From the NCBI GenBank assembly GCA_964016885.1, contig OZ024742.1, forward strand, positions 223,200,001 to 223,264,000: a stretch of 64,000 bases of DNA, in the 5' to 3' direction. The DNA comes from Eledone cirrhosa (Eukaryota). Shown piece by piece: positions 1-64,000 of the stretch (positions are counted from its first letter, which is position 1; each line of letters begins with the position of its first letter). A program made the translations under genes and the position numbers. A model generated the notes under the pieces. That model was not told the origin of the DNA and did no database searches. It worked only from the letters and a program-made list of their open reading frames with translations.

Positions 1-3000
1 CCACACCCTCTACACCAATGCCTCCACCACACCCTCTACACCAATCCCTCCAACACACCCTCTACACCAATCCCTCCACCACACCCTCTACACCAATCCC
101 TCCACCACATCCTCTACACCAATCCCTCCACCACATCCTCTACACCAATCCCTCCACCACACCCTCTACACCAATCCCTCCACCACACCCTCTACACCAA
201 TGCCTCCACCACACCCTCTACACCAATCCCTCCACCACACCCTCTACACCAATCCCTCCAACACACCCTCTACACCAATCCCTCCAACACACCCTCTACA
301 CCAATTCCTCCACCACACCCTCTACACCAATCCCTCCACCACACCCTCTACACCAATCCCTCCACCACACCCTCTACACCAATCCCTCCACCACACCCTC
401 TACACCAATCCCTCCACCACACCCTCTACACCAATCCCTCCACCACACCCTCTACACCAATCCCTCCACCACACCCTCTACACCAATCCCTCCACCACAC
501 CCTCTACACCAATGCCTCCACCACACCCTCTACACCAATCCCTCCACCACACCCTCTACACCAATGCCTCCACCACACCCTCTACACCAATCCCTCCACC
601 ACACCCTCTACACCAATGCCTCCACCACACCCTCTACACCAATCCCTCCACCACACCCTCTACACCAATGCCTCCACCACACCCTCTACACCAATCCCTC
701 CACCACACCCTCTACACCAATGCCTCCACCACACCCTCTACACCAATGCCTCCACCACACCCTCTACACCAATCCCTCCACCACACCCTCTACACCAATG
801 CCTCCACCACACCCTCTACACCAATCCCTCCACCACACCCTCTACACCAATGCCTCCACCACACCCTCTACACCAATCCCTCCACCACACCCTCTACACC
901 AATCCCTCCACCACACCCTCTACACCAATCCCTCCACCACATCCTCTACACCAATCCCTCCACCACACCCTCTACACCAATCCCTCCACCACACCCTCTA
1001 CACCAATGCCTCCACCACACCCTCTACACCAATCCCTCCACCACACCCTCTACACCAATTCCTCCACCACACCCTCTACACCAATCCCTCCACCACACCC
1101 TCTACACCAATGCCTCCACCACACCCTCTACACCAATTCCTCCACCACACCCTCTACACCAATGCCTCCACCACACCCTCTACACCAATCCCTCCACCAC
1201 ACCCTCTACACCAATGCCCTCCACCACACCCTCTACACCAATCCCTCCACCACACCCTCTACACCAATCCCTCCACCACACCCTCTACACCAATGCCTCC
1301 ACCACACCCTCTACACCAATCCCTCCACCACACCCTCTACACCAATGCCTCCACCACACCCTCTACACCAATCCCTCCACCACACCCTCTACACCAATGC
1401 CTCCACCACACCCTCTACACCAATCCCTCCACCACACCCTCTACACCAATTCCTCCACCACACCCTCTACACCAATCCCTCCACCACACCCTCTACACCA
1501 ATCCCTCCACCACACCCTCTACACCAATCCCTCCACCACATCCTCTACACCAATCCCTCCACCACACCCTCTACACCAATCCCTCCAACACACCCTCTAC
1601 ACCAATCCCTCCACCACACCCTCTACACCAATCCCTCCAACACACCCTCTACACCAATCCCTCCACCACACCCTCTACACCAATCCCTCCACCACATCCC
1701 TCTACACCAATCCCTCCACCACACCCTCTACACCAATTCCTCCACCACACCCTCTACACCAATCCCTCCACCACACCCTCTACACCAATCCCTCCACCAC
1801 ACCCTCTACACCAATCCCTCCAACACACCCTCTACACCAATCCCTCCACCACACCCTCTACACCAATCCCTCCACCACATCCTCTACACCAATCCCTCCA
1901 CCACACCCTCTACACCAATTCCTCCACCACACCCTCTACACCAATCCCTCCACCACACCCTCTACACCAATCCCTCCACCACACCCTCTACACCAATGCC
2001 TCCACCACACCCTCTACACCAATCCCTCCACCACACCCTCTACACCAATGCCCTCCACCACACCCTCTACACCAATCCCTCCACCACATCCTCTACACCA
2101 ATCCCTCCACCACACCCTCTACACCAATCCCTCCAACACACCCTCTACACCAATCCCTCCACCACACCCTCTACACCAATCCCTCCAACACACCCTCTAC
2201 ACCAATCCCTCCACCACACCCTCTACACCAATCCCTCCACCACATCCTCTACACCAATCCCTCCACCACACCCTCTACACCAATCCCTCCAACACACCCT
2301 CTACACCAATCCCTCCACCACACCCTCTACACCAATCCCTCCACCACATCCTCTACACCAATCCCTCCACCACACCCTCTACACCAATCCCTCCAACACA
2401 CCCTCTACACCAATCCCTCCACCACACCCTCTACACCAATCCCTCCAACACATCCTCTACACCAATCCCTCCAACACACCCTCTACACCAATCCCTCCAA
2501 CACATCCTCTACACCAATCCCTCCAACACACCCTCTACACCAATCCCTCCACCACATCCTCTACACCAATCCCTCCACCACACCCTCTACACCAATCCCT
2601 CCAACACACCCTCTACACCAATCCCTCCACCACACCCTCTACACCAATCCCTCCACCACATCCTCTACACCAATCCCTCCACCACACCCTCTACACCAAT
2701 CCCTCCAACACACCCTCTACACCAATCCCTCCACCACACCCTCTACACCAATCCCTCCACCACATCCTCTACACCAATCCCTCCACCACACCCTCTACAC
2801 CAATCCCTCCAACACACCCTCTACACCAATCCCTCCACCACACCCTCTACACCAATCCCTCCACCACACCCTCTACACCAATCCCTCCACCACACCCTCT
2901 ACACCAATCCCTCCAACACACCCTCTACACCAATGCCTCCACCACACCCTCTACACCAATCCCTCCACCACACCCTCTACACCAATCCCTCCACCACATC

Positions 3001-5850
3001 CTCTACACCAATGCCTCCACCACACCCTCTACACCAATCCCTCCACCACACCCTCTACACCAATGCCCTCCACCACACCCTCTACACCAATCCCTCCACC
3101 ACATCCTCTACACCAATGCCTCCACCACACCCTCTACACCAATCCCTCCAACACACCCTCTACACCAATGCCTCCACCACACCCTCTACACCAATCCCTC
3201 CACCACATCCTCTACACCAATGCCTCCACCACACCCTCTACACCAATCCCTCCAACACACCCTCTACACCAATGCCTCCACCACACCCTCTACACCAATC
3301 CCTCCACCACACCCTCTACACCAATCCCTCCACCACACCCTCTACACCAATCCCTCCAACACACCCTCTACACCAATGCCTCCACCACACCCTCTACACC
3401 AATCCCTCCACCACACCCTCTACACCAATCCCTCCACCACACCCTCTACACCAATCCCTCCAACACACCCTCTACACCAATCCCTCCACCACACCCTCTA
3501 CACCAATCCCTCCACCACATCCTCTACACCAATGCCTCCACCACACCCTCTACACCAATCCCTCCACCACACCCTCTACACCAATCCCTCCACCACACCC
3601 TCTACACCAATGCCTCCACCACACCCTCTACACCAATGCCTCCACCACACCCCTCTACACCAATCCCTCCAACACACCCTCTACACCAATCCCTCCACCA
3701 CACCCTCTACACCAATCCCTCCAACACACCCTCTACACCAATGCCTCCACCACACCCTCTACACCAATCCCTCCACCACATCCTCTACACCAATGCCTCC
3801 ACCACACCCTCTACACCAATCCCTCCAACACACCCTCTACACCAATCCCTCCAACACACCCTCTACACCAATCCCTCCACCACACCCTCTACACCAATCC
3901 CTCCAACACACCCTCTACACCAATCCCTCCACCACACCCTCTACACCAATGCCTCCACCACACCCTCTACACCAATGCCTCCACCACACCCTCTACACCA
4001 ATCCCTCCAACACACCCTCTACACCAATCCCTCCACCACACCCTCTACACCAATCCCTCCAACACACCCTCTACACCAATGCCTCCACCACACCCTCTAC
4101 ACCAATCCCTCCACCACATCCTCTACACCAATGCCTCCACCACACCCTCTACACCAATCCCTCCAACACACCCTCTACACCAATGCCTCCACCACACCCT
4201 CTACACCAATCCCTCCAACACACCCTCTACACCAATCCCTCCACCACACCCTCTACACCAATCCCTCCACCACACCCTCTACACCAATCCCTCCACCACA
4301 CCCTCTACACCAATTCCTCCACCACACCCTCTACACCAATCCCTCCACCACACCCTCTACACCAATCCCTCCACCACACCCTCTACACCAATCCCTCCAA
4401 CACATCCTCTACACCAATCCCTCCAACACACCCTCTACACCAATCCCTCCACCACACCCTCTACACCAATCCCTCCACCACACCCTCTACACCAATCCCT
4501 CCAACACATCCTCTACACCAATCCCTCCAACACATCCTCTACACCAATCCCTCCAACACACCCTCTACACCAATCCCTCCACCACACCCTCTACACCAAT
4601 CCCTCCACCACACCCTCTACACCAATCCCTCCACCACACCCTCTACACCAATCCCTCCACCACACCCTCTACACCAATCCCTCCACCACACCCTCTACAC
4701 CAATCCCTCCACCACACCCTCTACATCAATGCCTCCACCACACCCTCTACACCAATTCCTCCACCACACCCTCTACACCAATCCCTCCACCACACCCTCT
4801 ACACCAATCCCTCCACCACACCCTCTACACCAATTCCTCCACCACACCCTCTACACCAATCCCTCCACCACACCCTCTACACCAATCCCTCCACCACACC
4901 CTCTACACCAATCCCTCCACCACACCCTCTACACCAATCCCTCCACCACACCCTCTACACCAATCCCTCCACCACACCCTCTACACCAATCCCTCCAACA
5001 CACCCTCTACACCAATTCCTCCACCACACCCTCTACACCAATCCCTCCACCACACCCTCTACACCAATCCCTCCACCACATCCTCTACACCAATCCCTCC
5101 AACACACCCTCTACACCAATTCCTCCACCACACCCTCTACACCAATCCCTCCACCACACCCTCTACACCAATCCCTCCACCACATCCTCTACACCAATCC
5201 CTCCACCACACCCTCTACACCAATCCCTCCACCACACCCTCTACACCAATCCCTCCACCACACCCTCTACACCAATCCCTCCACCACATCCTCTACACCA
5301 ATCCCTCCAACACACCCTCTACACCAATCCCTCCACCACACCCTCTACACCAATCCCTCCACCACATCCTCTACACCAATCCCTCCAACACACCCTCTAC
5401 ACCAATGCCTCCACCACACCCTCTACACCAATTCCTCCACCACACCCTCTACACCAATCCCTCCACCACACCCTCTACACCAATCCCTCCACCACACCCT
5501 CTACACCAATCCCTCCACCACATCCTCTACACCAATCCCTCCAACACACCCTCTACACCAATCCCTCCAACACACCCTCTACACCAATCCCTCCACCACA
5601 CCCTCTACACCAATCCCTCCAACACACCCTCTACACCAATCCCTCCACCACACCCTCTACACCAATCCCTCCACCACACCCTCTACACCAATGCCTCCAC
5701 CACACCCTCTACACCAATCCCTCCAACACACCCTCTACACCAATCCCTCCAACACACCCTCTACACCAATTCCTCCACCACACCCTCTACACCAATCCCT
5801 CCACCACACCCTCTACACCAATGCCTCCACCATACCCTTTACACCAATCC
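1..5850. repeat. 26-bp tandem satellite (CCACCACACCCTCTACACCAATCCCT)n, roughly 225 copies, truncated by the window start
   Basis: Direct periodicity. All three + frames give the same 26-aa cyclic peptide (3 x 26 nt). The array decays into a diverged C/A-rich seed at about 5830-5960. Confidence 0.97.
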
Positions 5851-6010
5851 CCCCACCCTCTACTCTACAACCATCACCACACCCTCTACATTACAACCTC
5901 CAACACACCCACTACAACCTCCACAATACCTCTACAATAATTCTTCCACCCCTCCTCTACAACCATTCCTTACTCAACAAACAAGACGAGAGTCTGTATG
6001 GGTCAATTGA

Positions 6011-6196
6011 AATAATTGTTTCTACTTTTGGCACAAGGCCAGCAATTATCTCAGTGCATTACTGGTATTTTATTTTCTCAACCCCCATAAGGATGAAAAG
6101 CAAAGTTAATCTTGGCAGGATTTGAACTCAGACCGTAAATGGCCGTAACTCTATGCTGCAATGCATGGCGTCTGATCCTCTGCCAATCCACCATCC
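6011..6196 (-). mobile_element. tRNA-derived SINE, family A
   Basis: Minus strand has a B box (GAGTTCAAATCC), then AACTTTGCTTTTCATCCTT and a 3' end GGCCTTGTGCCAAAAGTAGAAACAATT. About 10 related copies occur in the window. Confidence 0.85.
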
Positions 6197-6408
6197 TGAA
6201 ATAATGAACGCCAAGTCATAGTTTGGTAACCATCAACATTCAAGGTTAAGCTAAGATGGTGGAGGTGGTGGAGCACTGAACAAATCAATTACTCTCTCTC
6301 CACATATATCAGTTCATTCACATTTAGAGTTAGGTAATCCTTTTGTGGGTGGAATATTGAGGTTTAAGCCAACCAACATCATTGTTTTCATGTACATATG
6401 TATACTCA

Positions 6409-6444
<36 letters not shown>

Positions 6445-6499
6445 ATACTTTGTTGTTGTAGCTTACCTATGCACAATTTTCAAATGTTTTAATGATAAA

Positions 6500-6748
6500 A
6501 GTCTGTCCTAAGCCAGAAGGCTCATTAGATCGGCGCTTATCCTGGTTTCATGGCGTGAAGTGACTGAGAGTGCAAGACTCCCCCATGGATAGGGCACCAG
6601 TCTATCGTAGGGTTAAACTCCCAGTTATTGCTGGTACTCATTTTCAGCTGAGTATACTGGAGCAATGTGAAATGAAGTGTTTTGCTCAAGAACACAATGC
6701 GCAACCCAGCTCAGGAATCAAACCTATGACATTATGATTGTAAGTCCA
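6500..6748 (-). mobile_element. tRNA-derived SINE, family B (central domain shared with family C)
   Basis: Minus strand begins GGAGACACATGGCCTAGTGGTAGGG (A box), has GGTTTGATTCC (B box), then TTGTGTTCTTGAGCAAAACACTTCATTTCACATTGCTCCAG. Confidence 0.75.
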
Positions 6749-7083
6749 TTAACCCTACCACTAGGCCATGTGTCTCCATGATAGAAGCATGCATACTTAA
6801 GGGTTGAGTAGACTCTTCAGGTGTGTCTATCTAGTGATGCTATCATAAAATGCACCCAGTATACTCTGTAAAGTAGTTGGTGATAGAATGGTTATCCAGT
6901 TGTTCAAACTATGTCAAAACTGGAACATGTGGGAGTGTGATGTGGGAGTGTGATAGTCGTGGTGTGGGATTAAGTCCTGATTTGCTCTGTGATGTCCAGG
7001 CTAGCATGGAAAATCAACACTACTAAATTATAAAGTGTTCTTTGTGTGTGTGTGTGAGTGATCCTGTATGTAATGTAAAATAG

Positions 7084-7264
7084 AGTTTCTACTTTTGGCA
7101 CAAGGCCAGCGATTACCCCCACTGCACCACTGGTACTTTATTTTATCGACCTCGTAAGGATGAAAGGCAAAGTTAAGCTCGGCAGATTTGAACTCAGAAC
7201 ACAAAGGGCCATAACTATGCTGCAAAACATGGTGTCTGACGCTCTACCGATACTGCCAAACCAC
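7084..7264 (-). mobile_element. SINE family A with 12-bp TSD
   Basis: A and B boxes on the minus strand. Flanking direct repeat AATGTAAAATAG at 7072-7083 and 7265-7276. Confidence 0.88.
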
Positions 7265-7338
7265 AATGTAAAATAGGATATATGATAAGGAAAGATAAAT
7301 ACTGAATGAAAGTTATTTTATAGAACTGTTTAGATAAT

Positions 7339-7518
7339 TGTTTCTACTTTAGGCACAAGGCCAGCAATTACCCAGTACATTACTGGTACTTTATTTTATC
7401 GACCACGTAAGGATGAAAGGCAAAGTTAACCTCGGCGGGATTTGAACTCAGACTGTAAAGGGACGTAACTATGCTAGAAAGCATGGCGTCCAACCGATAC
7501 TGCCAATTCACTGCCCTT
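7339..7518 (-). mobile_element. SINE family A with 18-bp TSD
   Basis: TAGAACTGTTTAGATAAT at 7321-7338 and 7519-7536. Confidence 0.9.
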
Positions 7519-7692
7519 TAGAACTGTTTAGATAATGGCGATAAAATTGCACAGTTTCTTCTTTGGTAAATCAGTGCCGACATTTCTCTTATTGCTTCTT
7601 TCATTTACACCATTTCCTTATGGTTCACATGTTCACATCTGAAGAATTCATTTGACTCATAAGGTTGTTGAGATTCTTATATAACCTCATAT

Positions 7693-7727
<35 letters not shown>

Positions 7728-7838
7728 CAAACATCTTCAATGCTACACATACACACTCACATAGCAACAGGCAGCTACACACACACAGCTATAGACAGTC
7801 GCCATATATTGATCAAAGAAGGACGGTCTCCTCGCCCA

Positions 7839-8476
7839 TTAAACCCTTTTGATACCAAACGACCTGAAACTACCCTTGTTTCTATGATATAACACTTTAT
7901 TTTAAGATGTTTGTATTTATCTAAAAGCCTTCCATCACAATTTTATATAAGAACCTTTATTATGTTCAAAACGCCAGATAAAAAAATGAGGAAGTTAGTT
8001 ATATTACAAAATCTCTCCATATTCTCGATTATTTTCAAAATTAATTGAAAAGTCTAGGCTGTGTCTTTCATTAGAAATATGGTAACAAAAACTTTAAAGT
8101 ATTTATGTTTATCTAAAAATCATCCATTATAATTTGATGTAAGAACCTTTGTTGAGCAATGTTCCAAAGACCAGATAAATAATTGTTTCTATTTTTGGCA
8201 CAAGGGCAGCAATTACCCTAGTGCATTACTGGTGCTTTATTTTATTAACCCTGTAAGGATGAAAGGCAAAGTTAACCTCAACAGGATTTGAACGCAGAAC
8301 GTAAATGGCCATAACTCTACGCCACAAAGCATGGTGTCTGATGCTCTACCGATACTGCCAGATAAATAACGAGAAAGTTATATTACTAAGTCCCTCCAAA
8401 TTCTTGATCATTTTGAAAGTGATTTAAAAATCATAACCAGTGTCTTTCATTAGAAATAGAGTAATGAAAGGGTTAT
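7839..8476. mobile_element. Decayed piggyBac-type MITE (second family) with internal duplication and a nested SINE
   Basis: Ends TTAAACCCTTTT and AAAGGGTTA. Related sequence occurs inverted at about 28912-29100 and partially at about 31916. Confidence 0.55.
8183..8357 (-). mobile_element. SINE family A nested in the MITE, 12-bp TSD
   Basis: CCAGATAAATAA at 8171-8182 and 8358-8369. Confidence 0.85.
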
Positions 8477-8739
8477 TACAAAGAATTATTCATTTCTGCT
8501 TCACTTATTTTTCCTAATTTGTATTTTCTAAATTGACAATATTGATCTTGTATTATCGATGACTGGAATAAATATGGATTGATTGGAATTGCTGGCTATA
8601 TTAATTTTGCTATAATGTATTTCTTTTGCCACTCATCATCCTTCTCAAAACCACCACCACTGCTGCTGATTCTACAAAAGAGATCAATAAAATAAGCCCC
8701 AGGCTTCATAGAATTAACTAAAACCCTTCAAGATACTGT

Positions 8740-9365
8740 CCCAGAAAAGGGCATCCAGCTGTAGAAAACCAGCTAGAAACAGTCCTATATGAGCGAGACA
8801 TGGGCACCTGACCCAACTTGCCTCTAAATGGGACAAACCTGTCTAACCCATGCTAGTGTGGAAGATAGATGTTAAACAATGATGATGATGATGATGATGA
8901 TGGTTATGCAAAGTGGTAGTACTGGTGCCACAATAAAGTACCCTCAGCACACTCTTTAAAGTGGTAATGCTGGTGCCGTAATAAAATACTCTCAGCACAC
9001 TTTGTAAAGTGATAGTATAGGTGCCATAATAAATTCCACTCCAACACTAGGCACAATAAAATGTGCCTAGTCCATTCTGTAAAGTGGTAGTGCTGTTGTC
9101 AATAAAATGTACTCATTACACATTGTAAACTGGTGGTGCTGGTGTTACAATAAAATATACTCAGTATGCACTATAAAGTGGTAGTGCTGGTGTCACAATA
9201 AAATGCATCCAGTATACTCTGTAAACTCGTCAGTGTTAAAAAAGCAATCCAGCTGGAATGTACAAGTGAGGACGGTAACTCCAAATATGAACTGACTAGG
9301 TCTGTGATGACCCATCCAATCATTGCTAGCAGAGAAAGTGGACATATAATAATGATGATGTTGAT
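8740..9365 (+). mobile_element. SINE 3' parts with RTE-like (GAT)n tails and about 7 diverged tandem 45-50-bp internal units
   Basis: Repeated AAAGTGGTAGTGCTGGTGYCACAATAAAATG...CAGYACACTCTGT units. Tail CCATGCTAG...GGAAR..GAYRT.AAA(GAT)n matches the RTE end at 45920-45975. Confidence 0.6.
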
Positions 9366-9424
9366 AATGAATATTCTATTATGTAATAAATTAAATGATT
9401 TTCAATATCTCTGGATTGACCTAA

Positions 9425-11635
9425 CTATCAGATGTCCTTATATATCACTGGTCACAGTGGAGTGACCAGACTATCAGATGTCCTTATACATCACTGGTCA
9501 CAGTGGTGTGACCAGACTATCAGATGTCCTTATACATCACTGGTCACAGTGGAGTGACCAGACTATCAGATGTCCTTATATATCACTGGTCACAGTGGAG
9601 TGACCAGACTATCAGATGTCCTTATACATCACTGGTCACAGTGGTGTGACCAGACTATCAGATGTCCTTATACATCACTGGTCACAGTGGTGTGGCCAGA
9701 CTATCAGATGTCCTTATACATCACTGGTCACAGTGGTGTGACCAGACTATCAGATGTCCTTATACATCACTGGTCACAGTGGAGTGACCAGACTATCAGA
9801 TGTCCTTATACATCACTGGTCACAGTGGTGTGACCAGACTATCAGATGTCCTTATATATCACTGGTCACAGTGGAGTGACCAGACTATCAGATGTCCTTA
9901 TACATCACTGGTCACAGTGGAGTGACCAGACTATCAGATGTCCTTATACATCACTGGTCACAGTGGTGTGACCAGACTATCAGATGTCCTTATACATCAC
10001 TGGTCACAGTGGAGTGACCAGACTATCAGATGTCCTTATATATCACTGGTCACAGTGGAGTGACCAGACTATCAGATGTCCTTATACATCACTGGTCACA
10101 GTGGAGTGACCAGACTATCAGATGTCCTTATACATCACTGGTCACAGTGGAGTGACCAGACTATCAGATGTCCTTATACATCACTGGTCTCAATGGAGTG
10201 ACCAAACTATTAGATGTCCTTATACATCACTGGTCACAGTGGAGTGACCAGACTATCAGATGTCCTTATATATCACTGGTCACAGTGGAGTGACCAGACT
10301 ATCAGATGTCCTTATACATCACTGGTCACAGTGGAGTGACCAGACTATCAGATGTCCTTATACATCACTGGTCACAGTAGAGTGACCAGACTATCAGATG
10401 TCCTTATACATCACTGGTCACAGTAGAATGACCAGACTATCAGATGTCCTTATACATCACTGGTCACAGTGGAGTGACCAGACTATCAGATGTCCTTATA
10501 TATCACTGGTCACAGTGGAGTGACCAGACTATCAGATGTCCTTATACATCACTGGTCACAGTGGAGTGACCAGACTATCAGATGTCCTTATATATCACTG
10601 GTCACAGTGGAGTGACCAGACTATCAGATGTCCTTATACATCACTGGTCACAGTGGTGTGACCAGACTATCAGATGTCCTTATACATCACTGGTCACAGT
10701 GGTGTGGCCAGACTATCAGATGTCCTTATACATCACTGGTCACAGTGGAGTGACCAGACTATCAGATGTCCTTATACATCACTGGTCTCAATGGAGTGAC
10801 CAAACTATTAGATGTCCTTATACATCACTGGTCACAGTGGAGTGACCAGACTATCAGATGTCCTTATACATCACTGGTCACAGTAGAGTGACCAGACTAT
10901 CAGATGTCCTTATACATCACTGGTCACAGTGGTGTGACCAGACTATCAGATGTCCTTATACATCACTGGTCACAGTGGTGTGGCCAGACTATCAGATGTC
11001 CTTATACATCACTGGTCACAGTGGAGTGACCAGACTATCAGATGTCCTTATACATCACTGGTCACAGTGGAGTGACCAGACTATCAGATGTCCTTATATA
11101 TCACTGGTCACAGTGGAGTGACCAGACTATCAGATGTCCTTATACATCACTGGTCACAGTGGTGTGGCCAGACTATCAGATGTCCTTATATATCACTGGT
11201 CACAATGGAGTGACCAGACTATCAGATGTCCTTATACATCACTGGTCACAGTGGTGTGGCCAGACTATCAGATGTCCTTATATATCACTGGTCACAATGG
11301 AGTGACCAGACTATCAGATGTCCTTATACATCACTGGTCACAGTGGAGTGGCCAGACTATCAGATGTCCTTATATATCACTGGTCACAGTGGAGTGACCA
11401 GACTATCAGATGTCCTTATACATCACTGGTCACAGTGGAGTGACCAGACTATCAGATGTCCTTATATATCACTGGTCACAATGGAGTGACCAGACTATCA
11501 GATGTCCTTATACATCACTGGTCACAGTGGAGTGACCAGACTATCAGATGTCCTTATACAGCACTGGTCTCAATGGAGTGACCAGACTATCAGATGTCCT
11601 TATATATCACTGGTCACAATGGAGTGACCAGACTG
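9425..11635. repeat. 46-bp minisatellite, about 48 copies, two internal hairpins per unit
   Basis: Unit GACTATCAGATGTCCTTATACATCACTGGTCACAGTGGAGTGACCA. Confidence 0.97.
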
Positions 11636-11992
11636 ACATATGGATCGACAGACAGACAGACAGGCAAACAGACTGTTAAGGAATATCATTACTTTATGGA
11701 TAATTCCTTTCCAAAGAATTGTCTGACCTTCAGTGGAACTCCCCAATCAACCAGTGATTCCTGTTAAAGGAACAGTGTTGGGCTTATTGGCTGATTGAAG
11801 GAATTAATTGATATTCTATTGAATTTTAATACTGAGTTATCTTGCAGAGATGTAGAACAAGCTATTGCTTTTGTTGTTGGTGTTGGTAGTGTTGTTGTTA
11901 GTGGGGGTGCTGCTGTTTGTGATGGTGTTACTGCTGTTGGTGGTGATGCTGTTCTTACTGCTACTGTTGTTTGTGGTGTTAGTGCTGCTGTT

Positions 11993-14900
11993 GGTGGTAC
12001 TACTGTTACTGCTGTTGGTGGTACTACTGTTACTGTTGTTGGTGGTACTACTGTTACTGCTGTTGGTGGTACTACTGTTACTGTTGTTGGTGGTACTACT
12101 GTTACTGCTGTTGGTGGTACTACTGTTACTGTTGTTGGTGGTACTACTGCTACTGCTGTTGGTGGTACTACTGCTACTGTTGTTGGTGGTACTACTGTTA
12201 CTGCTGTTGGTGGTACTACTGTTACTGTTGTTGGTGGTACTACTGTTACTGCTGTTGGTGGTACTACTGTTACTGCTGTTGGTGGTACTACTGTTACTGG
12301 TGTTGGTGGTACTACTGTTACTGTTGTTGGTGGTACTACTGTTACTGCTGTTGGTGGTACTACTGTTACTGGTGTTGGTGGTACTACTGTTACTGCTGTT
12401 GGTGGTACTACTGTTACTGGTGTTGGTGGTACTACTATTACTGCTGTTGGTGGTACTACTGTTACTGGTGTTGGTGGTACTACTGTTACTGCTGTTGGTG
12501 GTACTACTGCTACTGCTGTTGGTGGTACTACTGTTACTGGTGTTGGTGGTACTACTGTTACTGCTGTTGGTGGTACTACTGTTACTGCTGTTGGTGGTAC
12601 TACTGTTACTGCTGTTGGTGGTACTACTGCTACTGCTGTTGGTGGTACTACTGTTACTGCTGTTGGTGGTACTACTGTTACTGCTGTTGGTGGTACTACT
12701 GCTACTGCTGTTGGTGGTACTACTGTTACTGCTGTTGGTGGTACTACTGCTACTGCTGTTGGTGGTACTACTGTTACTGCTGTTGGTGGTACTACTGCTA
12801 CTGGTGTTGGTGGTACTACTGTTACTGCTGTTGGTGGTACTACTGTTACTGTTGTTGGTGGTACTACTGTTACTGCTGTTGGTGGTACTACTGTTACTGC
12901 TGTTGGTGGTACTACTGTTACTGCTGTTGGTGGTACTACTGTTACTGGTGTTGGTGGTACTACTGTTACTGCTGTTGGTGGTACTACTGTTACTGCTGTT
13001 GGTGGTACTACTGTTACTGTTGTTGGTGGTACTACTGCTACTGTTGTTGGTGGTACTACTGTTACTGCTGTTGGTGGTACTACTGCTACTGTTGTTGGTG
13101 GTACTACTGTTACTGGTGTTGGTGGTACTACTGTTACTGCTGTTGGTGGTACTACTGTTACTGCTGTTGGTGGTACTACTGTTACTGCTGTTGGTGGTAC
13201 TACTGTTACTGGTGTTGGTGGTACTACTGTTACTGTTGTTGGTGGTACTACTGTTACTGGTGTTGGTGGTACTACTGTTACTGCTGTTGGTGGTACTACT
13301 GCTACTGGTGTTGGTGGTACTACTGTTACTGCTGTTGGTGGTACTACTGTTACTGCTGTTGGTGGTACTACTGTTACTGCTGTTGGTGGTACTACTGTTA
13401 CTGCTGTTGGTGGTACTACTGTTACTGCTGTTGGTGGTACTACTGTTACTGTTGTTGGTGGTACTACTGTTACTGGTGTTGGTGGTACTACTGTTACTGC
13501 TGTTGGTGGTACTACTGTTACTGCTGTTGGTGGTACTACTGTTACTGCTGTTGGTGGTACTACTGCTACTGCTGTTGGTGGTACTACTGCTACTGTTGTT
13601 GGTGGTACTACTGTTACTGCTGTTGGTGGTACTACTGTTACTGGTGTTGGTGGTACTACTGTTACTGCTGTTGGTGGTACTACTGTTACTGCTGTTGGTG
13701 GTACTACTGTTACTGGTGTTGGTGGTACTACTGTTACTGTTGTTGGTGGTACTACTGTTACTGGTGTTGGTGGTACTACTGTTACTGCTGTTGGTGGTAC
13801 TACTGTTACTGCTGTTGGTGGTACTACTGTTACTGTTGTTGGTGGTACTACTNNNNNNNNNNNNNNNNNNNNNNNNNNNNNNNNNNNNNNNNNNNNNNNN
13901 NNNNNNNNNNNNNNNNNNNNNNNNNNNNNNNNNNNNNNNNNNNNNNNNNNNNNNNNNNNNNNNNNNNNNNNNNNNNNNNNNNNNNNNNNNNNNNNNNNNN
14001 NNNNNNNNNNNNNNNNNNNNNNNNNNNNNNNNNNNNNNNNNNNNNNNNNNNNCTACTGTTACTGCTGTTGGTGGTACTACTGTTACTGGTGTTGGTGGTA
14101 CTACTGTTACTGCTGTTGGTGGTACTACTGTTACTGCTGTTGGTGGTACTACTGTTACTGCTGTTGGTGGTACTACTGTTACTGCTGTTGGTGGTACTAC
14201 TGTTACTGGTGTTGGTGGTACTACTGCTACTGGTGTTGGTGGTACTACTGTTACTGTTGTTGGTGGTACTACTGCTACTGCTGTTGGTGGTACTACTGTT
14301 ACTGCTGTTGGTGGTACTACTGTTACTGCTGTTGGTGGTACTACTGTTACTGCTGTTGGTGGTACTACTGCTACTGCTGTTGGTGGTACTACTGTTACTG
14401 CTGTTGGTGGTACTACTGTTACTGGTGTTGGTGGTACTACTGTTACTGCTGTTGGTGGTACTACTGTTACTGCTGTTGGTGGTACTACTGTTACTGCTGT
14501 TGGTGGTACTACTGTTACTGCTGTTGGTGGTACTACTGTTACTGCTGTTGGTGGTACTACTGTTACTGCTGTTGGTTGGTACTACTGTTACTGCTTGTTG
14601 GTGGTACTACTGTTACTGCTGTTGGTGGTACTACTGTTACTGCTGTTGGTGGTACTACTGTTACTGGCTGTTGGTGGTACTACTGTTACTGCTTGTTGGT
14701 GGTACTACTGCTACTGCTGTTGGTGGTACTACTGCTACTGCTGTTGGTGGTACTACTGTTACTGCTGTTGGTGGTACTACTGTTACTGCTGTTGGTGGTA
14801 CTACTGTTACTGCTGTTGGTGGTACTACTGTTACTGCTGTTGGTGGTACTACTGTTACTGCTTGTTGGTGGTACTACTGTTACTGCTGTTGGTGGTACTA

Positions 14901-17900
14901 CTGCTACTGCTGTTGGTGGTACTACTGCTACTGCTGTTGGTGGTACTACTGTTACTGCTGTTGGTGGTACTACTGCTTACTGCTGTTGGTGTACTACTTA
15001 CTGCTGTTGGTGGTACTACTGTACTGCTGTTGGTGGTACTACTGTTACTGTTGTTGGTGGTACTACTGTTACTGCTGTTGGTGGTACTACTGCTACTGCT
15101 GTTGGTGGTACTACTGTTACTGTTGTTGGTGGTACTACTGTTACTGCTGTTGGTGGTACTACTGTTACTGTTGTTGGTGGTACTACTGTTACTGTTGTTG
15201 GTGGTACTACTGTTACTGCTGTTGGTGGTACTACTGTTACTGCTGTTGGTGGTACTACTGTTACTGCTGTTGGTGGTACTACTGTTACTGCTGTTGGTGG
15301 TACTACTGTTACTGCTGTTGGTGGTACTACTGTTACTGCTGTTGGTGGTACTACTGTTACTGTTGTTGGTGGTACTACTGTTACTGTTGTTGGTGGTACT
15401 ACTGTTACTGCTGTTGGTGGTACTACTGTTACTGCTGTTGGTGGTACTACTGTTACTGCTGTTGGTGGTACTACTGTTACTGTTGTTGGTGGTACTACTG
15501 TTACTGCTGTTGGTGGTACTACTGTTACTGCTGTTGGTGGTACTACTGTTACTGCTGTTGGTGGTACTACTGTTACTGTGTTGGTGGTACTACTGTTACT
15601 GTGTTGGTGGTACTACTGTTACTGCTGTTGGTGGTACTACTGTTACTGCTGTTGGTGGTACTACTGTTACTGGTTGTTGGTGGTACTACTGTTACTGCTG
15701 TTGGTGGTACTACTGTTACTGCTGTTGGTGGTACTACTGTTACTGTGTTGGTGGTACTACTGTTACTGCTGTTGGTGGTACTACTGTTACTGCTGTTGGT
15801 GGTACTACTGTTACTGCTGTTGGTGGTACTACTGTTACTGTTGTTGGTGGTACTACTGTTACTGCTGTTGGTGGTACTACTGTTACTGCTGTTGGTGGTA
15901 CTACTGTTACTGCTGTTGGTGGTACTACTGCTACTGCTGTTGGTGGTACTACTGTTACTGCTGTTGGTGGTACTACTGCTACTGCTGTTGGTGGTACTAC
16001 TGTTACTGCTGTTGGTGGTACTACTGTTACTGCTGTTGGTGGTACTACTGTTACTGCTGTTGGTGGTACTACTGTTACTGCTGTTGGTGGTACTACTGTT
16101 ACTGCTGTTGGTGGTACTACTGTTACTGCTGTTGGTGGTACTACTGTTACTGTGTTGGTGGTACTACTGTTACTGCTGTTGGTGGTACTACTGTTACTGC
16201 TGTTGGTGGTACTACTGTTACTGCTGTTGGTGGTACTACTGTTACTGCTGTTGGTGGTACTACTGTTACTGCTGTTGGTGGTACTACTGTTACTGCTGTT
16301 GGGTGGTACTACTGTTACTGCTGTTGGTGGTACTACTGTTACTGCTGTTGTTGGTGGTACTACTGTTACTGCTGTTGGTGGTACTACTGTTACTGCTGTT
16401 GGTGGTACTACTGTTACTGCTGTTGGTGGTACTACTGTTACTGCTGTTGGTGGTACTACTGTTACTGCTGTTGGTGGTACTACTGTTACTGCTGTTGGTG
16501 GTACTACTGTTACTGCTGTTGGTGGTACTACTGTTACTGCTGTTGGTGGTACTACTGCTACTGCTGTGGTGGTACTACTGTACTGCTGTTGGTGGTACTA
16601 CTGCTACTGCTGTTGGTGGTACTACTGTTACTGCTGTTGGTGGTACTACTGTTACTGCTGTTGGTGGTACTACTGTTACTGCTGTTGGTGGTACTACTGT
16701 TACTGCTGTTGGTGGTACTACTGTTACTGCTGTTGGTGGTACTACTGTTACTGCTGTTGGTGGTACTACTGTTACTGCTGTTGGTGGTACTACTGTTACT
16801 GTGTTGGTGGTACTACTGTTACTGCTGTGGTGGTACTACTGTTACTGCTGTTGGTGGTACTACTGTTACTGCTGTTGGTGGTACTACTGTTACTGCTGTT
16901 GGTGGTACTACTGTTACTGCTGTTGGTGGTACTACTGTTACTGTGTTGGTGGTACTACTGTTACTGCTGTGGTGGTACTACTGTTACTGCTGTTGGTGGT
17001 ACTACTGTTACTGTTGTTGGTGGTACTACTGTTACTGCTGTTGGTGGTACTACTGTTACTGCTGTTGGTGGTACTACTGTTACTGCTGTTGGTGGTACTA
17101 CTGTTACTGCTGTTGGTGGTACTACTGTTACTGTGTTGGTGGTACTACTGTTACTGCTGTTGGTGGTACTACTGTTACTGCTGTTGGTGGTACTACTGCT
17201 ACTGCTGTTGGTGGTACTACTGTTACTGCTGTTGGTGGTACTACTGTTACTGCTGTTGGTGGTACTACTGTTACTGTGTTGGTGGTACTACTGTTACTGT
17301 GTTGGTGGTACTACTGCTACTGCTGTTGGTGGTACTACTGCTACTGCTGTTGGTGGTACTACTGTTACTGCTGTTGGTGGTACTACTGTTACTGCTGTTG
17401 GTGGTACTACTGTTACTGCTGTTGGTGGTACTACTGTTACTGTTGTTGGTGGTACTACTGCTTACTGCTGTTGGTGGTACTACTGTTACTGCTGTTGGTG
17501 GTACTACTGTTACTGGTGTTGGTGGTACTACTGTTACTGCTGTTGGTGGTACTACTGTTACTGTGTTGGTGGTACTACTGCTACTGCTGTTGGTGGTACT
17601 ACTGCTACTGCTGTTGGTGGTACTACTGTTACTGCTGTTGGTGGTACTACTGTTACTGCTGTTGGTGGTACTACTGTTACTGTTGTTGTGGTACTACTGT
17701 TACTGTGTTGGTGGTACTACTGTTACTGCTGTTGGTGGTACTACTGTTACTGCTGTTGGTGGTACTACTGTTACTGCTGTTGGTGGTACTACTGTTACTG
17801 CTGTTGGTGGTACTACTGCTTACTGTTGTTGGTGGTACTACTGTTACTGCTGTTGGTGGTACTACTGTTACTGTTGTTGGTGGTACTACTGTTACTGTTG

Positions 17901-20900
17901 TTGGTGGTACTACTGTTACTGCTGTTGGTGGTACTACTGTTACTGGTGTTGGTGGTACTACTGTTACTGCTGTTGGTGGTACTACTGTTACTGTTGTTGG
18001 TGGTACTACTGTTACTGCTGTTGGTGGTACTACTGTTACTGCTGTTGGTGGTACTACTGTTACTGGTGTTGGTGGTACTACTGATACTGCTGTTGGTGGT
18101 ACTACTGTTACTGTTGTTGGTGGTACTACTGTTACTGCTGTTGGTGGTACTACTGTTACTGCTGTTGGTGGTACTACTGTTACTGTTGTTGGTGGTACTA
18201 CTGTTACTGGTGTTGGTGGTACTACTGTTACTGGTGTTGGTGGTACTACTGTTACTGGTGTTGGTGGTACTACTGTTACTGCTGTTGGTGGTACTACTGT
18301 TACTGGCTGTTGGTGGTACTACTGCTACTGGTGTTGGTGGTACTACTGTTACTGCTGTTGGTGGTACTACTGCTACTGTGTTGGTGGTACTACTGTTACT
18401 GCTGTTGGTGGTACTACTGCTACTGCTGTTGGTGGTACTACTGTTACTGTTGTTGGTGGTACTACTGCTACTGCTGTTGGTGGTACTACTGTTACTGGTG
18501 TTGGTGGTACTACTGTTACTGGTGTTGGTGGTACTACTGTTACTGGTGTTGGTGGTACTACTGTTACTGGTGTTGGTGGTACTACTGTTACTGCTGTTGG
18601 TGGTACTACTGCTACTGGTGTTGGTGGTACTACTGTTACTGCTGTTGGTGGTACTACTGCTACTGGTGTTGGTGGTACTACTGTTACTGCTGTTGGTGGT
18701 ACTACTGCTACTGCTGTTGGTGGTACTACTGCTACTGTTGTTGGTGGGTACTACTGCTACTGTTGTTGGTGGTACTACTGCAACTGCTGTTGTTGGTGGT
18801 ACTACTGTTACTGCTGTTGGTGGTACTACTGCTACTGCTGTTGGTGGTGGTACTACTGTTACTGTGTTGGTGGTACTACTGTTACTGTTGTTGGTGGTAC
18901 TACTGTTACTGTTGTTGGTGGTACTACTGCTACTGCTGTTGGTGGTGGTACTACTGTTACTGCTGTTGGTGGTACTACTGCTACTGTTGTTGGTGGTACT
19001 ACTGCTACTGCTGTTGTTGGTGGTACTACTGTTACTGCTGTTGGTGGTACTACTGCTACTGCTGTTGGTGGTGGTACTACTGTTACTGTTGTTGGTGGTA
19101 CTACTGTTACTGTTGTTGGTGGTACTACTGTTACTGCTGTTGGTGGTACTACTGTTACTGGTGTTGGTGGTACTACTGTTACTGCTGTTGGTGGTACTAC
19201 TGTTACTGCTGTTGGTGGTACTACTGTTACTGTTGTTGGTGGTACTACTGTTACTGTTGTTGGTGGTACTACTGTTACTGGTGTTGGTGGTACTACTGTT
19301 ACTGGTGTTGGTGGTACTACTGTTACTGCTGTTGGTGGTACTACTGTTACTGCTGTTGGTGGTACTACTGTTACTGCTGTTGGTGGTACTACTGTTACTG
19401 GTGTTGGTGGTACTACTGTTACTGCTGTTGGTGGTACTACTGTTACTGCTGTTGGGTGGTACTACTGTTACTGGTGTTGGTGGTACTACTGTTACTGCTG
19501 TTGGTGGTACTACTGTTACTGTTGTTGGTGGTACTACTGTTACTGGTGTTGGTGGTACTACTGTTACTGCTGTTGGTGGTACTACTGTTACTGTTGTTGG
19601 TGGTACTACTGTTACTGTTGTTGGTGGTACTACTGTTACTGCTGTTGGTGGTACTACTGTTACTGTTGTTGGTGGTACTACTGTTACTGTTGTTGGTGGT
19701 ACTACTGTTACTGCTGTTGGTGGTACTACTGTTACTGTTGTTGGTGGTACTACTGTTACTGCTGTTGGTGGTACTACTGTTACTGGTGTTGGTGGTACTA
19801 CTGCTACTGCTGTTGGTGGTACTACTGTTACTGCTGTTGGTGGTACTACTGCTACTGCTGTTGGTGGTACTACTGTTACTGCTGTTGGTGGTACTACTGT
19901 TACTGCTGTTGGTGGTACTACTGTTGCTGCTGTTGGTGGTACTACTGTTACTGCCGTTGGTGGTACTACTGTTACTGCTGTTGGTGGTACTACTGTTACT
20001 GTTGTTGGTGGTACTACTGTTACTGCTGTTGGTGGTACTACTGTTACTGCTGTTGGTGGTACTACTGTTACTGCTGTTGGTGGTACTACTGTTACTGGTG
20101 TTGGTGGTACTACTGCTACTGCTGTTGGTGGTACTACTGTTACTGCTGTTGGTGGTACTACTGCTACTGCTGTTGGTGGTACTACTGTTACTGCTGTTGG
20201 TGGTACTACTGTTACTGCTGTTGGTGGTACTACTGTTACTGCCGTTGGTGGTACTACTGTTACTGCTGTTGGTGGTACTACTGTTACTGTTGTTGGTGGT
20301 ACTACTGTTACTGCTGTTGGTGGTACTACTGTTACTGCTGTTGGTGGTACTACTGTTACTGGTGTTGGTGGTACTACTGCTACTGCTGTTGGTGGTACTA
20401 CTGTTACTGCTGTTGGTGGTACTACTGCTACTGCTGTTGGTGGTACTACTGTTACTGCTGTTGGTGGTACTACTGTTACTGCTGTTGGTGGTACTACTGT
20501 TACTGTTGTTGGTGGTACTACTGTTACTGGTGTTGGTGGTACTACTGTTACTGCTGTTGGTGGTACTACTGCTACTGCTGTTGGTGGTACTACTGTTACT
20601 GTTGTTGGTGGTACTACTGTTACTGCTGTTGGTGGTACTACTGTTACTGCTGTTGGTGGTACTACTGTTACTGCTGTTGGTGGTACTACTGTTACTGCTG
20701 TTGGTGGTACTACTGTTACTGGTGTTGGTGGTACTACTGCTACTGCTGTTGGTGGTACTACTGTTACTGCTGTTGGTGGTACTACTGCTACTGCTGTTGG
20801 TGGTACTACTGTTACTGCTGTTGGTGGTACTACTGTTACTGCTGTTGGTGGTACTACTGTTACTGTTGTTGGTGGTACTACTGTTACTGGTGTTGGTGGT

Positions 20901-23900
20901 ACTACTGTTACTGCTGTTGGTGGTACTACTGCTACTGCTGTTGGTGGTACTACTGTTACTGTTGTTGGTGGTACTACTGTTACTGCTGTTGGTGGTACTA
21001 CTGTTACTGCTGTTGGTGGTACTACTGTTACTGCTGTTGGTGGTACTACTGTTACTGCTGTTGGTGGTACTACTGTTACTGGTGTTGGTGGTACTACTGT
21101 TACTGCTGTTGGTGGTACTACTGCTACTGCTGTTGGTGGTACTACTGCTACTGCTGTTGGTGGTACTACTGTTACTGCTGTTGGTGGTACTACTGTTACT
21201 GGTGTTGGTGGTACTACTGTTACTGGTGTTGGTGGTACTACTGTTACTGGTGTTGGTGGTACTACTGCTACTGCTGTAGGTGGTACTACTGCTACTGCTG
21301 TTGGTGGTACTACTGTTACTGCTGTTGGTGGTACTACTGTTACTGCTGTTGGTGGTACTACTGTTACTGCTGTTGGTGGTACTACTGTTACTGGTGTTGG
21401 TGGTACTACTGCTACTGCTGTTGGTGGTACTACTGCTACTGCTGTTGGTGGTACTACTGCTACTGTTGTTGGTGGTACTACTGTTACTGCTGTTGGTGGT
21501 ACTACTGCTACTGGTGTTGGTGGTACTACTGCTACTGTTGTTGGTGGTACTACTGCTACTGCTGTTGGTGGTGGTACTACTGTTACTGTTGTTGGTGGTA
21601 CTACTGTTACTGTTGTTGGTGGTACTACTGTTACTGTTGTTGGTGGTACTACTGTTACTGTTGTTGGTGGTACTACTGTTACTGCTGTTGGTGGTACTAC
21701 TGTTACTGTTGTTGGTGGTACTACTGTTACTGGTGTTGGTGGTACTACTGTTACTGCTGTTGGTGGTACTACTGTTACTGTTGTTGGTGGTACTACTGCT
21801 ACTGCTGTTGGTGGTACTACTGTTACTGCTGTTGGTGGTACTACTGCTACTGGTGTTGGTGGTACTACTGCTACTGCTGTTGGTGGTGGTACTACTGTTA
21901 CTGTTGTTGGTGGTACTACTGTTACTGCTGTTGGTGGTACTACTGTTACTGTTGTTGGTGGTACTACTGTTACTGTTGTTGGTGGTACTACTGTTACTGG
22001 TGTTGGTGGTACTACTGTTACTGGTGTTGGTGGTACTACTGTTACTGGTGTTGGTGGTACTACTGTTACTGGTGTTGGTGGTACTACTGTTACTGCTGTT
22101 GGTGGTACTACTGCTACTGGTGTTGGTGGTACTACTGTTACTGCTGTTGGTGGTACTACTGCTACTGGTGTTGGTGGTACTACTGTTACTGCTGTTGGTG
22201 GTACTACTGCTACTGCTGTTGGTGGTACTACTGCTACTGTTGTTGGTGGTACTACTGCAACTGCTGTTGTTGGTGGTACTACTGTTATTGCTGTTGGTGG
22301 TACTACTGCTACTGCTGTTGGTGGTGGTTACTACTGTTACTGTTGTTGGTGGTACTACTGTTACTGTTGTTGGTGGTACTACTGTTACTGTTGTTGGTGG
22401 TACTACTGCTACTGCTGTTGGTGGTGGTACTACTGTTACTGCTGTTGGTGGTACTACTGCTACTGTTGTTGGTGGTACTACTGCTACTGCTGTTGTTGGT
22501 GGTACTACTGTTATTGCTGTTGGTGGTACTACTGCTACTGCTGTTGGTGGTGGTACTACTGTTACTGTTGTTGGTGGTACTACTGTTACTGTTGTTGGTG
22601 GTACTACTGTTACTGCTGTTGGTGGTACTACTGTTACTGGTGTTGGTGGTACTACTGTTACTGCTGTTGGTGGTACTACTGTTACTGCTGTTGGTGGTAC
22701 TACTGTTACTGTTGTTGGTGGTACTACTGTTACTGTTGTTGGTGGTACTACTGTTACTGGTGTTGGTGGTACTACTGTTACTGGTGTTGGTGGTACTACT
22801 GTTACTGGTGTTGGTGGTACTACTGTTACTGCTGTTGGTGGTACTACTGTTACTGCTGTTGGTGGTACTACTGTTACTGTTGTTGGTGGTACTACTGTTA
22901 CTGTTGTTGGTGGTACTACTGTTACTGGTGTTGGTGGTACTACTGTTACTGCTGTTGGTGGTACTACTGTTACTGCTGTTGGTGGTACTACTGTTACTGT
23001 TGTTGGTGGTACTACTGCTACTGCTGTTGGTGGTACTACTGTTACTGCTGTTGGTGGTACTACTGTTACTGCTGTTGGTGGTACTACTGTTACTGTTGTT
23101 GGTGGTACTACTGTTACTGCTGTTGGTGGTACTACTGTTACTGCCGTTGGTGGTTACTACTGTTACTGCTGTTGGTGGTACTACTGTTACTGTTGTTGGT
23201 GGTACTACTGTTACTGCTGTTGGTGGTACTACTGTTACTGCTGTTGGTGGTACTACTGTTACTGTTGTTGGTGGTACTACTGTTACTGCTGTTGGTGGTA
23301 CTACTGTTACTGTTGTTGGTGGTACTACTGTTACTGCTGTGGTGGTACTACTGCTACTGGTGTTGGTGGTACTACTGTTACTGTTGTTGGTGGTACTACT
23401 GTTACTGCTGTTGGTGGTACTACTGCTACTGCTGTTGGTGGTACTACTGTTACTGGTGTTGGTGGTACTACTGTTACTGCTGTTGGTGGTACTACTGTTA
23501 CTGGTGTTGGTGGTACTACTGTTACTGCTGTTGGTGGTACTACTGTTACTGCTGTTGGTGGTACTACTGTTACTGCTGTTGGTGGTACTACTGCTACTGC
23601 TGTTGGTGGTACTACTGTTACTGGTGTTGGTGGTACTACTGTTACTGCTGTTGGTGGTACTACTGTTACTGGTGTTGGTGGTACTACTGTTACTGCTGTT
23701 GGTGGTACTACTGTTACTGCTGTTGGTGGTACTACTGTTACTGTTGTTGGTGGTACTACTGTTACTGCTGTTGGTGGTACTACTGTTACTGGTGTTGGTG
23801 GTACTACTGTTACTGCTGTTGGTGGTACTACTGTTACTGCTGTTGGTGGTACTACTGTTACTGCTGTTGGTGGTACTACTGTTACTGTTGTTGGTGGTAC

Positions 23901-25280
23901 TACTGTTACTGCTGTTGGTGGTACTACTGTTACTGTTGTTGGTGGTACTACTGTTACTGCTGTTGGTGGTACTACTGTTACTGGTGTTGGTGGTACTACT
24001 GTTACTGGTGTTGGTGGTACTACTGTTACTGCTGTTGGTGGTACTACTGTTACTGCTGTTGGTGGTACTACTGTTACTGTTGTTGGTGGTACTACTGTTA
24101 CTGCTGTTGGTGGTACTACTGTTACTGCCGTTGGTGGTACTACTGTTACTGCTGTTGGTGGTACTACTGTTACTGTTGTTGGTGGTACTACTGTTACTGC
24201 TGTTGGTGGTACTACTGTTACTGCTGTTGGTGGTACTACTGTTACTGTTGTTGGTGGTACTACTGTTACTGCTGTTGGTGGTACTACTGTTACTGTTGTT
24301 GGTGGTACTACTGTTACTGCTGTTGGTGGTACTACTGCTACTGGTGTTGGTGGTACTACTGTTACTGTTGTTGGTGGTACTACTGTTACTGCTGTTGGTG
24401 GTACTACTGCTACTGCTGTTGGTGGTACTACTGTTACTGGTGTTGGTGGTACTACTGTTACTGCTGTTGGTGGTACTACTGTTACTGCTGTTGGTGGTAC
24501 TACTGTTACTGTTGTTGGTGGTACTACTGTTACTGCTGTTGGTGGTACTACTGTTACTGCCGTTGGTGGTACTACTGTTACTGCTGTTGGTGGTACTACT
24601 GTTACTGTTGTTGGTGGTACTACTGTTACTGCTGTTGGTGGTACTACTGTTACTGTTGTTGGTGGTACCACTGTTACTGCTGTTGGTGGTACTACTGTTA
24701 CTGCTGTTGGTGGTACTACTGTTACTGCTGTTGGTGGTACTACTGCTACTGGTGTTGGTGGTACTACTGTTACTGTTGTTGGTGGTACTACTGTTACTGG
24801 TGTTGGTGGTACTACTGTTACTGTTGGTGGTACTACTGTTACTGGTGTTGGTGGTACTACTGCTACTGTTGTTGGTGGTACTACTGCTACTGGTGTTGGT
24901 GGTACTACTGCTACTGGTGTTGGTGGTACTACTGTTACTGCTGTTGGTGGTACTACTGCTACTGCTGTTGGTGGTACTACTGTTACTGCTGTTGGTGGTA
25001 CTACTGCTACTGGTGTTGGTGGTACTACTGCTACTGGTGTTGGTGGTACTACTGTTACTGTTGTTGGTGGTACTACTGTTACTGCTGTTGGTGGTACTAC
25101 TGTTACTGTTGTTGGTGGTACTACTGTTACTGCTGTTGGTGGTACTACTGCTACTGGTGTTGGTGGTACCACTGTTACTGCTGTTGGTGGTACTACTGTT
25201 ACTGCTGTTGGTGGTACTACTGTTACTGGTGTTGGTGGTACTACTGTTACTGCTGTTGGTGGTACTACTGTTACTGGTGG
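11993..25280. repeat. 24-bp satellite (GGTGGTACTACTGTTACTGCTGTT)n, more than 13 kb, spanning an assembly gap
   Basis: Direct periodicity. Variants GCT/GTT/GGT occur at two positions. The left end grades into a degenerate triplet tract at 11865-11990. Confidence 0.97.
13853..14052. other. Assembly gap (200 N)
   Basis: Run of N characters. Confidence 1.
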
Positions 25281-25409
25281 TGTTTTTAATTAAAATAATA
25301 AGATAGTGGGAGGAGGTGGAGTTATTGGAGAATTAAACAATTTTCAGAACGACTGTTCTAAATTACAATTTAAAGATTATGCTCACCAATCCATATATAC
25401 CACCACCAT

Positions 25410-25590
25410 CAACGTTTTACACCTACTTTTCTATACTTGCATGGGTTGGACAGGTCTTCTCCAGCACTGCTTTCTTTGACTTGTTGCCTTCATTCATCAT
25501 CCTTTCTGCGATAAATTATACATCACTGATCACTATGTGGTTCCGTTTTCACCCCAAATTGTTTTCACATTTTCCATGTACCTGGATTTC
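25410..25590 (-). mobile_element. RTE LINE 3'-end fragment (a similar fragment lies at about 27510-27680)
   Basis: Reverse complement matches the 45820-45975 RTE terminus (GCAGTGCTGGAGAAGACCTGTCCAACCCATGCAAG). Confidence 0.7.
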
Positions 25591-25687
25591 ATAGCAACCT
25601 TAGGTTACTTGGATTTTGCTCCATCACTGCAGAGTGGTCCTATTAGGAACTGAGGCTCTTCTTTTTCACATTGTTTTAGTTTTTACA

Positions 25688-25865
25688 TACCATCATTCCC
25701 GGTAGCGAAGATGCTTCGTCCTCGAGGACACATCCTAATTTTGACAACCAAAAATTTGAGGGGGAAAAAAAAAAATGAACAATCTTCGGTCTCCAGGATG
25801 CATGGTAGATTTTTTAGACTTATTTCAGAAAAAAAGTAGCGTCTTCGACGTCAGGGAATATGGTA
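25688..25865. mobile_element. Short decayed DNA-transposon MITE, probably pogo/Tigger-like
   Basis: Imperfect TIRs TACCATCATTCCC and GGGAATATGGTA, with an inner GAAGATGC/GCGTCTTC inverted pair. Confidence 0.45.
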
Positions 25866-28800
25866 GGTTTTAGCTGGGCTGGCAGGCCATAGTTAAAATG
25901 AAATGAAAAAAGGAAATTTACAGCTTACACTAGTGTAGGTTTTAGCTGACCTCATACAAGGTTGCATCTCATAAGAGGTTCTTTGGTATTAATAAAGGTC
26001 TCAGTCCTATCATTAAAATCAACATGAAGTGAAACATCTCAAGCAAGATGCTTGCTCAACAACACATGTTGCTTGATCCCAGAATTGAACCCACAACCTT
26101 ATGATCCTGAATCCAACACCTTAACCACTAGGCTATGTACCATAGTTACCTCTCTCTTGTTTAACTACCTTCCAACTTCTCAGCCTCTAACAAATCCATT
26201 ATGTGCCCACTTCTATGAAACAGTTGTTCCATAAGGTTAATAACCCACTATGTTTGTAGCTTGGTTGGACCTGTTAGAACATATACCACAACACCATTGC
26301 TACTGAAGAGGCTATTGTGATTTTCACAGTACGCGCACACACACCATCATTACTTTTTAATGTCTGTTCTTCCATGCTGACATGGATTGGACAGATTGTT
26401 ACATTATGAGGCCAGACAGCTCAGATGGTCCATTCTGGTATGGTTTCTATTACTGGATGTCCACTTCACAACCTTAACCACTTTACAGTGTGCACTCGAT
26501 CCATTTTATTGTAGCACTAGTACTACTCCTTTACGTGCCCGTGTGTTAGACACAGTGATAGAAATAAGATGTGTCAAATTACATCGCTTTATGCCAAAAA
26601 GGTAACTTAGCCATTTGATGGTAAAATTGATACACAGATAATCAGAGATTATCAGAATGAGCCTTTAGATTATTGGTATGCAGAGAATGTATTTAGAATA
26701 TTAGTATGGAGAGAATAAGAGATTATCAGAATGAATCTTTAGGATATTGGTATGGAGAAAGAGTAAATGATAAAAATAAAAATAAAAAACAAAACAAAAA
26801 ACCCACAATATTTAGTAAGAGAAAGAATCTGTTGAGAGAAATTGTTGTAAAATAGAAGTGATTGTGTTAGTATTATTATTAATTAATGATTCTACTTAAC
26901 AAATTGGTCTGTTTTGTATTACATTACAGCCACTTGGTGCTGGTAAATATCTATTTATCATCATCTCCTCCTCTTTCTTCCCCTGCCCTCTCCTATCATT
27001 GTACACTCATGCATATGGAATGCAGATATAACTTTCAGCTAATTCTTGTGGAAAACTCCATTCTCCCCACTTCTCTGCTCCCCTTTCTCTCATCATTCTG
27101 TCTGTTCATTTGTCTGACTTCCCCCTGTCTCTCTCTGTTCATCTATATCTCTCTCTGTCTCAAACACACACAGACAAGAGCCATTTATACTGTTTGTGTT
27201 GTTATAGTGAATAACACCTGTTCATCTCTAATGCTTATTTATAATTAATTTTAATACTTTTAATATATAGTAGCAATAATTTCATAGTTTCGTATTACTA
27301 AATGAATAGGCTGACCTCTTGTAAGTCCAACAAAGGGGCCAGTTACAGAAATTGGCAGCTGTATCATTGAATACCAACACAACCAAAACCAACTCTGATT
27401 TCTGTGAAACCCAATCATATATTTTAAAAGTTAAACAAAATTTTTTTTTAATATTTATATTTCAACATAGTTTCATATAAGAATCTTTTGTTAAGTTATG
27501 TTACAGAGTTGTCATCATCGACATCCATTTCTCTATTCTTGTATTGGGTTGGGTGGATCTTCTCTAGGATAACTTTCCCCCACTTCTTGTGTTCCTTTGT
27601 CATCTCCTTTGTGAGGTTCAGTGTTTTGAGATTCACTGTCACCATTTCTACTCATGTGTTTTTTTCGCCTTCCTCTACTGCAGATTAGTGTTAGGAAGGG
27701 CATCCAGCTGTAAGAATCCCGGTCAAATTTTACAGTTCTGTCTGAGAAAGGTATGGCACAGCCAATCTGGCCAGATGTCTCATGTCATGGATGACCCGTC
27801 TAACTCATGCTAGCATAGAAAATGGATGTTAAACGGTGATGATGATATATGTAAATGTATGTATATATGTGTGTGTGTGTAAGGATAGGAATGTAGCTTA
27901 CTGGTTAGAGAACTGGATTCACAAATGTAAGGTTGTCAGTTTGATTCCCTGACCGGGTTATATCCTTGAGTATTGCTCACATTGCTCCTTCTACCAGGAA
28001 TTGCAACCCGTAGATATTATCAAAAATGGAAAGACCAATGAAAACATTGTTTCCTTCATCTTATTTGACACTTGGTAAGCAAATGAGGTCTGGAATTTTG
28101 TGGATTGTTCTGATATATATGATAGGTTTCTATCTACCAAATTCCACTCACAAAGCATTGATCAACCTGAAGCTATATTAGAAGGCATTTGTTCCAGGTG
28201 CACACAATGGGACTAAACCCAGGATCATGTGATTCTGAAGTGAACTCCTTAACTACACAGCCATACCTGCACCTATATATATATATATATATATATATAT
28301 ACTCTTGCCTCAAGTGGGACTACCCCCGTCCAAACCCATGCAAGCGTGGAACACGGACGTTAAACGTTGATGATGATGATGATAATGATCTTTGACATAC
28401 TCCTGATAGGAAAGGATATTAAAAACTATTTCAGGCAAATATTTATTTCTCCAATATGGCCACATAATGAAAGGAACCGATGTTTGTTTATTTAAGACCC
28501 TTTAGAAGTCTTTGTTTGGTTTATGAAAGACTCGGAAATATTACAGCTTGGAAACATTAATAGATTTTTTTAAAACCATTTTTTCAAACCGTTTCTTTTT
28601 TTACTCATATAAAGAAAAAATAGTTGTAAAGAGGATGTCATAATTTCTACCATGTATAAAAGAAATGTTTGTTTAACTTTTGAATAATGAAAGAAAATGT
28701 TTGAAAAGAATGAAATTGATTTGTTAAAGTTTATATATTTTTTTAATATCAATATTAACTGATATTTGATATTGTGGGAAGACTTCAGATGATATCATGT

Positions 28801-29132
28801 TATATATGACAATTTTTATGTCTGTTAAATTTTTAAATATCTGAAAAGTAGTTTCATATAAACATGTTATAAATCTACATTTAAACCACAAAAGATTTTC
28901 CATATCAAATATTAACCCTTTTGTATCTATATTTCTAATGAAAGACACTGCTTAATAATTTTGAATATAAATTCTCAAGAATTTGGAAGAATTTAATAAT
29001 ATAACTAACTTTCTCATTATTAAGCTGGTGTTTTGAACATAACAAAACTTCTTATAAGAAGTTATAATGGAAGGTTTTAGATAAATATAAACACTTTGAC
29101 CCTTTCTTTATCATATTACAAAGTCCTTTTAA

Positions 29133-29341
29133 CCCTTTAACATTTACATTAATCTCTATATATTATTGTATTTTTGTGGTAAAGGCTTTATCTCACATAA
29201 TATCGAAGCTACGAAATTTTGATATTATTTACTTTGAGAACAATACCTTAACATCAGTATGAGGGGCCGGTTACAGCCAGTTTCAATAAAAAGAGGTGAA
29301 AGAATTCTGGCCGGATATGGCCGGTTTAAATGCTTAAAGGG
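29133..29341 (+). mobile_element. piggyBac-type MITE, about 210 bp
   Basis: TTAA|CCCTTTA...TAAAGGG|TTAA termini. Six copies occur in the window. Confidence 0.88.
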
Positions 29342-29346
29342 TTAAA

Positions 29347-29720
29347 CCCTTAGCATTTAAACCGGCCGTATCTGGCCAGAATTCTCGCACCTCTTTTTGT
29401 TCAAACCAGCTGTACCGATGTTAAGGAATTGTTCTCAAAATAAATAACATCAAAATCTCATAGATTCGATATAATTGTTTCTACTTTTTGGCACAAGGCC
29501 AGCAATTACCCAGTACATTACTGGTACTTTATTTTATCGACCCCGTAAGGATGAAAGGCAAAGTTAACCTCGGCGAGATTTGAACTCAGATCATAAAGGG
29601 ACATAACTATGATAGAAAGCATGGCGTCTGACCCTCTACTGATAGTGCCAATTTACCATGTGTGGTAATTATGTAAGAAATACAATAATATATAGAGTAA
29701 TGTAAATAAATGCTAAAGGG
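29347..29720 (-). mobile_element. piggyBac-type MITE in inverted orientation, interrupted by SINE family A (about 29472-29660)
   Basis: Reverse complement of the adjacent copy. Ends AATGCTAAAGGG|TTAA at 29720/29721. Confidence 0.85.
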
Positions 29721-29885
29721 TTAAATTTTTGATTATTTTCAAACTGTAGACATTTTATGAGGAAATTAACCTGCTTAGATACAACTTTATTTCAGTATTT
29801 CAATATATTTATTGTTATTGATAGTCACTGTTCAATATTTGTATATAGATATTTATATATTTGTTTTCTTCTTCTTTGTTTCCAG

Positions 29886-30020
29886 GCTGAAATATGGATG
29901 AAATAACACCAGTAATTACCTGAAGGAGAAGAGTGTGTGTGTGTGTGTGTGTATGTGTGTGTGTATGTGTATATATATATATACATAACTATATATATAC
30001 ATATATACACACATATATCT

Positions 30021-30056
<36 letters not shown>

Positions 30057-30303
30057 GCATATGCACACTATGCATTTATATATATTTACATATATATATA
30101 ACTGAATATATATATTACTTACTGGTTATTGAAGATACACCAAGAATCCATTTTGCATCTGTGATTTCTTTAATTTTCGTATAAAACAATAAAAAAACAA
30201 CACCAGTTTAAGAAGAAATAAAATACAAAATAAAAAAAAGGTAAAAAAAAACCCCACAACAATCAAACAACAACCACCCCACCAAAAAATAATAAATAGC
30301 AAG
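29886..30303 (+). other. Probable 5' UTR part of the CUEDC1 exon, with (GT)n/(CA)n/(TA)n tracts and a short uORF
   Basis: Strong acceptor TTGTTTTCTTCTTCTTTGTTTCCAG ending at 29885. uORF ATG 29894 to TGA 29923. Confidence 0.6.
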
Positions 30304-30591
30304 ATGGCTTCGGCTGACACCCAGAAATTGAATAACAGGCGTCGACGTGATCATCCCCGTCGAGAGACATTACCAGGCGGAAGTGTGTCTCGTACACACA
30401 CACGGCAATTGGATTTTTACCAAGCCATGTCAGACTTCAAACATATGTTTCCAAGTATGGAAGAAGATGTGATAGAAGCCATTCTGAGAGCTAATGATGG
30501 TGCCGTAGATGCAACTATTGACCAGTTGCTCACAATGAGTGTGGACACCGATGAAATATCATGTGCCAGGAAGCACACTCCATTGTCTAAG
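30304..30591 (+). CDS. CUEDC1: CUE domain-containing protein 1, first coding exon (96 codons, phase-0 donor)
   Basis: LDFYQAMSDFKHMFPSMEEDVIEAILRANDGAVDATIDQLLTM is the CUEDC1-type CUE domain (MFP and LL motifs; RAN.GAVDATIDQLL). Start context AAGATGG. Canonical donor AAG|GTAAGT at 30591/30592. Confidence 0.93.
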
Positions 30592-32952
30592 GTAAGTGAA
30601 ATACTAAGAACAAATTAACTGCTGGAGGTTTTTTAAAGTAAGGGCTCTCAGAGAATCTACCCCCACTCAATCTGAGCCTCCATCACTGGGGCAGCGATGC
30701 TAAGTCAGTCAATTATATGTATATATGAATTTATCTCAAATGTATAAGTGGACCGGATAATTGCTCCAAGGAAAATTTATAACATGATCTATAACACTCA
30801 GTGGTTCAAAACCTTTTCTCTAAGAAGAGCCCCTTTTATTTGGATGAATTTCCCCCACATAGGTCCTTTCCACTACCATCACTTGCCTCCCAGATTGTTA
30901 TATAGTAAGAATAACAATCAAAAGAGAAATGTTTATCTTAGAGAAGAATTTATTCCTTTTTATATATTTTTCTCCTTTACCTAAGAGGGACCCTTTTCAG
31001 TGCTTCCAAAACTGGTGAGTGGCAAAGAGAAAGATATCCTCAAACTGAAAACTCGGCTCAAATGCTTGCAACAGAGCAGACTCCACTAAAAGCACCCAAG
31101 GACCAGGTGGTGTTAAACCAGCAACTGATTATATCTACCATCCAAGTAGGTCATAGTAAGACTTGAAATCAGAATGTAGAGAGCAGGAAACAGTTGAAAT
31201 CCTCCCGAGGTCAACTTTAACCTTCATTTTTACTGGTTTAATAAAGCAGCAGTTCAAGGCTGTATTTTAGTGTAATTGTAGAAGCATCAGACAAGATGAC
31301 TTATTCTGTTTTTTTTACATTCTGTGTTCAAATCTTGCTCTGGCCTACTTGGATGGTTGACTTAATCCACCGCCTGTTTATTGAGTGTGTTTAGCTGAGT
31401 CTACTCTGTTGTATACACACAGACCAGGTCTTTGGTTTAAGGATCACTTCCTTTCTCCAGTCTGAAAACCATGGAAAGAGTAGATACAGGGTTTGAGTCC
31501 TGTCAGTGATTTTATTTCTCTTTCTGGCTTTGATTGCTGTCTATAGTATATAATGATGCCTGTATGGAGACACAGGCATGGCTGTGTCGTTAAGAAGTTT
31601 GCTTAGTAATCATATGGTTTCTTGTTCAGTCTCATTGCATGGCAACTTAGGCAAGTATCATGAGTGAAATTTAGTAGATGTGTGGCGAGTTTCTTTTTTT
31701 GAAGTGTTGACATGGAAACAAACACATATACAAATCAAAATTATCATTTAAAATGGATGTTAAATGATGATGAGGATAGATATATATATAAATATATAAA
31801 ATGTATATATGTGTGTACGTGTCTATGTCAATATCTAATAAAAAGAAACCAGTGGTGTTTGTTCAGTGTTTTACATTCTGTTTCTCTTTTTGACCCAAAT
31901 TGGTGCATATGATGTTTAACCCTTTTGAAACGAAGCTACCCACGATTGCCCTTAGTTCTAGTATAAATATTTGGTAAGATGGTGAATTAGCAGTTGTTAG
32001 AGTATTAGATTAAATACTTCAATATTTATTCTAATGTACTGCACTCTGAATTGAAATCTGACCAAGGTCAACTTTACTTTTCATCCATTTTGTACCAGTC
32101 TAGTGCTGGGGTTGGTTCTTCAACATGTCCCTCTCTCTTTGACTGGGAGAAATCAGCTGATCCAATCTGGAGGGATGGGCTGTTCAACCATGTTTAAAAT
32201 GCCTAAGTCATGCTATGTGTTAGGACAACACCTCTACGACTCCATCCAAAGTTAAAGGCATTTTACCTAGCATAAATATGATTTTAACTAACCATATCAT
32301 ATATTTTCTACATTTTGTATAGCAAGTATAGTGTTGCTTTAGCAATATTCCTTCATACACAGAATCATAGCAATAGTTATTCTTTGAGGAGACAGTAATG
32401 ACTGAAATTCATAAGAATGATCTCTTATGTTTTTCTGAGTATAGAGGAATAGTTAAGTGTTTACACTGCATACATCTTAGCACAGTGAGGGCTTCTAATT
32501 AAAACATAATAATTATATCCACCTTAAGTTTACTCTAAACCTTCACATATATGTATGTGTTATTATTTTAACTTTGCCTTTCATCCTTAAGCGGTCGATA
32601 AAATAAAGTACCAGGCAGGCGCTGGGGTCGATTTAATCGACTTTCCCTTCTCCCCAAATTGCTGGCCTTGTGCCTATTTAAGAAACCATTATTTTATTTG
32701 AAAAACTAAAAGATTTTTAATTCAAGTAAAATTTATAACGTCTTTGATAAGAGAGTGTATGTATGTGTAATTATAGCTGTATATATGTGTGTGTGTTTGC
32801 ATGCATCTTCATGTGTAAATGTGTGCATGCAGGATTGGTAACTCATGTATAATGAATAGAGAGAGCAAGGGAATAGTAATTATTTAAAAAGGTCTGTTAG
32901 AAGATATATATCAAGAAAATAAAGCACAGTAAAGTGTGTTATTATTAAAGGC

Positions 32953-33168
32953 ACTGAATTGGAAGAATCAGATAGACATTGGACAAAATGCTTTGTGCTA
33001 TTTAGTTATGACTTTCTACGTTCTGAATTCAAATCCCTCTGAGTTTAGCTTTGCCTTTCATCCTTACAAGATAGCTAAAATAAAGTACCAATGATGCGCT
33101 TGGGTCGATTTAATTGACTTTCCCCTCCCCCAAATTGTTGGTCTTGTGCCTAAATCAGAAACCATTAT
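32953..33168 (+). mobile_element. SINE family A, plus orientation, longer variant (partial copies at about 31978-32110 and 32568-32690)
   Basis: TTCTGAATTCAAATCCC B box, then GCTTTGCCTTTCATCCTT and GGTCTTGTGCCTAAATCAGAAACCATTATT. Confidence 0.8.
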
Positions 33169-33289
33169 TATTGGTGTTTTGGTCAGTGTAAATACACTTC
33201 CTATCAGACCACAACCCATGGTCTATCATAAGAAATATTCTTTTTCCTATTACAATTCCTTCCACACTGTTTCATAACTGTCCTCATTT

Positions 33290-34365
33290 TGTGTCAAGGA
33301 TGCTGGAAGATTCTTGCTGATCCAATAAAACAACTTTTTACACCATATCTGCTCATAGATTAATGCTTAACTTTCTAAGGTTTACTTCCAAATTCTTCGT
33401 CACAGCTTCTAAGGCTAAATCCCTTGTCATGCTTTCCCAAGATTTTTTATAATTGACTCAAATTCCTTGTCATGGATTCCGAAGGCTGTGATGACAATTG
33501 ACACAAATTCCTTGTCATGGATTCCGAAGGCTGTGATGACAATTGACACAAATTCCTTGTTAGGATTCCGAAGGCTGTGATGACAATTGACACAAATTCC
33601 TTGTTAGGATTCCGAAGGCTGTGATGACAATTGACACAAATTCCTTGTTATTGATCCCAAGACTTCGATGACAATTGACACAAATTCCTTGTCATGGATT
33701 CCGAAGGCTGTGATGACAATTGACACAAATTCCTTGTTATTGATCCCAAGACTTCGATGACAATTGACACAAATTCCTTGTTAGGATTCCGAAGGCTGTG
33801 ATGACAATTGACACAAATTCCTTGTTAGGATTCCGAAGGCTGTGATGACAATTGACACAAATTCCTTGTCATGGATTCCGAAGGCTGTGATGACAATTGA
33901 CACAAATTCCTTGTTATTGATCCCAAGACTTCGATGACAATTGACACAAATTCCTTGTTATTGATCCCAAGACTTCGATGACAATTGACACAAATTCCTT
34001 GTTATTGATCCCAAGACTTCGATGACAATTGACACAAATTCCTTGTTAGGATTCCGAAGGCTGTGATGACAATTGACACAAATTCCTTGTTAGGATTCCG
34101 AAGGCTGTGATGACAATTGACACAAATTCCTTGTCATGGATTCCGAAGGCTGTGATGACAATTGACACAAATTCCTTGTTATTGATCCCAAGACTTCGAT
34201 GACAATTGACACAAATTCTTTGTTATTGATCCCAAGACTTCGATGACAATTGACACAAATTCCTTGCTATTGATCCCAAGACTTCGATGACAATTGACAA
34301 GACCATGAGCTTGTCAACTCTTTTTTTCCAGCTCTTGAAGATTTCATATTTGAAGTCAGTATATT
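33290..34365 (-). mobile_element. Decayed C-terminus of a REL-endonuclease (R4/Dong-like) non-LTR retrotransposon, split by a minisatellite
   Basis: Minus translation YTDFKYEIFKSWKKRVDKLMVLSIVIEVLGSIARNL ... ALEAVTKNLEVNLRKLSINL*ADMV*KVVL(L/G)SARIF resembles the KY.DL..EI...W....VVPIVIGALG.VTKNL ... QKAVLLGTARILR end of R4-clade ORFs. Confidence 0.7.
33455..34298. repeat. 44/45-bp minisatellite, about 19 units of three interspersed variants
   Basis: Constant GATGACAATTGACACAAATTCCTTGT alternates with CATGGATTCCGAAGGCTGT, TAGGATTCCGAAGGCTGT or TATTGATCCCAAGACTTC. Confidence 0.95.
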
Positions 34366-34689
34366 ATTGGTATTAATATATTTATTGTTGCTATGATAAA
34401 ACATTGATGTTTTGGATGGTATACATGGTGGACACATTCCATTAGACCACTACCTGTACTCTATGATTAGAGGCATTCTTGTCCTTTTTCCTATTTAGGT
34501 GGTCTTTCCATCCTGTTCATATTATTTTCATCATCATCATCATCGTCATCAGTATTATTATCAGTAGTATTATAATAAAGTGATGTTGTGTGTTGGCAAG
34601 AAGATGCTGAGTGTTTGGAGAAGACAAAATCTGCCAAGTTCTGCCAGAAAACATTGGCACAACATTGCATACACTAATAATTAGCTCAT

Positions 34690-35001
34690 TGGTGGTAGTG
34701 CTAGGGGTAATACTAGTAGTAATAGTGGTGGTGGTAGTCTTAGTAGTAGTAGTTGTAGTGATTGAAGTGGTGATGGTATTGGTAGTAGTGATGATGGCTG
34801 TTGTGGTGGCAGTCTAGGTAGTTGTAGTAGTGATTGTGGTGGATGTTGTGATAATGGCAGTAGTGGTAGTTGTTGAAGTTGCGAGGGTCCTGGAAGTTGC
34901 AGTTGTGATGGTGGTGATAATAGTGGTATTAGTTGTAGTGGTCTAGCTGGTAGTGGTAGTAGTAGATGTGGTGGTGAGAGTGGTGGTAGTTGTGGTGGGG
35001 A

Positions 35002-35040
<39 letters not shown>

Positions 35041-35045
35041 CAGCA
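34690..35045. repeat. Degenerate (GGT/AGT)n triplet microsatellite
   Basis: Low-complexity triplets ending in a pure (AGT)n run. Confidence 0.85.
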
Positions 35046-35962
35046 GTTCTGCCTAGGATGCTAAAGTTAGCCAGTTTTTCCTCACTATTCCTCTAACCAT
35101 CATTCTCTCCTCCTCCTCCTCATGAGACCCTTATCTATCATGTACTACTGTCACCTGCTACCACACTTGGCTGTTGCTAGCCATCAACTTCTCTCTCACC
35201 TTCCATAACATATCCCTTTTTTCTTCTTAAACTGTTGGTTTTCATTCTCCATCTGATATTTCTTGATTAAGTTTTCTATAAATAAATGAAGACTATGTAT
35301 GTAGAATGAAGAAAACTCTTTACCATTGCAGTAGAAGTGACAATCTCTCTAGTGGTAGTGTCATGATAAAATGCACCCAGTACATTCTGTAAATTGGTTG
35401 GCAAATGAACAGACACAACATAGGGTAGACAGAGTACTTTTTAGTTATTTCGAGAACTTGACAACCTCTAGTGGTGGTACCATGATAAACTGCACTCAGT
35501 GCATTCTATAAAGTGGAAGGGTACCCAACTGTTGAAACCATGCTAAAAATGGAATGTACGAACAAGATGTCATGATTTGAACTGTCTAGGGGAACAGTAA
35601 CTCTAAAGAACTGACTCAGAGCATACCAACCTATCCAACCCATGCCAGCATGGAAAGCAGACATAAAAATGATGATGATAAAGTAGCGTTCTCACATTGT
35701 GGAAAAGTAATTGTTTGTCTTTTTTCTTTTCTTGGAGCTGAAGTAGATATATTTGTTCTAAAAATACACTGAAGCTACTTTGGTAAATATTAAGATTTTC
35801 AACATCCCAAGAGAGGCCGTCTGAAATGGTGAATCTCAGGGTGTGTAGTCTGGTTCTATTGTGTGGCTAAATAATCATCATCATCATCGTTTAACGTCCA
35901 TCTTCCACGTTTGCATGGGTTTGGACAGGTTTTGATGGGTTTGGCTAAAATATATATATATA

Positions 35963-36297
35963 TGGCTTAGTGGTTAGGGCATTGGCCTTGCAATCAAAAG
36001 GTTGTGAGTTCAATTCTCAGACCGGGTGATGTGTTGTTTCCTTGAGCAAGACACTTTATTTCACATTGCTCCAGTTTACTCAGCTGTAGAAATGAGATGA
36101 TAGGCACTGGGTTCCCTATCATTCCACTGCAAAGTGGTTGTGGAGGTGCCATGGCAAAAAAAAAAAAAAAAAGGACCCAGCACTCACTGTAAATGAGGTT
36201 GGTGTTAGGAAGGGCATCCAGCTGTAGAAATCAAGCCAGAGTCAGTTCCCGTCCCACCCTTGCAAACAGGGAAAAAGCGGACGTAAAATGAATGAAA

Positions 36298-36300
<3 letters not shown>
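35963..36300 (+). mobile_element. tRNA-derived SINE, family C, with RTE-type tail
   Basis: A box TGGCTTAGTGGT, B box GAGTTCAATTCT, and 3' end GGAAAAAGCGGACGTAAAATGA. Close copies at 58066-58399 (-) and 62140-62445 (+). Confidence 0.88.
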
Positions 36301-36334
<34 letters not shown>

Positions 36335-36468
36335 CCCTCTGTAATGTACATAAATATATATATAATGTGTGTGTGTGTATGAGTGAACTCTGCTTGAGTA
36401 TTGACTTGGTCTGTGACGACCCATCAATCTCTAGCTAGCAGGTAAAATGAATGTTAAAGGATGATGAT

Positions 36469-36499
<31 letters not shown>

Positions 36500-36665
36500 A
36501 AATTGAGGTTTGTTTGCAAAATTGCAAACAAATCGAATGTTATTATGAATATTCAAAAAACTCAGAGCAACATTTTCTTTTTTATATACATACATATATA
36601 TACAATCATCATACATATATATACAATATATTAACAAATGGAAACTATATTTATAAAACCATATT

Positions 36666-36732
36666 TATTTCATTATACATATTTCAAGAGGCCACCAAGG
36701 CAAATTATGGTGTTCTTTCATCAGATAAAATA
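36666..36732 (-). ncRNA. Type I hammerhead ribozyme
   Basis: UAUUUUAU-CUGAUGA-AAGAACACCA(loop)UGGUGGCCUCUU-GAAA-UAUGUA-UA^AUGAAAUA, with intact core and stems I, II and III. Confidence 0.78.
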
Positions 36733-36736
36733 TAAT

Positions 36737-36919
36737 TGTTTCTACTTTTGGCACAAGGCCAGCAATTATCCCAGTGAATTACTGGTACTTTATTTTATCG
36801 ACCCCGTAAGGATGAAAGGCAAAGTTAACCTCGGCGGGATTTGAACTCAGAATGGAAAGGGCCGTAACTCTATGCGTCAAAGCATGGTGTCCGACCCTCT
36901 ACCGATACTGCCAATCCAC
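36737..36919 (-). mobile_element. SINE family A with 10-bp TSD
   Basis: AAAATATAAT at 36727-36736 and 36920-36929. Confidence 0.88.
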
Positions 36920-37559
36920 AAAATATAATATAGGTTAGTTTTATAAATAAATATTGACATACCCTGAAAAAATACAACAATTCTGGTTGGAATCTCTTGG
37001 ATATATATCATCATCATCGTTTAACGTCCATATTCCACGCTCGCATGGGTTATATATATGTGTGTATGCTACCTACCACTAACTTCACTAACCTACCTAC
37101 CCCACATCCTCTTGCCTCCGACCCCCACCACCCCCACACTACTCTGTCCACCCACACTCAACAATGTGCATACACACGCACACCCTTTGCCCCCTCCCCA
37201 CCCCCTAACATACTAACCCCATCCCCCTGCATTACCAATCACCCACTCGCACCTTCCCCTCTCCCTTCACCTCCCCCTACTATCACCACTAACCTCTACC
37301 CACCCCCACACCGCACCGCCCCACTAACACAACTAAGCCCCTACTCCACCACCTCTCACCACCACCCCTCCATCACCCTCTAACCTACTACCCCCCCCTT
37401 ACCCATACTGACTAACCTCCCCTCCAATGCTTCCCCCACATCCACACCTGTCCCTTCCGCCACCCCGTTACCCTCTAATCCACTAACTCCCCACCACACA
37501 CCTCACCCACGTCCCCGTCCCAACCCTTAGTCTACTTCTTTCTCTCCATACACCACAAA

Positions 37560-40246
37560 AACACACACACTTACACCAGTGTATGCACTCATACGTGTAT
37601 GTACACACACACTTACACCAGTGTATGCACTCATACGTGTATGTACACACACACTTACACCAGTGTATGCACTCATACGTGTATGTACACACACACTTAC
37701 ACCAGTGTATGCACTCATACGTGTATGTACACACACACACACTTACACCAGCGTATGCACTCATACGTGTATGTACACACACACTTACACCAGTGTATGC
37801 ACTCATACGTGTATGTACACACACACTTACACCAGTGTATGCACTCATACGTGTATGTACACACACTTACACCAGTGTATGCACTCATACGTGTATGTAC
37901 ACACACACTTACACCAGTGTATGCACTCATACGTGTATGTACACACACACACACTTACACCAGTGTATGCACTCATACGTGTATGTACACACACACTTAC
38001 ACCAGTGTATGCACTCATACGTGTATGTACACACACACTTACACCAGTGTATGCACTCATACGTGTATGTACACACACACACACTTACACCAGCGTATGC
38101 ACTCATACGTGTATGTACACACACACTTACACCAGTGTATGCACTCATACGTGTATGTACACACACACTTACACCAGTGTATGCACTCATACGTGTATGT
38201 ACACACACACTTACACCAGTGTATGCACTCATACGTGTATGTACACACACACTTACACCAGTGTATGCACTCATACGTGTATGTACACACACACTTACAC
38301 CAGTGTATGCACTCATACGTGTATGTACACACACACTTACACCAGTGTATGCACTCATACGTGTATGTACACACACACTTACACCAGTGTATGCACTCAT
38401 ACGTGTATGTACACACACACTTACACCAGTGTATGCACTCATACGTGTATGTACACACACACTTACACCAGCGTATGCACTCATACGTGTATGTACACAC
38501 ACACTTACACCAGTGTATGCACTCATACGTGTATGTACACACACACACACTTACACCAGTGTATGCACTCATACGTGTATGTACACACACACACACTTAC
38601 ACCAGTGTATGCACTCATACGTGTATGTACACACACACTTACACCAGTGTATGCACTCATACGTGTATGTACACACACACTTACACCAGTGTATGCACTC
38701 ATACGTGTATGTACACACACACACACTTACACCAGTGTATGCACTCATACGTGTATGTACACACACACTTACACCAGTGTATGCACTCATACGTGTATGT
38801 ACACACACACTTACACCAGTGTATGCACTCATACGTGTATGTACACACACACTTACACTAGCGTATGCACTCATACGTGTATGTACACACACACTTACAC
38901 CAGTGTATGCACTCATACGTGTATGTACACACACACTTACACTAGCGTATGCACTCATACGTGTATGTACACACACACTTACACCAGCGTATGCACTCAT
39001 ACGTGTATGTACACACACACTTACACCAGTGTATGCACTCATACGTGTATGTACACACACACTTACACCAGTGTATGCACTCATACGTGTATGTACACAC
39101 ACACTTACACTAGCGTATGCACTCATACGTGTATGTACACACACACTTACACCAGTGTATGCACTCATACGTGTATGTACACACACACTTACACTAGCGT
39201 ATGCACTCATACGTGTATGTACACACACACTTACACCAGTGTATGCACTCATACGTGTATGTACACACACACTTACACCAGTGTATGCACTCATACGTGT
39301 ATGTACACACACACTTACACCAGCGTATGCACTCATACGTGTATGTACACACACACTTACACCAGTGTATGCACTCATACGTGTATGTACACACACACTT
39401 ACACCAGTGTATGCACTCATACGTGTATGTACACACACACTTACACCAGTGTATGCACTCATACGTGTATGTACACACACACTTACACCAGTGTATGCAC
39501 TCATACGTGTATGTACACACACACTTACACCAGTGTATGCACTCATACGTGTATGTACACACACACTTACACCAGCGTATGCACTCATACGTGTATGTAC
39601 ACACACACTTACACCAGTGTATGCACTCATACGTGTATGTACACACACACACACTTACACCAGTGTATGCACTCATACGTGTATGTACACACACACACAC
39701 TTACACCAGTGTATGCACTCATACGTGTATGTACACACACACTTACACCAGTGTATGCACTCATACGTGTATGTACACACACACTTACACCAGTGTATGC
39801 ACTCATACGTGTATGTACACACACACACACTTACACCAGTGTATGCACTCATACGTGTATGTACACACACACTTACACCAGTGTATGCACTCATACGTGT
39901 ATGTACACACACACTTACACCAGTGTATGCACTCATACGTGTATGTACACACACACTTACACCAGTGTATGCACTCATACGTGTATGTACACACACACTT
40001 ACACTAGCGTATGCACTCATACGTGTATGTACACACACACTTACACCAGTGTATGCACTCATACGTGTATGTACACACACACTTACACTAGCGTATGCAC
40101 TCATACGTGTATGTACACACACACTTACACCAGCGTATGCACTCATACGTGTATGTACACACACACTTACACCAGTGTATGCACTCATACGTGTATGTAC
40201 ACACACACTTACACCAGTGTATGCACTCATACGTGTATGTACACAC
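37560..40246. repeat. 42-bp minisatellite (ACACACACACTTACACCAGTGTATGCACTCATACGTGTATGT)n, about 63 copies
   Basis: Direct periodicity with a variable (CA)n sub-tract (40/42/46-bp units). Confidence 0.97.
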
Positions 40247-40303
40247 CAAAACTGATTGACAGAACCTTCCCACACACACCGACAATATCTCCTTGCATGT
40301 CCA

Positions 40304-40346
<43 letters not shown>

Positions 40347-40420
40347 ACTCCATACACACATACATATACACATGCTACTCTCAGCCACCTCCGCCCACAC
40401 GCACCTGCCACAGCTAACTA

Positions 40421-41333
40421 TCTATATATATAAAACTGAGGATGTCTGTCTGTGTGTGAGTTTGAATCCCTAAAACTCGAGAACCACCCAACCAACTCTT
40501 TTCAAACTTTACACATGTAATACTTATGTTTCAGGGAGTGTTCTGAGCAAAAAATTTCAAATTTTCAATGCCCTAGGCGCATTAGGGGATTTAGCGATCT
40601 CTCTCTATAATTGTTAGTCTTTCTCTTTTTAGATAGATACATAAATATAATGTCGCGCCCTTACAATATCTGTCTGTATGTTTGACTGTCTGCATTATGT
40701 CACTTCCCTGAGGATGTCTGTGTGTGTGTGTGTGTGTGTCTGTGTCTTTGAATCCCTAAAACTTGAGAAGTACCCAACCGACTTTTTAAGTACCCAACCG
40801 ACTTTTTTCAAATTTTACATATATATTACTTATGTTTCAGGGAGTGTTATGCACATAAAAAATTCAACTTTTTGATCCCCTAGGGGCCGCATTAGTTGAA
40901 AAACTTCGTTTTTTCAGGTTTTTAGGGGATTTTTGAGTCGTTACGTCAGACTGATTTCCTAGAAATTGTAACTATGTATTAGTCTCTTCTTCATACCGTG
41001 AGCAAAGAAAATCAAACTTTTTTATGGTCTAGGGTCTGCATGAGGTGAAAAACTTCATTTTTTCAGCTTTTTAGGGCTTTCTTGAGGCATTACGTCTAGC
41101 CGATTTTCCTGAAATTTCAAGGCATATTATGCACATAAAAAAAATTAATTTTCTTGATCCCCTACATTTTTCCTGTTTCATCGAGGAAAATCTTAAAGAT
41201 TATCCAGCCATCAGAGTATTCGGTTTATTTTCTTTACATATTGTCCACGCATGCAGTTTTTCCACGATTAGGTCTGTTGGCAGCCTGCGTTCCAAAATAC
41301 CTTATCCCGTGCAACGCCGGGTACCACTGCTAG
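40421..41333 (+). mobile_element. Non-autonomous Helitron
   Basis: 5' A|TCTATATATATAAAA. 3' hairpin CCCGTGCAACGCCGGG followed by CTAG|T. Inserted at an AT site with no TSD. Internal duplication about 40437-40570 / 40708-40875. Confidence 0.88.
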
Positions 41334-41504
41334 TATATATATATATATATAGACTAAGTGATCACAGGATCATCAGACAAGTCTTGCTGATGATCCTGTG
41401 AGTTATACTTACTTACCTCAGGTGCTGCCAGAGTGTGACTGAACCCTGAACTACATGGTTGGAAATAGAGAAATTTTTTACCAGTTAGTTCATGAAGTGG
41501 TGTC

Positions 41505-42990
41505 TGAGTGAGTGAGTGAGTGAGTGAGTGAGTGAGTGAGTGAGTGAGTGAGTGAGTGAGTGAGTGAGTGAGTGAGTGAGTGAGTGAGTGAGTGAGTGAG
41601 TGAGTGAGTGAGTGAGTGAGTGAGTGAGTGAGTGAGTGAGTGAGTGAGTGAGTGAGTGAGTGAGTGAGTGAGTGAGTGAGTGAGTGAGTGAGTGAGTGAG
41701 TGAGTGAGTGAGTGAGTGAGTGAGTGAGTGAGTGAGTGAGTGAGTGAGTGAGTGAGTGAGTGAGTGAGTGAGTGAGTGAGTGAGTGAGTGAGTGAGTGAG
41801 TGAGTGAGTGAGTGAGTGAGTGAGTGAGTGAGTGAGTGAGTGAGTGAGTGAGTGAGTGAGTGAGTGAGTGAGTGAGTGAGTGAGTGAGTGAGTGAGTGAG
41901 TGAGTGAGTGAGTGAGTGAGTGAGTGAGTGAGTGAGTGAGTGAGTGAGTGAGTGAGTGAGTGAGTGAGTGAGTGAGTGAGTGAGTGAGTGAGTGAGTGAG
42001 TGAGTGAGTGAGTGAGTGAGTGAGTGAGTGAGTGAGTGAGTGAGTGAGTGAGTGAGTGAGTGAGTGAGTGAGTGAGTGAGTGAGTGAGTGAGTGAGTGAG
42101 TGAGTGAGTGAGTGAGTGAGTGAGTGAGTGAGTGAGTGAGTGAGTGAGTGAGTGAGTGAGTGAGTGAGTGAGTGAGTGAGTGAGTGAGTGAGTGAGTGAG
42201 TGAGTGAGTGAGTGAGTGAGTGAGTGAGTGAGTGAGTGAGTGAGTGAGTGAGTGAGTGAGTGAGTGAGTGAGTGAGTGAGTGAGTGAGTGAGTGAGTGAG
42301 TGAGTGAGTGAGTGAGTGAGTGAGTGAGTGAGTGAGTGAGTGAGTGAGTGAGTGAGTGAGTGAGTGAGTGAGTGAGTGAGTGAGTGAGTGAGTGAGTGAG
42401 TGAGTGAGTGAGTGAGTGAGTGAGTGAGTGAGTGAGTGAGTGAGTGAGTGAGTGAGTGAGTGAGTGAGTGAGTGAGTGAGTGAGTGAGTGAGTGAGTGAG
42501 TGAGTGAGTGAGTGAGTGAGTGAGTGAGTGAGTGAGTGAGTGAGTGAGTGAGTGAGTGAGTGAGTGAGTGAGTGAGTGAGTGAGTGAGTGAGTGAGTGAG
42601 TGAGTGAGTGAGTGAGTGAGTGAGTGAGTGAGTGAGTGAGTGAGTGAGTGAGTGAGTGAGTGAGTGAGTGAGTGAGTGAGTGAGTGAGTGAGTGAGTGAG
42701 TGAGTGAGTGAGTGAGTGAGTGAGTGAGTGAGTGAGTGAGTGAGTGAGTGAGTGAGTGAGTGAGTGAGTGAGTGAGTGAGTGAGTGAGTGAGTGAGTGAG
42801 TGAGTGAGTGAGTGAGTGAGTGAGTGAGTGAGTGAGTGAGTGAGTGAGTGAGTGAGTGAGTGAGTGAGTGAGTGAGTGAGTGAGTGAGTGAGTGAGTGAG
42901 TGAGTGAGTGAGTGAGTGAGTGAGTGAGTGAGTGAGTGAGTGAGTGAGTGAGTGAGTGAGTGAGTGAGTGAGTGAGTGAGTGAGTGAGTG
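41505..42990. repeat. Perfect (GAGT)n tetranucleotide array, about 370 units
   Basis: Uninterrupted repeat. Confidence 0.98.
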
Positions 42991-43019
42991 TTATGAATGG
43001 TACTGATTAGACATAAGCA

Positions 43020-43520
43020 CATATCACCCTCATCATTATCACCACCTCACCAATCATCATTCTAATCATCATATCCACCACCACCAGTATCATCATTACT
43101 ACCCCCACCATCACCATCATCACCACCTGTATCATCATCATCTCCACCACCACTACAAGTATTATCATTACTACCCCATCACCACCTGTATCATCTTTAC
43201 TACCCTCACCACCACCACCAGTATCATCATCACTACCATCACCACCAGTATCATCGTTACTACCCCATCACCACCAGTATCATCGTTACTACCCCATCAC
43301 CACCAGTATCATCATTACTACCATCATCACCACCAGTATCATCATCATTAACCCCATCACCACCACCACTATCACCATTACTAACCCCATCACCATCATA
43401 GCTATCACACATACACCACCACCATCACCACCAGTATCATCATCACCACCATCATCACCATTACTACCCCCATCACGACCACCACCACCATTACTGCTAT
43501 CACACACCACACCACTATTA
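43020..43520. repeat. Degenerate (CAC/CAT)n tract (similar tracts at 46890-47610 and, on the other strand, 51515-51930)
   Basis: Low-complexity triplet repeats. Confidence 0.85.
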
Positions 43521-43785
43521 TCCAAGATGGTGGAATACCAATTCCTGAAGGTAAAACACCAAACCAACCAACCAACCAACTACAACTAAAGCAACAACAA
43601 CTAAAGCAACAACAACATTGGTGTATTTCTTTCAAGTGTCTGTTGTTATTCATCAAGACTTCTCTCTGGTAACTATAGCTACCTACCAAAGATTTTTCTC
43701 AATGAATCTATTATACCTTGGAACAATGAGGTGGACCAACTTCTTCACTTACCTACCCTTACTATCACACACACACACACACTAG

Positions 43786-43816
<31 letters not shown>

Positions 43817-44541
43817 TAGCATATACACACATACACACAGACACTAGCATGCACACACACACACACACTCTCTCTCTCTCTCACACACAGACACATATTA
43901 GTATACACTCTCTCTCTCTTTCACACACACTCTCACACTCTCTCTTGCTTTCCCACACACACTCACACTCTCTTGCTTTCCCACACACACTCACACACTC
44001 ACTCTCTGTCACACACACAGACTCTCACACACTCTCTCGCATGCACACACACACACACACACTTTTTCTCTTTCATACACAAGTGCTATCTCACATACAC
44101 TCCCTTTCTCTCTCTCTTACATGCTTTCTTTCTCTCTCTCACATTTACACCCGCATACTCAAATATACAAAAATTTTTTTACATTTCACGAAGATTCACA
44201 CATGCACACACACACACACATATATACACACACATACACATTGTAACAGTTCTATTATTGTTAACAACGACAACAACAACAAAACGTAAAATGAAAATAT
44301 AGAAATAAATAAATAAGAGAGTAACTTTCATTTGAAAGAACTCTTATTTTCAGGAAAGCAAGTAAAATATATTGTATTGTGGTTAGAGAACAGTGGATCT
44401 TACAGCACCATTGTTCTTCCTCAAACACTGGCTTGTATCATCATCATCATTCTTATCATCATTATCATCATCAGTTGTTGTCATCATCACCATCATCACT
44501 GCCATTCACCATCATCCCCATCACAACCCCCACCATCATTG

Positions 44542-44601
<60 letters not shown>

Positions 44602-45134
44602 GGTTGGTGTTAGGAAGGGCATCCAGCTGTAAAATACCCAGCCAAATTTACAGTCCTCGCCGGAAGGTGTGACATGGTCAACTGACCAGATACGCCTCCC
44701 AGCATGGACGACCCATGTGACCCGTGCAAGCATGGAGGAATTGACGCAAAACGGAAATGATGATGATGATATATATATATGTATATCATCATCATCATCA
44801 TCATCATTGTTTAATGTCTATTATCCATGCTTGCATAGTTTAGATGGGTTGTCACACGAGGCTAGCCAGGCTAGGTGATTACATCTTGTTGATATGGATC
44901 TGTTTTTGGCTTGGTTTCTACAGTTGGATGCTCTTCTTAATGAAATTAACTGAAATTAAAGATTAACTGAAATTAAAACCAATATTGTATTAAAGTGTGT
45001 CGATATTTTACTTACATTTCCTGTAAATATATGAAACTTAATACAAAAGAGACAAGTTATGAAAGTGACAGAGTTATAGTATTTATAGTATTTATAGTAT
45101 AGTTAATTAGGGAGAGAGTCAAAATAGATCAGGT

Positions 45135-45975
45135 ACAATTTAATTTCATACCTGGGGAACAATACTACAGATGCCCTCTTCTTTGTGTGGCAACTACAAG
45201 AAAAGTTCCTAGCCCAAAATAAACTACTATATTTAGCTTTTGTTGATCTAGAGAAGGCTTTTGCGAGAGTACCTCGATTTATTATCTAGTGGTCCTTAAG
45301 GAAATTAGGTACAGAAGAATGGGTTGGGAGCAGTGCAAGCTATGTACAAAGGAGCTGTCAGTAAAGTGAGTTTAGGGAGGAATTCAAGGTACAGGTAGGA
45401 GTTCATCAAGGTTCAGTTCTAAGCCCATCATAGTTCTTCAGGCCATAACAGAGGAGTTTAAAATGGGCTGCCCATGGGAACTTTTCTATGTAGATGATTT
45501 GGTTTTTATAGCTGAAACCAAAAAAAGGGCTAGAAAATAAATTCCGATTATGGAAACTGAATTCAGAATCAAAAGGTCTGAGAGTAAACTTAGCGAAAAC
45601 TGGAGAGAAATAAAGCAACCATGTTTCATTGGATGTGCAATATAAATGTGAGAGAAAGGCAGAGCTTGGACGAACTGAGAGAGAAAGTTTAAGGGGAATC
45701 CAAGATGGTGTGCAGGAGAGAAGACTGCATTGGTATGGACATGTGATGCGTGTGGACAATGGCAGATGGGTGAAGAAATGCCAAAAAATCCCAGTGGAAG
45801 GAAGCTGCAATAGAGGACGACCAAAAAAGGTTGTGAGAGTGGACCTCAAATCACTAAGACTGACAGAGGAGATGATGAAGGAGCAGAAGAAGTGGAGAAA
45901 TGCCGTGCTGAGAAGGACCTGTCCAAACCAAGCGTGCATGGAAAAGTGGACATAAAAATGATGATAATGATGATG
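45135..45975 (+). mobile_element. RTE-clade LINE fragment (reverse transcriptase pseudogene with internal deletions and (GAT)n tail)
   Basis: TTDALFFVWQLQEKFLAQNKLLYLAFVDLEKAFARVPR; VGVHQGSVLSP; PWELFYVDDLVFIAE; RRLHWYGHVMR...EGSCNRGRPKK. Contains frameshifts and stops. Confidence 0.92.
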
Positions 45976-46372
45976 ATATGACTGTTGTCTGGGCAACGCA
46001 ACAGTTAATGTAAAGATATTTGAAATTTTAAATGAACTGTTTTCTTCTACTTTTATTTTCTCTACTTTCCTTTTGCTGTATCTCTGTGTATTCTTATATT
46101 TGTGTGAACACCCTTTAGTTGTGTCAAGGACATGACAACCTCTCTAGTATTGGTGTCACTATAATACACACCCACGCACTATAAATTAGTTGGTGATAGG
46201 AAAGGCATCCAGCTGTCGAAAATTTGCCAAACAAAAGGTGAAGAGGACTCTTCAAATTTGTCAAAGATATGACAACCTTATTTGTGCTGGTGCCACGATA
46301 AAATGCACACAGTACACTATGTAAAGAAAATGTGGCCTCCAGTCTATTTGAGAGGTCAGCAGCTCTGATTAA

Positions 46373-46570
46373 CCCTTTAGCATTTACATTACTCTTTATT
46401 TACTATTGTATTTTCACAGTAAAGGCTTTATCTTACATAATATCGAATCTATGAGATTTTGGTATTATTTATTTCGAGAACAATACCTTAACATCAGTAT
46501 GAGCAGCCGGTTTTAATAGAAAGAGATGAGAGAATTCTGGCTGGATACGGCCAGTTTCAATGCTTGTGGG
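46373..46570 (+). mobile_element. piggyBac-type MITE inserted into an older SINE
   Basis: TTAA|CCCTTTAGCATTT ... GGG|TTAA. Confidence 0.85.
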
Positions 46571-48411
46571 TTAAGTATTGACTGGTCTGTGATGACCTGT
46601 CCAACTCTTGCTAGTAGGGAAAGATGTTAAATGATGAGGATGTTGATAATAATAATAAACATCTATTTAAAGGTGAAATACTTTGTGCATAACAAAAGAA
46701 AAATAAAAAAGAAAAAAGAAGAAAATATTTAGAAAATTAGAAGAACCTTCACATTGGATTAATTTTGAAGATGTTTTAATTAGAAGGAGAACATGTGTTA
46801 ACGATGTGAAATTGTATCTCTAGATAGTAAACTAACAAACAAAAACAACTGAATGTATAACTCTCTACACATGTAAAGTAAGTCAGCTGGAGATATCATC
46901 ATCACTTGCCCCACCAACACCACCATCATCAACATCACCATCACCACCATTACCACCACCACCACTATCATCATCAACATTACCATCACCATCACCACCA
47001 TCAACATTACCACCACCACCACTATCATCATCAACATTACCATCACCATCACCACCATCACCACCATCAACATTACCATCACCATCACCATCATCAACAT
47101 TACCACCACCACCACCACTATCATCATCACCATCACCATCACCATCACTATCATCAACATTACCATCACCATCAACATTACCATCACCACCACCATCAAC
47201 ATTACCATCACCATCATCAACATTACCATCACCATCACCACCATCACCACCACCACCACCACCACCATCATCAACATTACCATCACCATCACCAACATTA
47301 CCATCGCCACCACCATCATCATCACCACCACCAACACCACCACCACTATCATCATCAACATTACCATCACCATCACCACCATCAACATTACCACCATCAC
47401 CACCACTATCATCATCAACATTACCATCACTACCATCAACATTACCATACAACCAACAACACCACCACCACTATCATCATCAACATTACCATCACCACCA
47501 TCAACATTACCACCACCACTATCATCATCAACATTACCATCACCAGCAGCAACAACATTGCCACCAATTTCACTATCACCACCATCACCAATGACAGCAG
47601 CAGCAACACCACTGTATAGTATGGATGCGTTATATGCTAATGTTTTCCTGTCTAGTTTTGTTTTTTGTGAAAAACTTCCATGCTTCCCGAAATTCGCCAA
47701 CACTACTGATATTCCCCTCCACACACATGCCATGCATGTGTGTGTATATCGTGACTCGTACACTGTTCACTTTTATCACATTTGTACTATACATGCACCT
47801 TTGGTGAGTGTAGTGCACCCAAGCACTGTACACAATAATTTTCATTATCATTATCAAAATGAAAGGCCCTTATTCTTGTCTGTTTTGTGGTGTGGCGCAG
47901 TGTGTTGTAATAGCTTCTTGTTGTAAGTGCATGGTGAGTATATCAGAGTGTGTTGTGGTTGTATGGCCAATGTAACAGCTGGAGTAGTACATTTAAAACA
48001 AGCAATTGCAATATACTGCATAACACATCCCAAAATAAAAACAACATGTATTTTAATACCATTTTTCCTGCTACAGCAAGAGTTAGCCTTGCTGGGTCCC
48101 ATGACAAACTTCAAAAATGTCATGTGCAACCCATGTCAGAATGTTAAAGCTGATGTAAAAATGATGATGACGATGACGGTGAGACATTGGTAAGGATGAT
48201 AACAATGGTGATGATGATGTGGTGGTAGTGGTTGTGTTATAGGACCTCAGTTGGTACTGATGACAAATGTTCCAGTTGACACAATCAATGGTACAGCCTG
48301 GTCATGAAATTAATGTTGAAGTGGCTGAGTATTCCATAGACATTTTTGCTCATAACACAATTCTCAGTGAAAATCAGCATAATACAGTGTGTGATAAGGC
48401 CAGTCCTTTAA

Positions 48412-48635
48412 CCCTTTATCATTTATATCACTCTGTATATACTACAATATTATATTTACTATTGTATTTTCATGGTAAAGGCTTTATCTCACATAATATC
48501 GAATCTAGGAGATTTTGATATTATTTATTTTGAGAACATTACCTTAACGTCAGTATGAGTAGCCAGTTACAGCCGTTTGAACACAAAGAGGTGAGAGAAT
48601 TCTGGCCGGATATAGCCGGTTTGAATGCTAAAGGG
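48412..48635 (+). mobile_element. piggyBac-type MITE
   Basis: TTAA|CCCTTTATCATTT ... GAATGCTAAAGGG|TTAA. Confidence 0.88.
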
Positions 48636-48742
48636 TTAAATTATAGGTACAGTTCATTTTTATCAGTTGAGTGAATTGAAACATGAAATAAAGTATCAAT
48701 GCATAGCTGGGAATTGAACTCACTGCCTTATGATTGTGAGCT

Positions 48743-48832
<90 letters not shown>

Positions 48833-49404
48833 AAATTATCATCATTACCGTTTTATGTCCATTCTTCCATGCTAACATGGGTTTGACGAGTTGTCCTGTT
48901 ATGGGCAATACTAGGTCAAATGAACATGTTTTGCTTATACAGAACTGATTTTTGCTTGGTTTCTACAGCTGGATGCCCTCCACCAACCTCATTTACAGTG
49001 AGTACTGGGTGTTTTTGTTGTGATACCTCCACGATCACTTCACAATGTGGACTGGGTGATTTTTGTTGTGACACCTAGATGACCACTTTCCAGCGTGGGC
49101 CGGGTGCTTTTTGTTGTCATACTTACACGACCCCTATACAGTGGAAGGGTGAGGTAGGTGGTGATGGGACAGGGCATATTGTATATATGCCTCAGTTTCG
49201 GCCTGTGCCCATGGAAAGTCGGGTCTTTTGTATTACTGCATAACGCCAGAGATCTCTATCCTGTGTCATCGCCTTCGAGAGGTGCAATTGAGCAAAGTCA
49301 GCTTTTATCACCTATATATATATATATAGTTAATAAATGAAACAAACAAAACACAGGAGGCAATTTTACACAGTTATATTAGGTTCATGCTTGGAGAAAG
49401 TGGA

Positions 49405-49440
49405 GGTTTCAACGTTTCGGACAGAAGTCTTTCAGAAAAG
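49405..49440 (-). ncRNA. Degenerate minimal hammerhead ribozyme relic next to (TA)n
   Basis: UUUU-CUGAAA-GAC UUCU GUC C-GAAA-CG-UU^GAAA, with palindromic stem III (AACGUU). The CUGANGA box is damaged. Confidence 0.45.
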
Positions 49441-50002
49441 TTTGGATTAGGAGAGAACAGATACATGTAAGAGTAATATGAGAAGGTTAGGGAAGGAAGT
49501 TTGTGGGACTTCCTGGATATTGGGTGGCATATTGTGTCCTTGAGCAAGGCACCTCATTTCATGTTGCTCCAGTTTAATGAAATGGGAAAAAAGTATGAGC
49601 AGCAACAGCTGTGGGTTAATCTCTGCAATGAACAGGGAGGAGTCTTTTTATGTAAGCACTGGGGTCCCTATCAATAAAACATATGAGAAACCTCTTATGA
49701 GATGCTACTGTGTAGGAGGCCAGCTAAACCTACATAGGTGTGGGCTGTAAACAACCTCGAAAATAACAACTACAACACACACACACCTGCTGCTGCTGTT
49801 AAGTGTTAGTAACTGAATCTATCTATCTATTAGAAGGTATTATAATAAAACCCAGTTTTTAAACTCTGCTACACTCCTCGACTGTATATACATTTCCTGG
49901 TCTCCTTGTCTTTGATGGGATATCTTATAACAAACTATTTACAGCAGTTGATGTAATATCTTATAACAAAACTGTTTACAATAGTTTGATGTGATATCTT
50001 AA

Positions 50003-50223
50003 CCCTTTAGCATTTACATTACTCTATATATACTATTGTATTTTCACGGTAAAGGCTGAATCTCTCATAATTATCTCACATAGTATCGAATCTATGAGAT
50101 TTTGATATTATTTATTTTGAGAACAATACCTTAACATCAGTATGAGCAGCTGGTTACAGCTGGTTTGAACAGAAAGAGGTGAGAGAATTCTGGCCAGATA
50201 CAGCTGGTTTGAATGCTAAAGGG
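50003..50223 (+). mobile_element. piggyBac-type MITE
   Basis: TTAA|CCCTTTAGCATT ... AATGCTAAAGGG|TTAA. Confidence 0.9.
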
Positions 50224-52094
50224 TTAAAGCTGTATTATTTATATCTGCTAGTTTTAAACTGTTTGTAGTATTTGATACAAAGAAAGTATCATTACAATAT
50301 CCAATGTTATAACATTTTAAATATATTTGTTTTTGTTGCTAAAAGCTGCCACAATTCATATATTAACTATAAAGTAGTTGAATAGTTCAGGTAAATTACC
50401 CCTGGAGATGAGAAAAATTTGGACAGAGACACCTACATGCATCTACCATTAATATTATATATATTCACCACAAAAGCAAATAAATTTCAAATTTTCAAAC
50501 TTGTCCAATTTTTTTACGTTTCTTGTCAATTGTCGACTATATAGACAGTGAAAGACTGGTGAGAACACTTTTATGAAATGGATATTGTAGCTGTCTGGTA
50601 TATGTCAGATATGTGGTTTGATTCTTGTAGGCTTCTCTGTCCCCCTTTTTACCTGACTTATTCAACTATTTTAGAGTTAATATATGAATTGTGGCAGTTT
50701 TTCAAAACAAAAGTAGATAAATTTCAAATTTTCAGACTTGCCCAATTTCTTTGTAATGACTGAGAGTACAAAACTTGCCCTTAGACTGGACATCAGTCTG
50801 TTGAAGAGGTTAACCATATTGGTCTTTCCATTCATGTTGGACACAACTCATGGCAAAAGCATCACCACTTTTCTGGTGATAAAGACAGGATTTGAACTCA
50901 GAATGTAGAGTACTGGAACAGATATTGCAAAACATACTGTCTGACTCTTAAAAAATTCCACAAATCCACTATCTCTGGACTGGTATTTTATTTTATTAAT
51001 CCTAAAAGGATGAAAGGTGCAGCTAAATCATGTAAAATTTTAACTCAGAATAAAGTGCTGGTTGTCTTAGGTTCTATGGACTCTGCCAAATTTACTGCAT
51101 CTCTGTGGTGCAATATAGAGTATCATGAAGAAATGTTTCATTCAAAATAACTTTCCAAACAATTTATATATTAACATAAACTGTTGATATTTCAACTGAA
51201 AGCTCTGAGGCCATTATCTGATGCTGTTTATTTTAGCAAGTGTCTTAATGATGGCTTACAGCTGAGCCAGTCTGTTCCTCATCAGATATTCCTCAATAGA
51301 AAATGTCTAGCAGACATGTGGTGCTACTACTATTACTATTACTGATACTGTCTGTTGAGGAAAGAATTTACCATATTTATTGCGTTTAATGTTTTTTTAA
51401 AAAATCTAATCTGACCTTAGTTACATTTATTAGAAACTTTTACTGCTTCCAGCTCACCTGCCTAGATTCCAGTTACTGATTATGAGGAAATGGAACAGGT
51501 GTGATCAAAGATAATTTGGGTGGTGTTCTGGTTGTTATTGTGGGTGTTGGTGTAGTTGTGATTGATGGTGTATTTGTTGTTGCGGGGGTGGCTGTGGATG
51601 TGGTTAATGATGGTATTAGTAGTTGTTGTGGGGGTAGCTGTGGATGGTAATGGTATTACCAGTTGTGGGGGTGGCTGCTGATGTGGCTGGTGAAAGTATT
51701 GGCAGTTTGGAGGTTGGCTGTGGATGTGGTTGGTGATGATTTTGGCAGTTGTAATGGGGGTGGCTCTATTGGTAGTGGTGACATTTGTTGTGTGTGTTGA
51801 TGGTTGTTGTAATTGTGGGTTTTGATGTTGGTATAGTTGTGGTTGTTGTGATGGTTGTGACTGTTGATGTTGTGGTGGTGGTTGTAGTTGTTGAGAATGT
51901 GGTGGTTGTTGTTATTGTTGTGATGGTGAAGTCATCAGGTTCCTCTGATTGACCAGCTGTATTCATCCCTAACCCCACTCTGGTCAACCAGCTGTGTATA
52001 TCACTCACCTCCGCCACCAGTAATATAAATATTCTCAACTACCACATTGTATTGATTACTCTATTCATTCATTTGTACCTTCCCCCACCTATGT

Positions 52095-52850
52095 ATCATC
52101 ATCTGTTTTTCTATGCTTGCATGTATTAGATGAGTCTTTTCCAGCACAGCCTCCCTCCACACATTATGTTCTTTTATCATCTCTGTGTGATTTAGCATTT
52201 TGAAATTAGCTATCACCACTTCTGCCCAGGTTTTTGTTGGCTTTCTTCTACTGCAGCTCAATTCCACAGGGAGCTCCTAGAACTTCTTCACCCTTTGATA
52301 ATCCTCCATGTGCATCACATGTCCTTACCAGCACACTCTTCTCTTTTACATGGTACATTTAATTTCTCTTATACCCAGTTTCTCTCTCAGCCCATCCATA
52401 CTTCACTGTTCCTGCACATTAACATTACATATCCATCAAAGCATGCTCGCTTCATTTTTCTCCAACTGCCTCATATCCTCAGCATTTACTGCCCACATTT
52501 CATTTCCAAACAACACTACACTTTGTACACAAGCCTCATACATCTCACCTGTCATATGTAGAGAGAAACTTTCTGTTGTCAACAGAGGTACCTTGAACTT
52601 TTCCTAGTCTCTTCTTATTTTAGCTTTCAGAGCAACCTCGTCCACTGCTAATTAGGTCACCTGTGTTGTAAGAGCTATCAGCCACTTCTATTGAGTTTTT
52701 ATAGGATTGAAAGAAATTGATTTCATTGGAGCTCATACTAACTACCCATGTGTATCTCCCAAATACAAAGTCTACCTTTTCTGTTAGTTTACCTGCTACT
52801 CCACTACATTTTTGGGGTACCCAAGATTTATATTGTGTACAAAGGGTTGG
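52095..52850 (-). mobile_element. RTE-clade LINE 3' fragment
   Basis: Minus strand encodes RRKPTKTWAEVV...WREAVLEKTHLIHASIEK and ends in the RTE tail seen at 45900-45975. Confidence 0.75.
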
Positions 52851-52938
52851 GAGGACCCTTGAGTTGTCTAAGACATGACGACCTCTCCTGTGCACTCAGT
52901 AGAATGTGAGACCAAACGTGAGAAAACAGACTCCTTAA

Positions 52939-53158
52939 CCCTTTAGCATTCACATTATTCTATATATACTATTGTATTTTCATGGTAAAGACTTTACTTC
53001 ACATACTTATCTCACATAATATCGAATCTATGAGATTTTGAAAGTATTTATTTTGAGAACAAAACCTTAACATCAGTTTGAGTGACCAGTTACAGCCAGT
53101 TTCAACAGAAAGAGGTAGAGAATTCTGGCCGGTTTTGGCCAGTTTGAACATTAAAGGG
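52939..53158 (+). mobile_element. piggyBac-type MITE
   Basis: TTAA|CCCTTTAGCATTC ... TAAAGGG|TTAA. Confidence 0.88.
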
Positions 53159-53982
53159 TTAAACTTAGCTATGAAGAGGGCGTCTTTAGTGCTCCTTCCT
53201 GCATCTCAAATGCACCTAGTACATTCCATAAAGTGGTAGAGTTGGTGTCATGATAAAATGCACCCAATACACACTGTCAAGTGGTTGGCATTAGGAAGAG
53301 CATCCAGATATAAAAACTATGCAAAACTGGAATGTATGAGCAAGACATCTGACCTATTCAGGCCCCAGAACATTACAACCAGCCAAGCTCATGCCAGCCT
53401 CGAAATATGACCTAAAATGATGATGATGATGGTGGTGTGTGTTTTATATATATATATATATATACACATACACACACATAAAAAAAAGTAGATATGCATG
53501 TTAGTACATATGTTAATAATGTCTGCTATAGAACTCATTTACCAACATTACTACATGCCTTACCTCACCTCAAACCACCTCAACCCCCTTCCTCTCACCT
53601 ATATTCCAGACACACATCCTCCACTTCCTCTCAGCCACATCCTATACCTAACACCTCCCTCCTATATTTAGATGGTTCTAACAATATTACTTCATAACTT
53701 CAGGATGTCTAAATACCAATATTAATCCATTCTTTCATATCTAATATTTATGTTCTGAACAGACACCATGTTGCTGTTGTTGTTGTTGTTGTTGTTGTTT
53801 CAGTGAACAGACACCATGTTGTTGTTGTTGTTGTTTCAGGCCAAATCGCCTCTGATGAAAAATGAATGGTAAAAAAAAAAAAAGAATAATAAATTTACAG
53901 CTCACACCTATGCAGGTTTAACTGACCTTCTGCAAGGTGGTATCTCAGGAGGTTTCTTGGGTGTTTTAATAATAGGAGCCCT

Positions 53983-54106
<124 letters not shown>

Positions 54107-54476
54107 TTCCCATATGAGCAAGACATGGTCAGCCAACCGGCTACTGCCCACAACAGGACAACCCGTCTAACCCATGCTAGCGTGGAAGAACGGACGTAAA
54201 ACGGTGATGATGATGATGATATATATATAGTGGTATTAGCTTAGTAGAAATATCCAAGGTACAGAGCAACTCAAGTCTGTAGGATGAGTTTTAATATAAT
54301 TATTGGTGCCTTTGTAGTAACTGGCCTTGATAATATATATATATATGTAGAAGTTCTATTTAAATTGTTGGGATACAACAAGCAAATATTTTTATAACTG
54401 ATATAAAACACTCAACAAATATTTGGAGTAAAAATACGATATTAACAAATGGAAACTATATTTATAAAACCATATT

Positions 54477-54541
54477 TATTTCATTATACATATTTCAAGG
54501 ACACCAAGTTAAATTATGGTGTGCTTTCATCAGATAAAATA
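54477..54541 (-). ncRNA. Type I hammerhead ribozyme (left arm)
   Basis: Exact mirror image of 54608-54672. Confidence 0.8.
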
Positions 54542-54607
54542 TAATATAGATCAGTTTTATAAATAAATGGGTATGTCAATATTTATTTATAAAACTGATC
54601 TATATTA

Positions 54608-54672
54608 TATTTTATCTGATGAAAGCACACCATAATTTAACTTGGTGTCCTTGAAATATGTATAATGAAATA
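54608..54672 (+). ncRNA. Type I hammerhead ribozyme (right arm), predicted cleavage after 54664
   Basis: Stem I UAUUUUAU/AUGAAAUA. CUGAUGA at 54616-54622. Stem II AAGCACACCA/UGGUGUCCUU (9/10 pairs). GAAA at 54653-54656. Near-palindromic stem III AUAUGUAU. AUA^ cleavage triplet. Confidence 0.82.
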
Positions 54673-54708
54673 AATATGGTTTTATAAATATAGTTTCCAT
54701 TTGTTAAT

Positions 54709-54787
<79 letters not shown>

Positions 54788-55044
54788 TTGTTTGAACTTA
54801 CACCTATACAAGTTTAGTTGGCCTCCTATGAGGTTCCACCTCATAGAAAGTTTCTCAGGTGTTTTAATGAAGTGTTTTGCTCAAGAACACAATTGAGGCC
54901 AGTACACTCTAACCATTAAGTGGTGGTGTCCATTTACATACTGTCAGGCATGGCTGAATGGTAAAGAAGTTCACTTCTCAATCATGATATCCAGGGATTG
55001 ACCCATCCTCTAGAATGGTTGATTTTGTTTCATAGTAGCAGAGG

Positions 55045-55182
55045 ATCTGATCTCAATATGTGACATCTTGAGCCCAGTTTGTCTACTACAGGTTTGATCT
55101 CACTATGAGACATCTTGAGCCCAGTTGGTTTAACACGGGTTTGATTTCACTATGTGACATCTTGAGCCCAATTTGTCTACTA
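55045..55182. repeat. Three diverged tandem copies of a unit of about 46 bp
   Basis: GATCTCA.TATG.GACATCTTGAGCCCA.TT repeated three times. Confidence 0.8.
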
Positions 55183-55806
55183 GGATTTTAATTTTAATGG
55201 CTATACATCATCAGTCATAAGTTAAAGGCAACATTCCTGCTAAGGTGTTTGGGCACTAGCTGTATTGTTGCCATACATCAGAATATTGGCATATTGATGT
55301 CACACACATCAAAATGTGGCCAATTAGTAGCTTTGCAATGCCTGTATATTGTAGTTTTTGAATTTAAAATATTTTTGCTCAAAGTATCAAACATTCTGCT
55401 CTGAGGTTTGAAAAAATTGAGGGAGAATTGTCAGGTTTTTTTTTATGACTAGTCTATATTGACTGTGGAATTTAATTTAGCATTGTGCTTTGCTATGAGT
55501 ATTACTTCCATCATTAATTGTCTGGAATTTTGTAAAGTATTGATGTGTTGTCCACTAATTTTTTTTAGTTTTCCTATCTAGTTTTGCTCTGTGTGATCTT
55601 GTGTATTGCTCTGTGTTTTATATTGTGTTGTGTGGTTTAGTGTGTTGTAGTAATTGTGTGTTTTGTGGTGTAGTGTATAACAGTTGTTCTGTGTTGTCTT
55701 GTGGTGTGGTGTATTGTACAGCAGTTTCTCTGTGTTGTTGTGAGTACATGGTGAGCATGTTGTACTTGTATGACCAGTGCAACAGTTGGAAGTATAAAGT
55801 CTACAG

Positions 55807-56092
55807 CAGTGGTCTCCAACCCTTTTTTTATACCATGGACCCGCGTCATGCCAGACAATCTTTCTGCAGACCAGTAGTTGTACATATGTGTTATTTAAGT
55901 ACATTTCGATAAAGAGAGCAATTTATTAAAGGGAAGAAAAAGTGTATAATGTTTTGACTCTCATGTAAATCTTTTTAAATATCCAATTTATCTATTATAT
56001 AATTTTAAACAAGTTAATTATTTCTTTGCGGCCGGGTAGCAAGTGATCCACGGACCGGTACTGGTCCATGACCCGGTGGTTGGGGACCTCTG
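55807..56092. mobile_element. hAT (Charlie-like) MITE
   Basis: TIRs CAGTGGTCTCCAACC and GGTTGGGGACCTCTG. 8-bp TSD GTCTACAG/ATCTACAG. Confidence 0.88.
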
Positions 56093-56659
56093 ATCTACAG
56101 CATTCATATTTGCTATCAAATTTATAAATCACATCCTCCTCCTCCATCTTCCCTGCTAGCATGGACTGGACGGGTCATTAACAAACACACTCAATACTCA
56201 AGCAGGATGGTCTACATCTCACTTATAATACATTCCTGCACTCTACTGAGTGTATTTTATTATGGCATCAGCACACTAATCACTGATGTCTTGTTCTCAG
56301 GTTTACATGTTTGGGGTTTGACATTAAACAGGATAAGCTACAGTCTCATGGGGCAGACTTTAATTTTTAACTGTCTGTAAAGTGGTTAGTGTTAGGGAGG
56401 GCATTCAAAAATAGAACATATGGCAAACTATTTTCCAGCATGTCATAAGAAGTTTCTAAAAAGGTTGACACCTGGAAGGGTATCTAGCCAAAAGATTCTG
56501 CCTCAAAAAATCTCATCCAATCCATGCTGCATGAAAAACAATGATGACGAACACAGAACACAGCTTTGTGTGTGTTCATTGCTCATTATCATTGTTTCTA
56601 CCTTTCTTTTTTCATGCTGGTATGGGTTGGATGAGACTTATATATACTTACACATATAT

Positions 56660-56742
<83 letters not shown>

Positions 56743-57432
56743 ACACCACACCACACCACACCACACACCACACACACTACACCACACACACACCACACCA
56801 CACACACACCACACACACCACACCACACCACACACACCACACCACACACACACCACACCACACCACACACACACATACACCACACACACACACTGCTTAT
56901 TACAAAGCATTTAATTCCATTCCAGAAAAGCATTATTTTCTCTCGGAATAATTTTTTTGTTTCTTTATATTGTGTGGGCGTGGGCGTGTGTGTGTGTGTG
57001 GGCGTGTGTGTGTGTGTGTGTGTGGGCGTGTGTGTGGGCGTGTGTGTGTGTGTGAATAGGTGTATGGATGTGGGGAGTGTGTCTAGGTGTGTATATGTGT
57101 GTGTGGGAGTGTGTGTATGGGAACGTGCATGTAGGAGTGTATGTGGGTTTGTGTGTGTGTGTATATTTTTGTATATTTATGTGTATGAGAATGAGTTGGT
57201 GGTTCACCATCTCCTCTCTCTTCATGCACCCCTCCCTTCCTTATCTTCCCTACACTCCTGTACCACGACCTCACTACTCCACACTCTCTCTCTCTCTCAC
57301 CTCCCTACCCTGCCCTTATCCACCTACACCAGATGTTTTCATTCCAGTATAATTGAGATCTCTATAAGAACTATCTGATATTATTGAAATAAGATGAACT
57401 AACTTGTTTCTCTCTCTCTCTCTCTCTCCCTC

Positions 57433-57535
<103 letters not shown>

Positions 57536-57834
57536 CACCCCCACCCATGTCCCAGATCTTAATCAATATTTGGTAGAGAATGTAAATTCTTAAAGAGCCA
57601 AATTGTATCTAATTAGCTGTATTCAGTCGACTAATTCAAGGCATCCTTTCCCACCATGACCCACCCTCCTTTTCATTCAACTTTGATTGCTCTCATCAAA
57701 CACAATGATATAGCATCATTTAAAAAATTGATTTAGTTTTCAAGTAGTGTGTGTGTGTGTGAGGGGGAGGGGTTTAACCCTACAAACACACTCTTACGAT
57801 GAGTTACTTTCCTTGCTTTTTCCTCTCGGATAAA

Positions 57835-58020
57835 AGTATGTAGCTTAGTGTGTTGGACTCATGGTCATAAGGCTATGGGTTCAATTGCTGGGTGTTGTGT
57901 TCTCAAGCAAGACACTTCATTATTAGGACTGAGATCTCATTGAAACACCCAAGAAACCTCCTGTGAGATGCAACCTTGTAGGAGGTCAGCTTAACCTGCA
58001 TAGGATTAACAACATCAACA
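57835..58020 (+). mobile_element. tRNA-derived SINE, family D (related pieces at about 25910-26140, 49510-49770, 53880-53985, 54780-54930)
   Basis: A box TAGCTTAGTG, B box GGTTCAATTGC, and 3' part AAGAAACCTC.TG.GAGATGCAACCTTGTAGGAGGTCAGC. Confidence 0.65.
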
Positions 58021-58065
58021 TACAAATATAACCTCTCCCTATATATATATATCATCATCATCATC

Positions 58066-58396
58066 ATCATTTCATTTTACGTCCGCTTTTTCCCTGCTTG
58101 CAAGGGTGGGACGGGGAACTGATTCTGGGTTGATTTCTATAGCTGGATGCCATTCCTAACACCAACCTTATTTACAGTGAGTGGTGGATGCTTTTTTGCT
58201 GTGGCACCTACACGACCACTTTGCAGTGGAATGATAGGGACCCCAGTCCTATCATCTCATTTCTACAGCTGAGTAAACTGGAGCAATGTGAAATAAAGTG
58301 TCTTGCTCAAAGAAACAACACATCACCCGGTCTGAGAATTGATCTCACAGCTTTTCGATTACAAGGCCAATGCTCTAACCACTAAGCCATGTGCCT

Positions 58397-58399
<3 letters not shown>
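58066..58399 (-). mobile_element. SINE family C, full length
   Basis: Reverse complement of 35963-36300. Flanked by (TA)n. Confidence 0.88.
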
Positions 58400-58480
<81 letters not shown>

Positions 58481-58661
58481 ATGTTTATATGTATGTATAT
58501 ATGTATGTATGTATGTATATATGTATGTATATATATATGTATGTATATATATATGTATGTATATATGTAGATATATATGTATGTATATATGTATATATAT
58601 ATGTATGTATATATATATGTATATGCATATATATATATGCATATATATATGTACATATATA

Positions 58662-58723
<62 letters not shown>

Positions 58724-59919
58724 CGAGAATCGTAATTCGACTTAACGAAAAACAACTTCCGAGATGTGTGGCAAGCGCTCGATGGTTCAAATGAACCAGA
58801 GCTACAACATACGTTAAAGGCCAAACACACTGAGATGGTGGTTAAACAAAACATCTGCACAGCCAAAGAAACGACCAAGTAATTCGGGCCAAACAATAAA
58901 AATATATGTGAATATATATATATATATATATATATATAAGACTTGGAGCCCCTATGTAACTATAAGAGGTCAACTAACCTGTATAAGTTGAGCTGTAACA
59001 ACAGCGGCATACAGTTACCTACACAAATGCATTGATGAAGATGGTGATGAAAAAACATGCCCAAATCTACCCCCTTCCAATCAGCAAACTTAGATAAACT
59101 CCGCTCACCCAGTACAATACTCTGACCCTTCTTTCAAGTTTTACACTGGAAGGACCCCCCTCCCCCCAATGTTTTCTATTTTGGTTTCAAAAAAGAATTT
59201 GGCTTGATGGAGTCAAAACAAGTGTTGTAAATAGAGACTGTCTGTGTGTGTGTAGTCTGTGTGTGTGTGTGTGTGTAGTCTGTGTGTGTGTAGTGTGTGT
59301 GTAGTCTGTGTGTGTGTAGTGTGTGTAGTCTGTATGTGTGTAGTGTGTGTGTGTAGTCTGTGTGTGTATGTAGTCTGTCTACCTGTCTTTATATGTATGT
59401 CTATATGTGTGTGTGTGCGTACATGTGTGTACATGCCTATCTGTGTGTGTGTGTGTGCGTACATGTGTGTACATGCCTATCTGTGTGTGTGCGTACATGT
59501 GTATACATGCCTATCTGTGTGTGTGCGTACATGTGTATACATGCCTATCTGTGTGTGTGCGTGCGTGCGTACATGTGTGTACATGCCTATCTGTGTGTGT
59601 GTGTGTGCATGTTTGCCTGTATTGCTTTCTGTGTGTGAACACATTTGTTATTGCCGGTGCCCTTTACATCTCCCATTGTGTGTGTGTGTGTGTGTGTATG
59701 TATGTGTGTGTGTGTGAGAGAGAGAGTCTTTGTATGTGTGAGGCTGTCTCTCTCTAGATGTGCGTACATATAGTTTCTGTCTTAGTGTGTATTTAGCTAT
59801 CTATCCATTACATGTTTCTATCTATATAGCTATCGTGTGTATCTATCTACCCATCCATCTTTCTATCCAGCCCCCACCCAAATGTGTGTCTCACAGTTTA
59901 TCTGTTTATTTGTCCATCT

Positions 59920-61105
59920 ATCTGTAAGTTATGATGTTACCCTCCTATCCATCTGTAAGTTATGATGTTACCCTCCTATCCATCTGTAAGTTGTGATGTT
60001 ACCCTCCTATCCATCTGTAAGTTATGATGTTACCCTCCTATCCATCTGTAAGTTATGATGTTACCCTCCTATCCATCTGTAAGTTATGATGTTACCCTCC
60101 CACCCATATGTAAGTTATGATGCTACCCTCCCACCCATCTGTAAGTTATGATGCTACCCTCCTATCCGTCTGTAAGTTATGATGCTACCCTCCCACCCAT
60201 CTGTAAGTTATGATACTACCCTCCCACCCATCTGTAAGTTATGATGCTACCCTCCCACCCATCTGTAAGTTATGATGCTACCCTCCCACCCATCTGTAAG
60301 TTATGATGCTACCCTCCCACCCATCTGTAAGTTATGATGCTACCCTCCCACCCATCTGTAAGTTATGATGCTACCCTCCCACCCATCTGTAAGTTATGAT
60401 GCTACCCTCCCACCCATCTGTAAGTTATGATGCTACCATTCCATCCATCTGTAAGTTATGATGCTACCCTCCCACCCATCTGTAAGTTATGATGCTACCC
60501 TCCCACCCATCTGTAAGTTATGATGCTACCCTCCCACCCATCTGTAAGTTATGATGCTACCCTCCCACCCATCTGTAAGTTATGATGCTACCCTCCCACC
60601 CATCTGTAAGTTATGATGCTACCCTCCCACCCATCTGTAAGTTATGATGCTACCCTCCCACCCATCTGTAAGTTATGATGCTACCCTCCCACCCATCTGT
60701 AAGTTATGATGCTACCCTCCCACCCATCTGTAAGTTATGATGCTACCATTCCATCCATCTGTAAGTTATGATGCTACCCTCCCACCCATCTGTAAGTTAT
60801 GATGCTACCCTCCCACCCATCTGTAAGTTATGATGCTACCCTCCCACCCATCTGTAAGTTATGATGCTACCCTCCCACCCATCTGTAAGTTATGATGCTA
60901 CCCTCCCACCCATCTGTAAGTTATGATGCTACCCTCCCACCCATCTGTAAGTTATGATGCTACCCTCCCACCCATCTGTAAGTTATGATGCTACCCTCCC
61001 ACCCATCTGTAAGTTATGATGCTACCCTCCCACCCATCTGTAAGTTATGATGCTACCATTCCATCCATCTGTAAGTTATGATGCTACCATTCCATCTATC
61101 TGTAA
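59920..61105. repeat. 31-bp minisatellite (ATCTGTAAGTTATGATGCTACCCTCCCACCC)n, about 38 copies
   Basis: Direct periodicity with a 310-bp higher-order period. Confidence 0.96.
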
Positions 61106-61551
61106 AATAGTTAGGACATTAGCCTCACTCACAATGCAAGCCAGCTGTACTATAAGTTCATCAATCACTGTCTACTGTTACTGCTGCTGCTACTGATGTT
61201 GGTGCTAGGGCTGCTGCTGTTGTTGATTTGTATGAGAGAGTATGGAGAGAGGGGGGGTGTTGTTCTGTCAGGCCATTCACCCCAGACCCAATACATAAGC
61301 CATCAGCTGTAATACGGAGCAATACTAAATGACTTTATAATCAGTCAGCTACTACCTGTCTGCCTGTCCCCCAGCCCTGATATAATCCACCATCACCACT
61401 ACCATCATCAGCACTAAAGGTCTCTATATCAGTCAGCCACTGTCCGGCTGTCTGTCTGTTATCATTATTTAAAGATTACATGGGTCAGGATGTATTCATT
61501 ACGTCCTTCATCATTACGTCATTATCCTCCATAACTACACCCGCCTGTCTC

Positions 61552-61605
<54 letters not shown>

Positions 61606-61679
61606 ATCTTTCACATGCGTGTAAGTATGTGTAGAAGTGTCACGTATTCATACATGTGTGTGTATTGGAAAGTTGATAC

Positions 61680-61727
<48 letters not shown>

Positions 61728-61836
61728 TTTTGTATCACCAAAGAAATACGGTTTTAGGAAGCTGTAGTTATGCAAACAGAGGGGGGGAGTGGGGGCTAAC
61801 GCCCTCTGGTGATGTCCAACAGAAGCAAGGGGGACA

Positions 61837-61880
61837 ACCGTCTATGCATTTCAGGCTTAACTGGCCTTCATCAGAACGGT
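61837..61880 (-). ncRNA. Type I hammerhead ribozyme with palindromic stem III, predicted cleavage between 61843 and 61842
   Basis: ACCGUU-CUGAUGA-AGGC CAGUUAA GCCU-GAAA-UGCA-UA^GACGGU. All core nucleotides and three stems are intact. Confidence 0.9.
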
Positions 61881-61967
61881 CCCTCCCACCGCTTGTGACT
61901 GATGGACTAGCAGACAGGCGAGAATATATACTTTTCTTGTCTGTGTGTAAATGAGGTGATTAATCTC

Positions 61968-61975
61968 ATTTGCAT
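61968..61975 (-). promoter_or_regulatory. Octamer motif ATGCAAAT upstream of the hammerhead (candidate snRNA-type promoter element)
   Basis: ATTTGCAT on +. Function is inferred only by analogy with newt satellite 2. Confidence 0.35.
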
Positions 61976-62085
61976 ATGAAGCTGCATAAGTTGGCTCAAC
62001 TTATAATTAAAAAGAAATAGGATTTCACTTCAAACATAGCTTTATACAATATGTATGAATATTTTGTATCTCCAAAGAAATACGG

Positions 62086-62139
<54 letters not shown>

Positions 62140-62141
<2 letters not shown>

Positions 62142-62445
62142 AGGCACACGGCTTAGTGGTTAGAGCATTGGCCTTGCAATCGAAAGGTTGTGAGTTCAAT
62201 TCTCAGACCGGGTGATGTGTTGTTTCCTTGAATAAGACACTTTATTTCACATTGCTCCAGTTTACTCAGCTGTAGAAATGAGATGATAAGGACTGGGGTC
62301 CCTATCATTCCACTGCAAAGTGGTCGTGGAGGTGCCACGGCAAAAAAGCACCCAGCACTCACTGAAATCAAGCCAGAATCAGTTCCTGTCCCACCCTTGC
62401 AAGCAGGGAAAAACGGATGTAAAATGAAATGATGATGATGATGAT
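62140..62445 (+). mobile_element. SINE family C with internal deletion
   Basis: GGAGGCACACGGCTTAGTGGTTAGAGC ... GGATGTAAAATGAAA(TGA)n. Confidence 0.88.
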
Positions 62446-62660
62446 ATATATATATACATATATATACACATATAATATATATATCATCATCATCATTTAA
62501 CGTCCATCTTCCACGCTAGCATGGGGTAGGGCGAGCTGACCCTTTGTGAGGGATCAGGTCGGTGGACCATAATTCACTCACACAGAACTGATTCTGGCTT
62601 GGTTTCTACGGCTGGATGCCCTTCCTAACACCAACCACATTTACATGTACAGGTGCTGGG

Positions 62661-62710
<50 letters not shown>

Positions 62711-62884
62711 GTGTGTATAAATATATATATACGTATGTGTGTGTGTATAAATATATATATACGTATGTATGTATGTATAAATATATATATATATGTATGT
62801 ATGTGTGGGTATGTATATATTTATGTATGTTATGTTGTCGCCTCCTGACTTACATCAGGATTCTACATAACATACATATATTTA

Positions 62885-62927
<43 letters not shown>

Positions 62928-63150
62928 CTTGGTAGTGTGCTGGAATGTATGTAAACCAGACACAAGCCTCTGGCATATCTGAGAGGTCAGTAGCTTTGCT
63001 TAAGTACTGACTCGGCTTGTGACAACCCATCCAACTCTTGCTATCAGGGAAAATGGATGTTAAATGATGATGATGATAATGATCATCATCATCACCCTTT
63101 AATGTACATTTTCCCTGCCAGTAAGAGTTTGCTAGATGAAATACCAGCCA

Positions 63151-63194
<44 letters not shown>

Positions 63195-63429
63195 GAGTGG
63201 TCCCTTTGGTAATGAATCTAATTTGTTACTATAAAAATTAATTACCACTTCACTTAAAATATATGTTTTTAAGAAGAATTTGTCCCCAAACCTCAACTAA
63301 TACTGAAAGGCTACATCCAAAGCAATCTTTTAGAAATTAATAAAACCCAACTTATAAATATAATTAAATCATCAAGTTCCTGCAACTGGTGCTGTCAGTT
63401 ATTGGCATGCCACCCTAGATGCTTTTGCA

Positions 63430-64000
63430 GTCAGCCATCAGCATTGGTCTCTATTCTAGAAGGGTCTCAGTGTAGTAACCTGTCAAGTCTTTGGTGTTGT
63501 GAAACCAGGACTTTCTTTGTCTGCATCTTCTTTGTCTTCCCTCGGTTGTGCCCTGAAAGATGGTTTTAGCCAGGGAGTTGTGGCAAGATATATGACTACC
63601 TGACAAGCCTCTGTCTTTTCATCACTGCAAGAAGTGGTTCTTTTCTGCCAATGTATTTGTTTGACAAAGCAGTTTGTTTTGTGCTCTTTGTATGGAATGT
63701 ATCGCAGCCTTCTGAACCACTTGTGCTTGAATACCTGGATTCTTCATTTCATATGTCAACTGTAAGAGTCCAGCTCTTTCACCCATACAAAATGTTCGAA
63801 ATCACCAGGAACTTGTACAATTTGAGCCTAATGGAGTTGCTTTTCCATATGATGTTCAGCTTTGCCATGGCAGAAGAGGCTAGGTCAAGTATTGTCATTA
63901 TCTCCTTTTGAAGCCTGCCATTCTTGGTCAGAGTGGTTCCTAGCTATTTGAAGGTGTTGACTTCTTCAAGTCTTCTGTTCAACATGATGCTAGTTGCTGT
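63430..64000 (-). mobile_element. RTE-clade LINE 3' region (different subfamily), truncated by the window end
   Basis: Minus translation includes EPLLAVMKRQRL ... HNSLAKTIFQGTTEGRQRRCRQRKSW, typical of RTE ORF C-termini. Confidence 0.75.

What the first reader, a model, noticed from the sequence alone, without database searches (positions are those of the whole stretch)
61724..62089. Terminally redundant 334-nt hammerhead 'retrozyme' inserted in (TA)n: likely footprint of a circular RNA
Seen: a non-coding island between two (TA)n tracts has a 32-bp direct repeat at both ends (period 334 nt). Its minus strand carries a complete type I hammerhead: CUGAUGA and GAAA cores, stem II AGGC/GCCU, self-complementary stem III AUGCAU and an AUA^ site. 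Stem I extends imperfectly over 61814-61907, and further hairpins are present (e.g. ATAAGTTG/CAACTTAT at 61986-62004). Established: metazoan non-LTR retrozymes and newt satellite 2 (monomer about 330 bp) are hammerhead-containing monomers processed from multimeric transcripts; retrozymes form circular RNAs and are thought to be mobilised by Penelope-like RTs. Minimal hammerheads with palindromic stem III can cleave as dimers. Inference: this 1.1-mer with an internal ribozyme is what reverse transcription slightly more than once round a circular template would leave. I do not know of this family being described in cephalopods.
Basis: partly seen in the sequence, partly recalled or inferred. Interest (0 to 1): 0.9.

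Follow-up and report, generated by a model that had tools for sequence, protein, structure and literature searches.

The report
Penelope-copied retrozyme with two start sites
This is one dead-end copy of a roughly 330-base non-coding repeat with a conserved predicted self-cutting RNA fold, present in well over a thousand places in this animal genome, whose fixed ends and back-to-back arms show the footprint of Penelope-type jumping genes, likely copying a small RNA circle from two set start points.

Summary
Observation confirmed: 32-bp terminal repeat (31/32), period 334, minus-strand type I hammerhead. It is one copy of a dispersed family (453 exact 35-nt core matches, 0 control) with four subfamilies whose stems covary. 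Copies are not circularly permuted. RNA 3' ends sit at two fixed sites about 47 nt apart (116 of 143 arms), usually against (TA)n; 5' ends are scattered. Arms are often joined head to head (73 versus 4), and such pairs use one site each (47 of 51). This is the Penelope-like element footprint. The 32-bp redundancy is just one truncation point, not proof of a circle. A circular template is still the best reading: units within an insertion mostly share one haplotype, and reverse transcription crosses the cut site with no stop or scar. Each unit carries an octamer-like motif plus TATA matching host U6 promoters. No RNA data; cleavage, circle and partner enzyme are untested. The scan already noted the same anatomy and promoter in other families of this genome. 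Verdict: new member of the non-LTR retrozymes.

The parts
61724..62089 (-). One single-armed, 5'-truncated insertion of the retrozyme, 1.1 units; about 4% diverged from the family majority (14 derived sites)
61724..61755 (-). 3' copy of the 32-bp repeat; holds the hairpin (61750-61732) just upstream of fixed 3' end site A, which runs into (TA)n
62058..62089 (-). 5' copy of the 32-bp repeat: start of a second pass through the unit, ending at a variable truncation point
61837..61880 (-). Type I hammerhead: stem I 6 bp (closing pair U-G here, C-G in the family), CUGAUGA, stem II 4 bp, GAAA, palindromic AUGCAU, predicted cut between 61843 and 61842
   Evidence: cleavage untested
61814..61907 (-). 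Extended stem I (61907-61899 with 61822-61814); would hold the two ends of a cut monomer together
   Evidence: role inferred
61965..61976 (-). TATGCAAATGAG, identical to the element at about -77 of a host U6 gene; candidate internal promoter element
   Evidence: function untested
61925..61931 (-). TATA-like box, 45 nt from the octamer here and 43 nt in 38 of 42 family copies; predicts a start near 61900, about 58 nt before the cut
   Evidence: start site inferred
62002..62021 (-). Pyrimidine-rich stretch that is fixed 3' end site B in other copies (internal in this copy)
61986..62004 (-). Hairpin present in the majority sequences of subfamilies young, B and C
61676..61723 (.). (TA)n target on the RNA 3' side; no target duplication can be read
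62091..62139 (.). (TA)n on the RNA 5' side

Best explanation
It is a 5'-truncated copy of a dispersed, non-coding hammerhead repeat family whose ends carry the Penelope-like element footprint, and it was likely made by a borrowed Penelope-type reverse transcriptase copying a monomeric, likely circular RNA into a cut in (TA)n. Shown: the family, the covarying fold, two fixed RNA 3' ends (A and B, about 47 nt apart), scattered 5' ends, head-to-head arms that use one site each, shared haplotypes within an insertion, and a U6-like motif pair in every unit. Inferred steps: rare copies with a promoter and two ribozymes are transcribed from the internal cassette; two cuts release a monomer; a host ligase closes it; a Penelope (probably Neptune-type) protein cuts both strands in (TA)n and primes one DNA end at site A and the other at site B; the two cDNAs run 0.2 to 2.7 rounds and join by microhomology, or one joins straight to the target, as here.
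For: Family: 2375 candidates; 453 exact core matches, 0 control; 886 exact 3'-motif matches, 0 control. Fixed 3' ends: 116 of 143 arms against 12% expected; (TA)n at 86 of 143 3' flanks and 16 of 143 5' flanks; 73 head-to-head versus 4 tail-to-tail pairs. A+B in 44 of 47 classed pairs, 47 of 51 after removing duplicates and slightly widening the windows. These are the traits listed for Penelope-like elements (PMC8557442), and two internal start sites make the tail in vitro (PMC11167929). A Neptune-like element in this genome shows A+B in 3 of 3 inverted pairs held. For a monomeric template: derived alleles are shared 14% (83 direct pairs) and 16% (101 inverted pairs) within insertions against 3% between them; multi-site haplotypes are mostly the same in all units of an insertion; 5' ends near the cut in 2 of 143 and 0 of 64 arms, and no indel at the 5 positions round the cut in 178 passes; only one array longer than 3 units turned up in two searches that scored 40 candidates each, yet the unit persisted through subfamilies about 23% apart. 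Fold: 8 of 21 pairs changed on both sides, 93% of cells paired, 19-43% when slid; circular fold z about -7 to -8.6. Related retrozymes are abundant circles in coral and mussel (PMC7229834).
Against: No RNA evidence, no cleavage assay. Some neighbouring units differ in haplotype (L065, L075, L079; arms of L005), and one 11-unit array has unlike units with a 5-unit repeat, so multimeric or switched templates, or local expansion, also occur. No clear stall at one round (p 0.06). No A-to-G editing signature (142 A>G vs 163 T>C, p 0.17). A weak excess of 5' ends near the predicted start (9 of 43, p 0.044) suggests some uncut linear templates; the Anolis element prefers uncut RNA in vitro. The number of pairs changed on both sides does not beat the shuffle (280 of 500) and reflects about six subfamily events. 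The opposite strand folds as well. 21 of 72 arm pairs had one end outside both sites. The promoter spacing is 43 against 46-48 in U6, and 14 of 25 subfamily B copies have a T5 run that could stop RNA polymerase III. No autonomous partner shares the sequence.
Confidence: 0.6

Rival explanations
1. Same family and same Penelope-type machinery, but the template is linear: an uncut read-through multimer, or a cut monomer copied again by end-to-end template jumps. Circles may exist but are a side product.
For: Uncut RNA is the main substrate of the Anolis element in vitro (PMC11167929). Discordant neighbouring units, the heterogeneous 11-unit array, a weak 5'-end excess at the predicted start, and one clear template switch (L047).
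Against: No stop or scar at the cut site; long source arrays are nearly absent from the assembly searched; units are mostly homogeneous within an insertion. Arrays could be missing from the assembly, and precise jumps would leave no scar.
Confidence: 0.3
2. The unit is the terminal repeat (pLTR) of an autonomous Penelope element, and these copies are its truncated 3' fragments.
For: Fixed 3' ends, tail, inversions and (TA)n targets are all Penelope traits; vertebrate retrozymes match pLTRs (10.64898/2026.07.22.740005).
Against: Upstream of a full unit the copies run into another unit, an inverted arm or unrelated flank; flank searches of 198 arms against 14 Penelope-like 3' regions showed no shared junction; a profile of four subfamilies found no terminal-repeat match in 48 Penelope-bearing loci, only separate insertions. 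These loci are a small part of 10,596 endonuclease candidates. An ancient pLTR origin is not excluded.
Confidence: 0.07
3. A satellite or SINE-like repeat with a chance or dead hammerhead look-alike.
For: No Rfam hammerhead match; 8 of 9 predicted frog retrozyme dimers did not cleave in vitro.
Against: Core kept and stems I and II changed in matching pairs across subfamilies; more distant families keep the layout with a different palindrome, ACUAGU.
Confidence: 0.03

Closest known systems
Metazoan non-LTR retrozymes (Cervera and de la Pena 2020, PMC7229834; Li, Clavereau and Pollet 2026, 10.64898/2026.07.22.740005)
   Same: Canonical type I hammerhead in a non-coding unit of 150-450 bp, GC under 50%, strongly self-paired, tandem copies, Penelope-like elements in the same genome.
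   Different: Here copies are mostly dispersed 0.2-2.7-mers with mapped fixed ends and two opposed arms; the sections read propose Penelope mobilisation but do not map ends. Expression and circles are shown there, untested here.
Penelope-like elements, Neptune/Poseidon clades (Craig 2021, PMC8557442; Frangieh 2024, PMC11167929)
   Same: 5' truncation, partial tandems, inverted 5'-truncated copy, tail at one end, two internal start sites, (TA)n or AT-rich targets, hammerhead in the repeat.
   Different: No ORF; canonical rather than minimal hammerhead; tail about 47 nt rather than 30-40; the strict pairing of one A end with one B end was not quantified in the parts read (in vitro no strand difference was seen).
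Newt satellite 2 (330 bp, PMC2114352 listing; snRNA-type internal promoter as cited in PMC2220036; Coats 1994 itself not held)
   Same: Unit length, hammerhead with palindromic stem III, internal snRNA-type promoter signal.
   Different: Satellite 2 is cited as polymerase II-driven; here the motif matches host U6 and U6atac, not U2, upstream DNA, and the polymerase is unknown. No sequence comparison was made.

Membership tests
Canonical type I hammerhead | CUGANGA and GAAA core with NUH triplet | tested here: met
   CUGAUGA, GAAA, AUA; AUC in 12 of 15 subfamily B copies aligned
Canonical type I hammerhead | Helix I about 6 bp, helix II 4 bp, helix III 1-2 bp with palindromic loop (PMC4209133) | tested here: met
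Canonical type I hammerhead | Compensatory changes in the helices | tested here: met
   2 of 6 pairs in helix I and 3 of 4 in helix II changed on both sides; few independent events
Canonical type I hammerhead | Match to an Rfam hammerhead model | tested here: not met
   this lowers assignment to a curated family, not the fold
Canonical type I hammerhead | Self-cleavage at the predicted site | not testable with these tools
   needs an assay
Non-LTR retrozyme | Non-coding 150-450 bp unit, GC under 50%, with type I hammerhead | tested here: met
   331-334 nt, 41.6% GC, no informative ORF
Non-LTR retrozyme | Tandem copies with at least two complete ribozymes | tested here: met
   Family level: 9 of 198 arms, plus one 11-unit array; not this copy
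Non-LTR retrozyme | Expressed as linear and circular monomer RNA | not testable with these tools
   no RNA holder listed
Penelope-mobilised element | Fixed 3' ends with optional tail, variable 5' truncation, inverted 5'-truncated copy, microsatellite target | tested here: met
Penelope-mobilised element | Sequence shared with an autonomous partner's terminal repeat | tested here: inconclusive
   none in 48 loci; one chimera with a Neptune-like 3' end (L047)
Autonomous Penelope-like element | ORF with reverse transcriptase and GIY-YIG endonuclease | tested here: not met
U6-type (type 3) promoter | Upstream element and TATA at host spacing | tested here: inconclusive
   motif matches host U6 -77 element (0 of 20000 shuffles) but spacing 43 against 46-48

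The most novel reading that the evidence does not exclude
A self-promoted ribozyme circle: each unit carries a U6-type promoter that survives transposition because it lies inside the circle, and a dimeric Neptune-type protein copies it from both ends of a double-strand cut in (TA)n, one subunit starting at site A and the other at site B. The A+B rule would then be the general cause of the one-sided Penelope tail.
Probability: 0.35. Interest if true: 0.8.

Novelty: new member of a known kind. Interest (0 to 1): 0.5.

Why it matters
How animal retrozymes get back into DNA is proposed but not shown in the papers read. This family gives fixed, countable predictions: two start sites, one per DNA end, a defined 330-nt circle, and an internal promoter. 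The same A+B rule would explain why Penelope insertions carry a tail at only one end. The window copy itself is an ordinary dead-end daughter, and this scan has already noted the same anatomy in other families.

Tried and rejected
Circular permutation of copies: rejected. Stall after one round: not significant. Pile-up or scar at the ribozyme cut: none. Partner search: the Neptune-like element beside L028 and L053 has its own different hammerhead, and its 3' region aligns to the unit no better than shuffles (111 of 300); 30 endonuclease loci and 16 long-ORF loci gave no terminal-repeat match; the flank search was confounded by other repeats. Site B as a polymerase III terminator: it coincides with a T6 run only in the young subfamily, so not general. 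Window copy as a daughter of the 11-unit array: 4-5 shared derived sites with its first unit, suggestive only. Sequencing runs: no RNA holder listed; three contig runs of one sample only repeat the genomic variation. Rfam: no hit. Earlier findings by sequence: none.

Full report
Observation. The copy folds better than shuffles (z -3.2), is 41.6% GC and has no informative ORF. Rfam has no hammerhead match. No tool names the organism; the genome is 3.0 Gb.

Family. The unit is a dispersed repeat: 2375 candidates, 40 scored, the best at 90-93% identity; 453 exact matches of a 35-nt core and 886 of a 32-nt 3' motif, controls 0. At about 4% divergence this implies well over a thousand units (inference). 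A looser core pattern exposed older subfamilies; their majority sequences are 88%, 84% and 77% identical to the young one and keep the same unit and ends (the oldest group had 6 copies there and 18 of 25). On 47 aligned copies, 8 of 21 pairs changed on both sides, 93% of cells pair, and slid controls pair 19-43%; cells beat 500 of 500 shuffles but the pair count does not (280 of 500), and the changes are about six subfamily events. Subfamily B has AUC at the cut in 12 of 15 copies. Majority units fold as branched circles with z -7 to -8.6; the opposite strand folds as well (40 shuffles each).

Ends. I mapped arms in loci taken from the first 100 listed of the 453 core matches and about half of the first 100 listed of the 886 motif matches, all on one contig, arms under 40 nt dropped. 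In the core sample 116 of 143 arms end, on the RNA 3' side, at site A (59) or site B (57), about 47 nt apart; 12% is expected if copies were circularly permuted. (TA)n follows 86 of 143 3' ends and 16 of 143 5' ends. 5' ends are scattered; 2 of 143 and 0 of 64 lie near the cut, and 178 passes over the cut show no indel at its 5 positions. Over both samples 73 arm pairs are head to head, 4 tail to tail, 7 direct; most junction gaps lie within a few bases of zero. Of classed head-to-head pairs 44 of 47 are A+B; 47 of 51 after removing duplicates and widening the windows slightly, with 21 of 72 pairs left unclassed. These are the listed traits of Penelope-like insertions, including a tail often at one end only (PMC8557442), and two internal start sites define that tail in vitro (PMC11167929). 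The window copy is a single A-start arm whose 5' end fell 32 nt into a second round.

Template. Units inside one insertion share derived alleles far more than units of different insertions (14% and 16% against 3%), and multi-site haplotypes are usually the same in all units and both arms. The longest arms are 2-2.7 units; one 11-unit array was found in two searches of 40 scored candidates each. Since each insertion is truncated, purely linear copying should shorten the family; a monomer copied more than once restores length and spreads new variants over all units (inference). That favours a circle or precise template jumps. Against it: a few discordant neighbours, the heterogeneous array, no significant stall at one round, no editing marks, and a weak excess of 5' ends at the predicted start. 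9 of 198 arms hold two whole ribozymes and could release a monomer; the window copy holds one.

Promoter. Every subfamily carries TATGCAAATGAG and a TATA box 43 nt on (38 of 42 copies measured; motif intact in 27 of 30, 2 of 4, 9 of 25 and 13 of 18; 0 of 20000 shuffles). The same element lies at -76 to -78 of the best host U6 genes with TATA at -30, a one-mismatch form precedes the best U6atac match, and the U2 upstream regions lack it; two other U6 matches lack it at that position. Spacing is 46-48 in U6, and a T5 run in 14 of 25 subfamily B copies argues against simple polymerase III read-through. Newt satellite 2 is cited as having an internal snRNA-type promoter (PMC2220036); the original paper is not held. 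Function is untested.

Partner. [quoted passage not shown] None shares the unit. One locus joins a ribozyme fragment to the last 25 nt of such an element through a short shared sequence (L047), a single hint that its enzyme handles this RNA.

Literature. Read: 10.64898/2026.07.22.740005 parts 1-3 of 5 (supplements closed, its species table could bear on taxon coverage); PMC11167929 parts 1-2 of 4; PMC8557442 passages and section 6; PMC7229834 passages, outline and sections 13, 14, 17 (supplements not read); PMC4209133 part 1 of 4; PMC13282606 and PMC2220036 passages; PMC1636495 abstract; PMC2114352 search listing. Searches listed no paper on a cephalopod retrozyme or on paired use of the two start sites; mussel retrozymes and a Penelope origin of animal retrozymes are in print. 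Earlier AI notes of this scan describe two-armed retrozymes with two fixed ends and snRNA-type promoters in other families of this genome; my end mapping and promoter comparison were done before I saw them, and they are not independent support.

Verdict. Real, well-supported retrozyme family, a new member of a known kind. Penelope-type mobilisation about 0.9; circle as the main template about 0.6. Interest 0.5.

Noticed in passing
window 54335-54715: A second, unrelated two-armed element between TA tracts: inverted arms each with a hammerhead-like core (54533-54485 minus, 54616-54664 plus).
   Followed up: no
window 62140-62240: tRNA-like stretch (25.2 bits, under the Rfam cut-off) right of the insertion; probably a tRNA-derived SINE.
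   Followed up: no
G000:C2:83920630-83923930 (L084, L124, L125): 11-unit array with a 5-unit higher-order repeat, 5'-truncated and ending at site A; the window copy shares 4-5 derived sites with its first unit.
   Followed up: partly
L047:1476-1600: Chimera: ribozyme fragment of this family joined directly to the 3' end of a Neptune-like element, then (TA)n; its 5' end lies at the predicted start site.
   Followed up: partly
L319:2174-2496; L318:7078-7703; L162:2740-3254; L139:2424-2910; L048: More distant hammerhead repeat families; those in L319, L318, L162 and L048 keep the octamer-like motif upstream and have the palindrome ACUAGU in place of AUGCAU; one has a 423-nt period.
   Followed up: partly
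L308, L309, L310, L092: Penelope-like elements with open frames of 938, 844 and 1096 aa, and a near-full broken one with A and B ends in 3 of 3 inverted pairs; candidate partners.
   Followed up: partly
L324, L325, L326-L343, L359: Host U6 and U6atac upstream DNA share TATG(C/G)(A/T)AAT(G/T)AG at about -77 and TATA at -30; a usable description of this animal's U6 promoter.
   Followed up: partly
L199-L214: Subfamily B has an AUC cut triplet in 12 of 15 copies; PMC1636495 (abstract) calls AUC essentially absent from natural hammerheads.
   Followed up: no
window 1-5857, 11985-25276, 37561-40246, 59920-61105: Long homogeneous minisatellites with periods 26, 24, 42 and 31.
   Followed up: no
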